64,000 nt of DNA from assembly GCA_004022145.1 (NCBI GenBank), contig RCNU01000002.1; one strand, 5' to 3'. A program made the position numbers and the translations under genes. The notes under the pieces are model-generated. The model saw only the letters and a program-made list of their open reading frames with translations, ran no database searches and was not told where the DNA came from. The DNA is from Paecilomyces variotii. Taxonomy: Eukaryota. Positions within the stretch are counted from its first letter, which is position 1; every line of letters starts with the position of its first letter. Of the stretch, positions 1 to 64,000 are shown piece by piece.

Positions 1-544
1 GCCTATATGGTGAAGAGGACAAATCATGTTTCCATCTACAAGTCATGTATATAGAGATCCACATACGGGGAATAGCAAATGCACCACCTCCTTCCCCTCA
101 AGTTGAATGATCCATTAATGTTCTGATTAAGTAGAGAATTTCATAACTATCGTACATACAATGCCGCCTAGAATACATAAGCTGATTTTTGATAAATTGC
201 TAGCTGCCTGGTTATATAGGGCGAGCTGCAAAAATATCCGACCTGTCATTCTTTTGTTTGATAATAATATTATACATGTAGTACAGAGAAACATGTCATC
301 ATGCCCGATTCATCTGCCAAGCTACCTTTCACCGGTGTTTTTATAACCAACTGATGGTGGAGATCGGTTCCGGGTGCGCTGCGAGCGAAAGACCCTGCCA
401 TTCAGCATGGGACTATATCCCATGCCGTGAGTGACGAGTCCTAGCAGAAACGACCCGATCGGCATTACCTCTGATGGAAATAGCTATAGTCATCGTGCCC
501 CCAATCGATCCATTAATTTCTTCCTCCCAGCCAACACAGCCAGC

Positions 545-1168
545 TCATTTCTTCTCACCCGTCGAGCCAGAAGCGTCCTGATCCGATGATTTCTTTCCCC
601 AATTCCACACATCCCAAATATGCTCCATGATCAAATCTCCATAACCCTTCCCTTCCTCCAACGCTTTCCGCTCCTCCTCCAGCCGTCTCTCCTTCCAACC
701 AGGCGACTCGTCTCCCATCCAGATGCGCTCCGCGGCACTCTTCTCCTGCTGCTGTTGGCGCTTCAACCGTTCGAGCTCTTCACCAACCAATCCGCCTGAT
801 CGTAGCTGCGCCTCTCGCGCAGCGCGCAGTTTCGCTTGGATCTCATGCGCGCGCTCCGAAGGCAGCGGGTCCGTGATCGCTGTGGTGGGAGGCTTGACGC
901 GGGAGAGACGCTCTTCGAGACGCTCTGTGATGCTTCTTCCGGTACGTTCGCGAGTCAGATGGTTTGCGGAGACGAGGAAGGCGCCTGTTAGTAGGACGGT
1001 GAGGTGGTCGAGTTTGCGAGGCGGGATGGCGATGAGGACGGGTGAAGCGACTAGGAAGGTCATGGCTGCGTAGTTCTTGAAGCGGATATAATCTGCTTCG
1101 CGAATGGCATTTTGACTCGGTGGATTATCCCCCGATGGAGGAGGAGTTGTAGTAGTAGCCGTGGACAT
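545..1168 (-). CDS. Hypothetical fungal protein (207 aa), two short hydrophobic segments plus a charged coiled-coil C-terminus
   Basis: Intronless ATG-TGA ORF; hydrophobic AMTFLVASPVLIAIPPRKLD and LTVLLTGAFLVS; ends WMGDE...GKGYGDLIMEHIWDVWNW. Confidence 0.8.
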   Translation of the reverse strand: MSTATTTTPPPSGDNPPSQNAIREADYIRFKNYAAMTFLVASPVLIAIPPRKLDHLTVLLTGAFLVSANHLTRERTGRSITERLEERLSRVKPPTTAITDPLPSERAHEIQAKLRAAREAQLRSGGLVGEELERLKRQQQQEKSAAERIWMGDESPGWKERRLEEERKALEEGKGYGDLIMEHIWDVWNWGKKSSDQDASGSTGEKK

Positions 1169-2636
1169 TATGTTGTTGGTGGTTGGTTGGTTGCGGGTAG
1201 GTATTCTTTCAAGATGCGGATTCGATGAAGGTAGGTGAAAGATCCAGAAAGTGCAGAAATCCGCCTTAAAGCACTTCTAGTTCAAATCGCAGATTTCCAA
1301 TTCCAGAAATAGTAAAAAAGATAAAAGTACAGTGATAGGTGTTATGCCGCGGTAATCCGCTCAACCGGCACAAAGTCCTCATCTTCGTCTTCTTGCATCA
1401 TCAGCCTTTCCGGTATAAATTTACGGCTGTCTATCAACACCATCAGCGCAGTTCAACCATTACTTAAACTTGCGTGATTCCAGCCCATGTCAATAACTAC
1501 TATGGTATGTAGCTAAGAGAGATCGACAGGCACAGAAAAGAGCTTCTATCCAATGAATAGGGTTAGAAAATATTCCATGAGGGAAAAAGAAAACAAGGCC
1601 AAGAAAATTCGGCGTCATCTGGATACCTCCAAGTTTACATATGAGAGAGAGAGAGAGAGAGTCTGGGGTCAGGTAGATAGCCCCATGTATTTCTTTTCCT
1701 TCTCCGCGCAACTTGAGTCTGTGTTATGTTAGCATGGGAATTTACTCAATACATACATGCTCTATCTCTGTATAACGAAGTATGCAGGACACGGATCGTG
1801 CAGAAATAAAATAAAAACATTAGATAGATGGAGTGTGCCCGTGTCTATATTTATTTATTACATAGACTTGAAACCCTAAAATGTATCAGCTCCGCTTTAA
1901 TTAGACACACCCACGAATAACTATATTTGTCCGATATTTCCAACACGCACCCATCCCGTGGCAGATGATGCAACGCGATCTAGATAAAGAAATCAACTAC
2001 CTTGGCAGGCTTGCATCGCGATCTACCCCAATCATCCGATCTGGATCTGTGCGGGATGCCAAGTTTTTTAGTTTCACCGTGACGTTTCGTATCTATCAGA
2101 TCTTCGCAAGCAGGTGGGGGAAAAGAAAGATGTGACTTGTCAGATCGGGAGGTGCGGAAACGTCTAGAGTACTCCGTATCAGATAGTGCCCGCTGTGTGC
2201 GTTTTGTTATTATCCTCACTCATACCTAGACGGGCTGCAGTAATAATAATAATGGTGGGTTGGAGCGAGATTTCTGGTTCCAAATTGGGAATCTGCTTGG
2301 ATTCTAATGGCTTTGGGCAAAGCTAGATGGATGTATAGAAACGTCTCTACGCTCTATTTCTTAGAAGAGAAAAGATAGCTAGCAACATGATAATGACGTA
2401 GTATTAATTTGAACAGAAAGGGACATGTTTTATTGTCCGAAAATGGTAGATTTTGGTAAAAAAGGTAATATGGACATCTTCTAACGCTGGTCTAGAAGAC
2501 AGGAACCGAATAATAAAACTCAATATGATATCACTAATCCTGACACATCCGAAGCATGGCTCGTGAAACGAAGCATATGACCACAATGAGAAATGAAAAC
2601 ATTAGACCCCTTGGACGCGAGGGCGACGTAGAATGC

Positions 2637-3022
2637 TTAGCAGCACTCCTCGAAGGCCTCGAAGCAGCAAAGACCAGCGCAACTATAGCACATCTACCTG
2701 TCAGTAACTGGGTCGCCAGTTTCCTCAGGAGGGTTTACTTACACTCCGCAGCAGATGTCTCCAGCACCAGCACCACCACGCAGGTTCATGTTCATCTGCT
2801 CCTGGGAGCCCTATCCTGCTTGTTAGTTGACTGGGGTCTTTATCTAGTTCGGATGACAGGAGGAAGCCATCATACCGGCTGCTCAGTGACGACCCGCTCG
2901 GTGGTAGGAGCGGCTGGGCTAGTCGGCTGCTCCGCAGTCATAGTGTTGGCGTTCCATGTGCGCTCCGGGGCAGCTTCCTGCTTGGAGGACTTGAACCAGT
3001 TGAAGACACCGTCACCGAACAT
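2637..3022 (-). CDS. Small Cys-rich-tail (CYSTM-like) protein, 86 aa, with internal LRGG motif
   Basis: Not in ORF track. Exons 3022-2876, 2810-2743, 2682-2637; donors GTATG and GTAAGT, CTAAC/CTGAC branch points, TAG acceptors. Splices in frame to MFGDGVFNWFKSSKQEAAPERTWNANTMTAEQPTSPAAPTTERVVTEQPGSQEQMNMNLRGGAGAGDICCGVCAGLCCFEAFEECC*. Confidence 0.85.
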
Positions 3023-3407
3023 CTTGAAGTGTGATGGGGTGGTAGATATGTGGAAATGTTTGGCGTGAAAAAAAGAAAGGATCTTTTCAGAGAGATCGAT
3101 TAGATATCGAGCTGAATGGAGCAGAGACGGATGTGGAGCCGACAGTTATGATAGAAGAAGGAGGAAAGAAACACACAAAGGGGTGAGAGGGCTCCATTTA
3201 TTAAGTTGCACGGCTCGATGAGACCGCCGGCGCCCGAGCACCCCTGAGGGAGTTCTCCGCCTACCAGTAGTCACTCATGGTAGGACGAGTAAGTTCCAGC
3301 AACGACTGGGTGTTTGTTACCGAATAATCCAACGACTGGCGTCCACTGGCTTCTTTCACCAGTGGAGGGCGGTGCGGGGGCGCTGATTCAAGCAATAATA
3401 ATTTCAC

Positions 3408-4345
3408 CAGCCACTGTGGAAGTCTAGAGGAGTCGCGCAGTTACTAACTACTAATTTTCAGGATCTCTCAGAGTCTCAGCTGAGCCCTTCAAGTGCTAGC
3501 GTGCCTCAGATAAGCTATTAGCCTCGGACGGTGGGACGTCTGTTGGCTGTTCGTACTCGTATTAATTATCCATAGGATTATTAGGGAGAGAATTACAATA
3601 AAAATAACTCCATTCCAATTCCTCAATAATAATAAATTATCATCATACTACATTCAACGGATCCGACACGAGGCTGAGCCATGGGTCCGTGGCGGTTACT
3701 AGCAATATAAGGAAACCGCAGTTTGCTGCGTACCTTTTTTTTTGCGCCAAAGTACCATAGAATTGCATCCGTGGAATAGTGATTAACTTAATATTAATCC
3801 ATTATTGCTGACTTATGCTACTACAGCGTGTCAGCAGACAGGGAAGAATAACTACTAACTAACTATTTAATTATTGCCGTGCAAAGGACACAGCGCAGGA
3901 CGAGCTCTAATCCGATGTTCACCCGTCACGGCTGTCTCGGAGCCAACGAGGCTGATGCGAGCCCTACCGAAACGTACCGAAACGACGTTAGGCCAGTTAG
4001 TGAACTTTTTCACCCCTCGGGGACGAGGATGGTACGGACTAATTGATACGTAATCCGACTCATAACTAATAATCATCTCCCATGGCTGCGGAATACTCTA
4101 TCTAGTCTACCATCGAAACCCGTTTGCCATACAGTCAATTCCCCGGTATTATTATTGGAAGTGCTGAGCCACAGAGCTGGTTCGCCATCAGCCACTCTGG
4201 TAGTTCTCCAAAGCCTCGAACGTCCACGTCAGACTCTTGGGAAGATATTCATTATTATTATTAGTATTACTGCACGGAGACCAGTTAGCGTTAGTGCAAA
4301 TTAGTTACCGTAGTTCGAGCCGAAATCTATGGTAGGCTAAGCCAC
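3408..4345. promoter_or_regulatory. Cluster of Crz1/CrzA-type (calcineurin-dependent response) motifs upstream of the CYSTM-like gene
   Basis: CAGCCAC 3408, TAGCCTC 3519, GAGGCTG 3670, GAGGCTG 3948, TGAGCCAC 4165, CAGCCAC 4189, AAGCCTC 4211, AAGCCAC 4339. Confidence 0.5.
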
Positions 4346-5119
4346 TGGAGTTCAAGCTTTGAGCCAAGCTTTGTATCGTCTAACGCGCGTCGCTATACAA
4401 CGACGGCGCCGATCCGCCCCGTTTGGCGACTTCCTCATTGAACCTTGGAAGACGATCGTCGTCCTAGACCGTACGCAAGACGTTGAAGTTTGAACAGCCC
4501 ATTTTTCAGCCTTACTAGAAGCAGTCGGATCGTTGATGCTAACAGATAACATCCTAAAAGGGCAATACTTAGAGAGCAGTCGCAGCGGTCAAATTCCGGG
4601 GACGGTCCTGTCCGGCTCCGGCCTCTTCCCGTTGACCGCTTCGCTCTGAAGGAAAGAAGAGCACTGGACAACAACTACGTAGGTCCCGTTAACCATCAGC
4701 TACACAGAGAGAAGCATATGGACGATCATAGTTTCAATATCAAAAGATATGGTTATTGCTGATCAGTGTTCAAATGCTTTTTTTTTGTAGACAGGTGGTC
4801 TGAAAAAGCGCTTAATAGTGGAGTGCAGTACATGTCGCGCATGGTTTACATGCAATAGGCGGCCAGTCACCCACCAGATCAGAACCAATGTCAACTGTAT
4901 CTGTGAATATTCGCAATTTTGCCATGCGGAAACTCTCGATGAAAGATAATAGCAAATTGTGAAGGCCTGATATAGAGTTAGCGCTGTTCTTGTTCAGAGG
5001 CAAGGACGCAACTGACTCATTTATGATGTGACAGCTCCCCAGCGGTTGATCTAGAAAGCGCCATTTCAGGAGTGACACATGTTAAACAGGACCAGGACTG
5101 TGATGCCTTCTTTTCCCGT

Positions 5120-6522
5120 CTACGGGAGTCTGCCCTTAACCACCTTATCCAAATCAACGCCAATAGTGGTGTTCTTCGGCATTTCCGTCAGAGTTCCTGT
5201 CTCGAACTTGATAGTGCCATCGTTCAGATAGCCGTTCGGCTCGATAACACCACCGGTGATCTCTCCGATGAGCTGCGCATAGTTATCCATGTATCTGATA
5301 TTGCAGCGAGTTGTTGCTGACTCGCAGTGAGCCACCAGCGCGGCAGTCGCCTTGAAAACACGCATGCATCGTGGACAGCTGGTTACTTATGGTTAGTGCT
5401 GAGGTCTTCTGGGATATGGAAGACTGTGTATGCTTACCGCACCCTCGACGCAATATTGGTCCTGATCAAAAGGTGTTCTTCAAAAGACCTTGCGTCGTCA
5501 AAGTACCCGCAGCCGCACGGGCATCTGTAGCGCCCGACGAAAGAGTCGAAGTACACAGTTGCGTCCCAATGACCGAAAAGGGTATGAAGTACCTGGCCAG
5601 CAGTTGGAAGCTTTCGAGTGGGATTAGTAGGATCCGACAGAGTCATACCCGCCTGAGAGCCTTCGTGCCTCCAAGAATCCGAAGAGTTCTTGCTCCTACC
5701 GGCAGTAGACTCTCCGTCTTGCTGATCCAGAACTCCCTTGTTCTCCTTTCCCTTATGGTCGATGGAAAGTTCAGAGAACGCCATGAGGTCACTGGACTCG
5801 GATGTCATCTGGCTTTGCCTCTGTTCTCCGAGCCTGGGCCAATGCTTCAGCGATAGCTTGGTAGATGCAGCGGATCTGTTGCCATCGTCTGATTTCGGCT
5901 GATTATTGATGGCCTCCTTATTGAGACGCGCAACGTTGCTAAGACTCACACCCCCACTGGCCTCACGATCATCATCAGATTCAGAGCCAGGTGCCAGGGA
6001 GGCCCTTAGCTCACTGGCCTCCAGGGCGTATCTAAAGGCCGTCTTCCTGGCGCGCTCCTTCACCAACTGAGTCGAGCTAACCACTGGACATTCGTTTTTG
6101 TCGATATGATTTATCATTGTCGCTCCACTCTTGAACTTGGCTTGGCAATAGCAGGTCAGATCTTGTTCCGTGCGATGGTTCTGCGTGAGAGGAGGATATG
6201 ATCAGTCCCGTTCACCAGTGTCTATCTGAAGACGGTCGAGGCAACAAGACCGTGGCTATCAACAAACCTGCATGATATGGTGGTCACGGCCACTCTCACT
6301 GCGAAACTCCGAACCACAGATCGGGCAGATAATGTGTTTGTTGCTTTTGATCTTATGAATGAGCAGCCTCTCCTCATCCTGGAAATCCTCATCGCATCTG
6401 CTGCAGTATTCATGTTCCAGATCAGAGATTTTGTGTTTTTTCATCTCTGCATCAGATCCAAATGTGCGACCGCATCCTGGAAATGTGCAAGGCACACGGA
6501 CACGAGACGGTGGTCCAGGCAT
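5120..6522 (-). CDS. C2H2 zinc-finger domain protein
   Basis: Exons 6522-6268, 6180-5438, 5378-5120 splice in frame; multiple Cys2...His2 units (CTFPGC..H, CSRC..HKIKSNKH, CPIC..H, CPCGC..H, CPRC..HCE). Confidence 0.85.
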
Positions 6523-7119
6523 GGTTTGTGATCAGTAACGAACACCCTGTGTCGATGTTTGAGGATTCCCTAGGTGAGTGCCGTGGACTAAGGTTAAGAT
6601 GAGGTTTGGAGTTATGACCGTGGGAAGCAGGGATGAAGGGAGTCGATATGGAGGTGAATGACCAGGATATGTGCTGAGAATAGTTAGGAATAGCTGGAGA
6701 GTGAATGTGGGGGTTTGAAAAAAACTGCCTCGTGGATGAGTGCAGAAAGAGGGAGGGAGAAGCGGAAGATAACAAGGCAGTCGCGGACATGAGACCTTGC
6801 AAAAGCAACAGTCAACTTCCGCTGCACGCACCCACAGAACCATGTAACGTTTGCCCTCGACAAACGACATGAATGATGTGTTTGATATTCCTTCTCATAC
6901 AGGGAATTTACCACGCAAGAGACCCCATATGTCTATTTATCAAAGATGGATGGTTCTCACCTCGCTCCGGGTCTGGAGAAGTCACTTTAAAGCTTATCAT
7001 TATGACAACGGGGAAAGAAACATCGACTTCGAGTCACATATTTCTCCGATTAACTCATACTATATGAAGATCCAAGATACAGTATCTCAGTCCTTGCATC
7101 AGAGCGCAGCCTAACATAT

Positions 7120-7715
7120 CTAGAACCTTGAGAATGGCAGCCTGGATACAATATTAGCATCTCTTCTCGATCTTTTCCAACTTACGAAAGGCTCTCACCA
7201 TTTTCCGCGCAGAGTAATGACGGCCCAGTTGTTTCCGTCCTTATCCGTCTCCTTTTCAACCTTCGTGGAGAACGAAATAGCACTCATGATGCCATCACCA
7301 AACTTTTCGTTCAGAACCGCCTTGTACGCATATCCATAGTTCTGCACGATCTCATACAACCGGTAGATCAAGGGTTCCTTCGGAGGCATCTGTACCGTGC
7401 GACCACGGTCGGGGAAGCCACTGAGCTGTTCCTCCAGCAAGTCGTGCGGAATTCCAAGAAGCGTAGAAAGCTTCTGGATGTCTTCGGACGAGGCCTTTGC
7501 CTGTCCGTAGAATATGGCGGCCGTCGCTACCTCATTGCGTCCGATATGGTTTGCGATTTCCTCGAAACTGAGCCTCTTGTTTGCCTTCGCCTTGAACAGC
7601 GTCTCTGCAGACGCTGGCAGGTAGGGGTGCTGGGTGACCTGTTGCGAAAACCATCAGCTAGCTACTATACCTGTATAGCAATGGTCAGACCTACATCAAG
7701 CGTTGCGAGCGACAT
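7120..7715 (-). CDS. cyn1: Cyanate hydratase (cyanase), 160 aa
   Basis: Exons 7715-7695, 7638-7199, 7141-7120; signature [12 protein letters not shown]...[12 protein letters not shown]...TLRGKWLPFSRF. Confidence 0.96.
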
Positions 7716-7800
7716 TCTGTTGGCGGATATTGAAATAACAGGACTATGGCGGATTGAGCAATGCTGAAGATACCGACTCAATGATATATCCATACGACTT

Positions 7801-7936
7801 CTGGAGCGATGTCATCCTTATATAATAATTAGCCCTTGGCCTTCTCCAACTCCTGGATCCGCTTGAAGCGGGGGGAAGCATCTGGTGTTCGGGAGATACC
7901 AAGATCCCGACGCGGGGTTCTCTCGTCTATGCGGGG
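7801..7936. promoter_or_regulatory. Cluster of SYGGRG (CreA-type) sites in the cyanase/PLD divergent promoter
   Basis: CTGGAG 7801, GCGGGG 7868, 7912, 7931; TATA-like TTATATAA near 7818. Confidence 0.3.
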
Positions 7937-8616
7937 CTTGTTCTGCTCTCCGATTACGGCAGCATGTCAACAATGGGAAACTCAATTATTGTATAGAAGG
8001 CAAAGCAACCTATTTTATAGCGTTGATAGTCCAGCCGCGACACATAGCCCTGTCTATACCTCCGACAGACACATTGGTCTGCAGAGCTGCCCCTCCACGA
8101 CGATCTCCAGCTAGTACTTTACAAGTGCGACACAGCCACATCCTATCACCATGTGGCATAGCTGCTCTGGTGGCATCGCTGGACTGAAGAGCGCATCAAA
8201 TATGGGTTCGAGGTGGGCCATGTCCGTTACTATCTGCTATCTGATCCGTCATGGACAGCCTAAGTGGTGGATAGCTCTTGCGCCGTTAGCAGCTGAAACG
8301 CGAGTGAAGAAGCTCTTAAACATTAGCGGGGGTTGGCACAGCTTGACACGGCTCAGAGCGAGCTGGCTTAAAAAGTCCAACTTACTCAGTGCCACACCGC
8401 GTCTTCTGGGCTCTCTGGGTATTTCATCGGCAAGAGAACTCCTTCCTGTGACTGTCAATTGCTCACAGAGACTATCTGCTTGAGACCTCAGTTTAGCCTT
8501 GCTACGCTTTTCAGTTTCTTTCAGCCTACGATCTCATTGAGGACAATCCCGCTTAGCTCCACGAGACCTCCAAGCAGCATCCAGGAACGGGACTCGTGCA
8601 GAGATAGCTCGTCATC

Positions 8617-11390
8617 ATGTCGGAGTCATACGAGCCGGACTACGAGGCAGAGCCGCAGAAAGAAGACTTTGTGTCAAGACTTATCGACAAAATAGGAGAA
8701 GCAGTAACAGGTTCCGATGACAAACATGAGGAAGAGGCTTCTCCGGAAAACGAAGTTACACCTTCGAACAACGCACACAGGTATGGCAGTTTTGCTCCTC
8801 AGAGGGGAAACAACGAAGTGAAATGGCATGTCGATGGATGCAACTACTTCCATGCCGTGTCTCTGGCACTGGAAAGGGCCGAGGAGACTATTTGGATCCT
8901 GGACTGTAAGTATTTCACTGTACCGTAGTTTCAGCAATTGTAGTCTCCCTAACCTCTTTCAGGGTGGCTTTCCCCAGAGCTGTATCTCAGACGGCCTCCC
9001 GCGCAAAATGAGCAATATCGTGTCGATCGAATGCTCCAAGCTGCTGCCGAGAGGGGCGTGCATGTCAATATTATTGTCTATAAGGAGGTTACCCAAGCAT
9101 TAACCCGTGAGTGTCATGTCTAATCTCGGACCGGAGGTCGTATTGCTGACTCTTACCTGTAAACAAGTGTCATCTGAGCACACCAAACAACATCTGGAAA
9201 GCTTGCACCCCAACATCCGTGTGTTCCGCCACCCGGACCATGCTCCCAATAGCGAAGAAGTTAAAGATACCATACTATCCAAGTTGAAAGGGTTGACTTT
9301 GGATACTGCCAAACTATCCAGTATGTCCGGTGAGGACCTGAAGGAAATTTATGGTTCCAAGGAAGAGACAGTTCTTTACTGGGCACATCATGAGAAGCTG
9401 TGTCTCATTGACGGCAAGATCGCTTTTATGGGCGGTCTTGATATGTGTTTCGGGCGTTGGGACACGAACCAACACGCGATCACGGACTTCCATCCCGCAA
9501 ACCTCGACGAGATCGTGTATCCAGGCCAAGACTACAATAACGCACGGGTCCTTGATTTCCAGGACGTTGCTCACTGGGAGCAGAACCAGCTCGATCGCAA
9601 AGCTACCCCACGCATGGGATGGTCTGATATATCAGTCAGTTTACGTGGCCCTGTGGTAGAGGATCTTCGGAGGCACTTCGTCGAGCGTTGGAACTTCATT
9701 TGGGAGACAAAATACAACGCCGATCACGATGACAATCGGTATTCCAAATTGACCCTCCACAGAGGACCAGCAGGAGCTAGTCTCGAAGACAGAAGCAACG
9801 AGCAAGGCTGGGGCCTATCAGGGTTTGGGCATGCTCTGCATGATCGATTCCATCATTATATTGGCGGAGAGGGGCATCACGCCGGCGGTCAATTTAAATG
9901 CCAAATTGTTCGAAGTTGCTCTCAGTGGAGCCATGGAGTTCCCACCGAGCATTCAATTGCAGATGCATATGCGGCTATCATCCGAGACAGTAAGCATTTC
10001 ATCTACATCGAAAACCAGTTCTTCATTACTGCAACAGGTGATGAACAGAAGCCCGTGGAAAACAAAATTGGTGCTGCCATAGTGGAGCGTATCTTGCGAG
10101 CTGCCCGTGCTGGTGAGAAGTACAAAATTATAGTCGTGATTCCTTCCGTGCCCGCTTTTCCTGGCGATCTGCTGGATGATTCAAGTCTCGGTACTCGAGC
10201 GATTATGGAATTCCAGTACAATTCTATCAACCGCGGCGGTAACAGCATCATGGAACTCATTTCTAAGGAAGGATATGATCCAGAGGAGTATATCAGATTC
10301 TTCAACCTTCGAAACTACGACAGAATCAACGGTGGCGGGGTGGCATCCCAAATCGAACGGGAGAGTGGTGTAGACTACGAGGATGCCCGTAAACAACATG
10401 ATATCGCCACCGGAGGATATGGTGGATACGGCCCAGGAGCTTTCAGCGCCGATGCTGAGACCAGAGGCTCATACGAGCAGTATCAAGAGACCGCCCAGCA
10501 GTCGCGTGCGGGCAGCCGCTGGGACTCCGTCAGTGAGTGTTATATGCTCGGTGGAGAGGACATCCGGAATGTCCCATGGGAAAACTCGGATGATATGGAT
10601 GAGATAGACGCCTTCGTTAGCGAAGAACTCTATGTTCATTCTAAGGTAAGTCACACATGGAATCATATTATGAAATTTCTGCGATGCTGACTAGTTGAAG
10701 GTCCTCATTGCAGACGACCGCATCGTCATTTGTGGTTCAGCAAACCTGAACGACCGTTCCCAGCTTGGTACTCATGACTCGGAGATCGCCATCATCATTG
10801 AAGACCCGAGGCCTGTCGAGACCACGATGGACGGCAGACCCTGGACAGCAAGCCGATTTGCGACTTCCCTCCGTCGACAACTGTTCCGGAAACACCTTGG
10901 TCTGCTGAGAGCGCAGGACTGCACACAGCTGAACGCTAATGCTGAGCCTGTCGGCGTGCCTAATGTGGACGATCTAGATAGTGAAGAGAGCCAACTAGTT
11001 GCCGATCCCCTGTCCGATGAATTCCAGGATCTCTGGATCTCGCGTGCTCATACGAACACAGAGGTTTACCGGGAGGTCTTCCACCCAGTACCGGATGATA
11101 CTGTCCGCAGCTGGGACGCCTACAAGGAATTCTTCGAGAATTATTTCCACAAAGCCGTTGAAAATGCCGATGGTAAAGACGAGCTTCTCGAGAAACCAGC
11201 GAAGTATCAATGGGGCCACGTGGTCCGTGAAAACTTCCCCGAGGGCCCTGAAGGTGCTAGACAGGTGAAGGAATTGCTTAGCAAGGTGAAAGGAACCCTG
11301 GTGGAGATGCCCCTTGTCTTCTTAGCCGATGAAGATGTTGCAAAGACTGGACTCAGCTTGAATGCCGTCACGGAGCCGATCTACACCTGA
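8617..11390 (+). CDS. Phospholipase D, fungal PldA-type without PX/PH domains
   Basis: Introns 8906-8962, 9107-9167, 10646-10700; two HKD motifs (HHEKLCLID, YVHSKVLIADD), WWLSPE, IYIENQFF, GSANLNDRS; short N-terminus. Confidence 0.93.
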
Positions 11391-12069
11391 TCTATGACTC
11401 GATGTCTGTGATATGAGTACTGGGTTCTTTCAGTTGGCTATGTGCATGTACAGATATCTAGACATCGTCCCACATACGTTTACCTATGATCTAATTGGGA
11501 ATTGGAGAAGAAATCTTCGAATATTCTTAGGAGCCGTGTAGACGCAGCGACTTCACTCTACGTTTAAGACGTCTCTATGATAACGCACAATCTACCTGGC
11601 CGGGTGACACTGTCCAGTTGCGGGGTGTAGCATCTTAACTGCGGCATTCCCGCCTTTCTCTGAAACAATGGACACAATGCTGGTCATTGTAAGCGAGGAT
11701 CTTTGATTTAGGAGAAAAGCTCCTCGTGTAAAATCAAAATAGATCTACCATCCGTACTTCCTGAGGAAGTGAATGCTTGTGCCCACTTGAGTCGACTCGA
11801 TGAGAATGAGAACAATACGAATGGGCCATGTTACCCAACAATGGTCTAGTCAGCACCCCACCCCCCACACGAATATAGACCCATTAGTTCTTCTCACTCT
11901 ACATATTGTTCTCCGTTTGCCATTCAACCCGAACAATATGTCGCCGGTATTGACCATTCGGGGTAAACACATGATATTTTGGAGGGGACATGTCATATAT
12001 AGCCTTCAATCCTTAAGTTCCCTTTTCATGATTCTTCCGCATCAACTTTTTACTTAGTCTACATCAAGG

Positions 12070-13500
12070 TTGCAATATCTACGAGACATTCATATCTCGA
12101 GCACGGAGTCGCCTTTACAAGCTTCAATCTCTACGTCTTTCAATAACCTTGAAAAGATTCGCGATCGCATATACCATAACCTCTACCGATCTTTCCAGAT
12201 GGATGAAAGCTTCGACAGAAAGTCCATTCCGCGTACTGTTCGAAATACAATACGTTATGGTGAGTGGCATTTTGCATCTGGCCTTCGGATAATTCGAAAG
12301 CATATGTCTTTGATTGTACCTGATAGCAAACGTGCTAACTTGTCTCGATTAGCCTCACCCGGAGGCGGCTGCATCATCATGTAAAGAAGGAACCCTACTA
12401 GAAATACAGTAAGGGATGATTTGGCCCTCTGGGTGTCGCAAGTGCTGGGCACTCGGCTCCAGCAAGTTCCGACTCTGCTCTGTTACATACCTACTATCCA
12501 AGATCAAGTTTATGGAGTCACGATCATTCCTACACCATGCAGTCGAATAATATACGAAAGATATGCGTATTCCGAGACTCGGTCGATTAAGGGCGGCTTG
12601 TCGATATGCTGGAGAGTGTCAATGGATTATTTCACCTACCACGCATGAACTACGGTTTTTGGCGCACGCCTGTTTCCGGTTGTTTTACCAAATACCACTT
12701 CGGAGAACGAGGGAATTGAAGTCAAGGCCATGGGTTTCATCTTCTCTTGCTGTATGAAGCCGCAAAGGATCGGGATGTTGTGAGCATCTCTCTATTGGAC
12801 CTGTCGCTGGTGAGAGATGAAGGGAAAGACGGCTATCAGAGAGCATGCAATAAGAGCTTTGAAATATCGACCTACGTATTCAATTATCTTCCCAAAGACG
12901 GCTCTCCGGCGACTCAATCTCTGCATTCGATATACTTCTCTCTTTGAGTACTGCCTACGGATCGCTACTCCACTCTGATAACAACCATTCCTCACTATGC
13001 ATACTTTCCTTTTCAAATAGTATCGTCTTATCTCACATTTTCTTATCCTCCTTTTCCTATTACGCGCTTCCTTCGATCGGAGGCTGGGACTGCGTTGCTC
13101 CAACAATGAGAATCAGGTCTGCTAGTGTGAGCAGGAAAACTCGCATAGTTTAGCAAGATAGAGCAAAGAATGAGAACCAATCTGCAATATTTCTGCTCGA
13201 GTATGGCTATCATGGAAAAAAGTTACATATGTAGAAGCGATATAAGCGGAGTATCACAGACTGAGACAGTAATAGAGAAGGCTGCAGAGTTTCAACAAGG
13301 CCTCCAAATGGCCCTTTGCTTGCCGCCGGTCTCTACGGCGTTCAGGTGGGAGCGAATATACTCTTTTAGACTCAGCCTATAATAACTGATACATTCACCC
13401 GGTCTGCTGCAATGCGGTAGGCTCCAAGTCGAAGGCAATGTGGCTGTGATCATCGATGTGAAGAAGCAGGTCATTGCCCGGCGCTAAACCAGGGACATTT
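12070..13500 (+). pseudogene. Possible degenerate gene remnant (uncertain)
   Basis: Short protein-like ORF fragments separated by stops, one intron-like GTGAGT...CTAAC...TAG segment near 12260-12351; no recognisable domain. Confidence 0.2.
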
Positions 13501-14320
13501 ATTGGACGCACGTTGATACTTCCTGATAGCTCTATTTCAACATCTCTTTCCTGTGAGGTCTTTTGATGGATCGCTATGCGCTACCGCACAGATCCGGTGA
13601 GATTCGAGAATTTGACGCCATTGATTTTGTTGACTCCGTCATTGGGGATCGCCAATTCTATTCCGTGATCCCGTCTTCACGAGGGTCTTCTTTTCTTGTA
13701 CATACGTAGTTCTCCATTGTGGACACGGTCTATATGGCCCACAGCCACAATGGGCATCCGGTCTGGTGTCTATCATGCGGATGTTTTCCGATTGAAGGCA
13801 GCAGTAGCCTTCAAATACATAGATAGCTGGAAACCTTGCCTTCTAAAGGCGCCACACCTAAATGACGCACACGCAGGGCACCTGCAGGGTTCAATGCCAG
13901 CAAGCTGAGACCGAGGACGGACCAAAAAATAGTGATGCGCCGGTTCGAAAATTCGTGAAACGCTTGCCAAGATTAATTATGCGAACCTAGCCTCGACTGA
14001 GGTCAAATAACAGCAGACAAATGGGTTTCTTCAAATATTTGACACAGGAGCGGCCAAGTCGCTGTTCACTGGGGGTCTTAAAAAGTCGGCTTCTGCGACC
14101 ATGCCTTAATCAAAAGTGATTGCCACAATGCTAAGTAAACGATAACCGAGCTGATTGAGAATTTCCGTAGTTCTGCTATTAAGTAGACGCCCGCTCTCCT
14201 GCAGGGATCTAACTTTGGAATCTGCAGCTAATTAATACAGGGCGCTTCTATACGATTGATCATAGAGGCGGACACCTGCAAGGCTGCAAGTCGCAACCGA
14301 GTCGTCATGGCAAACCACGC

Positions 14321-14342
14321 AAAAAAAAAAAAAAAAAAAAAA
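14321..14342 (+). repeat. Poly(A) tract, 22 nt
   Basis: Homopolymer read directly, just upstream of a TATAAA and the 14499 ORF. Confidence 0.9.
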
Positions 14343-14498
14343 TGCTGGAATGGCTGCCTAACAGTATAAAGTGGTCAGGTATTCTTACCTCTTTCCCGCG
14401 TACGATATGGGTCTTTTACCTGAGTCTGATCCGTACAACAACTTATCGAATGCCTATACGGAAACATCTGTGACCACGAAAAAATCAGATGTCGACAT

Positions 14499-16253
14499 AT
14501 GACTATCTCATCGTTCCAAGTCAACTGCCCTCTACCAGATAATATTACCAATTATGTGTCGGGTCCCGATACAAGAGGAACGCTGGACATTCTCTGGAGT
14601 TCTATTAGCATCCTTCTACTCTGCACCTGGTCCGTTCAACACCTCAGTGTTCCGCTACAATTCCTTCCCCTGTCTCGCGAGGATGGAAAACACAAGCGAC
14701 AATGGTGGAAGTTTCGACTTGCCGATCACCAGGAGATGAACCGCAAGATCTATCTCTTCTTTCGCAAATTCAAATGGCTAACGGTCAATATGATCGTACC
14801 CGAGTTTATCCTTGCTCTGGCACTTTCAGATTGGGTTCTTGCCAAAAAGTACTTGGCAGAATTTGAACCTTGGGCTAAGCATGATGGTGTTGAATGGTCG
14901 CTGGCCCATACATATTTTGCCAATATGGGAGGTTTTCTGATTCGCTTTAGAGACGACGGTAAGGATCATGATGTGTCAGAGGAACAAACCTCCGAAACAT
15001 CTGAAGGACAGTCAGAGATAAGGGTGAGCGGGGTGTCTGTCGAGCAGGATGTTGAAGCTGGTGTGCGGATGAGCCGCAGAAGCAGCATAGAGACGGACAA
15101 CATCACACTCCAGAGCGAATCGCAGGTGACAGCAATCGAACCAGATGTCCCACATGTTATAGTATGCCCGAAAAACAATTCCCCGGCGTCTGAAAGATCT
15201 CATTCGTCCAATACAACTTCTGAAGAAGGAGCCCACCAAAAAGAGCGAGGTGATCTTATCAGCTACCTGAACAGCTCGAGGCTTTGGATCGATCAACACG
15301 AAAAGAATATGGTTCTGTGGCAGAGGTATCTTGGACTCGATTGGCAGGTTGATGAACAGAATCAAAAGGCCATGCGACTCGCTATGCAGGGGGATAACTC
15401 AGAGCACTCGGGAGAACGGTTGCTACTATGGTACTCCAATATCCGAGTACTTCAAGGCACCGTCTGGTATGTCGACGCTCCGCAACTGCTCCTCGCGCGC
15501 GAGATTGGCTTGATCAATAAGCTCCCCGTACTTTCTACTGCTCAGCTCGATGACCAGAACAAAGACAGTTTCCTGGTGCGATCAATCGCTCTAGCACAGG
15601 TCTTGTGGCTCGTCATAGAAGTGATAGTCCGACACACTCAAGGACTACCAGTGGCACAAGTCGAAGTCGTTACGCTCGCATTTTCCGCCTGTTCCTTATT
15701 TACCTATTTGCTGCTGTGGAACAAGCCGCAGGACGTGCAAGTGGCCACTGAAACCACTGCTGCCCGTCGACCAGAGGTCCATGAAATCAAATCAATAGCT
15801 GCAGCTGCCCCTGCAACCTTTGGCCCATATCGAAACATGCCTTTCATGGCAGGAAATGCGATCCACAACCACGGCGAGATAGAATATGGCTTCCAGACTG
15901 GTCTAATACTAGGCGGGACCCTTTTCGGTGGGCTCCATTGTCTTTCTTGGAACTCGCACTTTCCAACGTCCGCGGAACGGATCTTGTGGAGGGTTTGCTG
16001 TCTCATCGTCACAGCAGGTCCCACTATGATTGGCTTGGTTTGGAATGGTCTAGCTGCTTTACTCCGCTTGTTGCCTCGGATGGCATCGAAATGGCGCCAT
16101 GTGGCCATTTCGGTCTTTGCCCACATTTGTGCCTTGATGTACCTTGCGGCACGAGTATATCTGACTGTTGAAATGCTGCGTGCGCTAGCGTTTTCACCGC
16201 CAGATACCTTTCTCCAAGTCGACTGGTCTCGATACTTGCCTCATTGGATGTGA
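14499..16253 (+). CDS. Uncharacterised fungal multi-pass membrane protein (584 aa, intronless)
   Basis: Family-like motifs RGTLDILWSS..CTWSVQHLSVP, PEFIL, WSLAHTYFANMGGF, WNKPQDV, FGGLHCLSWNSHFPT..ERILWR, YLAARVYL.VE, VDWSRYLPH; several hydrophobic helices. Confidence 0.85.
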   Translation: MTISSFQVNCPLPDNITNYVSGPDTRGTLDILWSSISILLLCTWSVQHLSVPLQFLPLSREDGKHKRQWWKFRLADHQEMNRKIYLFFRKFKWLTVNMIVPEFILALALSDWVLAKKYLAEFEPWAKHDGVEWSLAHTYFANMGGFLIRFRDDGKDHDVSEEQTSETSEGQSEIRVSGVSVEQDVEAGVRMSRRSSIETDNITLQSESQVTAIEPDVPHVIVCPKNNSPASERSHSSNTTSEEGAHQKERGDLISYLNSSRLWIDQHEKNMVLWQRYLGLDWQVDEQNQKAMRLAMQGDNSEHSGERLLLWYSNIRVLQGTVWYVDAPQLLLAREIGLINKLPVLSTAQLDDQNKDSFLVRSIALAQVLWLVIEVIVRHTQGLPVAQVEVVTLAFSACSLFTYLLLWNKPQDVQVATETTAARRPEVHEIKSIAAAAPATFGPYRNMPFMAGNAIHNHGEIEYGFQTGLILGGTLFGGLHCLSWNSHFPTSAERILWRVCCLIVTAGPTMIGLVWNGLAALLRLLPRMASKWRHVAISVFAHICALMYLAARVYLTVEMLRALAFSPPDTFLQVDWSRYLPHWM

Positions 16254-16608
16254 TAAGAAACGATTATTACGATTATTCTTGACGATGATGCTATATCGGT
16301 ATACCAATTAATTGATCGTCCAAGGAGAAAGAGTATGTTATGCCATTCTACGGCTAGTAGTATTCATGGAGGCATGAGAGAGGGGACTTTGGGTTGCTAG
16401 GAGGAACGAGAAGAATATTTATTTCATGACGTCTATTGTGATTCTACTGTGCAACACACGCTTTCAACATTCCGGGCCCAACCCTGAGCCAAAAACAGAA
16501 CAGAGATACATACTTCATAGAAGTCCCACTAGCAATAAGCCATCTTAAGAAGATGCTAAGTGGCTCGTGTATATTCGTATTGACGTCTTAACACATCATT
16601 CTGAACGC

Positions 16609-18745
16609 TTAAGAGGCAGTCTTTGTGCGAATTTCCGCCACTTTGGCAATATCATCTGCACTTGGTTCTTTCAGTGCTGCTTCTTCAATATCAAACACAT
16701 CTGCAAGCGTCTCTTCGACTTGCTCAATCAACAGAGATATAAGGCCGACAGAACGTGCCATTCCGATCTCACACAGCTCCTCTCCAATTGCAGATTCAAT
16801 CCGGCCGTCACCGCCCATTTTAGACAGATCGCTCTCGAATGCTCGACAGAGAGACTTTAAGGGCCCCAGGAACTTGTTTTGGAAATAGGGGTATGTCTTT
16901 TCGAGCTCGAGGAGCTGGCGGAGCTTTGGTGAAGAGAGCAACACATAATAGAGACTTAGGGAAGCATGTATTGAGGGCGCAAGAGATTGAGAAAATCTTA
17001 ACCACGAGGCGACAATTCCAGACGTAGTATCGAGTGATAACTCGCCCGAGTTGAATAATAGTGGGAAGAGAACGGAGAAGTAGTGCGGATCTGCGAAGAC
17101 TTGAGGATCTGGGAAAGAGACGGTGGTTTTTCCTGCCGTGCCACCTTCCATATCTGCAGTAGACGACAGTATTTCATCTTTCAGCCATCCGATTGCACTA
17201 TCCCTTGCGAAAAGCAGGTTCTCCTTCTCTAGAGCTCTGCGAATGATCTTAAACCGGGAGGTTGATGAGGGGTGACTATGTACGACAACAGCCGGGATGC
17301 GTCGGATAGTATTGTAGATCTGATGAGATGTGCACGCCGTCAATGTGAGCACAAAGTCCTCATATTCCTGATCGACTGCGATACTCTGAGGTATATTCTC
17401 AGTTGAAATGATCGTGAGAGTGAGGAGTGCATCCAAGAGCACCTGCGGTTGTTCGATATTCACTCCCTCAGTAGCGGTCGGCTTGCCGATAAAATTGAAG
17501 AATATACGAGCAAGATCGGGAAACACTGGAATTTGCACAACTTCCTGGCCTGAGGAAAATATCTTCTTGTTTGCGACCCGCGCCGCCAGTAACAGCAATG
17601 ATCCATGTCTCTCCAGTGATATCTCGTCGGCTGATTTAGGAATCTCTTCGAAGTCGAGCAATGGTGGCTGTTCCTCGGGTGGTATAGAGATAATGCGTAG
17701 CAATTGCTGGTCGTCAATTCCGAAGTCTCGTGATAGTGCCTGCAGAACGTTCCGTAAGCAATGAAGCACAGACACAGACGAAATACCGTGGTCTTACCGT
17801 GATCTTTCCCAGTATCATATCCCTCTCCCGCAGAGCTTTCGAGCTGGCATAATGTTCCGTCTTAGTCAAAAGCGATGGTATGCGAGACTCGGGGTGCAAT
17901 TTTTCGTGTAATCGTATAGCCCAGCACATTCCCGACTCAGCTGAATTCGTAAGGCTCAGCATGCAGGCCTTCAATAGTTCTATCAACCCGAATTGTAGAA
18001 GCTTCTTAAGCAATGCCTGTTCATCCGATGTCGATGGATGGCTGTGCGTCTCGGCTTCCGGATCAGGAGCAGAGGCTTGTGAAACTCTGATGAGAGAGGA
18101 TTCACTCGCCGCCCGAGGTGGCAGCGCGGGCCGCTTCAGCGGCGACACATCTCTGAAGAACTCCAGAAGAGCAGTAGTCGTTTCATTGGTGGGCATCAAT
18201 GTATATGCCTCCAAAGTTGCCTGTAACGATGTTGCCAGGAACCGACTAGGATATGTTGTCTTAATGCGGGAATGGAGGACGGATAGCATAGCCAGAAGGC
18301 AATTGAACTGCATGACGAAGCGCGGAAGCTTCCTCGTGCCAGTGTCCGATTCATCGTCACTTTCAATTGCAGTATCTTCGAGATCTTGTTCTAACTTTTC
18401 AACATCCTCTAATCTATTATCGCTCTCTTCCAGCTGATCCTGGGTCTCTTCGTCATCCTCCCCCGGCTGCAGCTTCATCAGAGCATCCGAGACTCTGAGA
18501 ATAACCTCTCGAGGATTCCCTAGTCTTGCGACATCCTGAAGACAGTCCTGCGACTGTGGAAGCATAGGAAGCAGCAACTGGACCAGGTCCCAGCCAATGT
18601 TTGTGGTCAACGTTTCATCCTGCAGGAGCTTGTGCAGCAGCGGGAGTCGGGCGGGGGTCAATTGGTATTCGAGGAGAGTCAGGTAGGTCAAATAGTCAGT
18701 CGCTGGAGGCAGTGCCTTGACCAAAGGGTCTTCTTCATCCGCCAT
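16609..18745 (-). CDS. YAP-binding/ALF4/glomulin family protein (Ybp1-like)
   Basis: Exons 18745-17798 and 17739-16609; N-terminal LPPATDYLTYLTLLEYQL..IGWDLVQLLLP..ARLGNPRE..SRIKTTYPSRFLATSL. Confidence 0.8.
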
Positions 18746-19753
18746 GGCTGCAGCATTCAGGGGAGTCCAAGTTATAATAGGACAAGCTGGCTCCTGTTGA
18801 TGATGATTTCCATGGAGGTTCTGGCAACGTGGAGATGGAAATGCGGGGGGACTGCCTGGTCCTGTGATAAGCAAGTATCACCGGCAGAATCAAGCCGCCT
18901 TTATCTATCTGCCACGTGCATCTTTCCTGGAAGTGAAAGCTAAGAAGTTGTTAAGCTACTACTTTATTATTAACGATCATTGTTTTGTCAACTAGCAATG
19001 CTAGATAGCATTCCACATGGCACATATACTCTGGATCTATCAGAGTGCTCGTCGGACACAACCGACCGCCCTAGTCTCGTTCTCTTCTGCGCCTGCTCGA
19101 GGCTAACAGTGGGAACATAACGTTAGCCTACGGGGCTCTCGACGCGCAATCGTGAGTATTTGCCAAATCCTCGATCGTCCTGTTCCTACTAATATGAAAT
19201 GGGTTGGTACGGGATAGATAATCTAGATCTCTGGCATGACCTAGTCTGAATTCCATGCGGCATTGCTGCAGTACGCTCCAGCTCAGCGATCAGCCTTCCG
19301 GTTCAGCTATGAACCACAGCAGACCAGTTTAGAAGCTACAGTGATAAAATGTCAGTTTGATATAGTCCAATCAACTATTATTGAGTGGTGGTGATTATTA
19401 TTCACGATGCACCGTTGTTCCCGTCTATACTTATCCGTGGAGACGGCGACCCCATCTTTGATACGGGGATTAGTCCCCCATCTTTGGTCTTTAATCGATA
19501 TGCGAAGTGGTCTGATTAGAACCCCGCAATCTTGTCTCCTGTCCAAAGGGCATAATAGGTTTTATATCTCCCAGAATGCCCAAGACATGCGAAGTGCGTT
19601 GCACGAAATAGCATTGGATGGCTCACAGGATCGTTGGCCAAGGAATTATCCGTACCGCAGTCAACAATACAGATACCTTCGAAAAGCTGCTTTAGACTCT
19701 TAATTTGATTGGACCACGAAATCATCATACATATACAGAATCTTTGTTCCAAG

Positions 19754-21451
19754 ATGGTCGCGCAGCTTGAGGTAAGGAGAGTTGTCTCGTCCATTGCGTC
19801 GGGTAACCGTCAAATACTTAGCCCGCTTCTAGGTTATCATCGTTGGGGCTGGCCTCGGAGGACTAGGAGCTGCGACGGCGGTACTTCTGGCCGGTCACAA
19901 GGTCTTGGTCTTGGAGTCAGCTAAAGAACTGGGTGAGGTAAGCTCATAGCACTGTACGGAGAGCTTTTTCAGTCAACATATTAATTATTTTGCGATTACC
20001 AGATTGGGGCTGGTATACAGATTCTTCCAAACGCCTCACGTATACTACGGCACTGGGGCATGGAGGAGACATGTTCCAAGCATGCCTCATGTCCTAAAAA
20101 GTGTAACATGATCAGATGGAAGGGAGAACATCTGAGCTCACTAGACTTTATCGAATCATCAAAGCGCTACGGAAGTCCCTTCTGGGACTTTCATCGTGCA
20201 GACTTGCATAGCGCCCTATTGCAGCGTGCTCTGGAACTCGGTGCTGACGTGCGTACTAATTCACGTGTCGACCAAGTAGAGCACCAATCGGACACTCCAA
20301 GAGCGACCGTCGTACTTACGGATGGCACGCGGTTCACAGCGGACTTGGTGGTAGGTGCCGATGGCATTGTCAGTCGTACTAGGGAATGCTTCCTCGGTCA
20401 TAGCGACCCTCCGACGCCCACAGGGGACTTGGCCTATCGGGTCCTCTTGGACCTCAATGAGATTGAGCTAGAGGAGGACGTTCAGAAACTGATAGAACCA
20501 AGAGAAGTTAACTATTGGATGGGCCCTGGTTGCCATGCGGTCTGTTATCTGCTTCGAGGCGGGAGGTATCTGAACAGTGAGTCTGAGATTATAGACACGA
20601 CGTCATCAGATCCATCTCTAACGGTGACAAAGTGGTCCTACTTGTCCCCGACGATATACCAGATGGTGGCGCGAGAACTGTTGAAGGAAGCGTAACCGAG
20701 ATGAGAGATTTGTTCAAGGACTGGGATCCACGGTGAGTTTGAAGTCTTCTTTGCCTGGTCTACCCAAATGAAAACTAACTCTCTAATGCCCTTAGAATCG
20801 GAAAAATCCTCGCACATTGTAAATCAGTACAGAAGTGGAAACTCTGCATTCGACATGAGCTACCAAAATGGAACCATCCATCTGGAGCATTCACCTTACT
20901 AGGTGACGCCGTGCATGCTACTTTGCCGTACTTGGCTTCTGGGTGCGTCTACTTTCTTATTTCATGACACAAGGCTAATATGCAGATAGAGCCGGGATGT
21001 CGCTTGAGGATGGCGCTGTTTTGGGAGAATGTCTCTCTCGAATAAAGAGCAAGTCTGACCTCCAGCTTGCCCTTGATGTTTATGAGGCATGCCGTAAGAA
21101 GCGTACGTCCAGGATCGTCGAACGAGGTAATCTGTAAGCTCTGACCCCATACTCCGTGTTTTGTCTATGATCGTCTCCTGACATTGCGACCAGTCAACAA
21201 TACCTGTACCATCTTCCCGATGGGCCTGAGCAAGAAGAACGGGATAGAATCATGCGTATGAACCCAACACCCCCTGGCGACCCTCTCGTGTGGCGAGACC
21301 CTGAATTGAGTCCGTGGCTTCTTGGATATGATCACATCAAAGACGTAAGTTCCACTGCCAAGGGTTAGATCATCCCAGTAAATTGACTAATGCCTACTAG
21401 GTCGATATGCGCTGGCCGAAGCCTTCCGTTTCCGAACGAAGCAACATGTAA
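19754..21451 (+). CDS. FAD-dependent monooxygenase (salicylate hydroxylase-like), multi-exon
   Basis: Splices to VIIVGAGLGGL..E IGAGIQILPNA, HRADL, DLVVGADG, GDAVHATLPYLASGAGMSLEDG, YHLPDGPEQEERD; stop TAA 21449-21451. Confidence 0.92.
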
Positions 21452-22563
21452 GGACGAGAGTAATGAGCCATGCTCATCCTACCTACTGACTTTGAGCACA
21501 TTTCAGTGCCGAGGCCGAGTAGTCTATACTGTCTTTGGGTTTCAAAATCCGCTATCTTATTTCTTAGATGCTTATGAGACCTGTATGTCTAAAATGACAG
21601 ACCCTCCTCGGTAGAATACTCGTTATTTAGTGAGTACCTAGTATGAGTCTCTGTACATATTTACGGAACCTATGTAGTCGCATATCTATACAAACTTAGA
21701 CAATGATATTTAGTCTGATTCTACGAAACGATCTACTTCTAAAGGACCCCAATTGGCTGCAACCAGACCGACTGAACCATCGACAGTTCCAGACCTAGAA
21801 CTATCTAAGCGTGCAGATCAAATGCGCACTCATATGCAGGCCTAACCTTCCTGCCACTTAAGGCAGTGGAACTAATAATGAAATGCACGGTGTAATATGC
21901 TTGATTACGTGTCTAGATCTTGTATCCCGCACTTAAGATGCTTAGCTCTAGCAGGTAACCACATACCGCCATGCCGATTTGTTTTCTTTCGTCCTCTATG
22001 TAGATAAATGTGATCGGGTTATCCCAAGGTTGCTAACTGAATAATGCAGAAAGGAACCTGATGCAGCCAGGAAACCTTTGGGCGACGGTGGTGCGGGTGT
22101 TGTTCTCTTTTACTATAATAGCTAATTTAGCTTGCTGTCTCAATCTAGACCCTACATGTTACACGATACGGGAAATATATGCTGCAGGTATCGGACCGAT
22201 GTTTCAGTTATCGAGTGTGCCCGAGTGGTCCCTACTGATCTTCTTATCAGGCACCGAAGAGCTCTCCGCTGCTACTTCCTCCGAGCCAGACTTCTCGGAC
22301 ACATGCCGACGAGGAAAGAAGAAGAAGATCACTCTTGGCTTGCAGGATCAAGATGTTGCCGTCTTACCTCTTGCGGGACTCTCGTGGCTTCTCGCCATGG
22401 ATACATAAGCTGCCATCTAACCGCTACCATGATCGGAAATGAGAAAACATGACAGCAGATTGACGTCGAGACACAAGCCAATTTTTTTCGAGTGATAATT
22501 CACACATTGTAACCTAGGAGCCGTTCAGAAAACATATTACACGGAGTCATCATACAGGAAGGA

Positions 22564-24311
22564 ATGTCAAAACCGTTTTTCATGGCTGCCCAAGAGCGGC
22601 CTCTATCGTCGGCAGTGCTTGATGATGAGAACGATGCATCGCAGTCCAAGCATAGATGGTTCTCTGGTCTCCGCCTACCCAGATACGTTATCGCGTCGAT
22701 CACTGTCGCCTGCGCGGCGATGTTATTTGGGTATAGTTTATACAAATCACTCGGTTGACAAATATCTAATAAGACAATAGGCTTGATACGGGGTGCATCG
22801 GCCCAGTAACGACTATGCCAGAATTCCTGGGATCATTTGGCCAATTTTCTTCCACGATACATGGGGCAATAGTCTCAACAATTCTAATCACTGCGTCCGT
22901 GACTTCCTTTTTTGCAGGTCACCTGTCGGAAATTCTGGGTCGAGAACGCGCTGTTATTGTTGGCACGACAGTATTCTCCTTTGGAGCTGCTATAGAAGCG
23001 GGCGCGACCTCCTTGGGTATGTTCGTTGGAGGAAGAGCGGTCAAGGGCGTCGGTGAAGGATTCTTCCTTAGCACCTTAACTGTGTATGTCTCCTCATACT
23101 CAACTTGTCGATGTGGACTAATGTAGCTGTTGCAGATATATCTGTGAGGTGTCTCCAGCTAGTAGGCGCGGGTCTCTTGCGTCACTGGTTCAGTTTCTGA
23201 CCACAATCGGGATTTGTGTTGGTTTTTTCATGTGTTATGGTACAGTGCGCATTGCTTCGTCGGTCTCATGGAGACTTCCGTCGGCAATACAGTCTGCTCT
23301 CGCTGCTATTCTCGCAGCTGCATGCTCAACCCTTCCTCCGTCTCCGTGTTGGTTGGTGAACAAGAGACGGTACACAGAGGCGTACGACGCAATGGATAAA
23401 CTTGGCTTGCCCCGTGGGGAGCTGGAACTTGACTCTGCTATCCTATCTCCCTCGTCGACAAGCTCAAGTCTTACGGATATTGAAACAATGAAAACAAATA
23501 GGTTCGCAGAGGTCTTCACTAAACCATATTGGAAGCAGACTGTCATTGGGATGTTCATGATGGTTATGTGCCAGTTCTCGGGAATAGATGGCGTGTTATA
23601 CGTACGTGTGACTTGAGCCCAGATATACCATTGCTATGAGAAGGCTAACATAAGCAGTATGCACCGACTTTGTTTAAACAAGCCGGACTCTCAAGCACAT
23701 CCAGCAGTTTCTTGGCGTCTGGCATTACCGGTATTCTTGGTGTGGTTGTGACTATTCCTGCCTCCCTTCTTGCCGACCGTTGGAATCGATGTACATCCCT
23801 GATAGCCGGCGGACTCGCGATTGGGGCATGTATGGTGGTTATTGGCTCACTTTACGCTTCTAATAGTGTGCATCCAAGCAGTGGTGCTGGTAGATGGGTC
23901 GTCATAATCAGTATCTATCTTTATACCATATTTTTCGGTATAAGCTGGGGAGTTACGATAAAGATATATTCTACAGAGGTACAACCAGCACGGACAAGGG
24001 CTGCAGCCAGCAGCTTGGGGCAAGGGGTCAATTGGGTGGCTAATTTTTTGGTCGCCTTTACCACTCCTATCTTCCTAGCCCATTCGTCTTGTGGTGCCTA
24101 CTACTTCTTTGGGTCCTGGAACTTACTGACTGCTCTTGTGTGCGTATTCTTTATGCCAGAGACTAAAGGACGGTCTCTTGAGGCGATAGAGGCCTCATTC
24201 CATCAGTCGGCAGTCAGTGATATTTTTTCCAGGTTTCTACGCAAGGATAAGCGGAGCAGCAGCGAATCTGCTGATGTTAACATTCCGGTCGAAGTTATTG
24301 AGGTGAAATAG
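22564..24311 (+). CDS. MFS sugar porter family transporter
   Basis: Three introns; LFGLDTGCIGP, VYICEVSPASRRG, SWRLP, QFSGIDGVLYYAP, FFMPETKGRSLE. Confidence 0.92.
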
Positions 24312-24551
24312 GATCTCTTGATGTCTAGTGGCAGTGATTCCTTGAAAATAGACTCATTCATAGAGTTTTCATGGTTTTAGAAATAGAGAGGCTACAACCG
24401 AGTCATTATAGACTCTCTAAAGTCAATATTAGCAGATGCCAGATTTATCAACACGGGACGGCAAAAACAGCGAGAGCATCCCGTGAAGGCAATATCACTA
24501 CTAAGAAATGAGATTCTTATTTTCGCATTATATACACATATAAGAGGAGCG

Positions 24552-26330
24552 CTAGACACCAGATTCGGTAGAATCGTCTTGCTCGACGTCGTTTTCACTC
24601 TCATATGACTTCCACGCGGCACAGGTCGTGTCCAATGTGTCATAATCAATCAGACCTGAAATCTCGCTATATCTTTCTATGAATTGAAGAGCGAAGCCTT
24701 CCTCCGTATGCCAGCCTATGTGGCAGTGCATTAGCCAAGCACCGGGGTTATCCGTCTTGAAAGCTAGCACGAGATACCCAGAGCTAGGAAGCATGGCTGT
24801 ATCCCGTCGTGGCGGATTCGTCAAGCTACCCAAATCAGACGAATTGTACGTTCCTGTGCCTTGCGCAAGGATAAAAAAATCATGGCCGTGGAGGTGAATC
24901 GGGTGTGGCACTGCTAAGGTAGTTTGAATGACGATATAGGCCCATTCGTTGGCGTCGGGAAGTTTGATGACGCCGCTGCTAGTAGTGAAATTGGTAATGT
25001 TATTATAAAGCTTCAGAAGCGTTGGATCGTTCCATTCAACTTGGAATGTTGTTTCGTTCAGGTACCAGCGGAACAGGCTCTCTGAATTCGTTCCGACAGT
25101 CACGTCTTCGAGGTCCTGCCAGGTCCCTGTGGAGACGTCCTTTGAGACGACAGGCACGAGGTTACTGAGATCCTCATCATCGCAGGAATCAGTGTATGAG
25201 TAGCCTGTAGTTGTCGGTGTAGATGGCGAGTCACCATAGTACACAATGCCTTTGATATTGTCGGTGCTGTCATTGTCGGAGCAGGCCTCCTGGGGAATTG
25301 CACGCATCCAGAAGTTATCCGCCACGTCGGATTGATCGGCGGTCACAATAACATCGTATCGCTGGCCTGAGAAATTATTCCATGTCAACTATGGTTCACT
25401 CAAGTGGATCAAGAAGTCCTTATTACCTATTGCAATATCCAAGACGGTAGTATTGTATGGCTCAATAGGAACGAGGTCCGCTGCAATAACCGTAAGAGTA
25501 TGGTTATCTATGGAGAATTTGAAGTGTGTATCAATAGCCGCATTCACCAGGCGGAAACGATAGGAGGTGCCAGCGGTAAATGAGGTGTTGAATCTATATC
25601 CGGTCTGGTCGGAATCACCATCGTCTCCGTAGACATTGGTGCCATTGATCAATGCATTATCCAACGTTGGCGGTCCAGATGACTGCGCCGTGGGGTATAG
25701 TTCGTCAACAGTTTGATGAGACCAATCATTGAGGATCAATATTCCCTTGTCTTCATCATAATTGGAGCTTGCAGGTCCATTGATGATTATGCCTCCAAAC
25801 ACACCCTCCCATGCCTGGAGGTCGAAATGGGAGTGATACCAGGTACTACCATACTGTGTGGCTCTCCAAGTATAGGTTATGGAATCTCCAGGGGCAGTTG
25901 GACACTGAGTGATGGCGACTACGCCATCGTTCTGGTTCGTATAGTTTTGGCGAATGCCATGAAAATGGATGCTAGTGCCGTTCTTTGATTCTGTCAGGCT
26001 GTTTGTGACATGAACAACGACGGTATCGCCCCAGTCGGCCTCTAAGGTTGGACCAGGGATAGACCCATTGACTGTTAGGGCAGTCCTCGAGTAGCCGTCA
26101 GGAGCAACAGTTGCCTCGATCAGCTCGAGATAATACTCCCGCGTGACGCCTGTATCTGGGACTTCGGACGTGTAGTCGGTATTTATATCATAATCGCACC
26201 ATTCAGTTCGTGTGGTGGCAGTGTTTCCAGAGCAAGCACTCCGTTTTGCATTGGATGTATGTCTGATTGCTGGGTTGGCTGAAACAAGACAAGCCATGCT
26301 CCCAACAAGGAGAACGGAGGAAAAGCGCAT
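24552..26330 (-). CDS. Secreted ascomycete laccase (multicopper oxidase)
   Basis: Signal peptide MRFSSVLLVGSMACLVSA; intron 25426-25367; copper motifs HFHG, WYHSH, HPIHLHGH, HCHIGWH; C-terminal ESGV plug. Confidence 0.95.
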
Positions 26331-27786
26331 TGTGAATAGACGGTGCTCTTTATAAAACGATCGGATATGAGCAAAAGTAGGAAAGACGCAGAAAGAAAAG
26401 AATTCTGTATGGTCCCAATTTAACAAAAGAACTTGCGGCAGCGCCCCTGGTTAAAAGACCGGAAATAAAGGAGAAGACAGATGGATAGGTCTATCGTATT
26501 ACCTTCCGGTCTATACCATCTTTTATATCTTATCTTTGAACACCTTCAACGCGTCGGTCAGTCAGCCAGTCGGTCATGAAGACATCTCAAGTCGGCCAAA
26601 CTGACCGTTTGTGACCCATCTTTTCGCTTTGAAATCTCTTCCGCATGATAAAGCCGCGAATTCCAGTGGAGAAAGATTATATTTTGAAACAGACCTATAC
26701 GAAGCCCGACTGCGCCTGGATAGATGTAGGCGCTGGGGTTCCAGAACAGGTCTGCAGGAACGAGGGTTCGAACAATGGTTCATCATGTCTATTTCCGAGC
26801 ATCCGCGGACGTCTATATATAGGACTATAGTATGGAGTAAACAGATCCGGTGTCTTTGAATGGCTAAGCGTTAGTGAGATCTCGAACCAGGATACATCGT
26901 CCAGTAATATGGAGGAGTTACTTAATCAGTCCCCGGTGTAAGGCGGTTCCCGTCCTATATCTCTAGATTTGGCAATATACGATGTATACCGTCCACTTAG
27001 GAATAGCCCATGAGGACCGATCAGTGTATAATGGAAGTCATCACCACTACCAGTCCTACAGATCATGAATAGTTTCGCGTATCCGTCTTAACAGACCTCA
27101 CGGAGATCATTTGTTAAACAGGTATCTTCAGTATCCTGTCTTGTACTCTAAACAGCATGGCGAGGACAAACGGATCATGTATTGGACGCTGGAGTATATT
27201 AATCTAGACTCGTCAGCGAGCTATATTCTTCTATATTTGACTATTTTGCAAAATTCGGAGAGCTCCTTCTTTTCTTTGCGACTTAACTTTGGTGACGCGT
27301 CGTAGTGAATTCAGGTCTTGGCGGCCACGTATGGGGCAACTTTTGAACTGCATCGACTTCATGCGATCTTTCTTAACTTCCAAGATTTTCCCAGATAAGC
27401 ATGTCAGAACGGGCACCGGGTCGAGATCGTGGACCACATTGCCAAGGCCCTCGGGTGCGTATGTTCGCCCGCCTATCAATACGTCTCTCCATGCTATAAT
27501 TGAACATTTATAGTGATGACCCATCGATCACTAAGCCACATGGTTGGGTACTTCATGCGCGTCTCTCAGCTGAGAGTGACTCGTCCTATAATCCCTGTCT
27601 CTGTTGTTTCGTACATCTGGCCAATGTTTCCCTGAAGTTCAAACAAGGCGAGTTCTCACATAGTATATGTGCAGCTGATCGCCCACGATAAAACACAAAG
27701 TCTTCGTACTATACTACATTCTGAGTGATTGAGACAAGAAAAAAAAGGCCCCGTTTGATCTCTAATCTATCTACTCTAAAACCGCA

Positions 27787-28453
27787 ATGGGTACTTTATC
27801 ATTCTTCATTGGCCTCCTAGCCATCTTTCTTCCCCTTTGCTCTGCAGCATCCCAGGATATGTTCAACTTGTTTGCATACGGTGATAATATAGGCGGTCTT
27901 CCACTGGTCTTCCGAGATGGTATACATACATATCCCCTATCGATACCCATATGGACTCTACTAATAGTTTACTAGGATATGCGCAAGTTGGTGACCCAAA
28001 CAAACTAAATTCTTCGTTTACCAAAATATATTGTAGGAGCCTTGCCGTCACTTTGAGAAATGATATTTTCTAACGTTCATATCAGTCGATACGAACTCGA
28101 GTACCTCGCAGTGGGTCGCAAACCCTAACAACACTGATAGTTCTGCGAACGCAACATGGTCCAACCAAGTACTGTTCGTCCCGGGGCCATCATCGAGCGA
28201 CCACCGTATTGGATTCGCATCAGATCCCGGCTCTAACGTCACAACTACATTCAAGACGTACGGCCAATTCGTCTTCGTGGTTAACACTACAGGAGAATGG
28301 GAGTCTGCATTCTACGCGCAGTCTACAGATACGGAAAATCTCTACTCTCTTCTCTGGAACCCTGGTGATTCTGAAGACTACATTCCTGTGACACTGAGAA
28401 CTGTCGCGCCGTCAAATTTCCAGGACAGTAACGAGACCAGCAGTAGCAGCTGA
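27787..28453 (+). CDS. Small secreted protein of unknown function (about 185 aa)
   Basis: Signal peptide MGTLSFFIGLLAIFLPLCSA; two introns; FNLFAYGDNIGGLPLVFRDGYAQVG..WVANPN..FKTYGQFVF..FYAQST..YSLLWN..PVTLRTVAPS; several N-x-S/T sequons. Confidence 0.85.
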
Positions 28454-30469
28454 ACTTAGAAGGAGAAGTAGCCAGTGTAGTTGGGAAAATGGACACTTGT
28501 CGGTTTCGCTATCATTCTCCCTATCTTTTTGTCCGGCCTAGTTAGGAATACAGAAGTCACTGTATCATCAATCAAACCGAGAAGGTATAGCGCTTATCCC
28601 CTGTAGGATGATTTCGATTTCTAAATATGACCATACCGCCAGCAGGGAACTTTGGCTATCTATTCAGTCGCTAAATCCTCCCAGATCCGTAGAAAGTACA
28701 AGCTTTACAGGAACCATTAAAGTCATCTTCGGATTTTACCAGTACAGGTCGGATGGTATTTTCACGACAGAGACCTTATCCCAATATGTCCAGTTTAACA
28801 AGAAAGTTGTACTCGTATAGAAGACTTATTATTCCCGTAGAGCACCCCGTGTACTAATGGTTCTGTTTCCGATCTTTTCCCTGACCCTCTTCGAGCGGTT
28901 CTGAATTGGTATTCCAAATACATGGATACCTAATATATAGGTATATAGAATGTTGTTACATCGAGTTCAAACACATGCCAGTGCACATATCTCAATTACT
29001 ATTAAGCCATCGTTTCTACAAACTGTACATTAATTTGATTCTACGAAAACCTGTTATGGTAGTTCTCTGTCCAAAACCCAGCACCAAAACACGGTCATAT
29101 AGTCTAAGTTCAAATATATTCCTTGGCTGGCTGCTATTATTGCTGTGGCTGGTGACCCGAACCATGGTTTATGACTATCACTATGTATCTACGGAGTAAC
29201 TTCCCGTAGATCCGTCAAACTAGTGCTTCCCCCTGAGACCCATCCGTACCATTGTTCCAGTAGGTGCCCTGTCATAGATCGAACATTAGTTACAACCTTA
29301 CATGACAGGAGAGTCTCTTGATAAGTAATGGCTAACTAACAGCTAGACGATCAGCTAGTTAATAATACTGCTTATCGAATTCATGTGCCTTGGAAGTATG
29401 CATGATGTTTCGCGCCTGAAGCTCGGTCGCATCAATACTGTCAATTAATAAAAGAAGCCCGATTATCTTTTTTTTTTTTTTTTTCCAATAGTGTCTCTCC
29501 TTGCTGAACAGTCTGTGGGACTGGTTTTTCTTGTTTGAATTGGATCGAATCGAATCGAATCGGAGAGGAGTGTCGCGATACATTAGGTACCTAGGTAAGT
29601 TAATAGGTAATTTGTACGTACACCAATTAAAGTAGAGAAGCGCTCATCAGCCTTATGGCAGAAAACAAGAAATCGAGAGTGACAATCCACACATACCATA
29701 CAACAAGAATAACCTTCACTAGATCTCATCGCTCGCACAAACTAAATCATCAATTATTGCCTGTTACAACTTAAGTTAGTATATGTCCCCCAATCGGGCC
29801 GTGTGGCTGAGCTCGGGAAATCAGACTATTCAAGCCACAGCACTCGCCACAAATAACGCAAGCCTCTTTTGACGGGTCACAAAAAACCACAAACCGCCTT
29901 GATTCAGGGGGGGGGAACACAAGACAAGACATATGCAACTTTAATTTTAGGAAGATCGAGATCCTAGAGTTACCGCACGGACCACAATGCATATGCATCA
30001 TGCTGGATGGCTTAATTTCAAGTGCATGGTTTGTATGATCGGGTGAAACTGATGTGTGGGATAGTCTGTGTGTTTTTTTATTGCAGAATAATAGTACAAC
30101 AGGTTTGTGAGGTATGTACTAGATGAAAATGAGAGACAACGGATGTAGTGCATATATTAGAGTAACTTTGGTTTTTTTTGGACAATGCAAAAGTACAAGG
30201 GATACCCGACAATCTGGGAAGGATAACAGAACGCTATCACTTGGTGGTATATGAAACAAACAAACTGGAAGATGTTTGAACGCCATATATGCTGTATATC
30301 TAAAAGGGAAATGGTCAATTTGGTATCACAGATAGAGCGGCGAAAATGTAAATGACGAACATAAGACAGATGGTACTTTGTACCGTGACCCAGGACTTGA
30401 CAAGCAACGGTTACTCCTGGTTGGGATTACCATGCAGGTGAAGCTGGAGTTATGAATACTCTACATAAC

Positions 30470-32520
30470 TCACAGCTGTGGAGAAGCACATCCGAGCTTG
30501 ACAAGCATCTCCCGGTACGAGTTCATCTGGGCGAGCTTGAACCGCTGGATCTTACCACTCGGGGTACGTGGGATCTCCGCGACAAAGCTCACACCACCAT
30601 CAAGCGCTTTGTAGCTTGACAGCTGGCTGCGCGCGAACTTGTACACCTCGTCCGCTGTCAATTTGTTTTTGGACAGGCCAAGAGTCGGTACAACGAAAGC
30701 ACGGGGCACCTCGTTGTGTCCGGCTTGATCGAGGGTGACGCCGATCACAGCAGCGTCGGCGATCAAAGGATGCTGCAGGAGAACAGCTTCGATCTCTGCT
30801 GGGGCAACTTGCCAACTATCGAAAAGTTAGTCTTTTGTCGGGTAGATCTCACAGGGCTGGTGGTCCAAGCCCACAGGGGCATATGTGGCGCAGTACATAG
30901 ATTGGAAAGGATGTGGATGTAAGAACTTACCCTCTGACTTTGATCAGCTCCTTGGAACGTCCGACAATATAGAACTTTCCATCTCGGACACATGCGACAT
31001 CGCCAGTCCTAAACCAGCCGTCCTGGTCCTTGGATGGGATTCCTTGCTTGTAACAGGACAAGAGTCCCGGACCACGCACATAGATCTCTCCCGGTTCCCC
31101 GTCAGCACGGACCTCATTGCCTTTACTGTCAACCAGCTTGACCTCTGTGCCTTGCAGCTGACGGCCAATACTGGCAGTATCATCCTGCTCGCCGTACCGC
31201 ATTTGGAACGTAACACCTGCTTCTGTCATACCCCAAAGTTGAGACACGTTGGCATCACGGTGCAGCTTGGCTTTGCATCTGAGCATCGCGGCGGCATCAA
31301 TTGCCGCACCAGCGATACCAAGGTAGCGGAGAGAAGACAGACCATCCTGATTGGGTCCACTGTAGCGGTTCAAGGCGTGCACCATAGCAGGAACCATGTA
31401 GGTTTCGGTGATCTGGAACTGGGATATGCAGTTGATGTACTGCTCAAGGTTGAAGCGGGGGAGGATGTAGACCGGCTGTCCATAGCGGATGGGGAATATG
31501 TGGGCCCATAGTGCACCGAAGAGATGAAACATCGGGATCGACATCAATCTGACAGGATCGTATGGGACATCATAGTTGATGATCGAATGCTGAGATATCA
31601 AGGCGTAGTGTGAGAGAATGGCACCTTTAGGAAGGCCACCTGTGCCACTGGTCGTGAACATTGCAGCTGGGGTAGCTTTGGCGGTGGTCTCGTCGTCAAA
31701 TGAGATCCAGTCGCTTTCTCCATGCTCCAGGAGATTGGAGATGTTTAGACATTGGCTGCTGCTGCTCCTGCTGATAGACTCATTGTTTCCAGTCAGAGAT
31801 CCACGAAGGGAATTCTCTGCTGCCGCAGCCTCATGGTGGGTGCTGGTCAAGAATGGTTCCAGGAATGCCATAGAACATTCATCCATCACGCAAATCTGAC
31901 TTGCCACAATGCCCTTGGCTACTGTAGCCTTGAAAACATTAGGCAGTCCTTCCGGAGTGGTGATAATGAATTTAGGTTCCGCCAGATCGAGGAAGTGATC
32001 CAGCTCATGAGCTTGACTTGATGGGTTAACACCCATGTGAACACCACCTGCACCGACAATACCGAAGAACAGTGCGGAGTATATGACCTATGAAATCCAG
32101 TTAGCTTGATCTTTGGTATGCAGGGAACGTCATATCCGACGCAAGCCGGGGAAAGTGAATAACACATACGTGATTGCCCATATGGACAAGCACACAGTCA
32201 CCATTCTGGAGGCCGTGTGCCCTCAATCCCGCAATCAAGGTCCGAACGAGGGCTCTGAAGCGGCCAGCGCTGAGAGACCGAGTTGGATTCTCTGCGTCAA
32301 TGTAGAGTGGCTTGTGTTCATCAAAGGGGACAGGAGGGTTGAGGGCAAATGTAAGAAGGTCCTTATAGATCTTGCCGATTTCGGGACCATTGGCCGCTGA
32401 TTGTGAAATCAGTTGAGGGCTCATTTTGGAGAGAAAGCTCCAGATTGAGTTCAGGTTAGGAGGGAATAATTTAACAAGAGAGGAGAGCTCAAGCTCAGAA
32501 CATCTATACAGGAGATCCAT
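30470..32520 (-). CDS. afeA: Adenylate-forming enzyme, 4-coumarate-CoA-ligase-like (AfeA ortholog)
   Basis: Introns 32169-32088 and 30930-30816; TTSGTGGLPKG, WGMTE, FRTGD, IVGRSKELIKVRGWQVAPAEIE, PRTPSGKI; divergent from tmpA-like gene. Alternative start at 32424 (MSPQ). Confidence 0.85.
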
Positions 32521-33744
32521 CTTGGAGTTTCTGAGTAGTACTATGTCAAACAATCGATTGACAAAAACAAAGTTCGTGAATGAAGAAGGTAATTGGGAGG
32601 ATATCGGAGGTTCTATTTATCTCTCCCTTTCGGAGTGGAACTACCATGAGTGAAGGGAAACTGTCTTGTCTCAGCCGTCGGGATCTAGTTTCATACGGAA
32701 TTGTGATGGATGAATCCGTGATACGGAATGTGCGAATGCGGTGGAGTGCCACCATCTACAACACCACCAAGACATAGTCCAGCTGAACTCAAAAAACAGA
32801 CTCTGTTAATTCCAAATTATTATGTACTCAGTGACTGGGGGCGATAGTAGCTGATGGGCACCATGACAGCCTTGCATGATCGATTAGCTCGCCATCAGAC
32901 AAGATTTGCCTTCCTTGGCCGGCTGTCCTCATGTCCAGTCATCCTATCCTCTGTCCTCATGGCGTGGAAACTAAATCCATAGTCAGTGGGCTTTTTCATA
33001 TTCTTGATAGCCGCTTCCAATGATATCGTCAAGTCTGCCAACATCTACCCCTCCTAGATTCATGCCTGGATCGGTCGAACGGTAGGCTCGTCATACCTCC
33101 TGCGGTGGGTAGCTGAACGGACGATGCTGCATGATGACAGATGAGGAAGTCTGTTTGATGGTTAGGTATTTACTGACTCATGTGGTGCCATCTAATGTTC
33201 CCGTCCCCGGCTTAGTTCGTAGATAAGTTAAGCTACGTGTGGTGGAGAAAGACCCTGCAGAAGGGATCGATCGTACTTTAGGGCTAATGATCATCTAACC
33301 AACTGGAACCTCAGGGAATCAGGCGGGGCGATCACGGATGATCAGCTAGGATCGATTCCAGAGGCAAGGGGGGCTGTGGAGGGTGTGCATTGCTAGGTCA
33401 TTTGCCGTAGTTTTGGGAGTTGAGGAATGCTATGCCTGGTCCCTGCGCGGAATAAGCTGTTTCTGGCAATATTGTGTGCAGACACAAAAGGCCGCCACAT
33501 TCCAGAGAATACAAGGTCATTAATAGTCTTGAATTATTTACTCTCCACAGGTGATTGATTCCAGCGGGACAACCGTTTGCGTGGAGAAGGAAGCCTTCAC
33601 CCCGAGTGTCTCTTCATATATAGATATTCTATATTCACGTCTTTTCCCGCACCCCTCGAGTTCTGTCTTTATATCCTCGAGTATTCGGACACCCGGCCAC
33701 ATTATTGCCTTTCAGCCTGCATTGATCAGGGAAAGAGGTACAAA

Positions 33745-35235
33745 ATGTCGGTTTCCGAGACGGGATCTGTCCACGATCCAACGTGGTCGTCTTCCGACCT
33801 CAGCGCTCCAAGTACCAATACTTCACAGGGCAGTGATATCCACTTGATCCGTGATGAGAAGAAGGCACTTTATCCATACAAATCGGTTGCTGTCCAAGTC
33901 GACTTGGAAGCCGCTCGAACACCGGATACTCTTCCCGATCCAAAGAAGAAGAGATTCGCCCCAATCCGCTTCGTCATCCTCAACATCTATCGACGTCTCT
34001 TCTCGTTGGTTTTCTTGGCGAATATTGCCACATTCATTGCAATCATGACCACGGAGCGGAAACTTCTGGGCTTTGTCAACGCAGCCGCGGCTAATCTGCT
34101 TGTCTGCGGCCTGGCCCGACAACCTCTGGTGGTGAACTCGATATTTGTCAGTGTCTGCTCGATACCCAGATCCGCGCCAATGTGGCTACGTCGATTTGCT
34201 GCCAAAGTCTATCACTATGGGGGTGTCCACAGTGGCTGTGGAATCGCCTCTCTGGTGTGGTATGCCGGCTTCATTGGGCTGCTCTCTCGACAGTATTTTG
34301 CTGCCGGAGGTGCTCCAGGGATTTCCACCGCGGCAGTGGTGCTGTCCTATGTCATCCTTGGTCTCCTGGTCGCGATTATCCTTGCGGCATTTCCCATGTT
34401 CCGCTTCAAGCGACATGATTATTTCGAGCTAACCCACCGCTTCTCGAGTTGGCTTGTCTTGTCTTTGTTCTGGGCACTCATCTTCGTCTTTTCGGAAGAC
34501 GCCCGAAAAGCGAGTCACCAGTCCCTTGGGCAATACCTGATCCGGCTTCCTGCATTCTGGTTCCTGATTGTGGTGATCGTCGCCATCATTCACCCCTGGG
34601 CGATGCTACGCAAGGTTCCTGTGCCGCAAGCTGAGCAGCTCTCAAAGCACGCGGTGAGACTCCACTTTGACTATACCACGACCGCCTTTGGGAAGGGGAT
34701 TCAGCTTGCCAAACATCCCCTGCGAGACTGGCACGCCTTTGCTACCTTCCCAGATCCTGACGGACAGACCTTCTCCGCTCTGGTCTCGCGAGCAGGTGAC
34801 TGGACATCTGACACCATTCAGAATCCACCCACCCACCTGTGGAAGCGCGGCGTCCTGATCTATGGCTTTGCATATGCCATGAGGGTCTTCCGCCGGGTCC
34901 TGGTGGTCACGACCGGGTCCGGGATTGGGCCCTGCCTGTCATTCCTCGGGGACGAGAATCGACCCGAGCTGCGGGTGGTGTGGCAGACACGATCTCCACT
35001 GCAGACATACGGTCAAGGCGTCCTAGACTTGGTGGCACGCATGGACTCTAATGCAGTCATCCTGGATACCAGCAAGACGGGACGGACCGATATGACGCCC
35101 CTCATCCAGCAGCTGGCTGCGGAGTTCGAGGCGGAAGCTGTGTGCGTGATCAGTAATCCTGTTCTGACAAAGAAATTGGTCTATAATTTGGAGGCAAGGG
35201 GCGTACCGGCCTACGGCCCGATCTTTGACTCGTAG
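33745..35235 (+). CDS. tmpA: Integral membrane flavoprotein TmpA (ferric-reductase-like TM region plus FAD/NAD-binding domain)
   Basis: Intronless; IYRRLFSLVF, KVYHYGGVHSG, FELTHRF, WHAFAT, VSRAGDWT, TTGSGIGPCL, VISNP, GVPAYGPIFDS C-terminus. Confidence 0.88.
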   Translation: MSVSETGSVHDPTWSSSDLSAPSTNTSQGSDIHLIRDEKKALYPYKSVAVQVDLEAARTPDTLPDPKKKRFAPIRFVILNIYRRLFSLVFLANIATFIAIMTTERKLLGFVNAAAANLLVCGLARQPLVVNSIFVSVCSIPRSAPMWLRRFAAKVYHYGGVHSGCGIASLVWYAGFIGLLSRQYFAAGGAPGISTAAVVLSYVILGLLVAIILAAFPMFRFKRHDYFELTHRFSSWLVLSLFWALIFVFSEDARKASHQSLGQYLIRLPAFWFLIVVIVAIIHPWAMLRKVPVPQAEQLSKHAVRLHFDYTTTAFGKGIQLAKHPLRDWHAFATFPDPDGQTFSALVSRAGDWTSDTIQNPPTHLWKRGVLIYGFAYAMRVFRRVLVVTTGSGIGPCLSFLGDENRPELRVVWQTRSPLQTYGQGVLDLVARMDSNAVILDTSKTGRTDMTPLIQQLAAEFEAEAVCVISNPVLTKKLVYNLEARGVPAYGPIFDS

Positions 35236-35661
35236 TTGTTGTACATAGGCCCACGAGCTATATATTAGTCTGTATTGAATTCATGGTTTATCCACCTGAA
35301 AAGCTGTCTTTTTTTGCGCGCTTATGTCTAGTCGATCATCGTTCGTCCCGGGTTTCCGGGACCTGGCGCAGTGCCACGATGCACTCGAGCCAATCGGGGA
35401 TCCCAAGCCGTCAGAGCACTAGTGCTGTGGTTGATGGGGGGTTTTAGAAAAAAGTAATATACGGAGGAGAGCAGAAGAATGTTGTGGTGGGTGGGAGCGA
35501 GGAGGTTTGCAGGCAGCTGTGGCTCAGCCGATTGTTGTGTCGAGAATAATACAGCAGTAGTAAGTAGTAGTAGTTTAGTCTAGCGTCCGATCTGAGATCG
35601 CCCTGGCAGGATCCACCGCAAGCCATCGACTGCACACGCACACAGACCGCAGAATGGCACG

Positions 35662-35762
35662 AACCAACAATCAACCATCAACAGCCAACAACCAACAACT
35701 AACAGCTGACAACCAACAACCAACAACCAACAACCAACAGGTAATAATAATAATAATAACAA
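35662..35762 (+). repeat. Imperfect (AACCAAC)n minisatellite followed by (TAA)n
   Basis: aaccaac-type units repeated about 10 times, then taataataataataataac. Confidence 0.8.
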
Positions 35763-38047
35763 TGATCTCTCCAGAGTCCAGCCAGTAGTAGCTCATCAAG
35801 CGCTTGGCTGGTCGATTGGTTTCCATCAGAAGGTTCGAGCTATCGTCCACCAGCAGCCAACAACTTGTCCCTGTCGTGAACTGGATATCCAGTTCGTCCA
35901 CCGGCGAAGCTCGGGCATTCCGCAGTCAAAGGCAGATCCAACTCTATGCCAGACTAACCGCGGATATCGCGACGTTGTCCAGGTTCCCGGAGACACGTCA
36001 GAGAGGCTTTGGAGAAGGGGGGCAATAGTTCGACATCTAGATCTGCCAAGGTGAGGAACTAGAGGATCTCCAAGATGTCCCATTTTTCAGATGCGCGATC
36101 GCAACGTGTCCGGGCCTGCAACCCAACCGGTTGAGACATCTCTAGCGCCAGCAGCAGTCTGCCAATCTGGACGAGCATCGCGATGTGCCCCTTGGGGATC
36201 TGTGGCTGAAGACAAACCCCTCTAGAGCGGCGCTGGGACGGGCGGCCGGACTAGAGGATCACTGCAGCCCTAGACAGCTCCACGAACACCCGTTTGGGAA
36301 CTCGGCCACTTCAGAGTTGTGGATGGCCTGTCTTTTGACGTCAACCGTTGGCCGGTCCTGTCAAAAACGAGGCTGATGGCTCATCGTTGCCTTCAGAGAT
36401 CTGGCGTGGCATCTCAGGCTATCTACTAGGCCATCTACCATATCATACTCTATGGTACATCCCCGCCCGCCTGCTGTCAGGTAGCAATACCTTCCTTGGG
36501 TCCGGTGCTGAACTCGAACTCTATACACTGGGCAGTCCGCTACGAAAGGCTTGAATTCCCAGAAGTTTGGTATCGTCCAGGGTTTCACAACGGAGATCCT
36601 GTCAGATCGAAATCTGCAGGCCTGTCCCTAATGGGAAAGAACTTGCTATAGCCGCGACAAGCTCTTCGGGAGAACTGGCCGTGGTCAGCGGACAGTCGGA
36701 TGAACTCGATGCTGAACAGCCGCCGAGACGATTTGCAGTCCAGGCCGATCATCGTCCTAAGGATCCCCCCCGGAGTATCTCGGGCAGCCATCGCAAGTCA
36801 TTATCAATCACCTTGTCAAATGAAGGTGTCATCTGAACCTGGATCTTTTCCAGGGCTCTAGCCATTAAGAACTAAGAACTATTAACTTCCTGTTTGAGGG
36901 AGACACTGCTGTGTTGCACAGTTCGCGGTCAGCGTTGAGGAGAGCCCCTGCTCTTGGCCGTGGCTGACTGACGATAAGGCATGATTTGTGATTCTCTCTA
37001 TCTACCTGGTCAAGCCTCCAAGAATTGGGACTATGGATACTAAACAAATACATACATACATCCACGGATACTCCCAAACTCGCTCTATCCGGGTCCTGCA
37101 GCGTAGACGTCATGCCGTCCATCACATCAACCCCGTCTGAGCCATCCGCAGGACTTATCCATGGAGATGCAAAGCTTGGCAGGATAGGGCGAGTCGGATT
37201 CGGCTTCCAATATGCCTGCTGCCGCCCCTTGTTGCGTGATACAGGACGTTGCTCGGTTGACAGGCGGACGCTATCTACCTCTCCGCAATATTCAAGAAGG
37301 CTAAAAAGCCAGACCGCTTATCTCTTGCTCGCTTGTTTCTGGGGAATCGGGATGCTGTCGACGCTGTCAGGTCAATAGATCGGCGTCCGCCATGCACGGT
37401 GTCGCCTTCAGGCACCCCCAACCAAAGAGCGGCGCTGGCTCGAAGGATCATCACCGTAATGGGGAAATGAAGATGCCCTTGTAAAAAAAAAAAAAAAAAG
37501 ATCATCGCGCGCTCCATGCGTTCGTAGATACACGGTTCTTTGCTCTTCTTTCAGAGCCGATGGTCCGCACAAGGTTCGATCGCGCGATGTCTTCCGGCCG
37601 CATCCGGGTTTAGTCGCAGCCCCCAAAAGAGGCGCGCAAAGCAGTTCACCTCTCAGCTCCTGGAACTTCCTCTCAACCTCTCTCTCCCTTTCTCTGCTAC
37701 CGCTCTTCCCCCCACTGCGCTCCCCGGATTGAAGGGTGTCTCTATTCTATCGACATTCATATTTGCATGATCTTAGTTTCTGCCCCGACGAGACCGTCTC
37801 CATAATACCGGGGTTTGATCGACCGCCTCTTTGCCAGCATCCATCTATCATATCCGCGAAACCCACCGGCTCTGTCATCGACAACACGCCCGCGTTTTGC
37901 ATCGGTCGATTCCACTAGCTGTCAACTTGCGACGGGGGTTTTCTTGTCTCGCTTGGTGACGCAGTGCTGGGGATCGCGAAGACAGTGCAGTCTCCTGGTA
38001 ACAGTGACGACAGAAAGAGAGGGGGGAAAAATCAGAAGACTACCGCT

Positions 38048-38518
38048 ATGGCAAACGAAGGACACTCGTTCTATACGCCCTCCGGCCCTCCCCACATCTC
38101 GTCGCACTCTCCTCAGATCGTCGATGAGTTGATTAGCAAATACTCGTCCACCATGTCCGCGTCAACCAGCTCCTCCCCGGTGGCTTGCTCGTCTGCCAAT
38201 ACGCGACGCAATGTCTTGCAGCGGGTGCTGGATCGCGTCCGTGTCCAATACTATCGCTACGAGGTCACCTTCGGACTTTATGTCATGACGCCGGGTGAGA
38301 AGTTCGTGGCCAACACATTTGTCCTTGTTTTCCTGTCACTCTTGGTCTGGGCCCTGCTGCTCTACTTCCCCGCCATGCTCTACCAGAAGCTCAGCCGTCT
38401 AATCTGGCTTCTGACCGGACACGACGACGATATGGGAGCCGTGTTGGGAGCGATCGAGACGGGACTCCAACCTGTTACCTCGGCATTTCCAGCGGCCATC
38501 ACGGCCGGGGCTTCCTGA
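38048..38518 (+). CDS. Serine palmitoyltransferase small-subunit-like protein
   Basis: Motif QYYRYEVTFGLYVMTPGEKFVANTFVL followed by a TM helix ending YFP. Confidence 0.78.
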   Translation: MANEGHSFYTPSGPPHISSHSPQIVDELISKYSSTMSASTSSSPVACSSANTRRNVLQRVLDRVRVQYYRYEVTFGLYVMTPGEKFVANTFVLVFLSLLVWALLLYFPAMLYQKLSRLIWLLTGHDDDMGAVLGAIETGLQPVTSAFPAAITAGAS

Positions 38519-40148
38519 AAGGCAAGACCACAGGGCATGCTGTCATGGGATGCCCGACTGTTTTTTTGGAAGCTCGATCTGATTTAATTGATTTGGTTTC
38601 CATCTTGCTAGGGGAGTCTGCTATCCCCAATATGAAATAATGTGCCGGTTGTACGTCACCCTTGGATTCTATTGCAGATTTTACTGGATTGGCGTTGTGG
38701 CTAACATTGTCCAGGCTGTTTAGATACCCGAGTCATTAATGTACCCGGCTGGGAGCGCACATCGGAGTTTTCTATTTTCTCCATTTATTGTTTTTCTTGA
38801 TGACTTTTCATATACTACCTCATAGATTTAATAATGATACAGGGGAGGGACCGACGGCGATGTCTAATGTGAAGTGAATAATGACCGACGGTCTGCTCTC
38901 GTGATTACCGGATGCTAAGGGCATTCTGCCCCATACTCGAATCGGTTCGCCAGGAAAAACGAGCATTGGGTGAATCATTCGTCGTTAGCATCTGGTTTGT
39001 GATCTATGGGATACGCAGGGTGTACTATAATGAACAGGAGGTTGGTTTTCCGGCGTGGGCTCAAGCAACCATGTCCACTTATGTGATCATAATGTCAACC
39101 ATGTATATCTAATCTCGCATTTCTTGTCTAATAAATATCTACTTTTTCCTTTGCCTTCTGCCATCAGTATCATCGCGAACTCTCAAAACACGTCACACTG
39201 CGGCGTAGTTCTACCGCTAGACGGCGTTCGCAGCATTGCTAAGTGGTGCATAGACCTCTGATCGACATCGTAGGACTTTCTCTGGCCGTCTAGCGACCAG
39301 ACATGCGCTAACCAGTCCTTATTTTCCGGCAAGTCGATCTCTAAGTATACACATAGTCGTCTCAACCTTTTATAGATTCGATTTCCTGTTCCCAGCATGT
39401 CAGATTCTATTTCCTTTTTGTTGACAGTCCTGGAGCAAAGCGATATTCCACAGAAGCGTCGAAAAGCCACACGGCCTTGGCTGTAGGTAACATGTGCAGA
39501 CCGTTAGTCCACTTGCATAGTATTATTCTAATAACGATGATGACAGCTGGGACTAAGTGGCTTAGGCGCGCCGCGTGGCAGGTTGTCAAGAAAAGATATA
39601 AAAATAAAATAAAAAAAAAGGCTGACGACGATGATGTTTTGGCGTGTGCACCGCCCGCTCGTGACTGGATGGATTGATTTAACTAGTTAAAGCTGCCGAC
39701 GGCGTCTGTCAGCTCCGATCCTCATCAGCATTCTTGCCAGCTCTTTGTCGGTTTCAGGCCGTCTCTTCGCCTACCCCTCTCGTTTCTCGCGGTTCTTTCT
39801 ATTGAAATTCCTATCAATCGCTTTGTCCTTTGGTCACTCGCTGGTCGCGTCTGTTGTCGTGGAGCCGTTGGATCTCCGCAACCCCTTACACCTCCCGCCT
39901 GACGGCACCCGTGTTTCGAACGGTCCGCTGCATAATATTGGCTGTCAAACGTTCATTTCGCCAGCTTGTCGCTGCCAGACTGCAGAGAACAAAAGGGAGC
40001 AGCCAACAGTACCTCTATCCTTCGTTTGCTACGCGTCACCCCTCGTTTCTGCCGGCGCCCTGATGGTCTTTACCGTATCCATCTTGTTACCCGTCGTTGA
40101 TTAAGACCACCGAGAAAGAGATTTCCCATATGTGAACTGGGGTCCAAG

Positions 40149-41777
40149 ATGGCAGCCAACGACTACTATAACAGCTTCAATCATACAGACTCGTCCGGCC
40201 GTGTCCCTCCGTCGACGCATTCCTTCAGCCGGCCCACGCCGCCGCCCGTGTATACTGGACCGACTGATATACCTTCGCCGTATGAGAACCACAACGAGCA
40301 CCCCATCAACCACCACAGTCAAGTATCACTAGCCTCTGAAAATGACTATTATGCGCAGGGCGGTAGACCGCCCACTCACGATCAATATGCGGATGATATC
40401 CCGCTCAAAGCGAATGCCCAACCTGCGATAGTAAACGAGGCAGATTGGACGCACCAGAATACGCAGTATCCGCCCTCTCCGGAGGGCTTGAACACATCAC
40501 CGCATAGACGTCGAAGGGGTGCTTTGCCCGGGAAACGCGGTTTCTTCAAGAAGAAGATCCCGTGGGTTACATGGCTCCTGACAGCTATAGATATTGGTGT
40601 CTTTATCGGAGAACTTGTCAAGAGCGGTAAGGAGAACGCACCCTGTTCGGTCAACCAGAGGTCGATACTGACGATTCTGTCACAGCACAATTGACTGGAA
40701 GTCCCATCGAGACCAAGCCCACATTTAACCCCATGATCGGTCCTTCGTCGTATGTTCAGATCAACATGGGGGCGCGGTTCATACCCTGCATGAAGAATGT
40801 GCCCGGGGTTCAGAATAATAATCAAACCATCAACTGGAGCTGTCCGAACTCGACTACCACCGATGCGAACGATCCCAGCAACCAATGCACGCTTTCCACA
40901 CTCTGCGGTTTCAACGGAGTACCCAACCCGCATCCTGGAGGTTCCCTCGATGACCGGCCAGAACCTGACCAGTGGTTCCGCTTTATTGTCCCGATGTTTC
41001 TTCACGGTGGTTTCATTCATATCGGTTTCAATATGCTCGTGCAGATATCTATGGGTGCCGATATGGAGAGGATGATTGGCTGGTGGAGGTATACACTCGT
41101 CTATCTTGCCAGTGGCATTTTCGGTTTCGTCCTGGGTGGAAACTATGCTGCGCAGGGAATTGCTTCTACAGGAGCGTCCGGAAGTCTGTTTGGTATCCTA
41201 GCTCTCTTCTTGCTGGATCTCTTCTACACGTGGAAGGAGCGCCAGTCGCCATGGGTCGAGTTTATTTTGATGCTTGTCGGCGTGGGGATCTCATTTGTAC
41301 TCGGTCTGTTGCCCGGATTGGACAATTTCTCCCATATAGGAGGCTTCATCATGGGCCTTGCACTGGGTCTATGCCTCCTGCGTTCTCCCAATTGGGTCCG
41401 CGAGCGTATTGGACTGGCTCGGACGCCATATGTGGCTATGAGCGGCGGCGCGGGGCCTGGTACTGCAGAGCCCGATGATAAAGCAAAGAAATTCACCAAG
41501 CAGCCTCTCGACTACTTCAAGGGTCGCAAACCGTTCTGGTGGATCTGGTGGCTGATTCGGGTGGGCGCGCTGGTCGCAGTGATAGTCGGTTTCATTGTGC
41601 TCGTAACCAACTTCTACAAGTACCCCAAGTCGAACTGTTCCTGGTGCTACCGGTTGAGTTGTCTGGTGAGTATCTATCTGCCCTTGATATTTCGCAGAGC
41701 AAATGCTAATGCCTCTGCAGCCTGTGAAGAACTGGTGCACAGAAGGCAATCTTCAGTTGACTGGTAGCAGTAACTAA
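40149..41777 (+). CDS. Rhomboid family intramembrane serine protease
   Basis: Introns 40627-40685, 41666-41720; NPMIGPS, QWFRF..FLHGGFIHIGFN, catalytic GASG and SHIGG; C-terminal CSWCYRLSCLPVKNWC. Confidence 0.93.
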
Positions 41778-42620
41778 GATACCCCCCTCCCTGGAAGACG
41801 ATTGATCTTCCATCTTTCATTGTACATTCTCCGTTACGATTATCCATAGGGCCGGATTACGAAATTCTCCATCGAGAGAGGCCTGTTGTACCTTTTTCGT
41901 TTCTCGTTATCAGTCCCACTGCATCGTACATGGCGTTTCCGGGTAGGAAAAGGCTGGTCAAACAGAGTGCGGGCCTTGCCATAGCGGCAAGCATAGGGCT
42001 GCGAGTGATCGTTGGCAGAATGCTATCTCGATCGTGTCGTTTTTATTCGAATGTATTTTCTTTTTTCTTTTTATTTCTACAGGATACGCTGAGATGTCGA
42101 ATTGGATAATAGCCTGTACGGCTTGCTAGTGACCATGGCCTCATCCCAGTAATGGAAGGACAATATAACAGTAGAGAAAATAAATAAATAAATCAAAATA
42201 TATTTAAATATAGAGACACGGAGGTGGCTGAGTGGCTGCGCCCTGACAAAAAGGATCCATGGAAGCGTCGCAACTTAACTGATTAAGCGGGTCGAGGATT
42301 CATCAGCCGGAGAACAGCAAACTAGTTAGTTAGTTGATCCTCCACGTCTCCAGGCCCTTTCTTCCCTCCAAGAGAAACTGGCTATCTCTGCGGCTGTTAA
42401 TAAATAATAACCATTTACTTGACGATCCTATCGAAATTCACCGTTATTGCTTCTCTTCGAATCCCTTCGCCTGTTTCATTCCCGTCTTATCGCAGGATGC
42501 TCCTCCGCTCACGGCAATGACGGCAGCCTGCGTGTGAACGCCCGCGCAATCTACAGCAATCTACTATCGCACACTTTATCTCTTCTTCTTTTCTCGTCTC
42601 TGGGCGCTGTTATTGAAACA

Positions 42621-44383
42621 ATGGCGACTCTAGCTTCCCCGGCTTCCCCGCCGTCAACACCGCTCAAACGGCGAACGCGCAGCTGGGCCCGAAGGGTCGA
42701 GCGGTATTGCTGCGTTGCGGCAACCTACTTCCCTCTCGCCTTCGTTTACAGTCTGTCGACATGGGCGGTATATGTGGCTGTTTCGGTTGGCTCGTTGTCT
42801 CGCCATGGTCGGTGGATTGGTATGGGGACCTGTCGCAGAACGAAATCACTCATATCTGGTGACGTGCTGACCATCGCTCTATCGCAGGCTTACCGAGCAA
42901 CATCGCCGCGACACTCCTTTATATCCTAGCCGAAGTTTCGTACACAGTCGCTGTCTTTACTGACCCGGGGTCACCTCTATCTGCCCGTACGCGGGGGAAT
43001 AATCGCCATGGATACAGTCACCTCCCAACTACCGAACTCCCCGAGTTCGTATCCTATACCGTCAGCTCGTCCGGGGGGTCGCGATTCTGCAAGAAATGTC
43101 AGTGTGTGAAGCCTGATCGGACGCACCACTGCTCTACCTGTAAGAAGTGTGTGTTGAAGATGGACCACCATTGTCCGTGGCTGGCAACTTGCGTGGGATT
43201 GCACAACTATAAGGCGTTTCTACTCTTCTTGATCTACATCTCTGCTTTCTGTTGGGTTGCCTTTTCTGTTTCCGGGTATTGGGTTTGGAATGAGATGTTC
43301 AGCGACACGCGGTATATGGACACGTATCTACCGGTTAACGTGATCTTGCTGGCTATCCTGTCTGGCATTATCGGACTCGTCCTGACCGGGTTTACCGCCT
43401 GGCATATCAGTCTGGCTGTGCGGGGACTCACTACGATCGAGTCTTTGGAGAAGACTCGTTATGCGTCTCCGCTGCGGAAGACATTCGAAGTGCAGCGAGC
43501 TCGGCTCGGCCCTCCAGCTGGGCAGGAGGATGAAGGTTTTAGCCATCGACTGCAGGAATATGGTCAACAGATCGTCCAGGCTCACGCCAATTCTATCCCC
43601 GGAGTCACTCGGGCAGAGGAGGGTGAGGAGAGGCCATCTCCCGCCGTCGATAGTTTTGGGTTCGAACGCCCCCAACCGCCGGACTATTACGGTGATCAGG
43701 CTGCTGGCCAGACCCCTGCGCAACGGGCTTTGCATCGAAACTACAATGACCTGGAGAGAGAACGGGAGCGGGAGCAGTACGAGGAGTACTTGGATTCACG
43801 GGACAGTGAGAAGATGCCCAATGCGTGGGACCTTGGATGGCGTCGAAATCTTCTTCATCTGTTCGGTGAGAAACCGCTCTATTGGGCCCTTCCGGTCTGC
43901 AATACAACTGGCGATGGATGGCACTGGGAAGCTAGCAGGAAGTTCCTCGAAGCCCGCGAGGAGATCCGGCAGAAACGGGAGCAAGAGCAAGCCCAGCAGG
44001 AAGAACACTACCGAGATCTGTACGAGCGGGCTCTGAGCACCAACAGTCGAAGCTACAGCCAGTCTAATCAACGGTGGTCGCCGACAAGTAAGACACTCAC
44101 TGGCGGCGACACTTCCCGACCCACCACTGGTGTCTCGATGAAGACACTGGCCCCGATGTCCCCTCGTCCACGACCAGGTGACAGCGATTTCGAGGACGGT
44201 CTCGATTCCCCGCCTTATGGCACCAGCTGTGAGGGCAGTATCAAGAAAATAAGGTACGCACCACGAGAGGCAGGTAGGCCTCCACCTAGAGTCCGCAAGG
44301 GCACTGGCAGTGTCTTTGGCACATCCGTCGCCAGTCGAAACAGTGAGAGAAAGCCATCAGATGAATGGCGGAACTGGGAGTGA
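42621..44383 (+). CDS. pfa3: DHHC palmitoyltransferase, Pfa3-type
   Basis: Intron 42820-42887; FTDPGSP, CKKCQCVKPDRTHHCSTCKKCVLKMDHHCPW, TTIESLE, WDLGWRRNL, GDGWHWE. Confidence 0.9.
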
Positions 44384-45662
44384 GAAGCAAGTCGTTCTTT
44401 CTTTCTGCATTGATTGAATCCACCAGCATATTTGCCATTGTGTGTTTGGATGGCTCAGTTGTCGGCGCTTGTGACATATACCTGAGAAGCTTTTCTCTTC
44501 ATCATATTTTTGGTTATCGCGTCTATTTTTTTCAGACTAGTCAATGGGAGGGCAGAGCGTTAGGGTTGCGTTGCAGAAATGGCCGGTCTTCTTGATGTAT
44601 AATATGATGCCAATAGCAAGGATGTACTCGGTATACGCCCGGAGTATGTTTCAGTAATTTGCCTTTTCTATTCTATTTATGAGCACCATGAACAACTTCT
44701 GTAATACGCAGTTCAGATGAGTATTGGACAGCAGATCCGGCGAAACTAACTCGCCAAGAAACCATTGGAATGTGACAAACCAGCCACTCTCGCTACGAAT
44801 AGAACATAGATAACATAACTAGTCAGACTGCATTCAAAGTAACCGACCGTATGGCCACACGAGCAGAAATAGATTCTTGATTTCAAATCAATGGCCCAAA
44901 CAGGATCCTCGAGTATCTGTGATTATTATCTGTAGTCGAATCCTAACTAGAATACGTAGTATTGAATCTCAGCAACGCTCCTAACTGGTTAGAAATTCTC
45001 CGGGGAAGACACTCTCATTCTAATTAATTACATTTTACTATTCTGGATGCGGCCCAAGTGGCGTTTCCATTTGATAGTCAACTTCCGAGGATAGAAGGAG
45101 AAAAAGAAAAAAGAAAACAAGAAACCAGGATGAATCCGGAGGTTCGCCGTATCCTGGTTTCGGATCTGGTTTTAACTAGATTTTAAGACGATTTTGTGGC
45201 CCAGCGGAACCGGCAAGTTGTAATACTTTATTTATTATTATCTGTCCTTTTCGCAGACATATAATATGGCCTACGGCCCTGCTCCTATCCTATGCTATCT
45301 ATCGAACTGTTTGTTAACTGCCTTGTCTGCGTTTGCTTTCTGAAGACAAAGTCGGTTTTCAATTTGACAGACCAGATCTGCATAACTACTAGTTGATTGA
45401 ATTGAATTAAGATAAGATTGCCATCTCCCCTCGTGGCGTCTACCGTTAGTTATCGGGTGACTCCGCTCTGGTTCCAGTCCATCCACATCATAACTATCTA
45501 TCTATCCCATCTTTCTCTCTCCTACTCCCATTCCACGACAAAACTAAATCGATTCTCTTCGAGAATACGAGAAGCTTCAATACTCCACGAGCTATCATAC
45601 CCTCAAGACAGGAAATCAGAGAATCAAAAAAAGTTCATCCCCCTATCCAAAGAAGACCAACA

Positions 45663-46664
45663 ATGTCCCCCACACTCCGCCGATTGATGAAAGAAGCCGC
45701 CGAACTATCCGAATCGTCTCCCTCGCCCTCTCCCTATTTCTGCGCTCACCCAGTCTCCGACGAGAACCTATTCGATTGGCACTTCACTATCTCCGGACCA
45801 CCTGCGCCTTCTCCCTACGCCAACGGCATCTACCACGGTCGCATCGTCCTCCCGCCACAGTACCCGTTGCGTCCGCCGTCGTTCCGCTTCCTCACGCCCT
45901 CTGGTCGGTTCGAGGTCAATCGCGAGATCTGTCTGAGTATATCGGGTCATCATGAGGAGACGTGGCAGCCAGCGTGGGGGATTCGGACGGCGCTGATTGC
46001 GATTCGGAGCTTTATGGATGCGGATGCGAAGGGGCAAGTTGGGGGGTTGGAGGCGAAAGAAGAGGCGAGGAGAGAATGGGCGGAGAAGAGTCGTGGGTGG
46101 ACGTGTGATGTGTGTTTTGGGGGGAAGAAGACGAATGAGCAGATCTTGACGCAGTGGAGGGAGGTGTGTAAGAGGAAGGGGATTGTGGTTGATGAGTATG
46201 GAGGGGAGAGGGAGGTCGTTCCGGAGGAGCTGAGGCTTGAAATGAAGAGTGAGAAGGAGGGTCGAAATGATGATGATGATGGCAAGAAGCAGGTTGATTC
46301 TGTCAATGCTGCTGCTGCTGCTGTCTCATCCGCAGAGTCCTTCGCTCAATCATCATCATCGAATCCCAATTCCTCGTCTTCGCCAGCTACGCAACAAAAC
46401 GCAGAGCAGCCCTCTTCGTCTTCAACACAACATACCAATCCGTCTCCATCCACGACAACCACTACTCCCAGCCCACAAACAATAGTTCCTGAACCTGCTG
46501 TACAAGAACGTCTACAACCAACACGAACTGTCCCCACGTCAACCCGGCAACAAGTCGCCGTACAATCCTCCGACGGACCATGGCTCGATCGCGCCATCAT
46601 CGGCGTGGTAATAGCGCTGATATTTATGATCTTGCGGAAGATGACGACAATGGATGCAATTTAA
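45663..46664 (+). CDS. Tail-anchored ubiquitin-conjugating enzyme, Ubc6/UBE2J1-like
   Basis: NLFDWHFT, YHGRIVLPPQYPLRPP, TPSGRFE..ICLSISGHHEETWQPAWGIRTAL; C-terminal TM AIIGVVIALIFMIL. Confidence 0.92.
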   Translation: MSPTLRRLMKEAAELSESSPSPSPYFCAHPVSDENLFDWHFTISGPPAPSPYANGIYHGRIVLPPQYPLRPPSFRFLTPSGRFEVNREICLSISGHHEETWQPAWGIRTALIAIRSFMDADAKGQVGGLEAKEEARREWAEKSRGWTCDVCFGGKKTNEQILTQWREVCKRKGIVVDEYGGEREVVPEELRLEMKSEKEGRNDDDDGKKQVDSVNAAAAAVSSAESFAQSSSSNPNSSSSPATQQNAEQPSSSSTQHTNPSPSTTTTTPSPQTIVPEPAVQERLQPTRTVPTSTRQQVAVQSSDGPWLDRAIIGVVIALIFMILRKMTTMDAI

Positions 46665-47272
46665 CATGTGGCCAAATGCAGACGGGTTATTTCTTGAAAT
46701 TAGATTGGATTGGATTGGATTGGACTAGGCGTTCTTGGGAAGGAGGGGGGACTTTATCTATTTTCTTTCTAAGATTAGGATACGATCTATTGGAAAATAG
46801 GAAGCAAGCGGGCGAGTATGGGCGTTATCATTTTCTTGTTTTTGTTTGGGATACTGTTCTTGGCGATATTTGGGTCATTTGAATTGCCTTTTTCTTCCAC
46901 CATGTCCTCCTGCCTACGCTGTATATATGATCATTACGACTTTCTATGTTCCATAGACTGGAGAATATTTGTGAATACTGTGATTGTTTAAAAGTTCAGT
47001 GAAGTTTGGAATGCTTCTAGCTCCAAAGTTCGTTATGGTACATCCATCTAGTGTACAGTTCTTATCCAACCGGATAATAAATGATGAATCCAGACAAGAC
47101 CGTCCCGCTTAGTATGGTACATTTACCAACGTCAAACCTCGCTGGGGAACTGAGTGCAAATGCAAAACATGTTATGGGCAAAACCACATTCAAGAAGAGA
47201 GATGATAGAAGAAAAAGGAAAATGTACAGTACAGACCACGATGGATCCTTTTCAGACCGCAACAAAGTAGAA

Positions 47273-50200
47273 TCACTCGATAACGAGCCACCACCATTCC
47301 TTAACAAACCAACCTGGCTCATTTTCTCGCTCTCGTTCCTGCCCCCGTGCAACTGACGTCTGGTCGGCAGCTTCACGACTCACGACACCTACTTGTTCCA
47401 TCCACTCCAGTAACAGCTCCACCTCCCATGCACCCATGGTCGGTTTTATCATGCTTGCGATGGAAGCGGCGCTGATGCCAGGGCGGAGTGCCACCGTTCC
47501 TATGATAGCCGCGACGGCTAGGTCCCAAACGCTTTTTACAAAATTCCGATGGACATCGAACCAGACGGGGACTCTCCCAGGGAATGGCTGCAGCGTCCAC
47601 TGCGGGGCGGATGGCACTGGGGTTGCTGTATCTGTGCGGTCGATTGTGCCAATGTCCATGTCGCCACGCGGAGGTGGGATAGTTGACAACTTTTCCCTGA
47701 TCGGATTCCCGTAGACGTACTTCCCACGCACCGGATGCACTTCAATTGCAAACCGGAGCTTGCTCTTCTCGATCAATCTCGTGAGATACCCGCCATCCGT
47801 CAGACCGTACTTAGCCCTGGGAGGGTCTCTGGGCCTGAGGATGATCCTTCCTTCAGATACCAGATTGATGAGGGCTAATAATTGACCGTCTTCTGCAGCA
47901 TAGCTGACCTCGTGATGGTTCTGTTGTTTGAATTGCTTGTCCAGAACAGTCGTCTTGAACCGCGCTGCTACCTTAAGCTGCGCCGAGTCAATCGGCCGCC
48001 TGCGACTTAGCATCGCTAGGAAGTGATCGGTAATATCATAATTTCGACCGGGAGTGATGCGGCCTTTGTTACCCATCGAAATAGAACGTTCCGTAACCAG
48101 TGACTGCACGGCGTCGCGAACGAGTCTTTCGCCGAACCGCTCCAATGCTTGTCGCGCATCAGCCGGTCTATATGCTTCCTCTGGAGTGATAATGTTTGCT
48201 CGAACCCAAGTCTTTACCGTCTCCAACTGTGCGAGTTCTGCCCGCCTCTGTGACATGCCAGGACGGTGTTCTTTAAGCGGTATTGCAAATGGCACGCTTG
48301 TAAATAGCGACCGCTTCCGTGTAAGAGTAACAGTGGTGGTGTTACGATTGTAGATCTCCTCTATCGAAATCGGAGGCTCTGTTCTGATTTCGAACAGTCT
48401 ATCAAACTGATCCCGAGTGGCAGGCAGTTCTAGGAGAGTTTGGTCTGATGTGGGAATGTCCAGTTGGCTGTCAGCCCACTTCACTATCCATTCCCAATCG
48501 TACGCGTCCAGATTGCCGTAGTCAATGGCAGGGACTTCGTCATTTTGATACGCCTCTATGAAGCGCTCCTGGAAATCACTCTGCATTTTGGCCATCTGTA
48601 GCCTACTTCTGTTCGTAATCGTCCTGCCACGGTCTTGTATGAATTGTGGGTCATGGCCCGGGAATGCCTTTGAGACAAGATCCCAATCAATCATTCTGCC
48701 TTCAATTCCACCTGCCAAAGTCCGCACGACGACCATCGCGGTTGTGAGCTTTCGGACGAAGTCATCAGGCATTGCTTTGATAAATCGGTTCCGTCGAGCA
48801 GAGAAGCGGGATGGAGCTTTTCGTCCCTGCGATTTCTGTGCTTCCACCTCTTCGGCCATAACAGATTCATTCAATCTCGACAGACGCCGGCTTTGCGGTG
48901 CAACAGTCTCGAAACGTGCATCTCCTTCTTGAAGGTCTGAGACCCGAGTTTGAGCAGGAAGAAGGCGAGAACGAGGGCGTAAGACCCGCTTCGGAATAGG
49001 AGAGCGAGCCGGATGCGAGACAGGTTCATCAAAGTCGAACCGGATTTCTCCTTCAACAGGCGCTATATCAAAGGAGCCATCGACAGTCTGGTTGATGTAG
49101 CGAAGGTTGTCACTGCGGCGATCAAAGAGCTGCGAATTCTGGATCTCCCATCTGGCGATGGCATCGTTATCCAAGAAAAACTTGCTGGAACGAGGGTCAA
49201 CCTCCGCTGAAAAGTCGACTTTGTGTCTTCTAGTCCTGGACATGATATCATCAACAGACTGAGGCAGGGAGAGCCCGGGGATCTCTTTGAAACCATGTCT
49301 GGGGTATGCCGCCAGACCTGCATCTGTAGAAAAGGTCCCTGTCGAAGGATGGAATTTCTGTACTGGCTTCATGAGCATGGCATGAGGAGCCATGGCTGAT
49401 ATCCGATGCCATATTCGCTTCATCCTACGCGGTTGTAGAGCCTCAGTGTCTTGTATCCGTCCGTTCGTTCTCTGCACTATGCGCCGTCTGCCTTCTGTAC
49501 CAGCGAGGCCAGGCCTCGATATTGATGTCAAACTGCTGAAGAAAGCATCCTCCTCGTTCAAAGGACGCTGGATCTTCATCAAACGCCTCACCCTTTCTTT
49601 GCGCCGCGGGCTTTTAGAACGATCACCTTCTCCCTCACCGCGAAGCAAACGTCTTTGGATTCTGCGACCTCTCCTCTGTTCCAGTGCAACGACGAATGCG
49701 GGTTTTTGATGAAGCTGCACAGTGATATCTTCTCGGACTGGCAGACTAGTAATGGCCCTTTGGCCTCGTGCAGGAGTAAACTTGTTACCACTCTTTGTGA
49801 GCTCTGGGTTGATCTCAACATTGGGCGGGAAATAGAACCGCGACCCTGCAGCAAGCATCTTTTTCTGTAAATCCATGATTAGAGGGTCGTCTGCGGGTAA
49901 ATCTGGCTTTGTTATCATGGTCTTTGTGACCATAATGCCTTTATCGTCCATCCCACTAAAAGTCATTTGACGTAGCTTGCCAGCATCAACCATGTGCTTC
50001 ACAGTCGATCTGATCGTCCTAAGGTCAGGCCTTTCTGTGTACCTAGTCTTAAGCCAAGCTGTCGTGAATGGATACCAGAGCTCTGTGCCCAGCGGATATG
50101 CACCTCCAGCTTTTTCAATAATCTCCATCACTATGTTTCTCCGCAGCATGGTAACAGAGCCTCCTTTTTCCATTCGGACTTTCTTCACTTTCCTCTTCCG

Positions 50201-53200
50201 TCCCGTAGCTTGTATAGGTTCTCCACCGTCGACATCCGGACGTTCTCCTGTCGCAGCCCCAATGCCTATCCCCGAAGTTTCATTGGGTGTATTTGCCATA
50301 ACACTTTCATTCCCAGCGGCACTTTCCACCTTAGTCAATGCTTGTAGCTCTGGTTCCAGTTCTGGCACTGATTCCGGTTCCACTGCGTTTGACACTTGTC
50401 CTCTCTCTTCGAGGGTATGTGACTCTGTAGCCTCCACGGCGCCTGCAATCTCCCCCTGGATTTCCGTGTCAGCCGTATGAGTAACCTCGGTCGACGTTTC
50501 GCCTTGCACATCATCGACCTCCATTGTCTGCACAGTTTTTACAGTCTCTGGTTCTGGCTCTGGCTCTGGCTCTGGTTCTGGTGCTGGTTCTGGCTCTGGC
50601 TCTGGCTCTGGTGCTGGTGCTGGCTCTGGCTCTGGTGCTGGTGCTGGCTCTGGTGCTGGTTCTGGTGCTGGTTCTGGTGCTGGCTCTGGTTCTGCCTCCG
50701 GCTCCGGCTCTCGACTTTCCGTTGTGGTTGAGATGCGAGGGCGCTTGCGCGGTTGATTCTCTTCGATAGGAGACTGGACCGGCACATCATCACCGGCGTC
50801 TGCCAGTACATTATTCTCCTCATTTTCTATGACCTTCTGTATATCTTGAGCCTTCCCTCCAGTGCTTTTCTTTGGTCTCCCGCGTTTTCGAGTGGGCTGA
50901 GGAACAGGCTCTGGTGGATGATCAGCTAACTGGTCTTCTGTGATTTCCTTTTCTGCTTCGACGTCCGGCATGTGCTGATCCGGAGCTGCAGCCGTTTCCT
51001 GTGCATTCACGCTTGCAAGTGTCTCTACACGTGCTTTCTTAGGTGGCCGGCCACGTCTCCGTTTAGCTGGTGGGGGTGTCACAACGGCCTCAACGCTCTC
51101 AGAGAAGGTTCTCTTGTTACTATTGGCACCAATGACTGTATTTTGACCAGTTTCCTCAACCGGATTTTCGGCCTGCGCAATTGCGGAAGACACGGCCTCG
51201 GGCGTAGGCGCTGACACAGCAACCGTATCTTCAACTTCCGCATCGGGGTCTTCTCTGTCAGAAAACCAAGGAAGCGTCCTCAAATTTGGTGACTTGAAGA
51301 TAGCGATTTGGCTAATCCGAGGGCGTCCCTGTCTCTTTCCCATCGGCCGTCGTCTGCCACGAGGAGTCACATAGACTCCAGAGTGAGGACGCTCCATGAG
51401 TACGACATTATACTCTGTCCAGGACTCATCCAGTCCCATGGCTTCTAGCATTTCTTTCTCCGACATTCCCGGGTAGCGTGCAGGGTCGTACTTCGATAAC
51501 TTGTGGCGCCTGACGGTTGGCGTTGCCGTAGCGCTCTCAGCATCGTCTAACTCTGTTTCAGGTAAGACACGGCCCTTAGGAAGAAGAGGAGTCTCGTCTG
51601 GACGGTCGGGAGAACCTTCTTCGCGTGCCTTCTTTGGTCGTCGCCCGCGCGATTTCCATGGAGTCTTTAGACGTTCTAAAGCGCCGTTGGGAAGCTTTTC
51701 ACGCCCATCTCTGACAACTACTAGACTGTCAGCATAATCACATGCAAGATATACGGGTATTAGAAGCTTACCATAACTCCCATCCTCTAGCATTACTGCT
51801 ACAGGATCGCTCTTCGAGCGGAAATAATCAGCTGGCTTCGCTGCAGCGGCACACTCAAGGAGAGTGGCATCGCCTTTCCTCAATAGATCTTTGGTTGGAA
51901 TATCCAAAGGAAAGCCGAACTCATCGACTTGAGGAACTGCATCCACAGGTGGTACTTCGATATTCCCACTTTTACCATCCCTAGGGATGAACTCTACTGC
52001 TTCCCAGCTCGCCTGCCCCGCATCAACCAGTTTGCTGAAATTCCGAGCAGAATAATGGACATAGAGAGTTATGGTCTTGTTGAGCGCCGTGTCTCGAACA
52101 AGGGCTAAGTGTCGTAGATGGGGTGGTTGGGATATCTGCCAACATTCGACTAAGCGGGATAATGCGTTTTCCAAAGGCCTCCTGAAGAAGCCACCAAAGC
52201 ACACTCTTATCGTTTCCTGCATCCTCTCAGTTAGTATTGGCAAGGCTTACAATCTCAAATGCAGGGTGGCTCACAATGTTTGTCCTTCCAACTGTCCCAG
52301 AACGATCTATTGCTTCAAATATCAAATTGTAGACGTTTCGATCAGGGGTCCACGTCGGAAGCATTCTTCCACCTTCTTCAAGGCCTTCCTTTGTGACGAC
52401 ACCAACATCTTGTGAGCCGGAAGTGCCAGCTCTATCTTCCTCGCCTTGCAGATCCTCATCGAGCTCCACACTGGCATTACCTTCCTGCTCTAGGTTTGCG
52501 AACAAGTTTCGACTATCGTCAATAAACAACTGGATATCCTTCTCGGATGGTTCCCGAATAAGCATGACACAGGGGTGTAGAGCTTTCATCGTATCAGCAT
52601 ACTGTGACATAGCCCTCACGCGCTTGAGGACGCCGATGCGCTCGAATTTTCGAAGCGCGCGAGAAAGGATCTTCCAGCGCCAAAGGTCGTTAAAGCCGAG
52701 AATACGTTTAAGATCGATACGTGCGATGACACCGTACTCTTTCAATATCTCAAAGAGCTTGTCGGTGAATACTTTAAAGTCGAGTATATGTTCCTTCTCT
52801 TCCTTCGAGGCGTCTGCTGGGGTCTCCGCGCTATCGAAAGCTGGCTTGGCTTGAACGAATTTTCTGAGTGTGCACAAACTCGTTCTCGCCGATTTTACTT
52901 GGATCGCTCTCTTTTCGATATATCCCTTCTGCTGCAACACATCCGTACGCTTTGGTACCGATCGCTTATCTTGGCCACTCAGTCGGACTAATTCTGTCTG
53001 CACTATTCCTCTGGACTTGCGAGAAGCAATTATCGAAAGGAGTGCAAATTCTGTGGGTAGAACTTTGGTCACATCCGGTCCATGGCCCGTGATCGCGAAC
53101 CATGTCCGTTCTTCAGAAACGAACACGCGAGGCACTTCACGACCTTCAGATACTGGCGGTTTGGTCTCCGTGTCGGGCGCAACTGGAGAATCAACTGTAG

Positions 53201-53915
53201 GAGTATCTTCCTCATTTGTGGCTGGTGTCCCTGAAACACGCTCCTCTGCCTCGGCCAAGGTGAGATGGTTCCATTCCCTGTTCTTGCCGACTGATACCTC
53301 AGGATTCCTGGTCAGCCAGGACCAGACTTTCTCCTGAAACGGTCTGTTAATGGAGGGAATGCGGCGGTGTGATGCGCCTGAGGCATCTGATACTCCATCT
53401 TGAGCAGCACGTTTGTAGAAAGCATCGACGAAGGCCAGAACATCAGATGGAGAAGCCCCTGGAGATAATTAGCCTTATCCCAAAGAATTCAACTATCTTA
53501 GAAGATGACAAAAAAAGAAGATTCGCAAGAATATTTTCCATCAAGCGCAGTGAAGTACAAAATCACCAGGGTGTAACACTTCATTGGCCAACGCAGTAAA
53601 AATAGAGAAACAAGCCAATACTAGAAACGATCTTTTGTTCATTTCAAACTTGGGGTATCTGGCACTCATGTAAAGCATGCGTCAAAACGTGATATAGAAA
53701 AGAAAAGAAGAGAGGAAAATCAACGTCGCTGGGGTAAAAAAATCTAAGAAATCAAAACACCAAAATATAAAAAAAAAAAAAAATACGAAAACCAACATGC
53801 GCATCGATGCGACAGAGCGCAAACCCCTCGTGAGGGAACAATACGTACCCTGATCACCGCAGAGAGCGATTTCTGAGAGCAAAAAATCGATCAAATCGTT
53901 AAAACCGCGGGCCAT
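47273..53915 (-). CDS. tfc3: RNA polymerase III transcription factor TFIIIC B-block-binding large subunit (Tfc3/Sfc3-like)
   Basis: Exons 53915-53849, 53458-52275, 52216-51772, 51720-47273; [56 protein letters not shown] (B-block-binding winged helix), C-terminal VPVWFD..LRPG..EWWW. Confidence 0.9.
50548..50711 (-). repeat. Coding hexanucleotide repeat giving an (EP/AP)n tract in TFIIIC subunit
   Basis: Tandem GAGCCA/GAACCA/GCACCA units encoding [16 protein letters not shown]... Confidence 0.9.
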
Positions 53916-53994
53916 GGTTACCTGGGCCTTGACAGGCCCTTCAACTGTGATTCCAGGGTGTTAGTGCGTTCAGGTCATTTGATGGCGACTGCGC

Positions 53995-54081
53995 GATTCG
54001 AACTCGAGTCGCTCGAACGAAAGGGATGAGCTCTTTTTTTTTCTTCTTTGGAGGGGAAAGACGTCAATGAGTGAGTTGAAC
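53995..54081 (-). promoter_or_regulatory. Stand-alone Pol III B-box motifs (ETC/COC-like) upstream of the TFIIIC subunit gene
   Basis: Minus-strand GTTCGAATC (54003-53995) and GTTCAACTC (54081-54073) match GTTCRANYC; near match GTTCGAGCG (54018-54010); no A-box or cloverleaf seen. Confidence 0.65.
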
Positions 54082-54581
54082 TTAACTCGATTCGGTGGCG
54101 GGGGCGGGGTGGCACGTGCTACGCCGCCATACAGCGGCAGAATACACACCGCCCGGTGCCTGCATACCAGAGCCGATGTGGTGTTGCGATTTGCTCGATC
54201 CTGTTTGAGACGATACTAGTCTGAAGGGAATAGGGTAGAACGATATTAATGCTTCGATCTTTCCCTAAAGGACCCAGCGCCCGTAGTGGTAACAATGTAC
54301 CAGCCTTTACGTTGTGCTCCTGGCTGTTTCTCGCTTGGTAGACGCGTAGTATGGCAGAACATACAAGGACTGCAGAAGGGATCAAGAAAGCAGCAGACGT
54401 GTCTATATGACTGCCCAGAGGCATAGATTGGATCAGTGGTATACTATGCTAATTAGATCTAACCAGTATTCTAATACTGACAGATGTGTTCATCAACTCA
54501 AAAGAACACATCATTTTTGGAAAATAGGAAAAACACAACCCACATGCCCACAAGACACGTAGGGGTATCAGCCAAATTGTA

Positions 54582-54584
<3 letters not shown>

Positions 54585-54629
<45 letters not shown>
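54585..54629 (+). repeat. Poly(A) tract, 45 nt
   Basis: Homopolymer read directly. Confidence 0.9.
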
Positions 54630-54631
<2 letters not shown>

Positions 54632-54998
54632 TAAAAGACGGACAAGAAAAAGACAAGGCTGAAATCCACAGAGGAACTTCAACTCAGTATCACGATATCC
54701 AGTCAATCCCGAAAAGCCAATATCGTGCCGCCAAATGATTAAATACCAAGCATCTCAGACGCCATCCCTGCTCTCAGCAATGCAATTGGAATTATGCAAA
54801 CCATGCGCCTGAAGATCCATCCGGTCGTAAAATGCACGTCCATAGACACAATAAAATGAAATCAACGCGAAATGGTAAGGTCGGACCAAGACGTCTCTTG
54901 CATGAATAAGGATCTCGTCTTGAGAGATCCAGATGAGATCTCGGTATGCGGCGAACAGTGTCCAGCAACCGTTCCATCCACAGCCCGTTATTCATGGC

Positions 54999-55924
54999 TC
55001 ATTTCATTCCAACGAGCCCTCGAACTCTCTCCACCCGCTCGATGGCCTTCTCCAACATATCAAGCCTCTTTCTTTTCTCCCCGTCTCTCCGTTCGAGTAT
55101 CTCCACTCGTTCTTCCAGTTTAGCACGGGCTTTCCGCTCTTCAGCCACCATCTCATTCGCCTGACTGAAAAGCTGCGCCGTCAGTTCTTCAAGCTCCGAG
55201 TTGGCCTGTGACAGCCTCGACTCTGCTGCCTTCCGCAGGTTCTGTTCGCGGCTCAAGGCATCCTGCAGTTCGGAGTTGGTGTGTGCATGGTTGGACGATG
55301 CACTGCTTGGACCAGAAGATGTGGCAATATTTCTGCGATACGGAAGGAAAGACGTGAAGCTAGTAAGACGACTTGTCTGCGGTTGCGGCGGAAGGGATTC
55401 CGGTGCGGACGAGGCGAGAGTCGAGGTTGTCCCTGCCACTGAAGGGCCTAATACTGCTGCTGGTGCAGAGGACGTAGATGATATCGAACCATTCTTCTGC
55501 GAATACGCTGGCGTTTGCGAACGGAGTATATTGATCTCGTCTTCGTAATCGGCAAGTTTCTCAGCTATAAGCACACAAGGATGTCAACAAGGGGAGGGTT
55601 TCTTAGAAGATGATAGTGCCCAGGGGAAAGATAGCAAGATCACGACTGTACATAATCTACGGATCTTCCAGCTTTGACGGCGAGGCAAAAAAAAAAGAGA
55701 TATCTCTTACCTGTCTGCGCTTGCCTAGCCGTCAGAAACTTGACCTGAGACTCGAGTTCCTGGATTCTTCGCCGGGCCTCGTCGTTGATCTGTTCTGTCG
55801 AGACAGGAACATCCTGGCCGCAGTGAGGACAATGTACTCCAGATGCAACAACCACCGTGCCAGTCATAGGTGGCAGCGCTCCAACGAGGGTCGTTTTGGT
55901 GGTGGTGGTAGCAGTCGTTGACAT
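54999..55924 (-). CDS. Short Sec2-domain (Rab GEF-like coiled-coil) protein
   Basis: Intron 55710-55565; CPHCG, AEKLADYEDEI, AAESRLSQANSELEELTAQLFSQANEMVAEERKAR; start codon uncertain. Confidence 0.82.
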
Positions 55925-58599
55925 GTCCAGGACATACGGCGGTGGGTCGGGCCAGTTAAGCCAAAAGGAGAAATTCGTGTATAATAATAAATACTTAGTT
56001 CCCTGGAAAAGCAGATCCTCTTACGGCGATGGCTATACTGCTTCGTAGGTAGTTTGAAGAAGTCCAAAAGACGACTCGAAGACGCCCAGGTTCACGAATC
56101 TAGGGAGTCAGCAGTGAATCCAGGGCCATTCCAGCCTCATGTCCGGTTGTTGCTGTCCAACGTGCGGCTCACTAGTCGGTCTCAGATGGCGATCCTCAAT
56201 GCCTGCGCCACTAGATCCCCGCCACGAACAACGGCCGCGCAACTGACTAACGGTGTCAAACCTCCTTCAATCTCCACACTAGTAGTCCCTGGATGTTGTA
56301 ACGGATCTAAAACAGGACGAGACGCGCTCTCAATTTGGGCAATTTATGGGTCAGGCCGTTTTAACGGTCTGCACGCTGTCCTCCTATGTCTTGGAACTTG
56401 AGGTTACTCGGCGCGATAGAATAAAGACAGCCGGAAATCAAACCCCTACAAGAAATCATAACCTCCAAGGTCCTCCTATTTCTTGTTTGGATATATGGTG
56501 TTCAATTCTCACATCAAAATAAGAAGTGAAAATAAGCGATACCACGCCAGCCAACAATATGGGGCTGCTTGGGGGCCACATTTTTGGGGTCGGTCTTAAT
56601 TTATATATTTATGGTACTCCGTACTCCGTACATTTATCCCAGACCCCTCGTATCTATTTTTGTACTGTACTCCACAAACAAACGCCTTTAGACTCTAAGG
56701 ACAAGTCTCTTTATACCACACCAAGACCCCCGTTGGACTCCCTGCTCGCACTCATAAGCTTCCCAGACCCAAGTCAGTAAAAGCTTTATCTATTCATTAT
56801 ATGCCCACTAATGGCCCCCCAAAAAGTCACAATTAGTCGGCAGTGTCGACTAAAAACACTCAGTGCCAGAGGTCGAGCAATCCCATTGCAACACTACCAG
56901 CCGGGCAATTAGAAAGCTCAGACGTCCTATACATCCACAGAATACTGAATATCTCAATTCTTTATTGTCTAGAAAAGAGGGGGCGCCCGTTATCAGAGAG
57001 TTATCTTACTTGGTTTGCCCTCCAAGTTGCTGCTTCATAGCCTGGAGTATACACAAAGGAACACTAATCTCAGCCCCCTTAATCGTAGTATGCCGCTTAA
57101 GAACCCCAATTACCGCTCCAATCTCGAGACTACATAAGCACACGGTGCATCCTTCAACAGTAGTAGTCTATCAGCTTCTCACCCTGTCACGAGTGATCTT
57201 GTCGTAAATCAGAATAGGATGCAAGGGGCTGAACGTCTAATTGCGGAGGCAATTCCTAGTTTTGGTCATGCGCAATCTGAAAATAATAAATTTTACTGTA
57301 TGTGGTCGACGAACCTTGGCTTCTCAACGGATATGGCTTTATATCGTGATTGCAGATTCTCTGGACTCGTTCCTCTCGGCAAATTAAAGAGTCTGGTTGC
57401 ACTCATATTCATGAAAGACAGCATCGAAATCCTTTGTATGGTGCTCGTTTTGAGTTTATGAAGCTGCAATATAAATATGGCCATGGCGGTCCCCTTCACG
57501 ACGCTGGCCATAGGAGACGCAAGAATAAGACATGGGCATTACTAGTACTGTACTATAAACAGTGCTGTTTCTAGACTAAGTGAAGCAATTCTCAATGGTC
57601 TGAATACGTAGTGCATCCAGTAGTCCTACACCATTTTGGCTTCAGGACGTACAAGACGGATAATCTTAAAACGTGAAGAGAGTTTCCATATTTTCGTAAA
57701 CCCCATGCTCTATCGACTCGGTTTGCTCAGTCATAAAAAAAGAAAGAAAACGAGGTGACAGGAAATAAGGAGAAATTCTAGATAGCAGTTGCCCAGCAAA
57801 GCTCTTCAAGTTGGTATGACTCGACAGCATTCAAGAGCAGATGGAATGTCGGAAAGTATCCTCGCTCTTCCGTCTTTACAGACAAGGTTTTTTGGAATGC
57901 TGTGTTGAACAAAAGAAAGTAGCTCTCCCAGGACGAGAACTATCATAGACTTCACACTTAGTCCTCCTCGATCTAGACGACGCAGACACAGAAAGACGGG
58001 GAATAAGTGACACAAGTATCATAAAGAAATAGTAGATAGGCGAAGAAAAGAAGACATCAGGGTCAGCTACCCACTTCTCCGTTACCTCTCAGCATGAGCC
58101 GTCACAGTCGTAGATATGTGATAGATGATCCTCACATGGGTACAGTTAGGTGATGGGAATACAAACAAGGTAACAAACTTTTGAATCATTGAACGATGAC
58201 AGGGCATTAGTAGCGCAACAGGGAATACTAAGACGAAAGACATCATGAACCAAAAAGGAGGCTCAAGTAGCTGAAAGGCGCAGGCGATCTAGAACCGAGC
58301 CAAAACAGCCACCAGGATGAGTAAAACCAGGCCACTTCCGTAGCTCGTGCAACTTGGGTGAGAAAGTACAGCCCTTGAGCACAGCCTGACGGAAATGAAG
58401 CGATCCTTTCCTTGAACCACCGTTCCCCGCAGGACGGTGGACGCACTCGAAATCGGAGCGCCAGGCACGCCAGTTGACAGAACAAACTTGATCAACCGCG
58501 CAAGCGAAGAAGAGTTAAACATCCAGCAGACTCCACGACACCAAAGACAAGCACGATGCCTCGATCCTAGACGGTTGCGTCAAACGGGTATTAGTACAT

Positions 58600-60502
58600 C
58601 TACTGGAATGCACGACCAGACTGTCCGCGACGGCTGTTGCGCTGCTTGGCGCTAACTGTGCTCCAGCCCTCATCATCCGCGGCCTCTGCAGGCTGGGCAG
58701 GACTCTTTCTCCAGTTCTCGTTTGTTTTGGCGGATGCAGCATCTTTGGGGGCTTCCTTCGATCCCTCTTCCGTCTTCTCTTCCGCTTCATGATCGGCAGT
58801 CATGCCATTCTCATCCTCGCCGGCCCGCCGGAGGATTTCGAAGTTCAGGTTCTTAGCACCCTGGGGTGTATCAGCACCGCCGTCTTTCGAGCCATTGGCA
58901 TCGCCTTCTCTCTTTTCAGTCTTGGCCTGTTCCTTTGCGAGGCGCTGCTTCTCAGCCTTTTCCGCCTTGGCCTTCTCATCAGCTTCCTTCTTTTGACGAA
59001 TAGCCAGCTGACGCTTCTCTTCGATCTCTCGCTCCCTAGCGGCAGTATCAATCGGTCGCGCCGCACCGAAGGGATTCGATTTCGGGTCTGCTGGCCGTGC
59101 TGCAGGTGCTGCGGGTTCGGCTTCAGAGACAGTCCTCTTCTGTAAGTTCAGCTTGGGTCTCACTGCTGGCGCAGGAGCAGCGACAGGAGAGGGAGGGTTG
59201 CTAGGCCCCTTTGGCGCAGGGTCAGGTCGCATCTTAGATCTCCACTGGTTGTCAAGCTCCGGGGCAGTTGGGGTTCGCTCTTCCTTGAATTCGCGTCTGG
59301 GAGGCCTTGATCCATCCTGCGATCGTCCTTCGCCCCAAGCGGGGGAGCTTCTCCTGAACTGCGGACCCTCATTGCTGCGCGGGCGACCGCCCTCTCTAAG
59401 GGGCCCGCTCACAGGGGACAGAGGACCTTTGCGTTCCCAGTTGCCAAAGTCTCTGACCTTTCCATCACCCTCGAAGTTGCGTCGGCTGCTAGTCCGGTCG
59501 CTTCCAGCATCAGACACATTGTCGAAGCTGCGACCATATCCGGGCCTGTCAGAGACACGACGAGCATTGGGAAGATCCGGAAGAGGTCCCTTGCGAGACC
59601 AGTCACTGAAGTCCCTTGTGCTTTCTGGGCGGTCCTTGGCTATAGATAACGTTAGCGAGCCATGTCCTCGAACCGGGGGATATCAGGAAACCGTACGTGG
59701 ATCCGCAACGCTGACTCTGATCGCCCGTCCCTGGAAACTGGTGCCTGAATAGGTGAGGGCCTTCTTTAATCCCTCGACGCTAGCGAACTCGACATATCCG
59801 AATCCCTTCGGGGTCCTGGTCAGTTTGTCCTCGACGATGCGTACGTTTGTCACCTCGCAGTCAGCGAAGAGATCAGTGATGTCGCCCTGGGTCGCATCGA
59901 AGGACAGGTTCCCAAGATGAGCGGTGTAGGGAGGCTGGGTTGGAAGAGGGAGTTCTTCTCTGGGGGTGAAACTCGTACGGTCACGGTCTAGGTTTTTAAC
60001 GTCAGTATCAGATGCCTTCGCGCACACACCGGGACAATCGGGATTTGTACCATAACCATTAAAGCCAGTCGCGTTGCCCATAGTGCGGCGTTCACCTCCG
60101 TAGCTGGTCAAGGACGAGGGGGCTATTGTGAATTAGACATCATATTTCGAGTAAGAGGTATCGCACCAGGAAAATATGAATGACATACCGGCTGGATATC
60201 AAAATTGTCAGCAAGTGGTATAATCGTTGGAATTTTGATCTTCAACAGCATGAGACTCACCTGGAAGGGGCACATCGTCCATCTCGTCGGCCCACGAGCC
60301 GAGACCTGTCCATCATCAGTGACTGACGATCACCCACATAGATCTCCGCCACTTACTCTCATCGGCCAAGAAGGTCGATATGGACATCTTCTGGGCTTTG
60401 GGCTTTGCGGGCGCTAAAGACAACAGCATCAGTACGATACATCCTCATCACTGCCGGTATAGATAGGGTGTGGGATGGGTGGGAGCCTGGAGACGAACCC
60501 AT
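58600..60502 (-). CDS. tif3: Translation initiation factor eIF4B (503 aa if all exons used)
   Basis: Exons 60502-60499, 60413-60357, 60305-60261, 60191-60189, 60122-60051, 59987-59697, 59639-58600; SLGSWADEM, RRM (PPYTAHLGNLSF..KGFGYVEF), W.RKGPL repeats, RPKLNLQKRT, NPFGAARPIDT. Confidence 0.93.
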
Positions 60503-62297
60503 GATTGCGGTAGTTCAAGTGGGAAACGCGCCCAGGCGATTGTGCGCGTCTCTGTTCGCAGAAAGGGGGACGCTGAAAGATGGAAGAATCCTTCAGCAAC
60601 GATAGCAGTGTGTGAGTAAGTGCAGGGGCCGGCGATGTCAGACCCAAAGGTGATGTGAAGGTGGTAGGTGCAGCAATACTCCGCAGTGAAGAGCAGAGGG
60701 GAAGTAGGCAAAATGGACTTTGGTCGTTTCTCCGTGAGGATAAATTTTAGTGATGACGCTAGAAAAGTCAGCCTGAGGCGTGGTGCGGCTCCTTTGCCGA
60801 CGACGGCAGCCACGCTCCTCTGCCTCGAACCACCGCAAGTCTGGAGCGCAAATCGGCCGCTAATCTAGGAATTCCTCTTTTTCTTTCTCCCGGTTCATTC
60901 TGCTCGTCTGGCTTCTTCGTCCTCTCTTCTCGTTGTGCTTCTCGGCTGTCTCGACTTGAGATTCGCCGGCCGGTGGGACCGGATCAAGCCTTTCATTCTA
61001 GAGTAGTTATCATGCCCCAGCCCTCTAAGTATGTAGACTATGGTAAAAACCGGCAGACACTAAAACATCCGACCTGCAGGCCCTGCGTTCCATTCATCCA
61101 TTCCATAGATGGATCAGCAGATGCTTCAGATACTCACTGCAACTGACCTCACTTCTCAAAGAACATCTACTGAACAAGGTGACATTGTCTCATGCTGACT
61201 GTTCTATCTTCCGGATAGTTAACTAACCATCAAGAGATATTATGCATGGTACTGACTAACTCCATTCTTTAACTTACCATCGGAGCTCGAAAACCTGCCA
61301 AGACTCGTTCATTCCATGACCGTATGCGGTGCCGCTACCTTCTTTTATGCTGGGAAATATCATATCCAGAGTTCATCCTCAAGTGATTCTCTGCGAGTTT
61401 CTTGAAGTAAAAGGGTACCCGATACCAGGGCATGTTAGCACCAACACCAACAACAAGAGCTGAGTATGTGTTCTATTGAGCCTGAATATACAGTCTGGCT
61501 TCGATGCATATTGCTACGAAGAGCAGAGCGATATCAGTACGGCTGTGATGACCATTTATGTCGAAACGATCCAGTGGCACTATAACGTCCTTGCACGTTT
61601 GCATGATGAGTTGCAAAAGACTGTATGCCATCTGTAGTAAGGATAACGGCCAGCGCCGAATGGAAAAAGAAGATCCATGGCCCTAACCCCAGATAAACCA
61701 ATTTCCAACGGTAACTTAAGAACAATGCTCGAATTAGCGGACCGTTCGTCCGGCGGCCCTGCTCTGCAGAGCTTAGTCACAGCCGGGGTGCAGCTGTGGC
61801 AAGGAGCTGTCATACGATGTTCCAAGGGTCCGGGATAGGGGATATCTACGAGGAGTATAGAACTGCCAGTTGGGTCGACTGCTTTGACTGCTACTGCTCG
61901 AGTAGTACTAGGCAGTGTCTAGATCCCGGGATAGGAATTCGTGCAGCTGGCCAATCAACGTGTGATACTACTGACTTGGGATCGGAATTACTCCTCCAGC
62001 ATGAATTCTCAACGGCCTCCAAAGGTCACGTCGTAACATATGTGAAGCAATATGATCGGTTATGCCGCCCTCTATAGTTCTCCCACCAGAATAGTAACAA
62101 TAATAATTGCCAAAATCTGTACTCGAATCATCACGATATGTTCATAATTAACCATATTGCTCTGATTACATAACCATAGTGTTGATCACGTGCATATCGC
62201 TCAACGCTTCGAGAATTGCAACACCCTCTACGTTTCCAGAGCGCAGGAGTCCTCGACGGCAGGTTTAAGACGCATTAAAGCTGCGTAATGGGCCAAG

Positions 62298-63258
62298 ATG
62301 GGTGGGAAGGATGAAGCAATTCCAGTTTTTGGCTCAGATGTTCTCCTACCAGCTCTGAAAGCTGGGGGTTTGAGCGGTACGTTTTCCCTTGCACTTTCTT
62401 TTCTTCCCTGCTCGAGAGCGGAGACCGGTTCTTGTTATGCAGCTGCATATGTATGGGATTCCATGATTGCTTTCTTCTGAATTTAAGCCATGAAATCGCA
62501 GGACATGCCACTTTGATGATGCCTTAATTACTGTGTGCCTGTGGCTTTGTGACTGACTGACTAATTTATTTATTCATACAGGATCGGCTGGTCTGCTGTA
62601 CGGAGGTATTTCTGGTATCCTCACCAGCTCTCCTCACCAGGTTGCCCATTCAGTGTCGCATGGAATCCATTGGTTTGCACTAGGCAGCTCATTTTGGTGT
62701 AAGTACATTTTTTACTCAGGTCTTGTGTGTTTTGGGCAATATTTAAAAAAAAATTTGAAACTTAGGGTTGAGGAGTAATATTCTGAAACTCCATTTCCAG
62801 AACGATGCTTCTCCGAAAGAACGTGCCTATACGAGCGCCATTTCTGGTGGGGTTGCGGGAGGTGCAGTAACGCGGCTTATGGGTAAATTGAATGATTGTA
62901 TTTATGTGATATTCGAAAGAAAGTCCACTGACGAACGTACGTAGGTGGTCGCCTTGTCCCAGGTGTCGTGATCTTCTCGATGCTGGGGTATCTTGGCCAG
63001 AGTTCTTACAATGCCATTGACCGATGGCAGGCACAGCGTGCACAGGAGGGTCCATCGAAGCCCTTTCTGCAGCGGTTAGCGGACTCGAAATGGGTCCCGT
63101 TGAAGGCCCTCTCCGATGAGGACTATAAGCATATGCTGAGCGAGAAGCTACTGAACATTGAGGCAGAGATCGCGCTTATTGACGATAAGATCCAGGACCT
63201 CGAGAAGTTGAAGGCGTCCAGCTCGGAAGTGAAGGTGCCGGAATCGAGAGCGAAATAA
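62298..63258 (+). CDS. Conserved fungal membrane protein with Gly-rich TM helices (possibly Tim17/Tim22-like)
   Basis: Introns 62377-62581, 62699-62765, 62883-62944 splice in frame; GLLYGGISG, SAISGGVAGGA, PGVVIFSMLGYLGQ, SKWVPLKALSDEDY..L.EKLL.IEAEIALIDDKI. Confidence 0.78.
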
Positions 63259-64000
63259 GAAATATTACTTATTATTATTATTCCCTAGAAATAATAATCA
63301 CTTACCTGTTCAGGCATGTTGCGGGACTGCGGCGTATCCAGCGTCTCGAAATACGGTGGTGGGATAAGCGAGGCGAACAAACAATATTAAATCAATCCCT
63401 ATTGAGGACATTCGAGGCTGTACTCTATGATGCTTGGCCCCACCGCGGTCGATAGTTAGCATCCCCCTTCGTTGCGTATGTGGTGAATAAGAATTCGATG
63501 CGCGGAACTCCCGGGACCGGCGAGAGTTTAAGAGCGGGAACCTCTTGTGGAGTGGCAAGACCAACAATCTTTTTCTGATGTTGGTGATTTTTTTTATGTT
63601 GCCGGAGCCCCTGGACAATTATCGTGTTAGGAATCAGAGATCGATGTTCGGGGAGTTCCTCCTACCTTAGGCGTATCTAAATCGAGAACATCATTAACGG
63701 TCTCCCTCTTCTTATGGTGATCGTCGAGGTTAGAACAACTCCGTGTCTGCTAGTCAGGGCCTGTGGGCACGTGTCTTGGGGCTCCTGAAGGAGAAATCGT
63801 AATAATAATGCCTCCGCGACGGGCGATGTTAGTTAGTGTCGTGTCTCCGCTTTTTAGCTTCGATTCCTCGCAGTGAAAGACGGCAGCTCGGATACGGAGT
63901 ACCAAAGCATTATTATTGCAGACAAAGGACGCTGTCGTTCGATCCTACTACTGAAAACGGACTGTCCACGATAGTGTCACAGAGTTATTTAGTTACACAT

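Follow-up and report, generated by a model that had tools for sequence, protein, structure and literature searches.

The closest described system is found in S. cerevisiae, where TFIIIC represses one of its own subunit genes through an orphan B-box; this is already known for one yeast gene. At that site, ETC6 in the promoter of TFC6 (Kleinschmidt et al. 2011, as described in the commentary PMC3334521), bound TFIIIC covers approximately −150 to −90, reduces the occupancy of TBP, and causes approximately twofold repression. The commentary on TFC6 compared the arrangement with bacterial autorepressors, in which the site of the factor overlaps its own promoter and gives simple negative feedback, and asked whether other TFIIIC subunits are autoregulated too (PMC3334521). 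Bacterial autorepressors differ from the case studied here, in which the proposed binder has six subunits and the gene of just one subunit is known to carry the site. The ETC class as such is defined by TFIIIC occupancy without TFIIIB or Pol III. Fission-yeast COC sites and mating-type IR boundaries are further Pol III-free TFIIIC sites, and their B-boxes are clustered.

The site described here lies before the tfc3 gene of Paecilomyces variotii, in a 64-kb stretch of DNA that was analyzed as a whole (hereafter, the window). Like ETC6, it is an orphan B-box within a Pol II promoter that serves a tau-B subunit gene, lies in the range of approximately 90–150 nt upstream, and is conserved among related species; both sites offer a direct route for TFIIIC self-repression, which in the case of tfc3 is predicted. 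The two differ in the gene, which is tfc3 (tau138, the B-box reader) and not tfc6 (tau91), in the depth of conservation, which for tfc3 extends across Pezizomycotina classes and for ETC6 covers only the sensu stricto yeasts, and in the 3′ extension, of which solely C +20 is common at tfc3. With yeast ETC sites, as presented in the available parts of the sources (Moqtaderi and Struhl 2004; PMC3395662, PMC11724288), the tfc3 site shares a B-box without an A-box or Pol III gene, an intergenic position adjoining a Pol II promoter, kept positions beyond the B-box, and a dispensable G before GTTC. It differs from them in that G +19, invariant among the yeast sequences visible there, is not kept, and in that TFIIIC occupancy, which sets the ETC class, is a prediction for it. 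The core GTTCGANYC, C at the equivalents of tRNA positions 48 and 72, and A at 73 are common to the tfc3 site and tRNA B-boxes; unlike a tRNA gene, the tfc3 site has no cloverleaf, no T-stem pairing, no above-chance A-box, and no fixed terminator. Some of the lineages studied here resemble COC and IR elements in having two or three strong same-orientation sites around exon 1; the window, in contrast, has one strong site, and no heterochromatin context is evident.

The identity of the gene as tfc3, proposed in a first-pass annotation of the window, was supported by domain matches and relatives. Exon 2 matched PF04182 (B-block_TFIIIC, E 2.7e-24), the C-terminal frame matched PF20222 (E 4.2e-127) in a 1649-aa ORF, and the nearest named proteins were Tfc3/sfc3 of Eurotiales, with at most 64% identity. 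On these matches, the gene is the tfc3/sfc3 (tau138) orthologue, predicted to encode the B-box-binding subunit of TFIIIC. Exon 2 could also be aligned with yeast tau138 (chain 8ffz_B, E 0.0017): the equivalents of R139 and S140 are kept, within an invariant GQDKRSV stretch, and the residue aligned with K223 is likewise a lysine, though the alignment confidence is modest there. The start codon was read directly (ATG at 53915..53913, minus strand), and the exon-1 peptide agreed with the N-termini of annotated orthologues and metagenome loci, in which the junction of exons 1 and 2 also has the same position. Intron 1 is long for a filamentous fungus (390 nt). Contigs from four RNA-library runs were inspected, and none of them covers exon 1 as spliced RNA; the single run with continuous coverage also crosses introns and intergenic DNA at approximately 96% identity and thus looks like DNA of a related strain. 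These contigs yielded neither a start site nor a small RNA. The gene upstream of tfc3 in the window encodes a Sec2p-domain protein and is arranged in tandem, running toward tfc3. The features are collected in Table 1.

Table 1. Features of the tfc3 locus in the window. Offsets given as −88, −103, and −166 are counted from the tfc3 ATG; −5, +20, and +21 are counted along the B-box.
Feature	Position	Strand	Description
Proximal B-box core, GTTCGAATC	53995..54003	minus	5′ G at −88, 3′ end 80 nt from the A of the ATG; conserved
8/9 motif, GTTCGAGCG	54010..54018	minus	5′ end at −103; weak, not conserved
Distal motif, GTTCAACTC	54073..54081	minus	5′ end at −166, 78 nt beyond the proximal motif; weak, not conserved
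Extended element	53983..54008	minus	26 nt: C −5 (54008), B-box, C +20 (53984), A +21 (53983)
CACGTG E-box	54113..54118		115 nt upstream of the B-box; second recurrent promoter element
tfc3 exon 1	53849..53915	minus	67 nt, 23 encoded residues; direct reading
tfc3 intron 1	53459..53848	minus	390 nt, GT..AG; from frame and splice sites
tfc3 exon 2	52275..53458	minus	B-block-binding winged-helix region; PF04182
Rest of tfc3 CDS, after a short intron	47273..52216	minus	Read as one open frame; PF20222

Orthologous promoters were collected from metagenome contigs, which were scanned with an alignment of window exon 2 and the N-terminal parts of eight named orthologues; 60 loci encoding relatives (25–66% identity) were obtained. 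Exon 1 was located by a peptide pattern in 46 loci, by a relaxed pattern in 3 more and in L026, and by reading downstream of GTTCGA in 6 more. A profile built from the first 46 independently confirmed L022, L052, L053, L031, L054, L056, L059, and L026 (E 1.4e-5 or better). The profile supported L030 weakly (E 0.066) and did not confirm L060, the ATG of which was placed solely by reading downstream of the motif (1/36 representatives). Left out were L025, L037, L038, and L057 (no usable upstream sequence), L014 (8 nt), and L015 (91 nt), the contig of the last starting with TTCGAACC at −90. After merging at 80% nucleotide identity, 36 representatives (the window among them) had a sufficient upstream stretch. 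As background, 128 GTTCGA and 27 strict 9-mers were counted in 2 × 197,876 flanking positions of the same loci.

The perfect B-box that the first-pass annotation had reported 80 bp before the tfc3 ATG was found where claimed (GTTCGAATC, 54003..53995). The second match 78 bp further up (GTTCAACTC, 54081..54073) and the 8/9 match between them (GTTCGAGCG, 54018..54010) were likewise present as sequences. The motifs had been regarded as too many for chance, which did not hold for their density: the 64-kb window holds 11 GTTCRANYC, the expected number is 9.53, and a count of 11 or more came up in 35 of 100 shuffles. Since the density is at the chance level, the case for the B-box must rest on other evidence, and for the proximal motif the non-chance claim was upheld through conservation in orthologues. 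A leave-one-out matrix gave the proximal site 27.1 bits, and the next best site in the 64-kb window scored 13.6. With the matrix built from the other lineages, the −166 motif scored 3.0 bits and the −103 motif 1.3 bits, and the −166 motif had no counterpart in the closest relatives (L001–L003). With such low scores and absence from the closest relative, both were ruled out as conserved sites, and the proposal that two or three motifs matter at this promoter was not supported. A different element, CACGTG, is present in the last 400 nt before the ATG of 14/36 representatives; approximately 2.7 are expected from the loci-wide rate.

The comparison of orthologous promoters, which had been suggested together with the motifs, came out strongly in favor of the proximal one and against those at −166 and −103. 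A same-orientation GTTCGA-type B-box was present 62–134 nt before the ATG in 36/37 assessable lineages. Counted by locus, forward GTTCGA was found at −62..−134 in 53 of the 54 assessable loci. The exception in both counts was L026, which has no site upstream; its sole site, GTTCGAGTC, is located 12 nt inside intron 1. All 36 representatives have the GTTCGA core within a span of 86 nt and on one strand (binomial P 6e-57), and 27 of them have the strict GTTCRANYC (binomial P 4.6e-53); these P values overstate independence because the lineages are related. The median position of the site is −93, with an interquartile range of −81..−99. The B-box is retained down to approximately 27% protein identity, with the surrounding promoter unalignable. 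When six Eurotiales promoters were aligned, the B-box block was the sole run of invariant columns, and in the leave-one-out analysis the B-box was the best matrix match of the whole locus in 31/36 representatives. A tblastn search of 36 loci did not recover the Sec2p-domain neighbor seen in the window. The upstream neighbor is thus not conserved, and the B-box element travels with tfc3.

Lineages were placed by tblastn against 17 named proteins. Eurotiales were represented by the window, L001, L004, L006, L007, L008, and L010, and Onygenales by L005 (73% identity to an Arthroderma protein). L050 belongs to Pleosporales-like Dothideomycetes (80–86% identity to Parastagonospora), and nine more Pleosporales-like representatives had 41–59% identity to Parastagonospora. 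Four representatives were closest to a Dothideomycetidae protein (32–48%), and 14/36 were left unplaced. The search patterns GQDKRSVP and WLTx[HN]PEVS miss yeasts and basidiomycetes; the conservation covers Pezizomycotina relatives. Judged by these placements, the B-box site before tfc3 is older than the split between Eurotiomycetes and Dothideomycetes.

Sequence variation among the lineages is confined mainly to the degenerate positions of the B-box. In the 36 lineages, position 7 is A26/C3/G3/T4 and position 8 is T21/C10/A4/G1, a pyrimidine in 31/36, and position 9 is C in 32/36, compared to 35/126 background GTTCGA sites. Three positions outside the B-box are also kept: C at −5 (30/36 vs. 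35/126 background sites, Fisher P 2e-9), C at +20 (27/36 vs. 41/126, P 6e-6), and A at +21 (19/36 vs. 28/126, P 6e-4). In the yeast tau-B/DNA cryo-EM structure, according to the part of the report available, the sole base-specific contact of tau138 outside the B-box is made by WH3 K223, which touches template G47 of the tRNA-His gene (PMC11724288). The base pair read by K223 corresponds to position −5 here, because the tRNA-His numbering is one below the standard (PMC11724288). The 23-mers of yeast ETC sites end in GC on the B-box strand in 7/7 sequences visible in the source, which corresponds to +19/+20 here (PMC3395662). G at +19, invariant in those visible ETCs, is found in 5/36 lineages here; C +20 alone is common. 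The canonical B-box consensus, GGTTCGANTCC, starts with G before GTTC (PMC3395662), and this G is also contacted by tau138 (PMC11724288). It is present in 7/36 lineages here and in 2/7 of the yeast ETC sequences visible in the source (PMC3395662). Nine of the 36 lineages are off the strict consensus. In three lineages, the base equivalent to C61, which is invariant in tRNAs, is A and falls within the palindrome TGTTCGAACA, which would also suit a dimeric factor.

Additional strong sites were found in part of the family. Eight extra sites of at least 14 bits, in gene orientation and within 400 nt of the ATG, occur in 7/36 representatives; the remaining 177 kb of flanks hold one site of at least 14 bits, and 0.08 would be expected near the ATG (Poisson P 4e-14). 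The extra sites lie approximately 160–175 nt upstream of the main site in L028, L029, and L045, and in or just after the start of intron 1 in L040, L044, L050, and L018; the arrangement in L026 is alike. The multi-site layout is thus real in part of the family, and the window itself has one strong site.

The absence of an A-box and a tRNA body, noted in the first-pass annotation, was borne out by ARAGORN, Rfam, T-stem, and A-box tests. The tRNA scan was negative, as had been anticipated: ARAGORN returned 0 genes in the 64-kb window and 0 in 60 loci, and relaxed ARAGORN gave the same yield as shuffled sequences (2 vs. 1.8 and 19 vs. 17). At the gathering score, Rfam matched neither the window nor any of 20 loci, and at E up to 10 it gave no tRNA-like match in positions 53000–55500 or in 14 loci. 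The four T-stem pairs form in 17, 16, 14, and 13 of the 36 representatives, compared to 11.7–13.2 expected, and all four form together in 0/36. A-box-like motifs, sought 31–93 bp upstream of the B-box, were found in 3/36 (1.8 expected) and none in the window. A cryptic tRNA at the site was consequently rejected, with relaxed ARAGORN, T-stem pairing, and the A-box scan all at the control level. There is no run of at least four T between the B-box and the ATG in the window; downstream T runs start at +14 to +55 across the lineages and are absent in 13/36, the window included. A Pol III terminator after the site was also rejected, as no T run is fixed across the 36 lineages.

Four other explanations of the site were weighed. 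A chance occurrence of short promoter motifs would agree with the window-wide count, which is at expectation, and with the two weaker motifs, which behave as chance predicts; for the proximal motif, however, chance is refuted by conservation, the core being kept by 36/36 representatives in an 86-nt span on one strand (P ~6e-57), and this explanation is extremely improbable. Alternatively, the B-box might be the promoter, or a remnant, of a small unrecognised Pol III transcript directed toward tfc3, with Pol III passage affecting tfc3. Every lineage has the B-box facing tfc3, four or more consecutive T are found within 40 nt downstream in 20/36 and upstream in 3/36, the kept positions −5, +20, and +21 equal tRNA positions 48, 72, and 73, and in L013 and L016 an A-box-like TGGTCTAGTGG lies 39 nt upstream of the B-box. 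The absence of tRNA or Rfam matches at any threshold tried, T-stem pairing near chance, A-box-like motifs at the chance rate, and the scattered T runs, which over a third of the lineages lack, make such a transcript improbable. T-richness downstream of the site would also agree with a pyrimidine tract of the kind found in Pol II core promoters of fungi.

Another Pol II factor that prefers GTTCGAA might use the site, its likeness to a B-box being coincidental. The core does hold the palindrome TTCGAA (the full TGTTCGAACA in three lineages), G57 is invariant in 36/36, though tRNA B-boxes allow A, and no conservation is seen for the G before GTTC. Yet the element lacks symmetry and points the same way in every lineage, it varies where a B-box is degenerate, and its two kept flanks agree with tau-B contacts and with the extension of yeast ETC sites. 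The gene that carries it is the one that encodes the B-box reader, and GTTCGA is not enriched elsewhere in 198 kb of flanks, promoters of other genes included (3.2e-4 per position vs. 2.4e-4 for a random hexamer). Such a factor is thus a rather remote candidate. A less distant, still unlikely, explanation accepts TFIIIC as the binder but treats it as a fixed architectural element without feedback, serving in nucleosome exclusion, start-site setting, read-through block, tethering, or activation. The sequence evidence for TFIIIC binding is identical for this explanation and for feedback. According to the available parts of the sources, yeast ETC sites serve as boundaries or tethers, and loss of TFIIIC binding moves start sites at neighboring genes (PMC3395662, PMC4228148); the tandem gene upstream in the window, running toward tfc3, would also suit an architectural role. 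Against it, the neighbor is not conserved, yet the distance and orientation of the site to the tfc3 ATG are kept; a generic boundary would have no reason to recur at tfc3 in 36/37 lineages; and just one other site of at least 14 bits is found in the 177 kb of flanks, which include promoters of other genes.

The explanation preferred here, to which we assign a probability of roughly 55%, is that GTTCGAATC and its flanks form an ETC-type tau-B operator on tfc3 that gives negative feedback. Through the tfc3 B-box, TFIIIC probably gauges the level of its own DNA-binding subunit and holds it in check. TFIIIC very likely binds the site, to judge by the conserved element; given binding, repression is somewhat favored over activation. 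The site would be a high-affinity target of the tau-B half of TFIIIC (Tfc3, Tfc6, and Tfc8), outside any Pol III gene. When TFIIIC in its B-box-binding form is plentiful, the site would be occupied, and Pol II assembly or passage at tfc3 would be hindered; when TFIIIC is scarce, the site would be free and tfc3 transcribed. The bound complex may act by occlusion of the core promoter or as a roadblock in the 5′ UTR.

A broader form of the feedback explanation is offered tentatively, at slightly less than even odds. The operator would have kept one place and orientation at tfc3 since before the split between Eurotiomycetes and Dothideomycetes, and self-limitation of tau-B would be general in fungi, with the target gene swapped between lineages (TFC6 in budding yeast and tfc3 in the fungi studied here). 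Where a lineage has a second operator, at the start of intron 1 or approximately 160 nt upstream, the two would bracket exon 1 and might be bridged by tau-B dimers. The kept flanks would mark the best natural tau-B site. The first-pass annotation had stressed that the subunit differs from that of budding yeast; 'different subunit' could become 'additional subunit' if tfc6 orthologues carry sites.

In a search of the full-text literature, in which few subscription journals are covered, no prior description of a B-box in a tfc3 or sfc3 promoter was found, and no description of ETC sites in filamentous fungi. Relative to the yeast case, three things are new: the subunit concerned, namely the one that reads the B-box, the evolutionary depth over which the site is kept, and the extended consensus. 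The tfc3 site is a concrete candidate for the question raised for the other TFIIIC subunits, and it is found in genetically tractable moulds. It is defined to the base, and a single point mutation should abolish it. Its conservation also reveals which positions outside the classical B-box are kept by selection at a Pol III-free candidate TFIIIC site; one kept flank coincides with a contact in the yeast cryo-EM structure (PMC11724288). If the loop is real, control of TFIIIC dosage goes back further and is more widespread than was suggested by the case of budding yeast. If the broader, ancient form holds as well, the tfc3 operator would be among the most deeply conserved promoter elements of filamentous fungi.

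Of 36 representative lineages, 14 have a CACGTG E-box in the 400 nt preceding the ATG of tfc3, the gene for the B-box-binding TFIIIC subunit (Tfc3/tau138); about 2.7 would be expected. The 14 are the window and the metagenome loci L001, L004, L006, L008, L013, L018, L020, L030, L042, L046, L054, L056, and L059, all encoding tfc3 relatives. In the 14 lineages with CACGTG, the motif is located on the upstream side of the B-box, at a distance of 43–325 nt. The tfc3 promoter may thus have the E-box as an additional control element, one that is less constantly present. Motifs resembling an A-box occurred at chance frequency over all lineages. Two loci (L013 and L016) carry a canonical-looking one, TGGTCTAGTGG; its spacing from the B-box is shorter than in any tRNA gene, and the tRNA search at these two loci detected none.

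The positions of the features are listed in the table below. The strong additional B-boxes listed for loci other than L026 scored at least 14 bits on the matrix built from promoter B-boxes.

Features in and around tfc3 in the window and in related metagenome loci (signed B-box positions are relative to each ATG)
Feature	Where found	Position	Remarks
tfc3 intron 1	window	53459–53848	390 nt
CACGTG E-box	window	54113–54118	upstream of tfc3 ATG
A-box-like motif	L013, L016	39 nt upstream of B-box	TGGTCTAGTGG
Intron 1 B-boxes	L040	+94	strong, gene's orientation
	L044	+103, +242	strong, gene's orientation
	L050	+82	strong, gene's orientation
	L018	+259	strong, gene's orientation
	L026	+86	strong, gene's orientation
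Second upstream B-box	L028	−255	strong, GTTCGAAAC type
	L029	−256	strong, GTTCGAAAC type
	L045	−272	strong, GTTCGAAAC type
Block 1	Pleosporales-like loci	directly after B-box, +22 to +40 counted from the B-box	TTTGACATGC..TTAAGC
Block 2	Pleosporales-like loci	near ATG, about −30 to −10	GGGGACGGG[TC]GG
45-A run	window, plus strand	54585–54629	uninterrupted; between Sec2p-domain gene stop and tfc3 promoter

Intron 1 is long by filamentous-fungus standards, and its position is constant, after codon 22–23 in the window and the loci; its length, estimated from the ATG and match coordinates, is roughly 150–330 nt in most loci. Several of the B-boxes within it are found 12–33 nt from the 5′ splice site. 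Together with the upstream B-box, they bracket exon 1 in four loci (L040, L044, L050, and L018), while in L026 the intronic B-box is the sole site. The second upstream B-box is kept in three related Pleosporales-like lineages, approximately 160–175 nt above the main site. Blocks 1 and 2 are also common to Pleosporales-like promoters (L028, L029, L034, L039, L045, L049, and relatives), and the Eurotiales loci have related TCAAATG / TTTGACAT sequences downstream of the B-box.

One RNA-library contig (run X17) terminates at window position 54382, where its plus strand has 12 T in a loose run. Seen in a single contig of one run, this end weakly hints at a poly(A) site of the upstream minus-strand Sec2p-domain gene; with such a site, the tfc3 promoter could be no longer than about 465 nt. 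The 45-A run was passed over as a repeat when RNA-library reads were placed on the window. From 52000 to 56200, RNA-library contigs of run X15 align continuously at ~96% identity, across introns and intergenic DNA as well as exons, and look like a related strain's DNA within the metatranscriptome rather than transcripts.

PF20222 (DUF6581), labeled in Pfam as a family of unknown function, matches residues 1149–1589 of the Tfc3 orthologue (E 4e-127; window 47273–52222), and among the matches listed it co-occurs with PF04182 in nearly all named relatives. On the basis of this match and co-occurrence, DUF6581 is the C-terminal part of fungal tau138.
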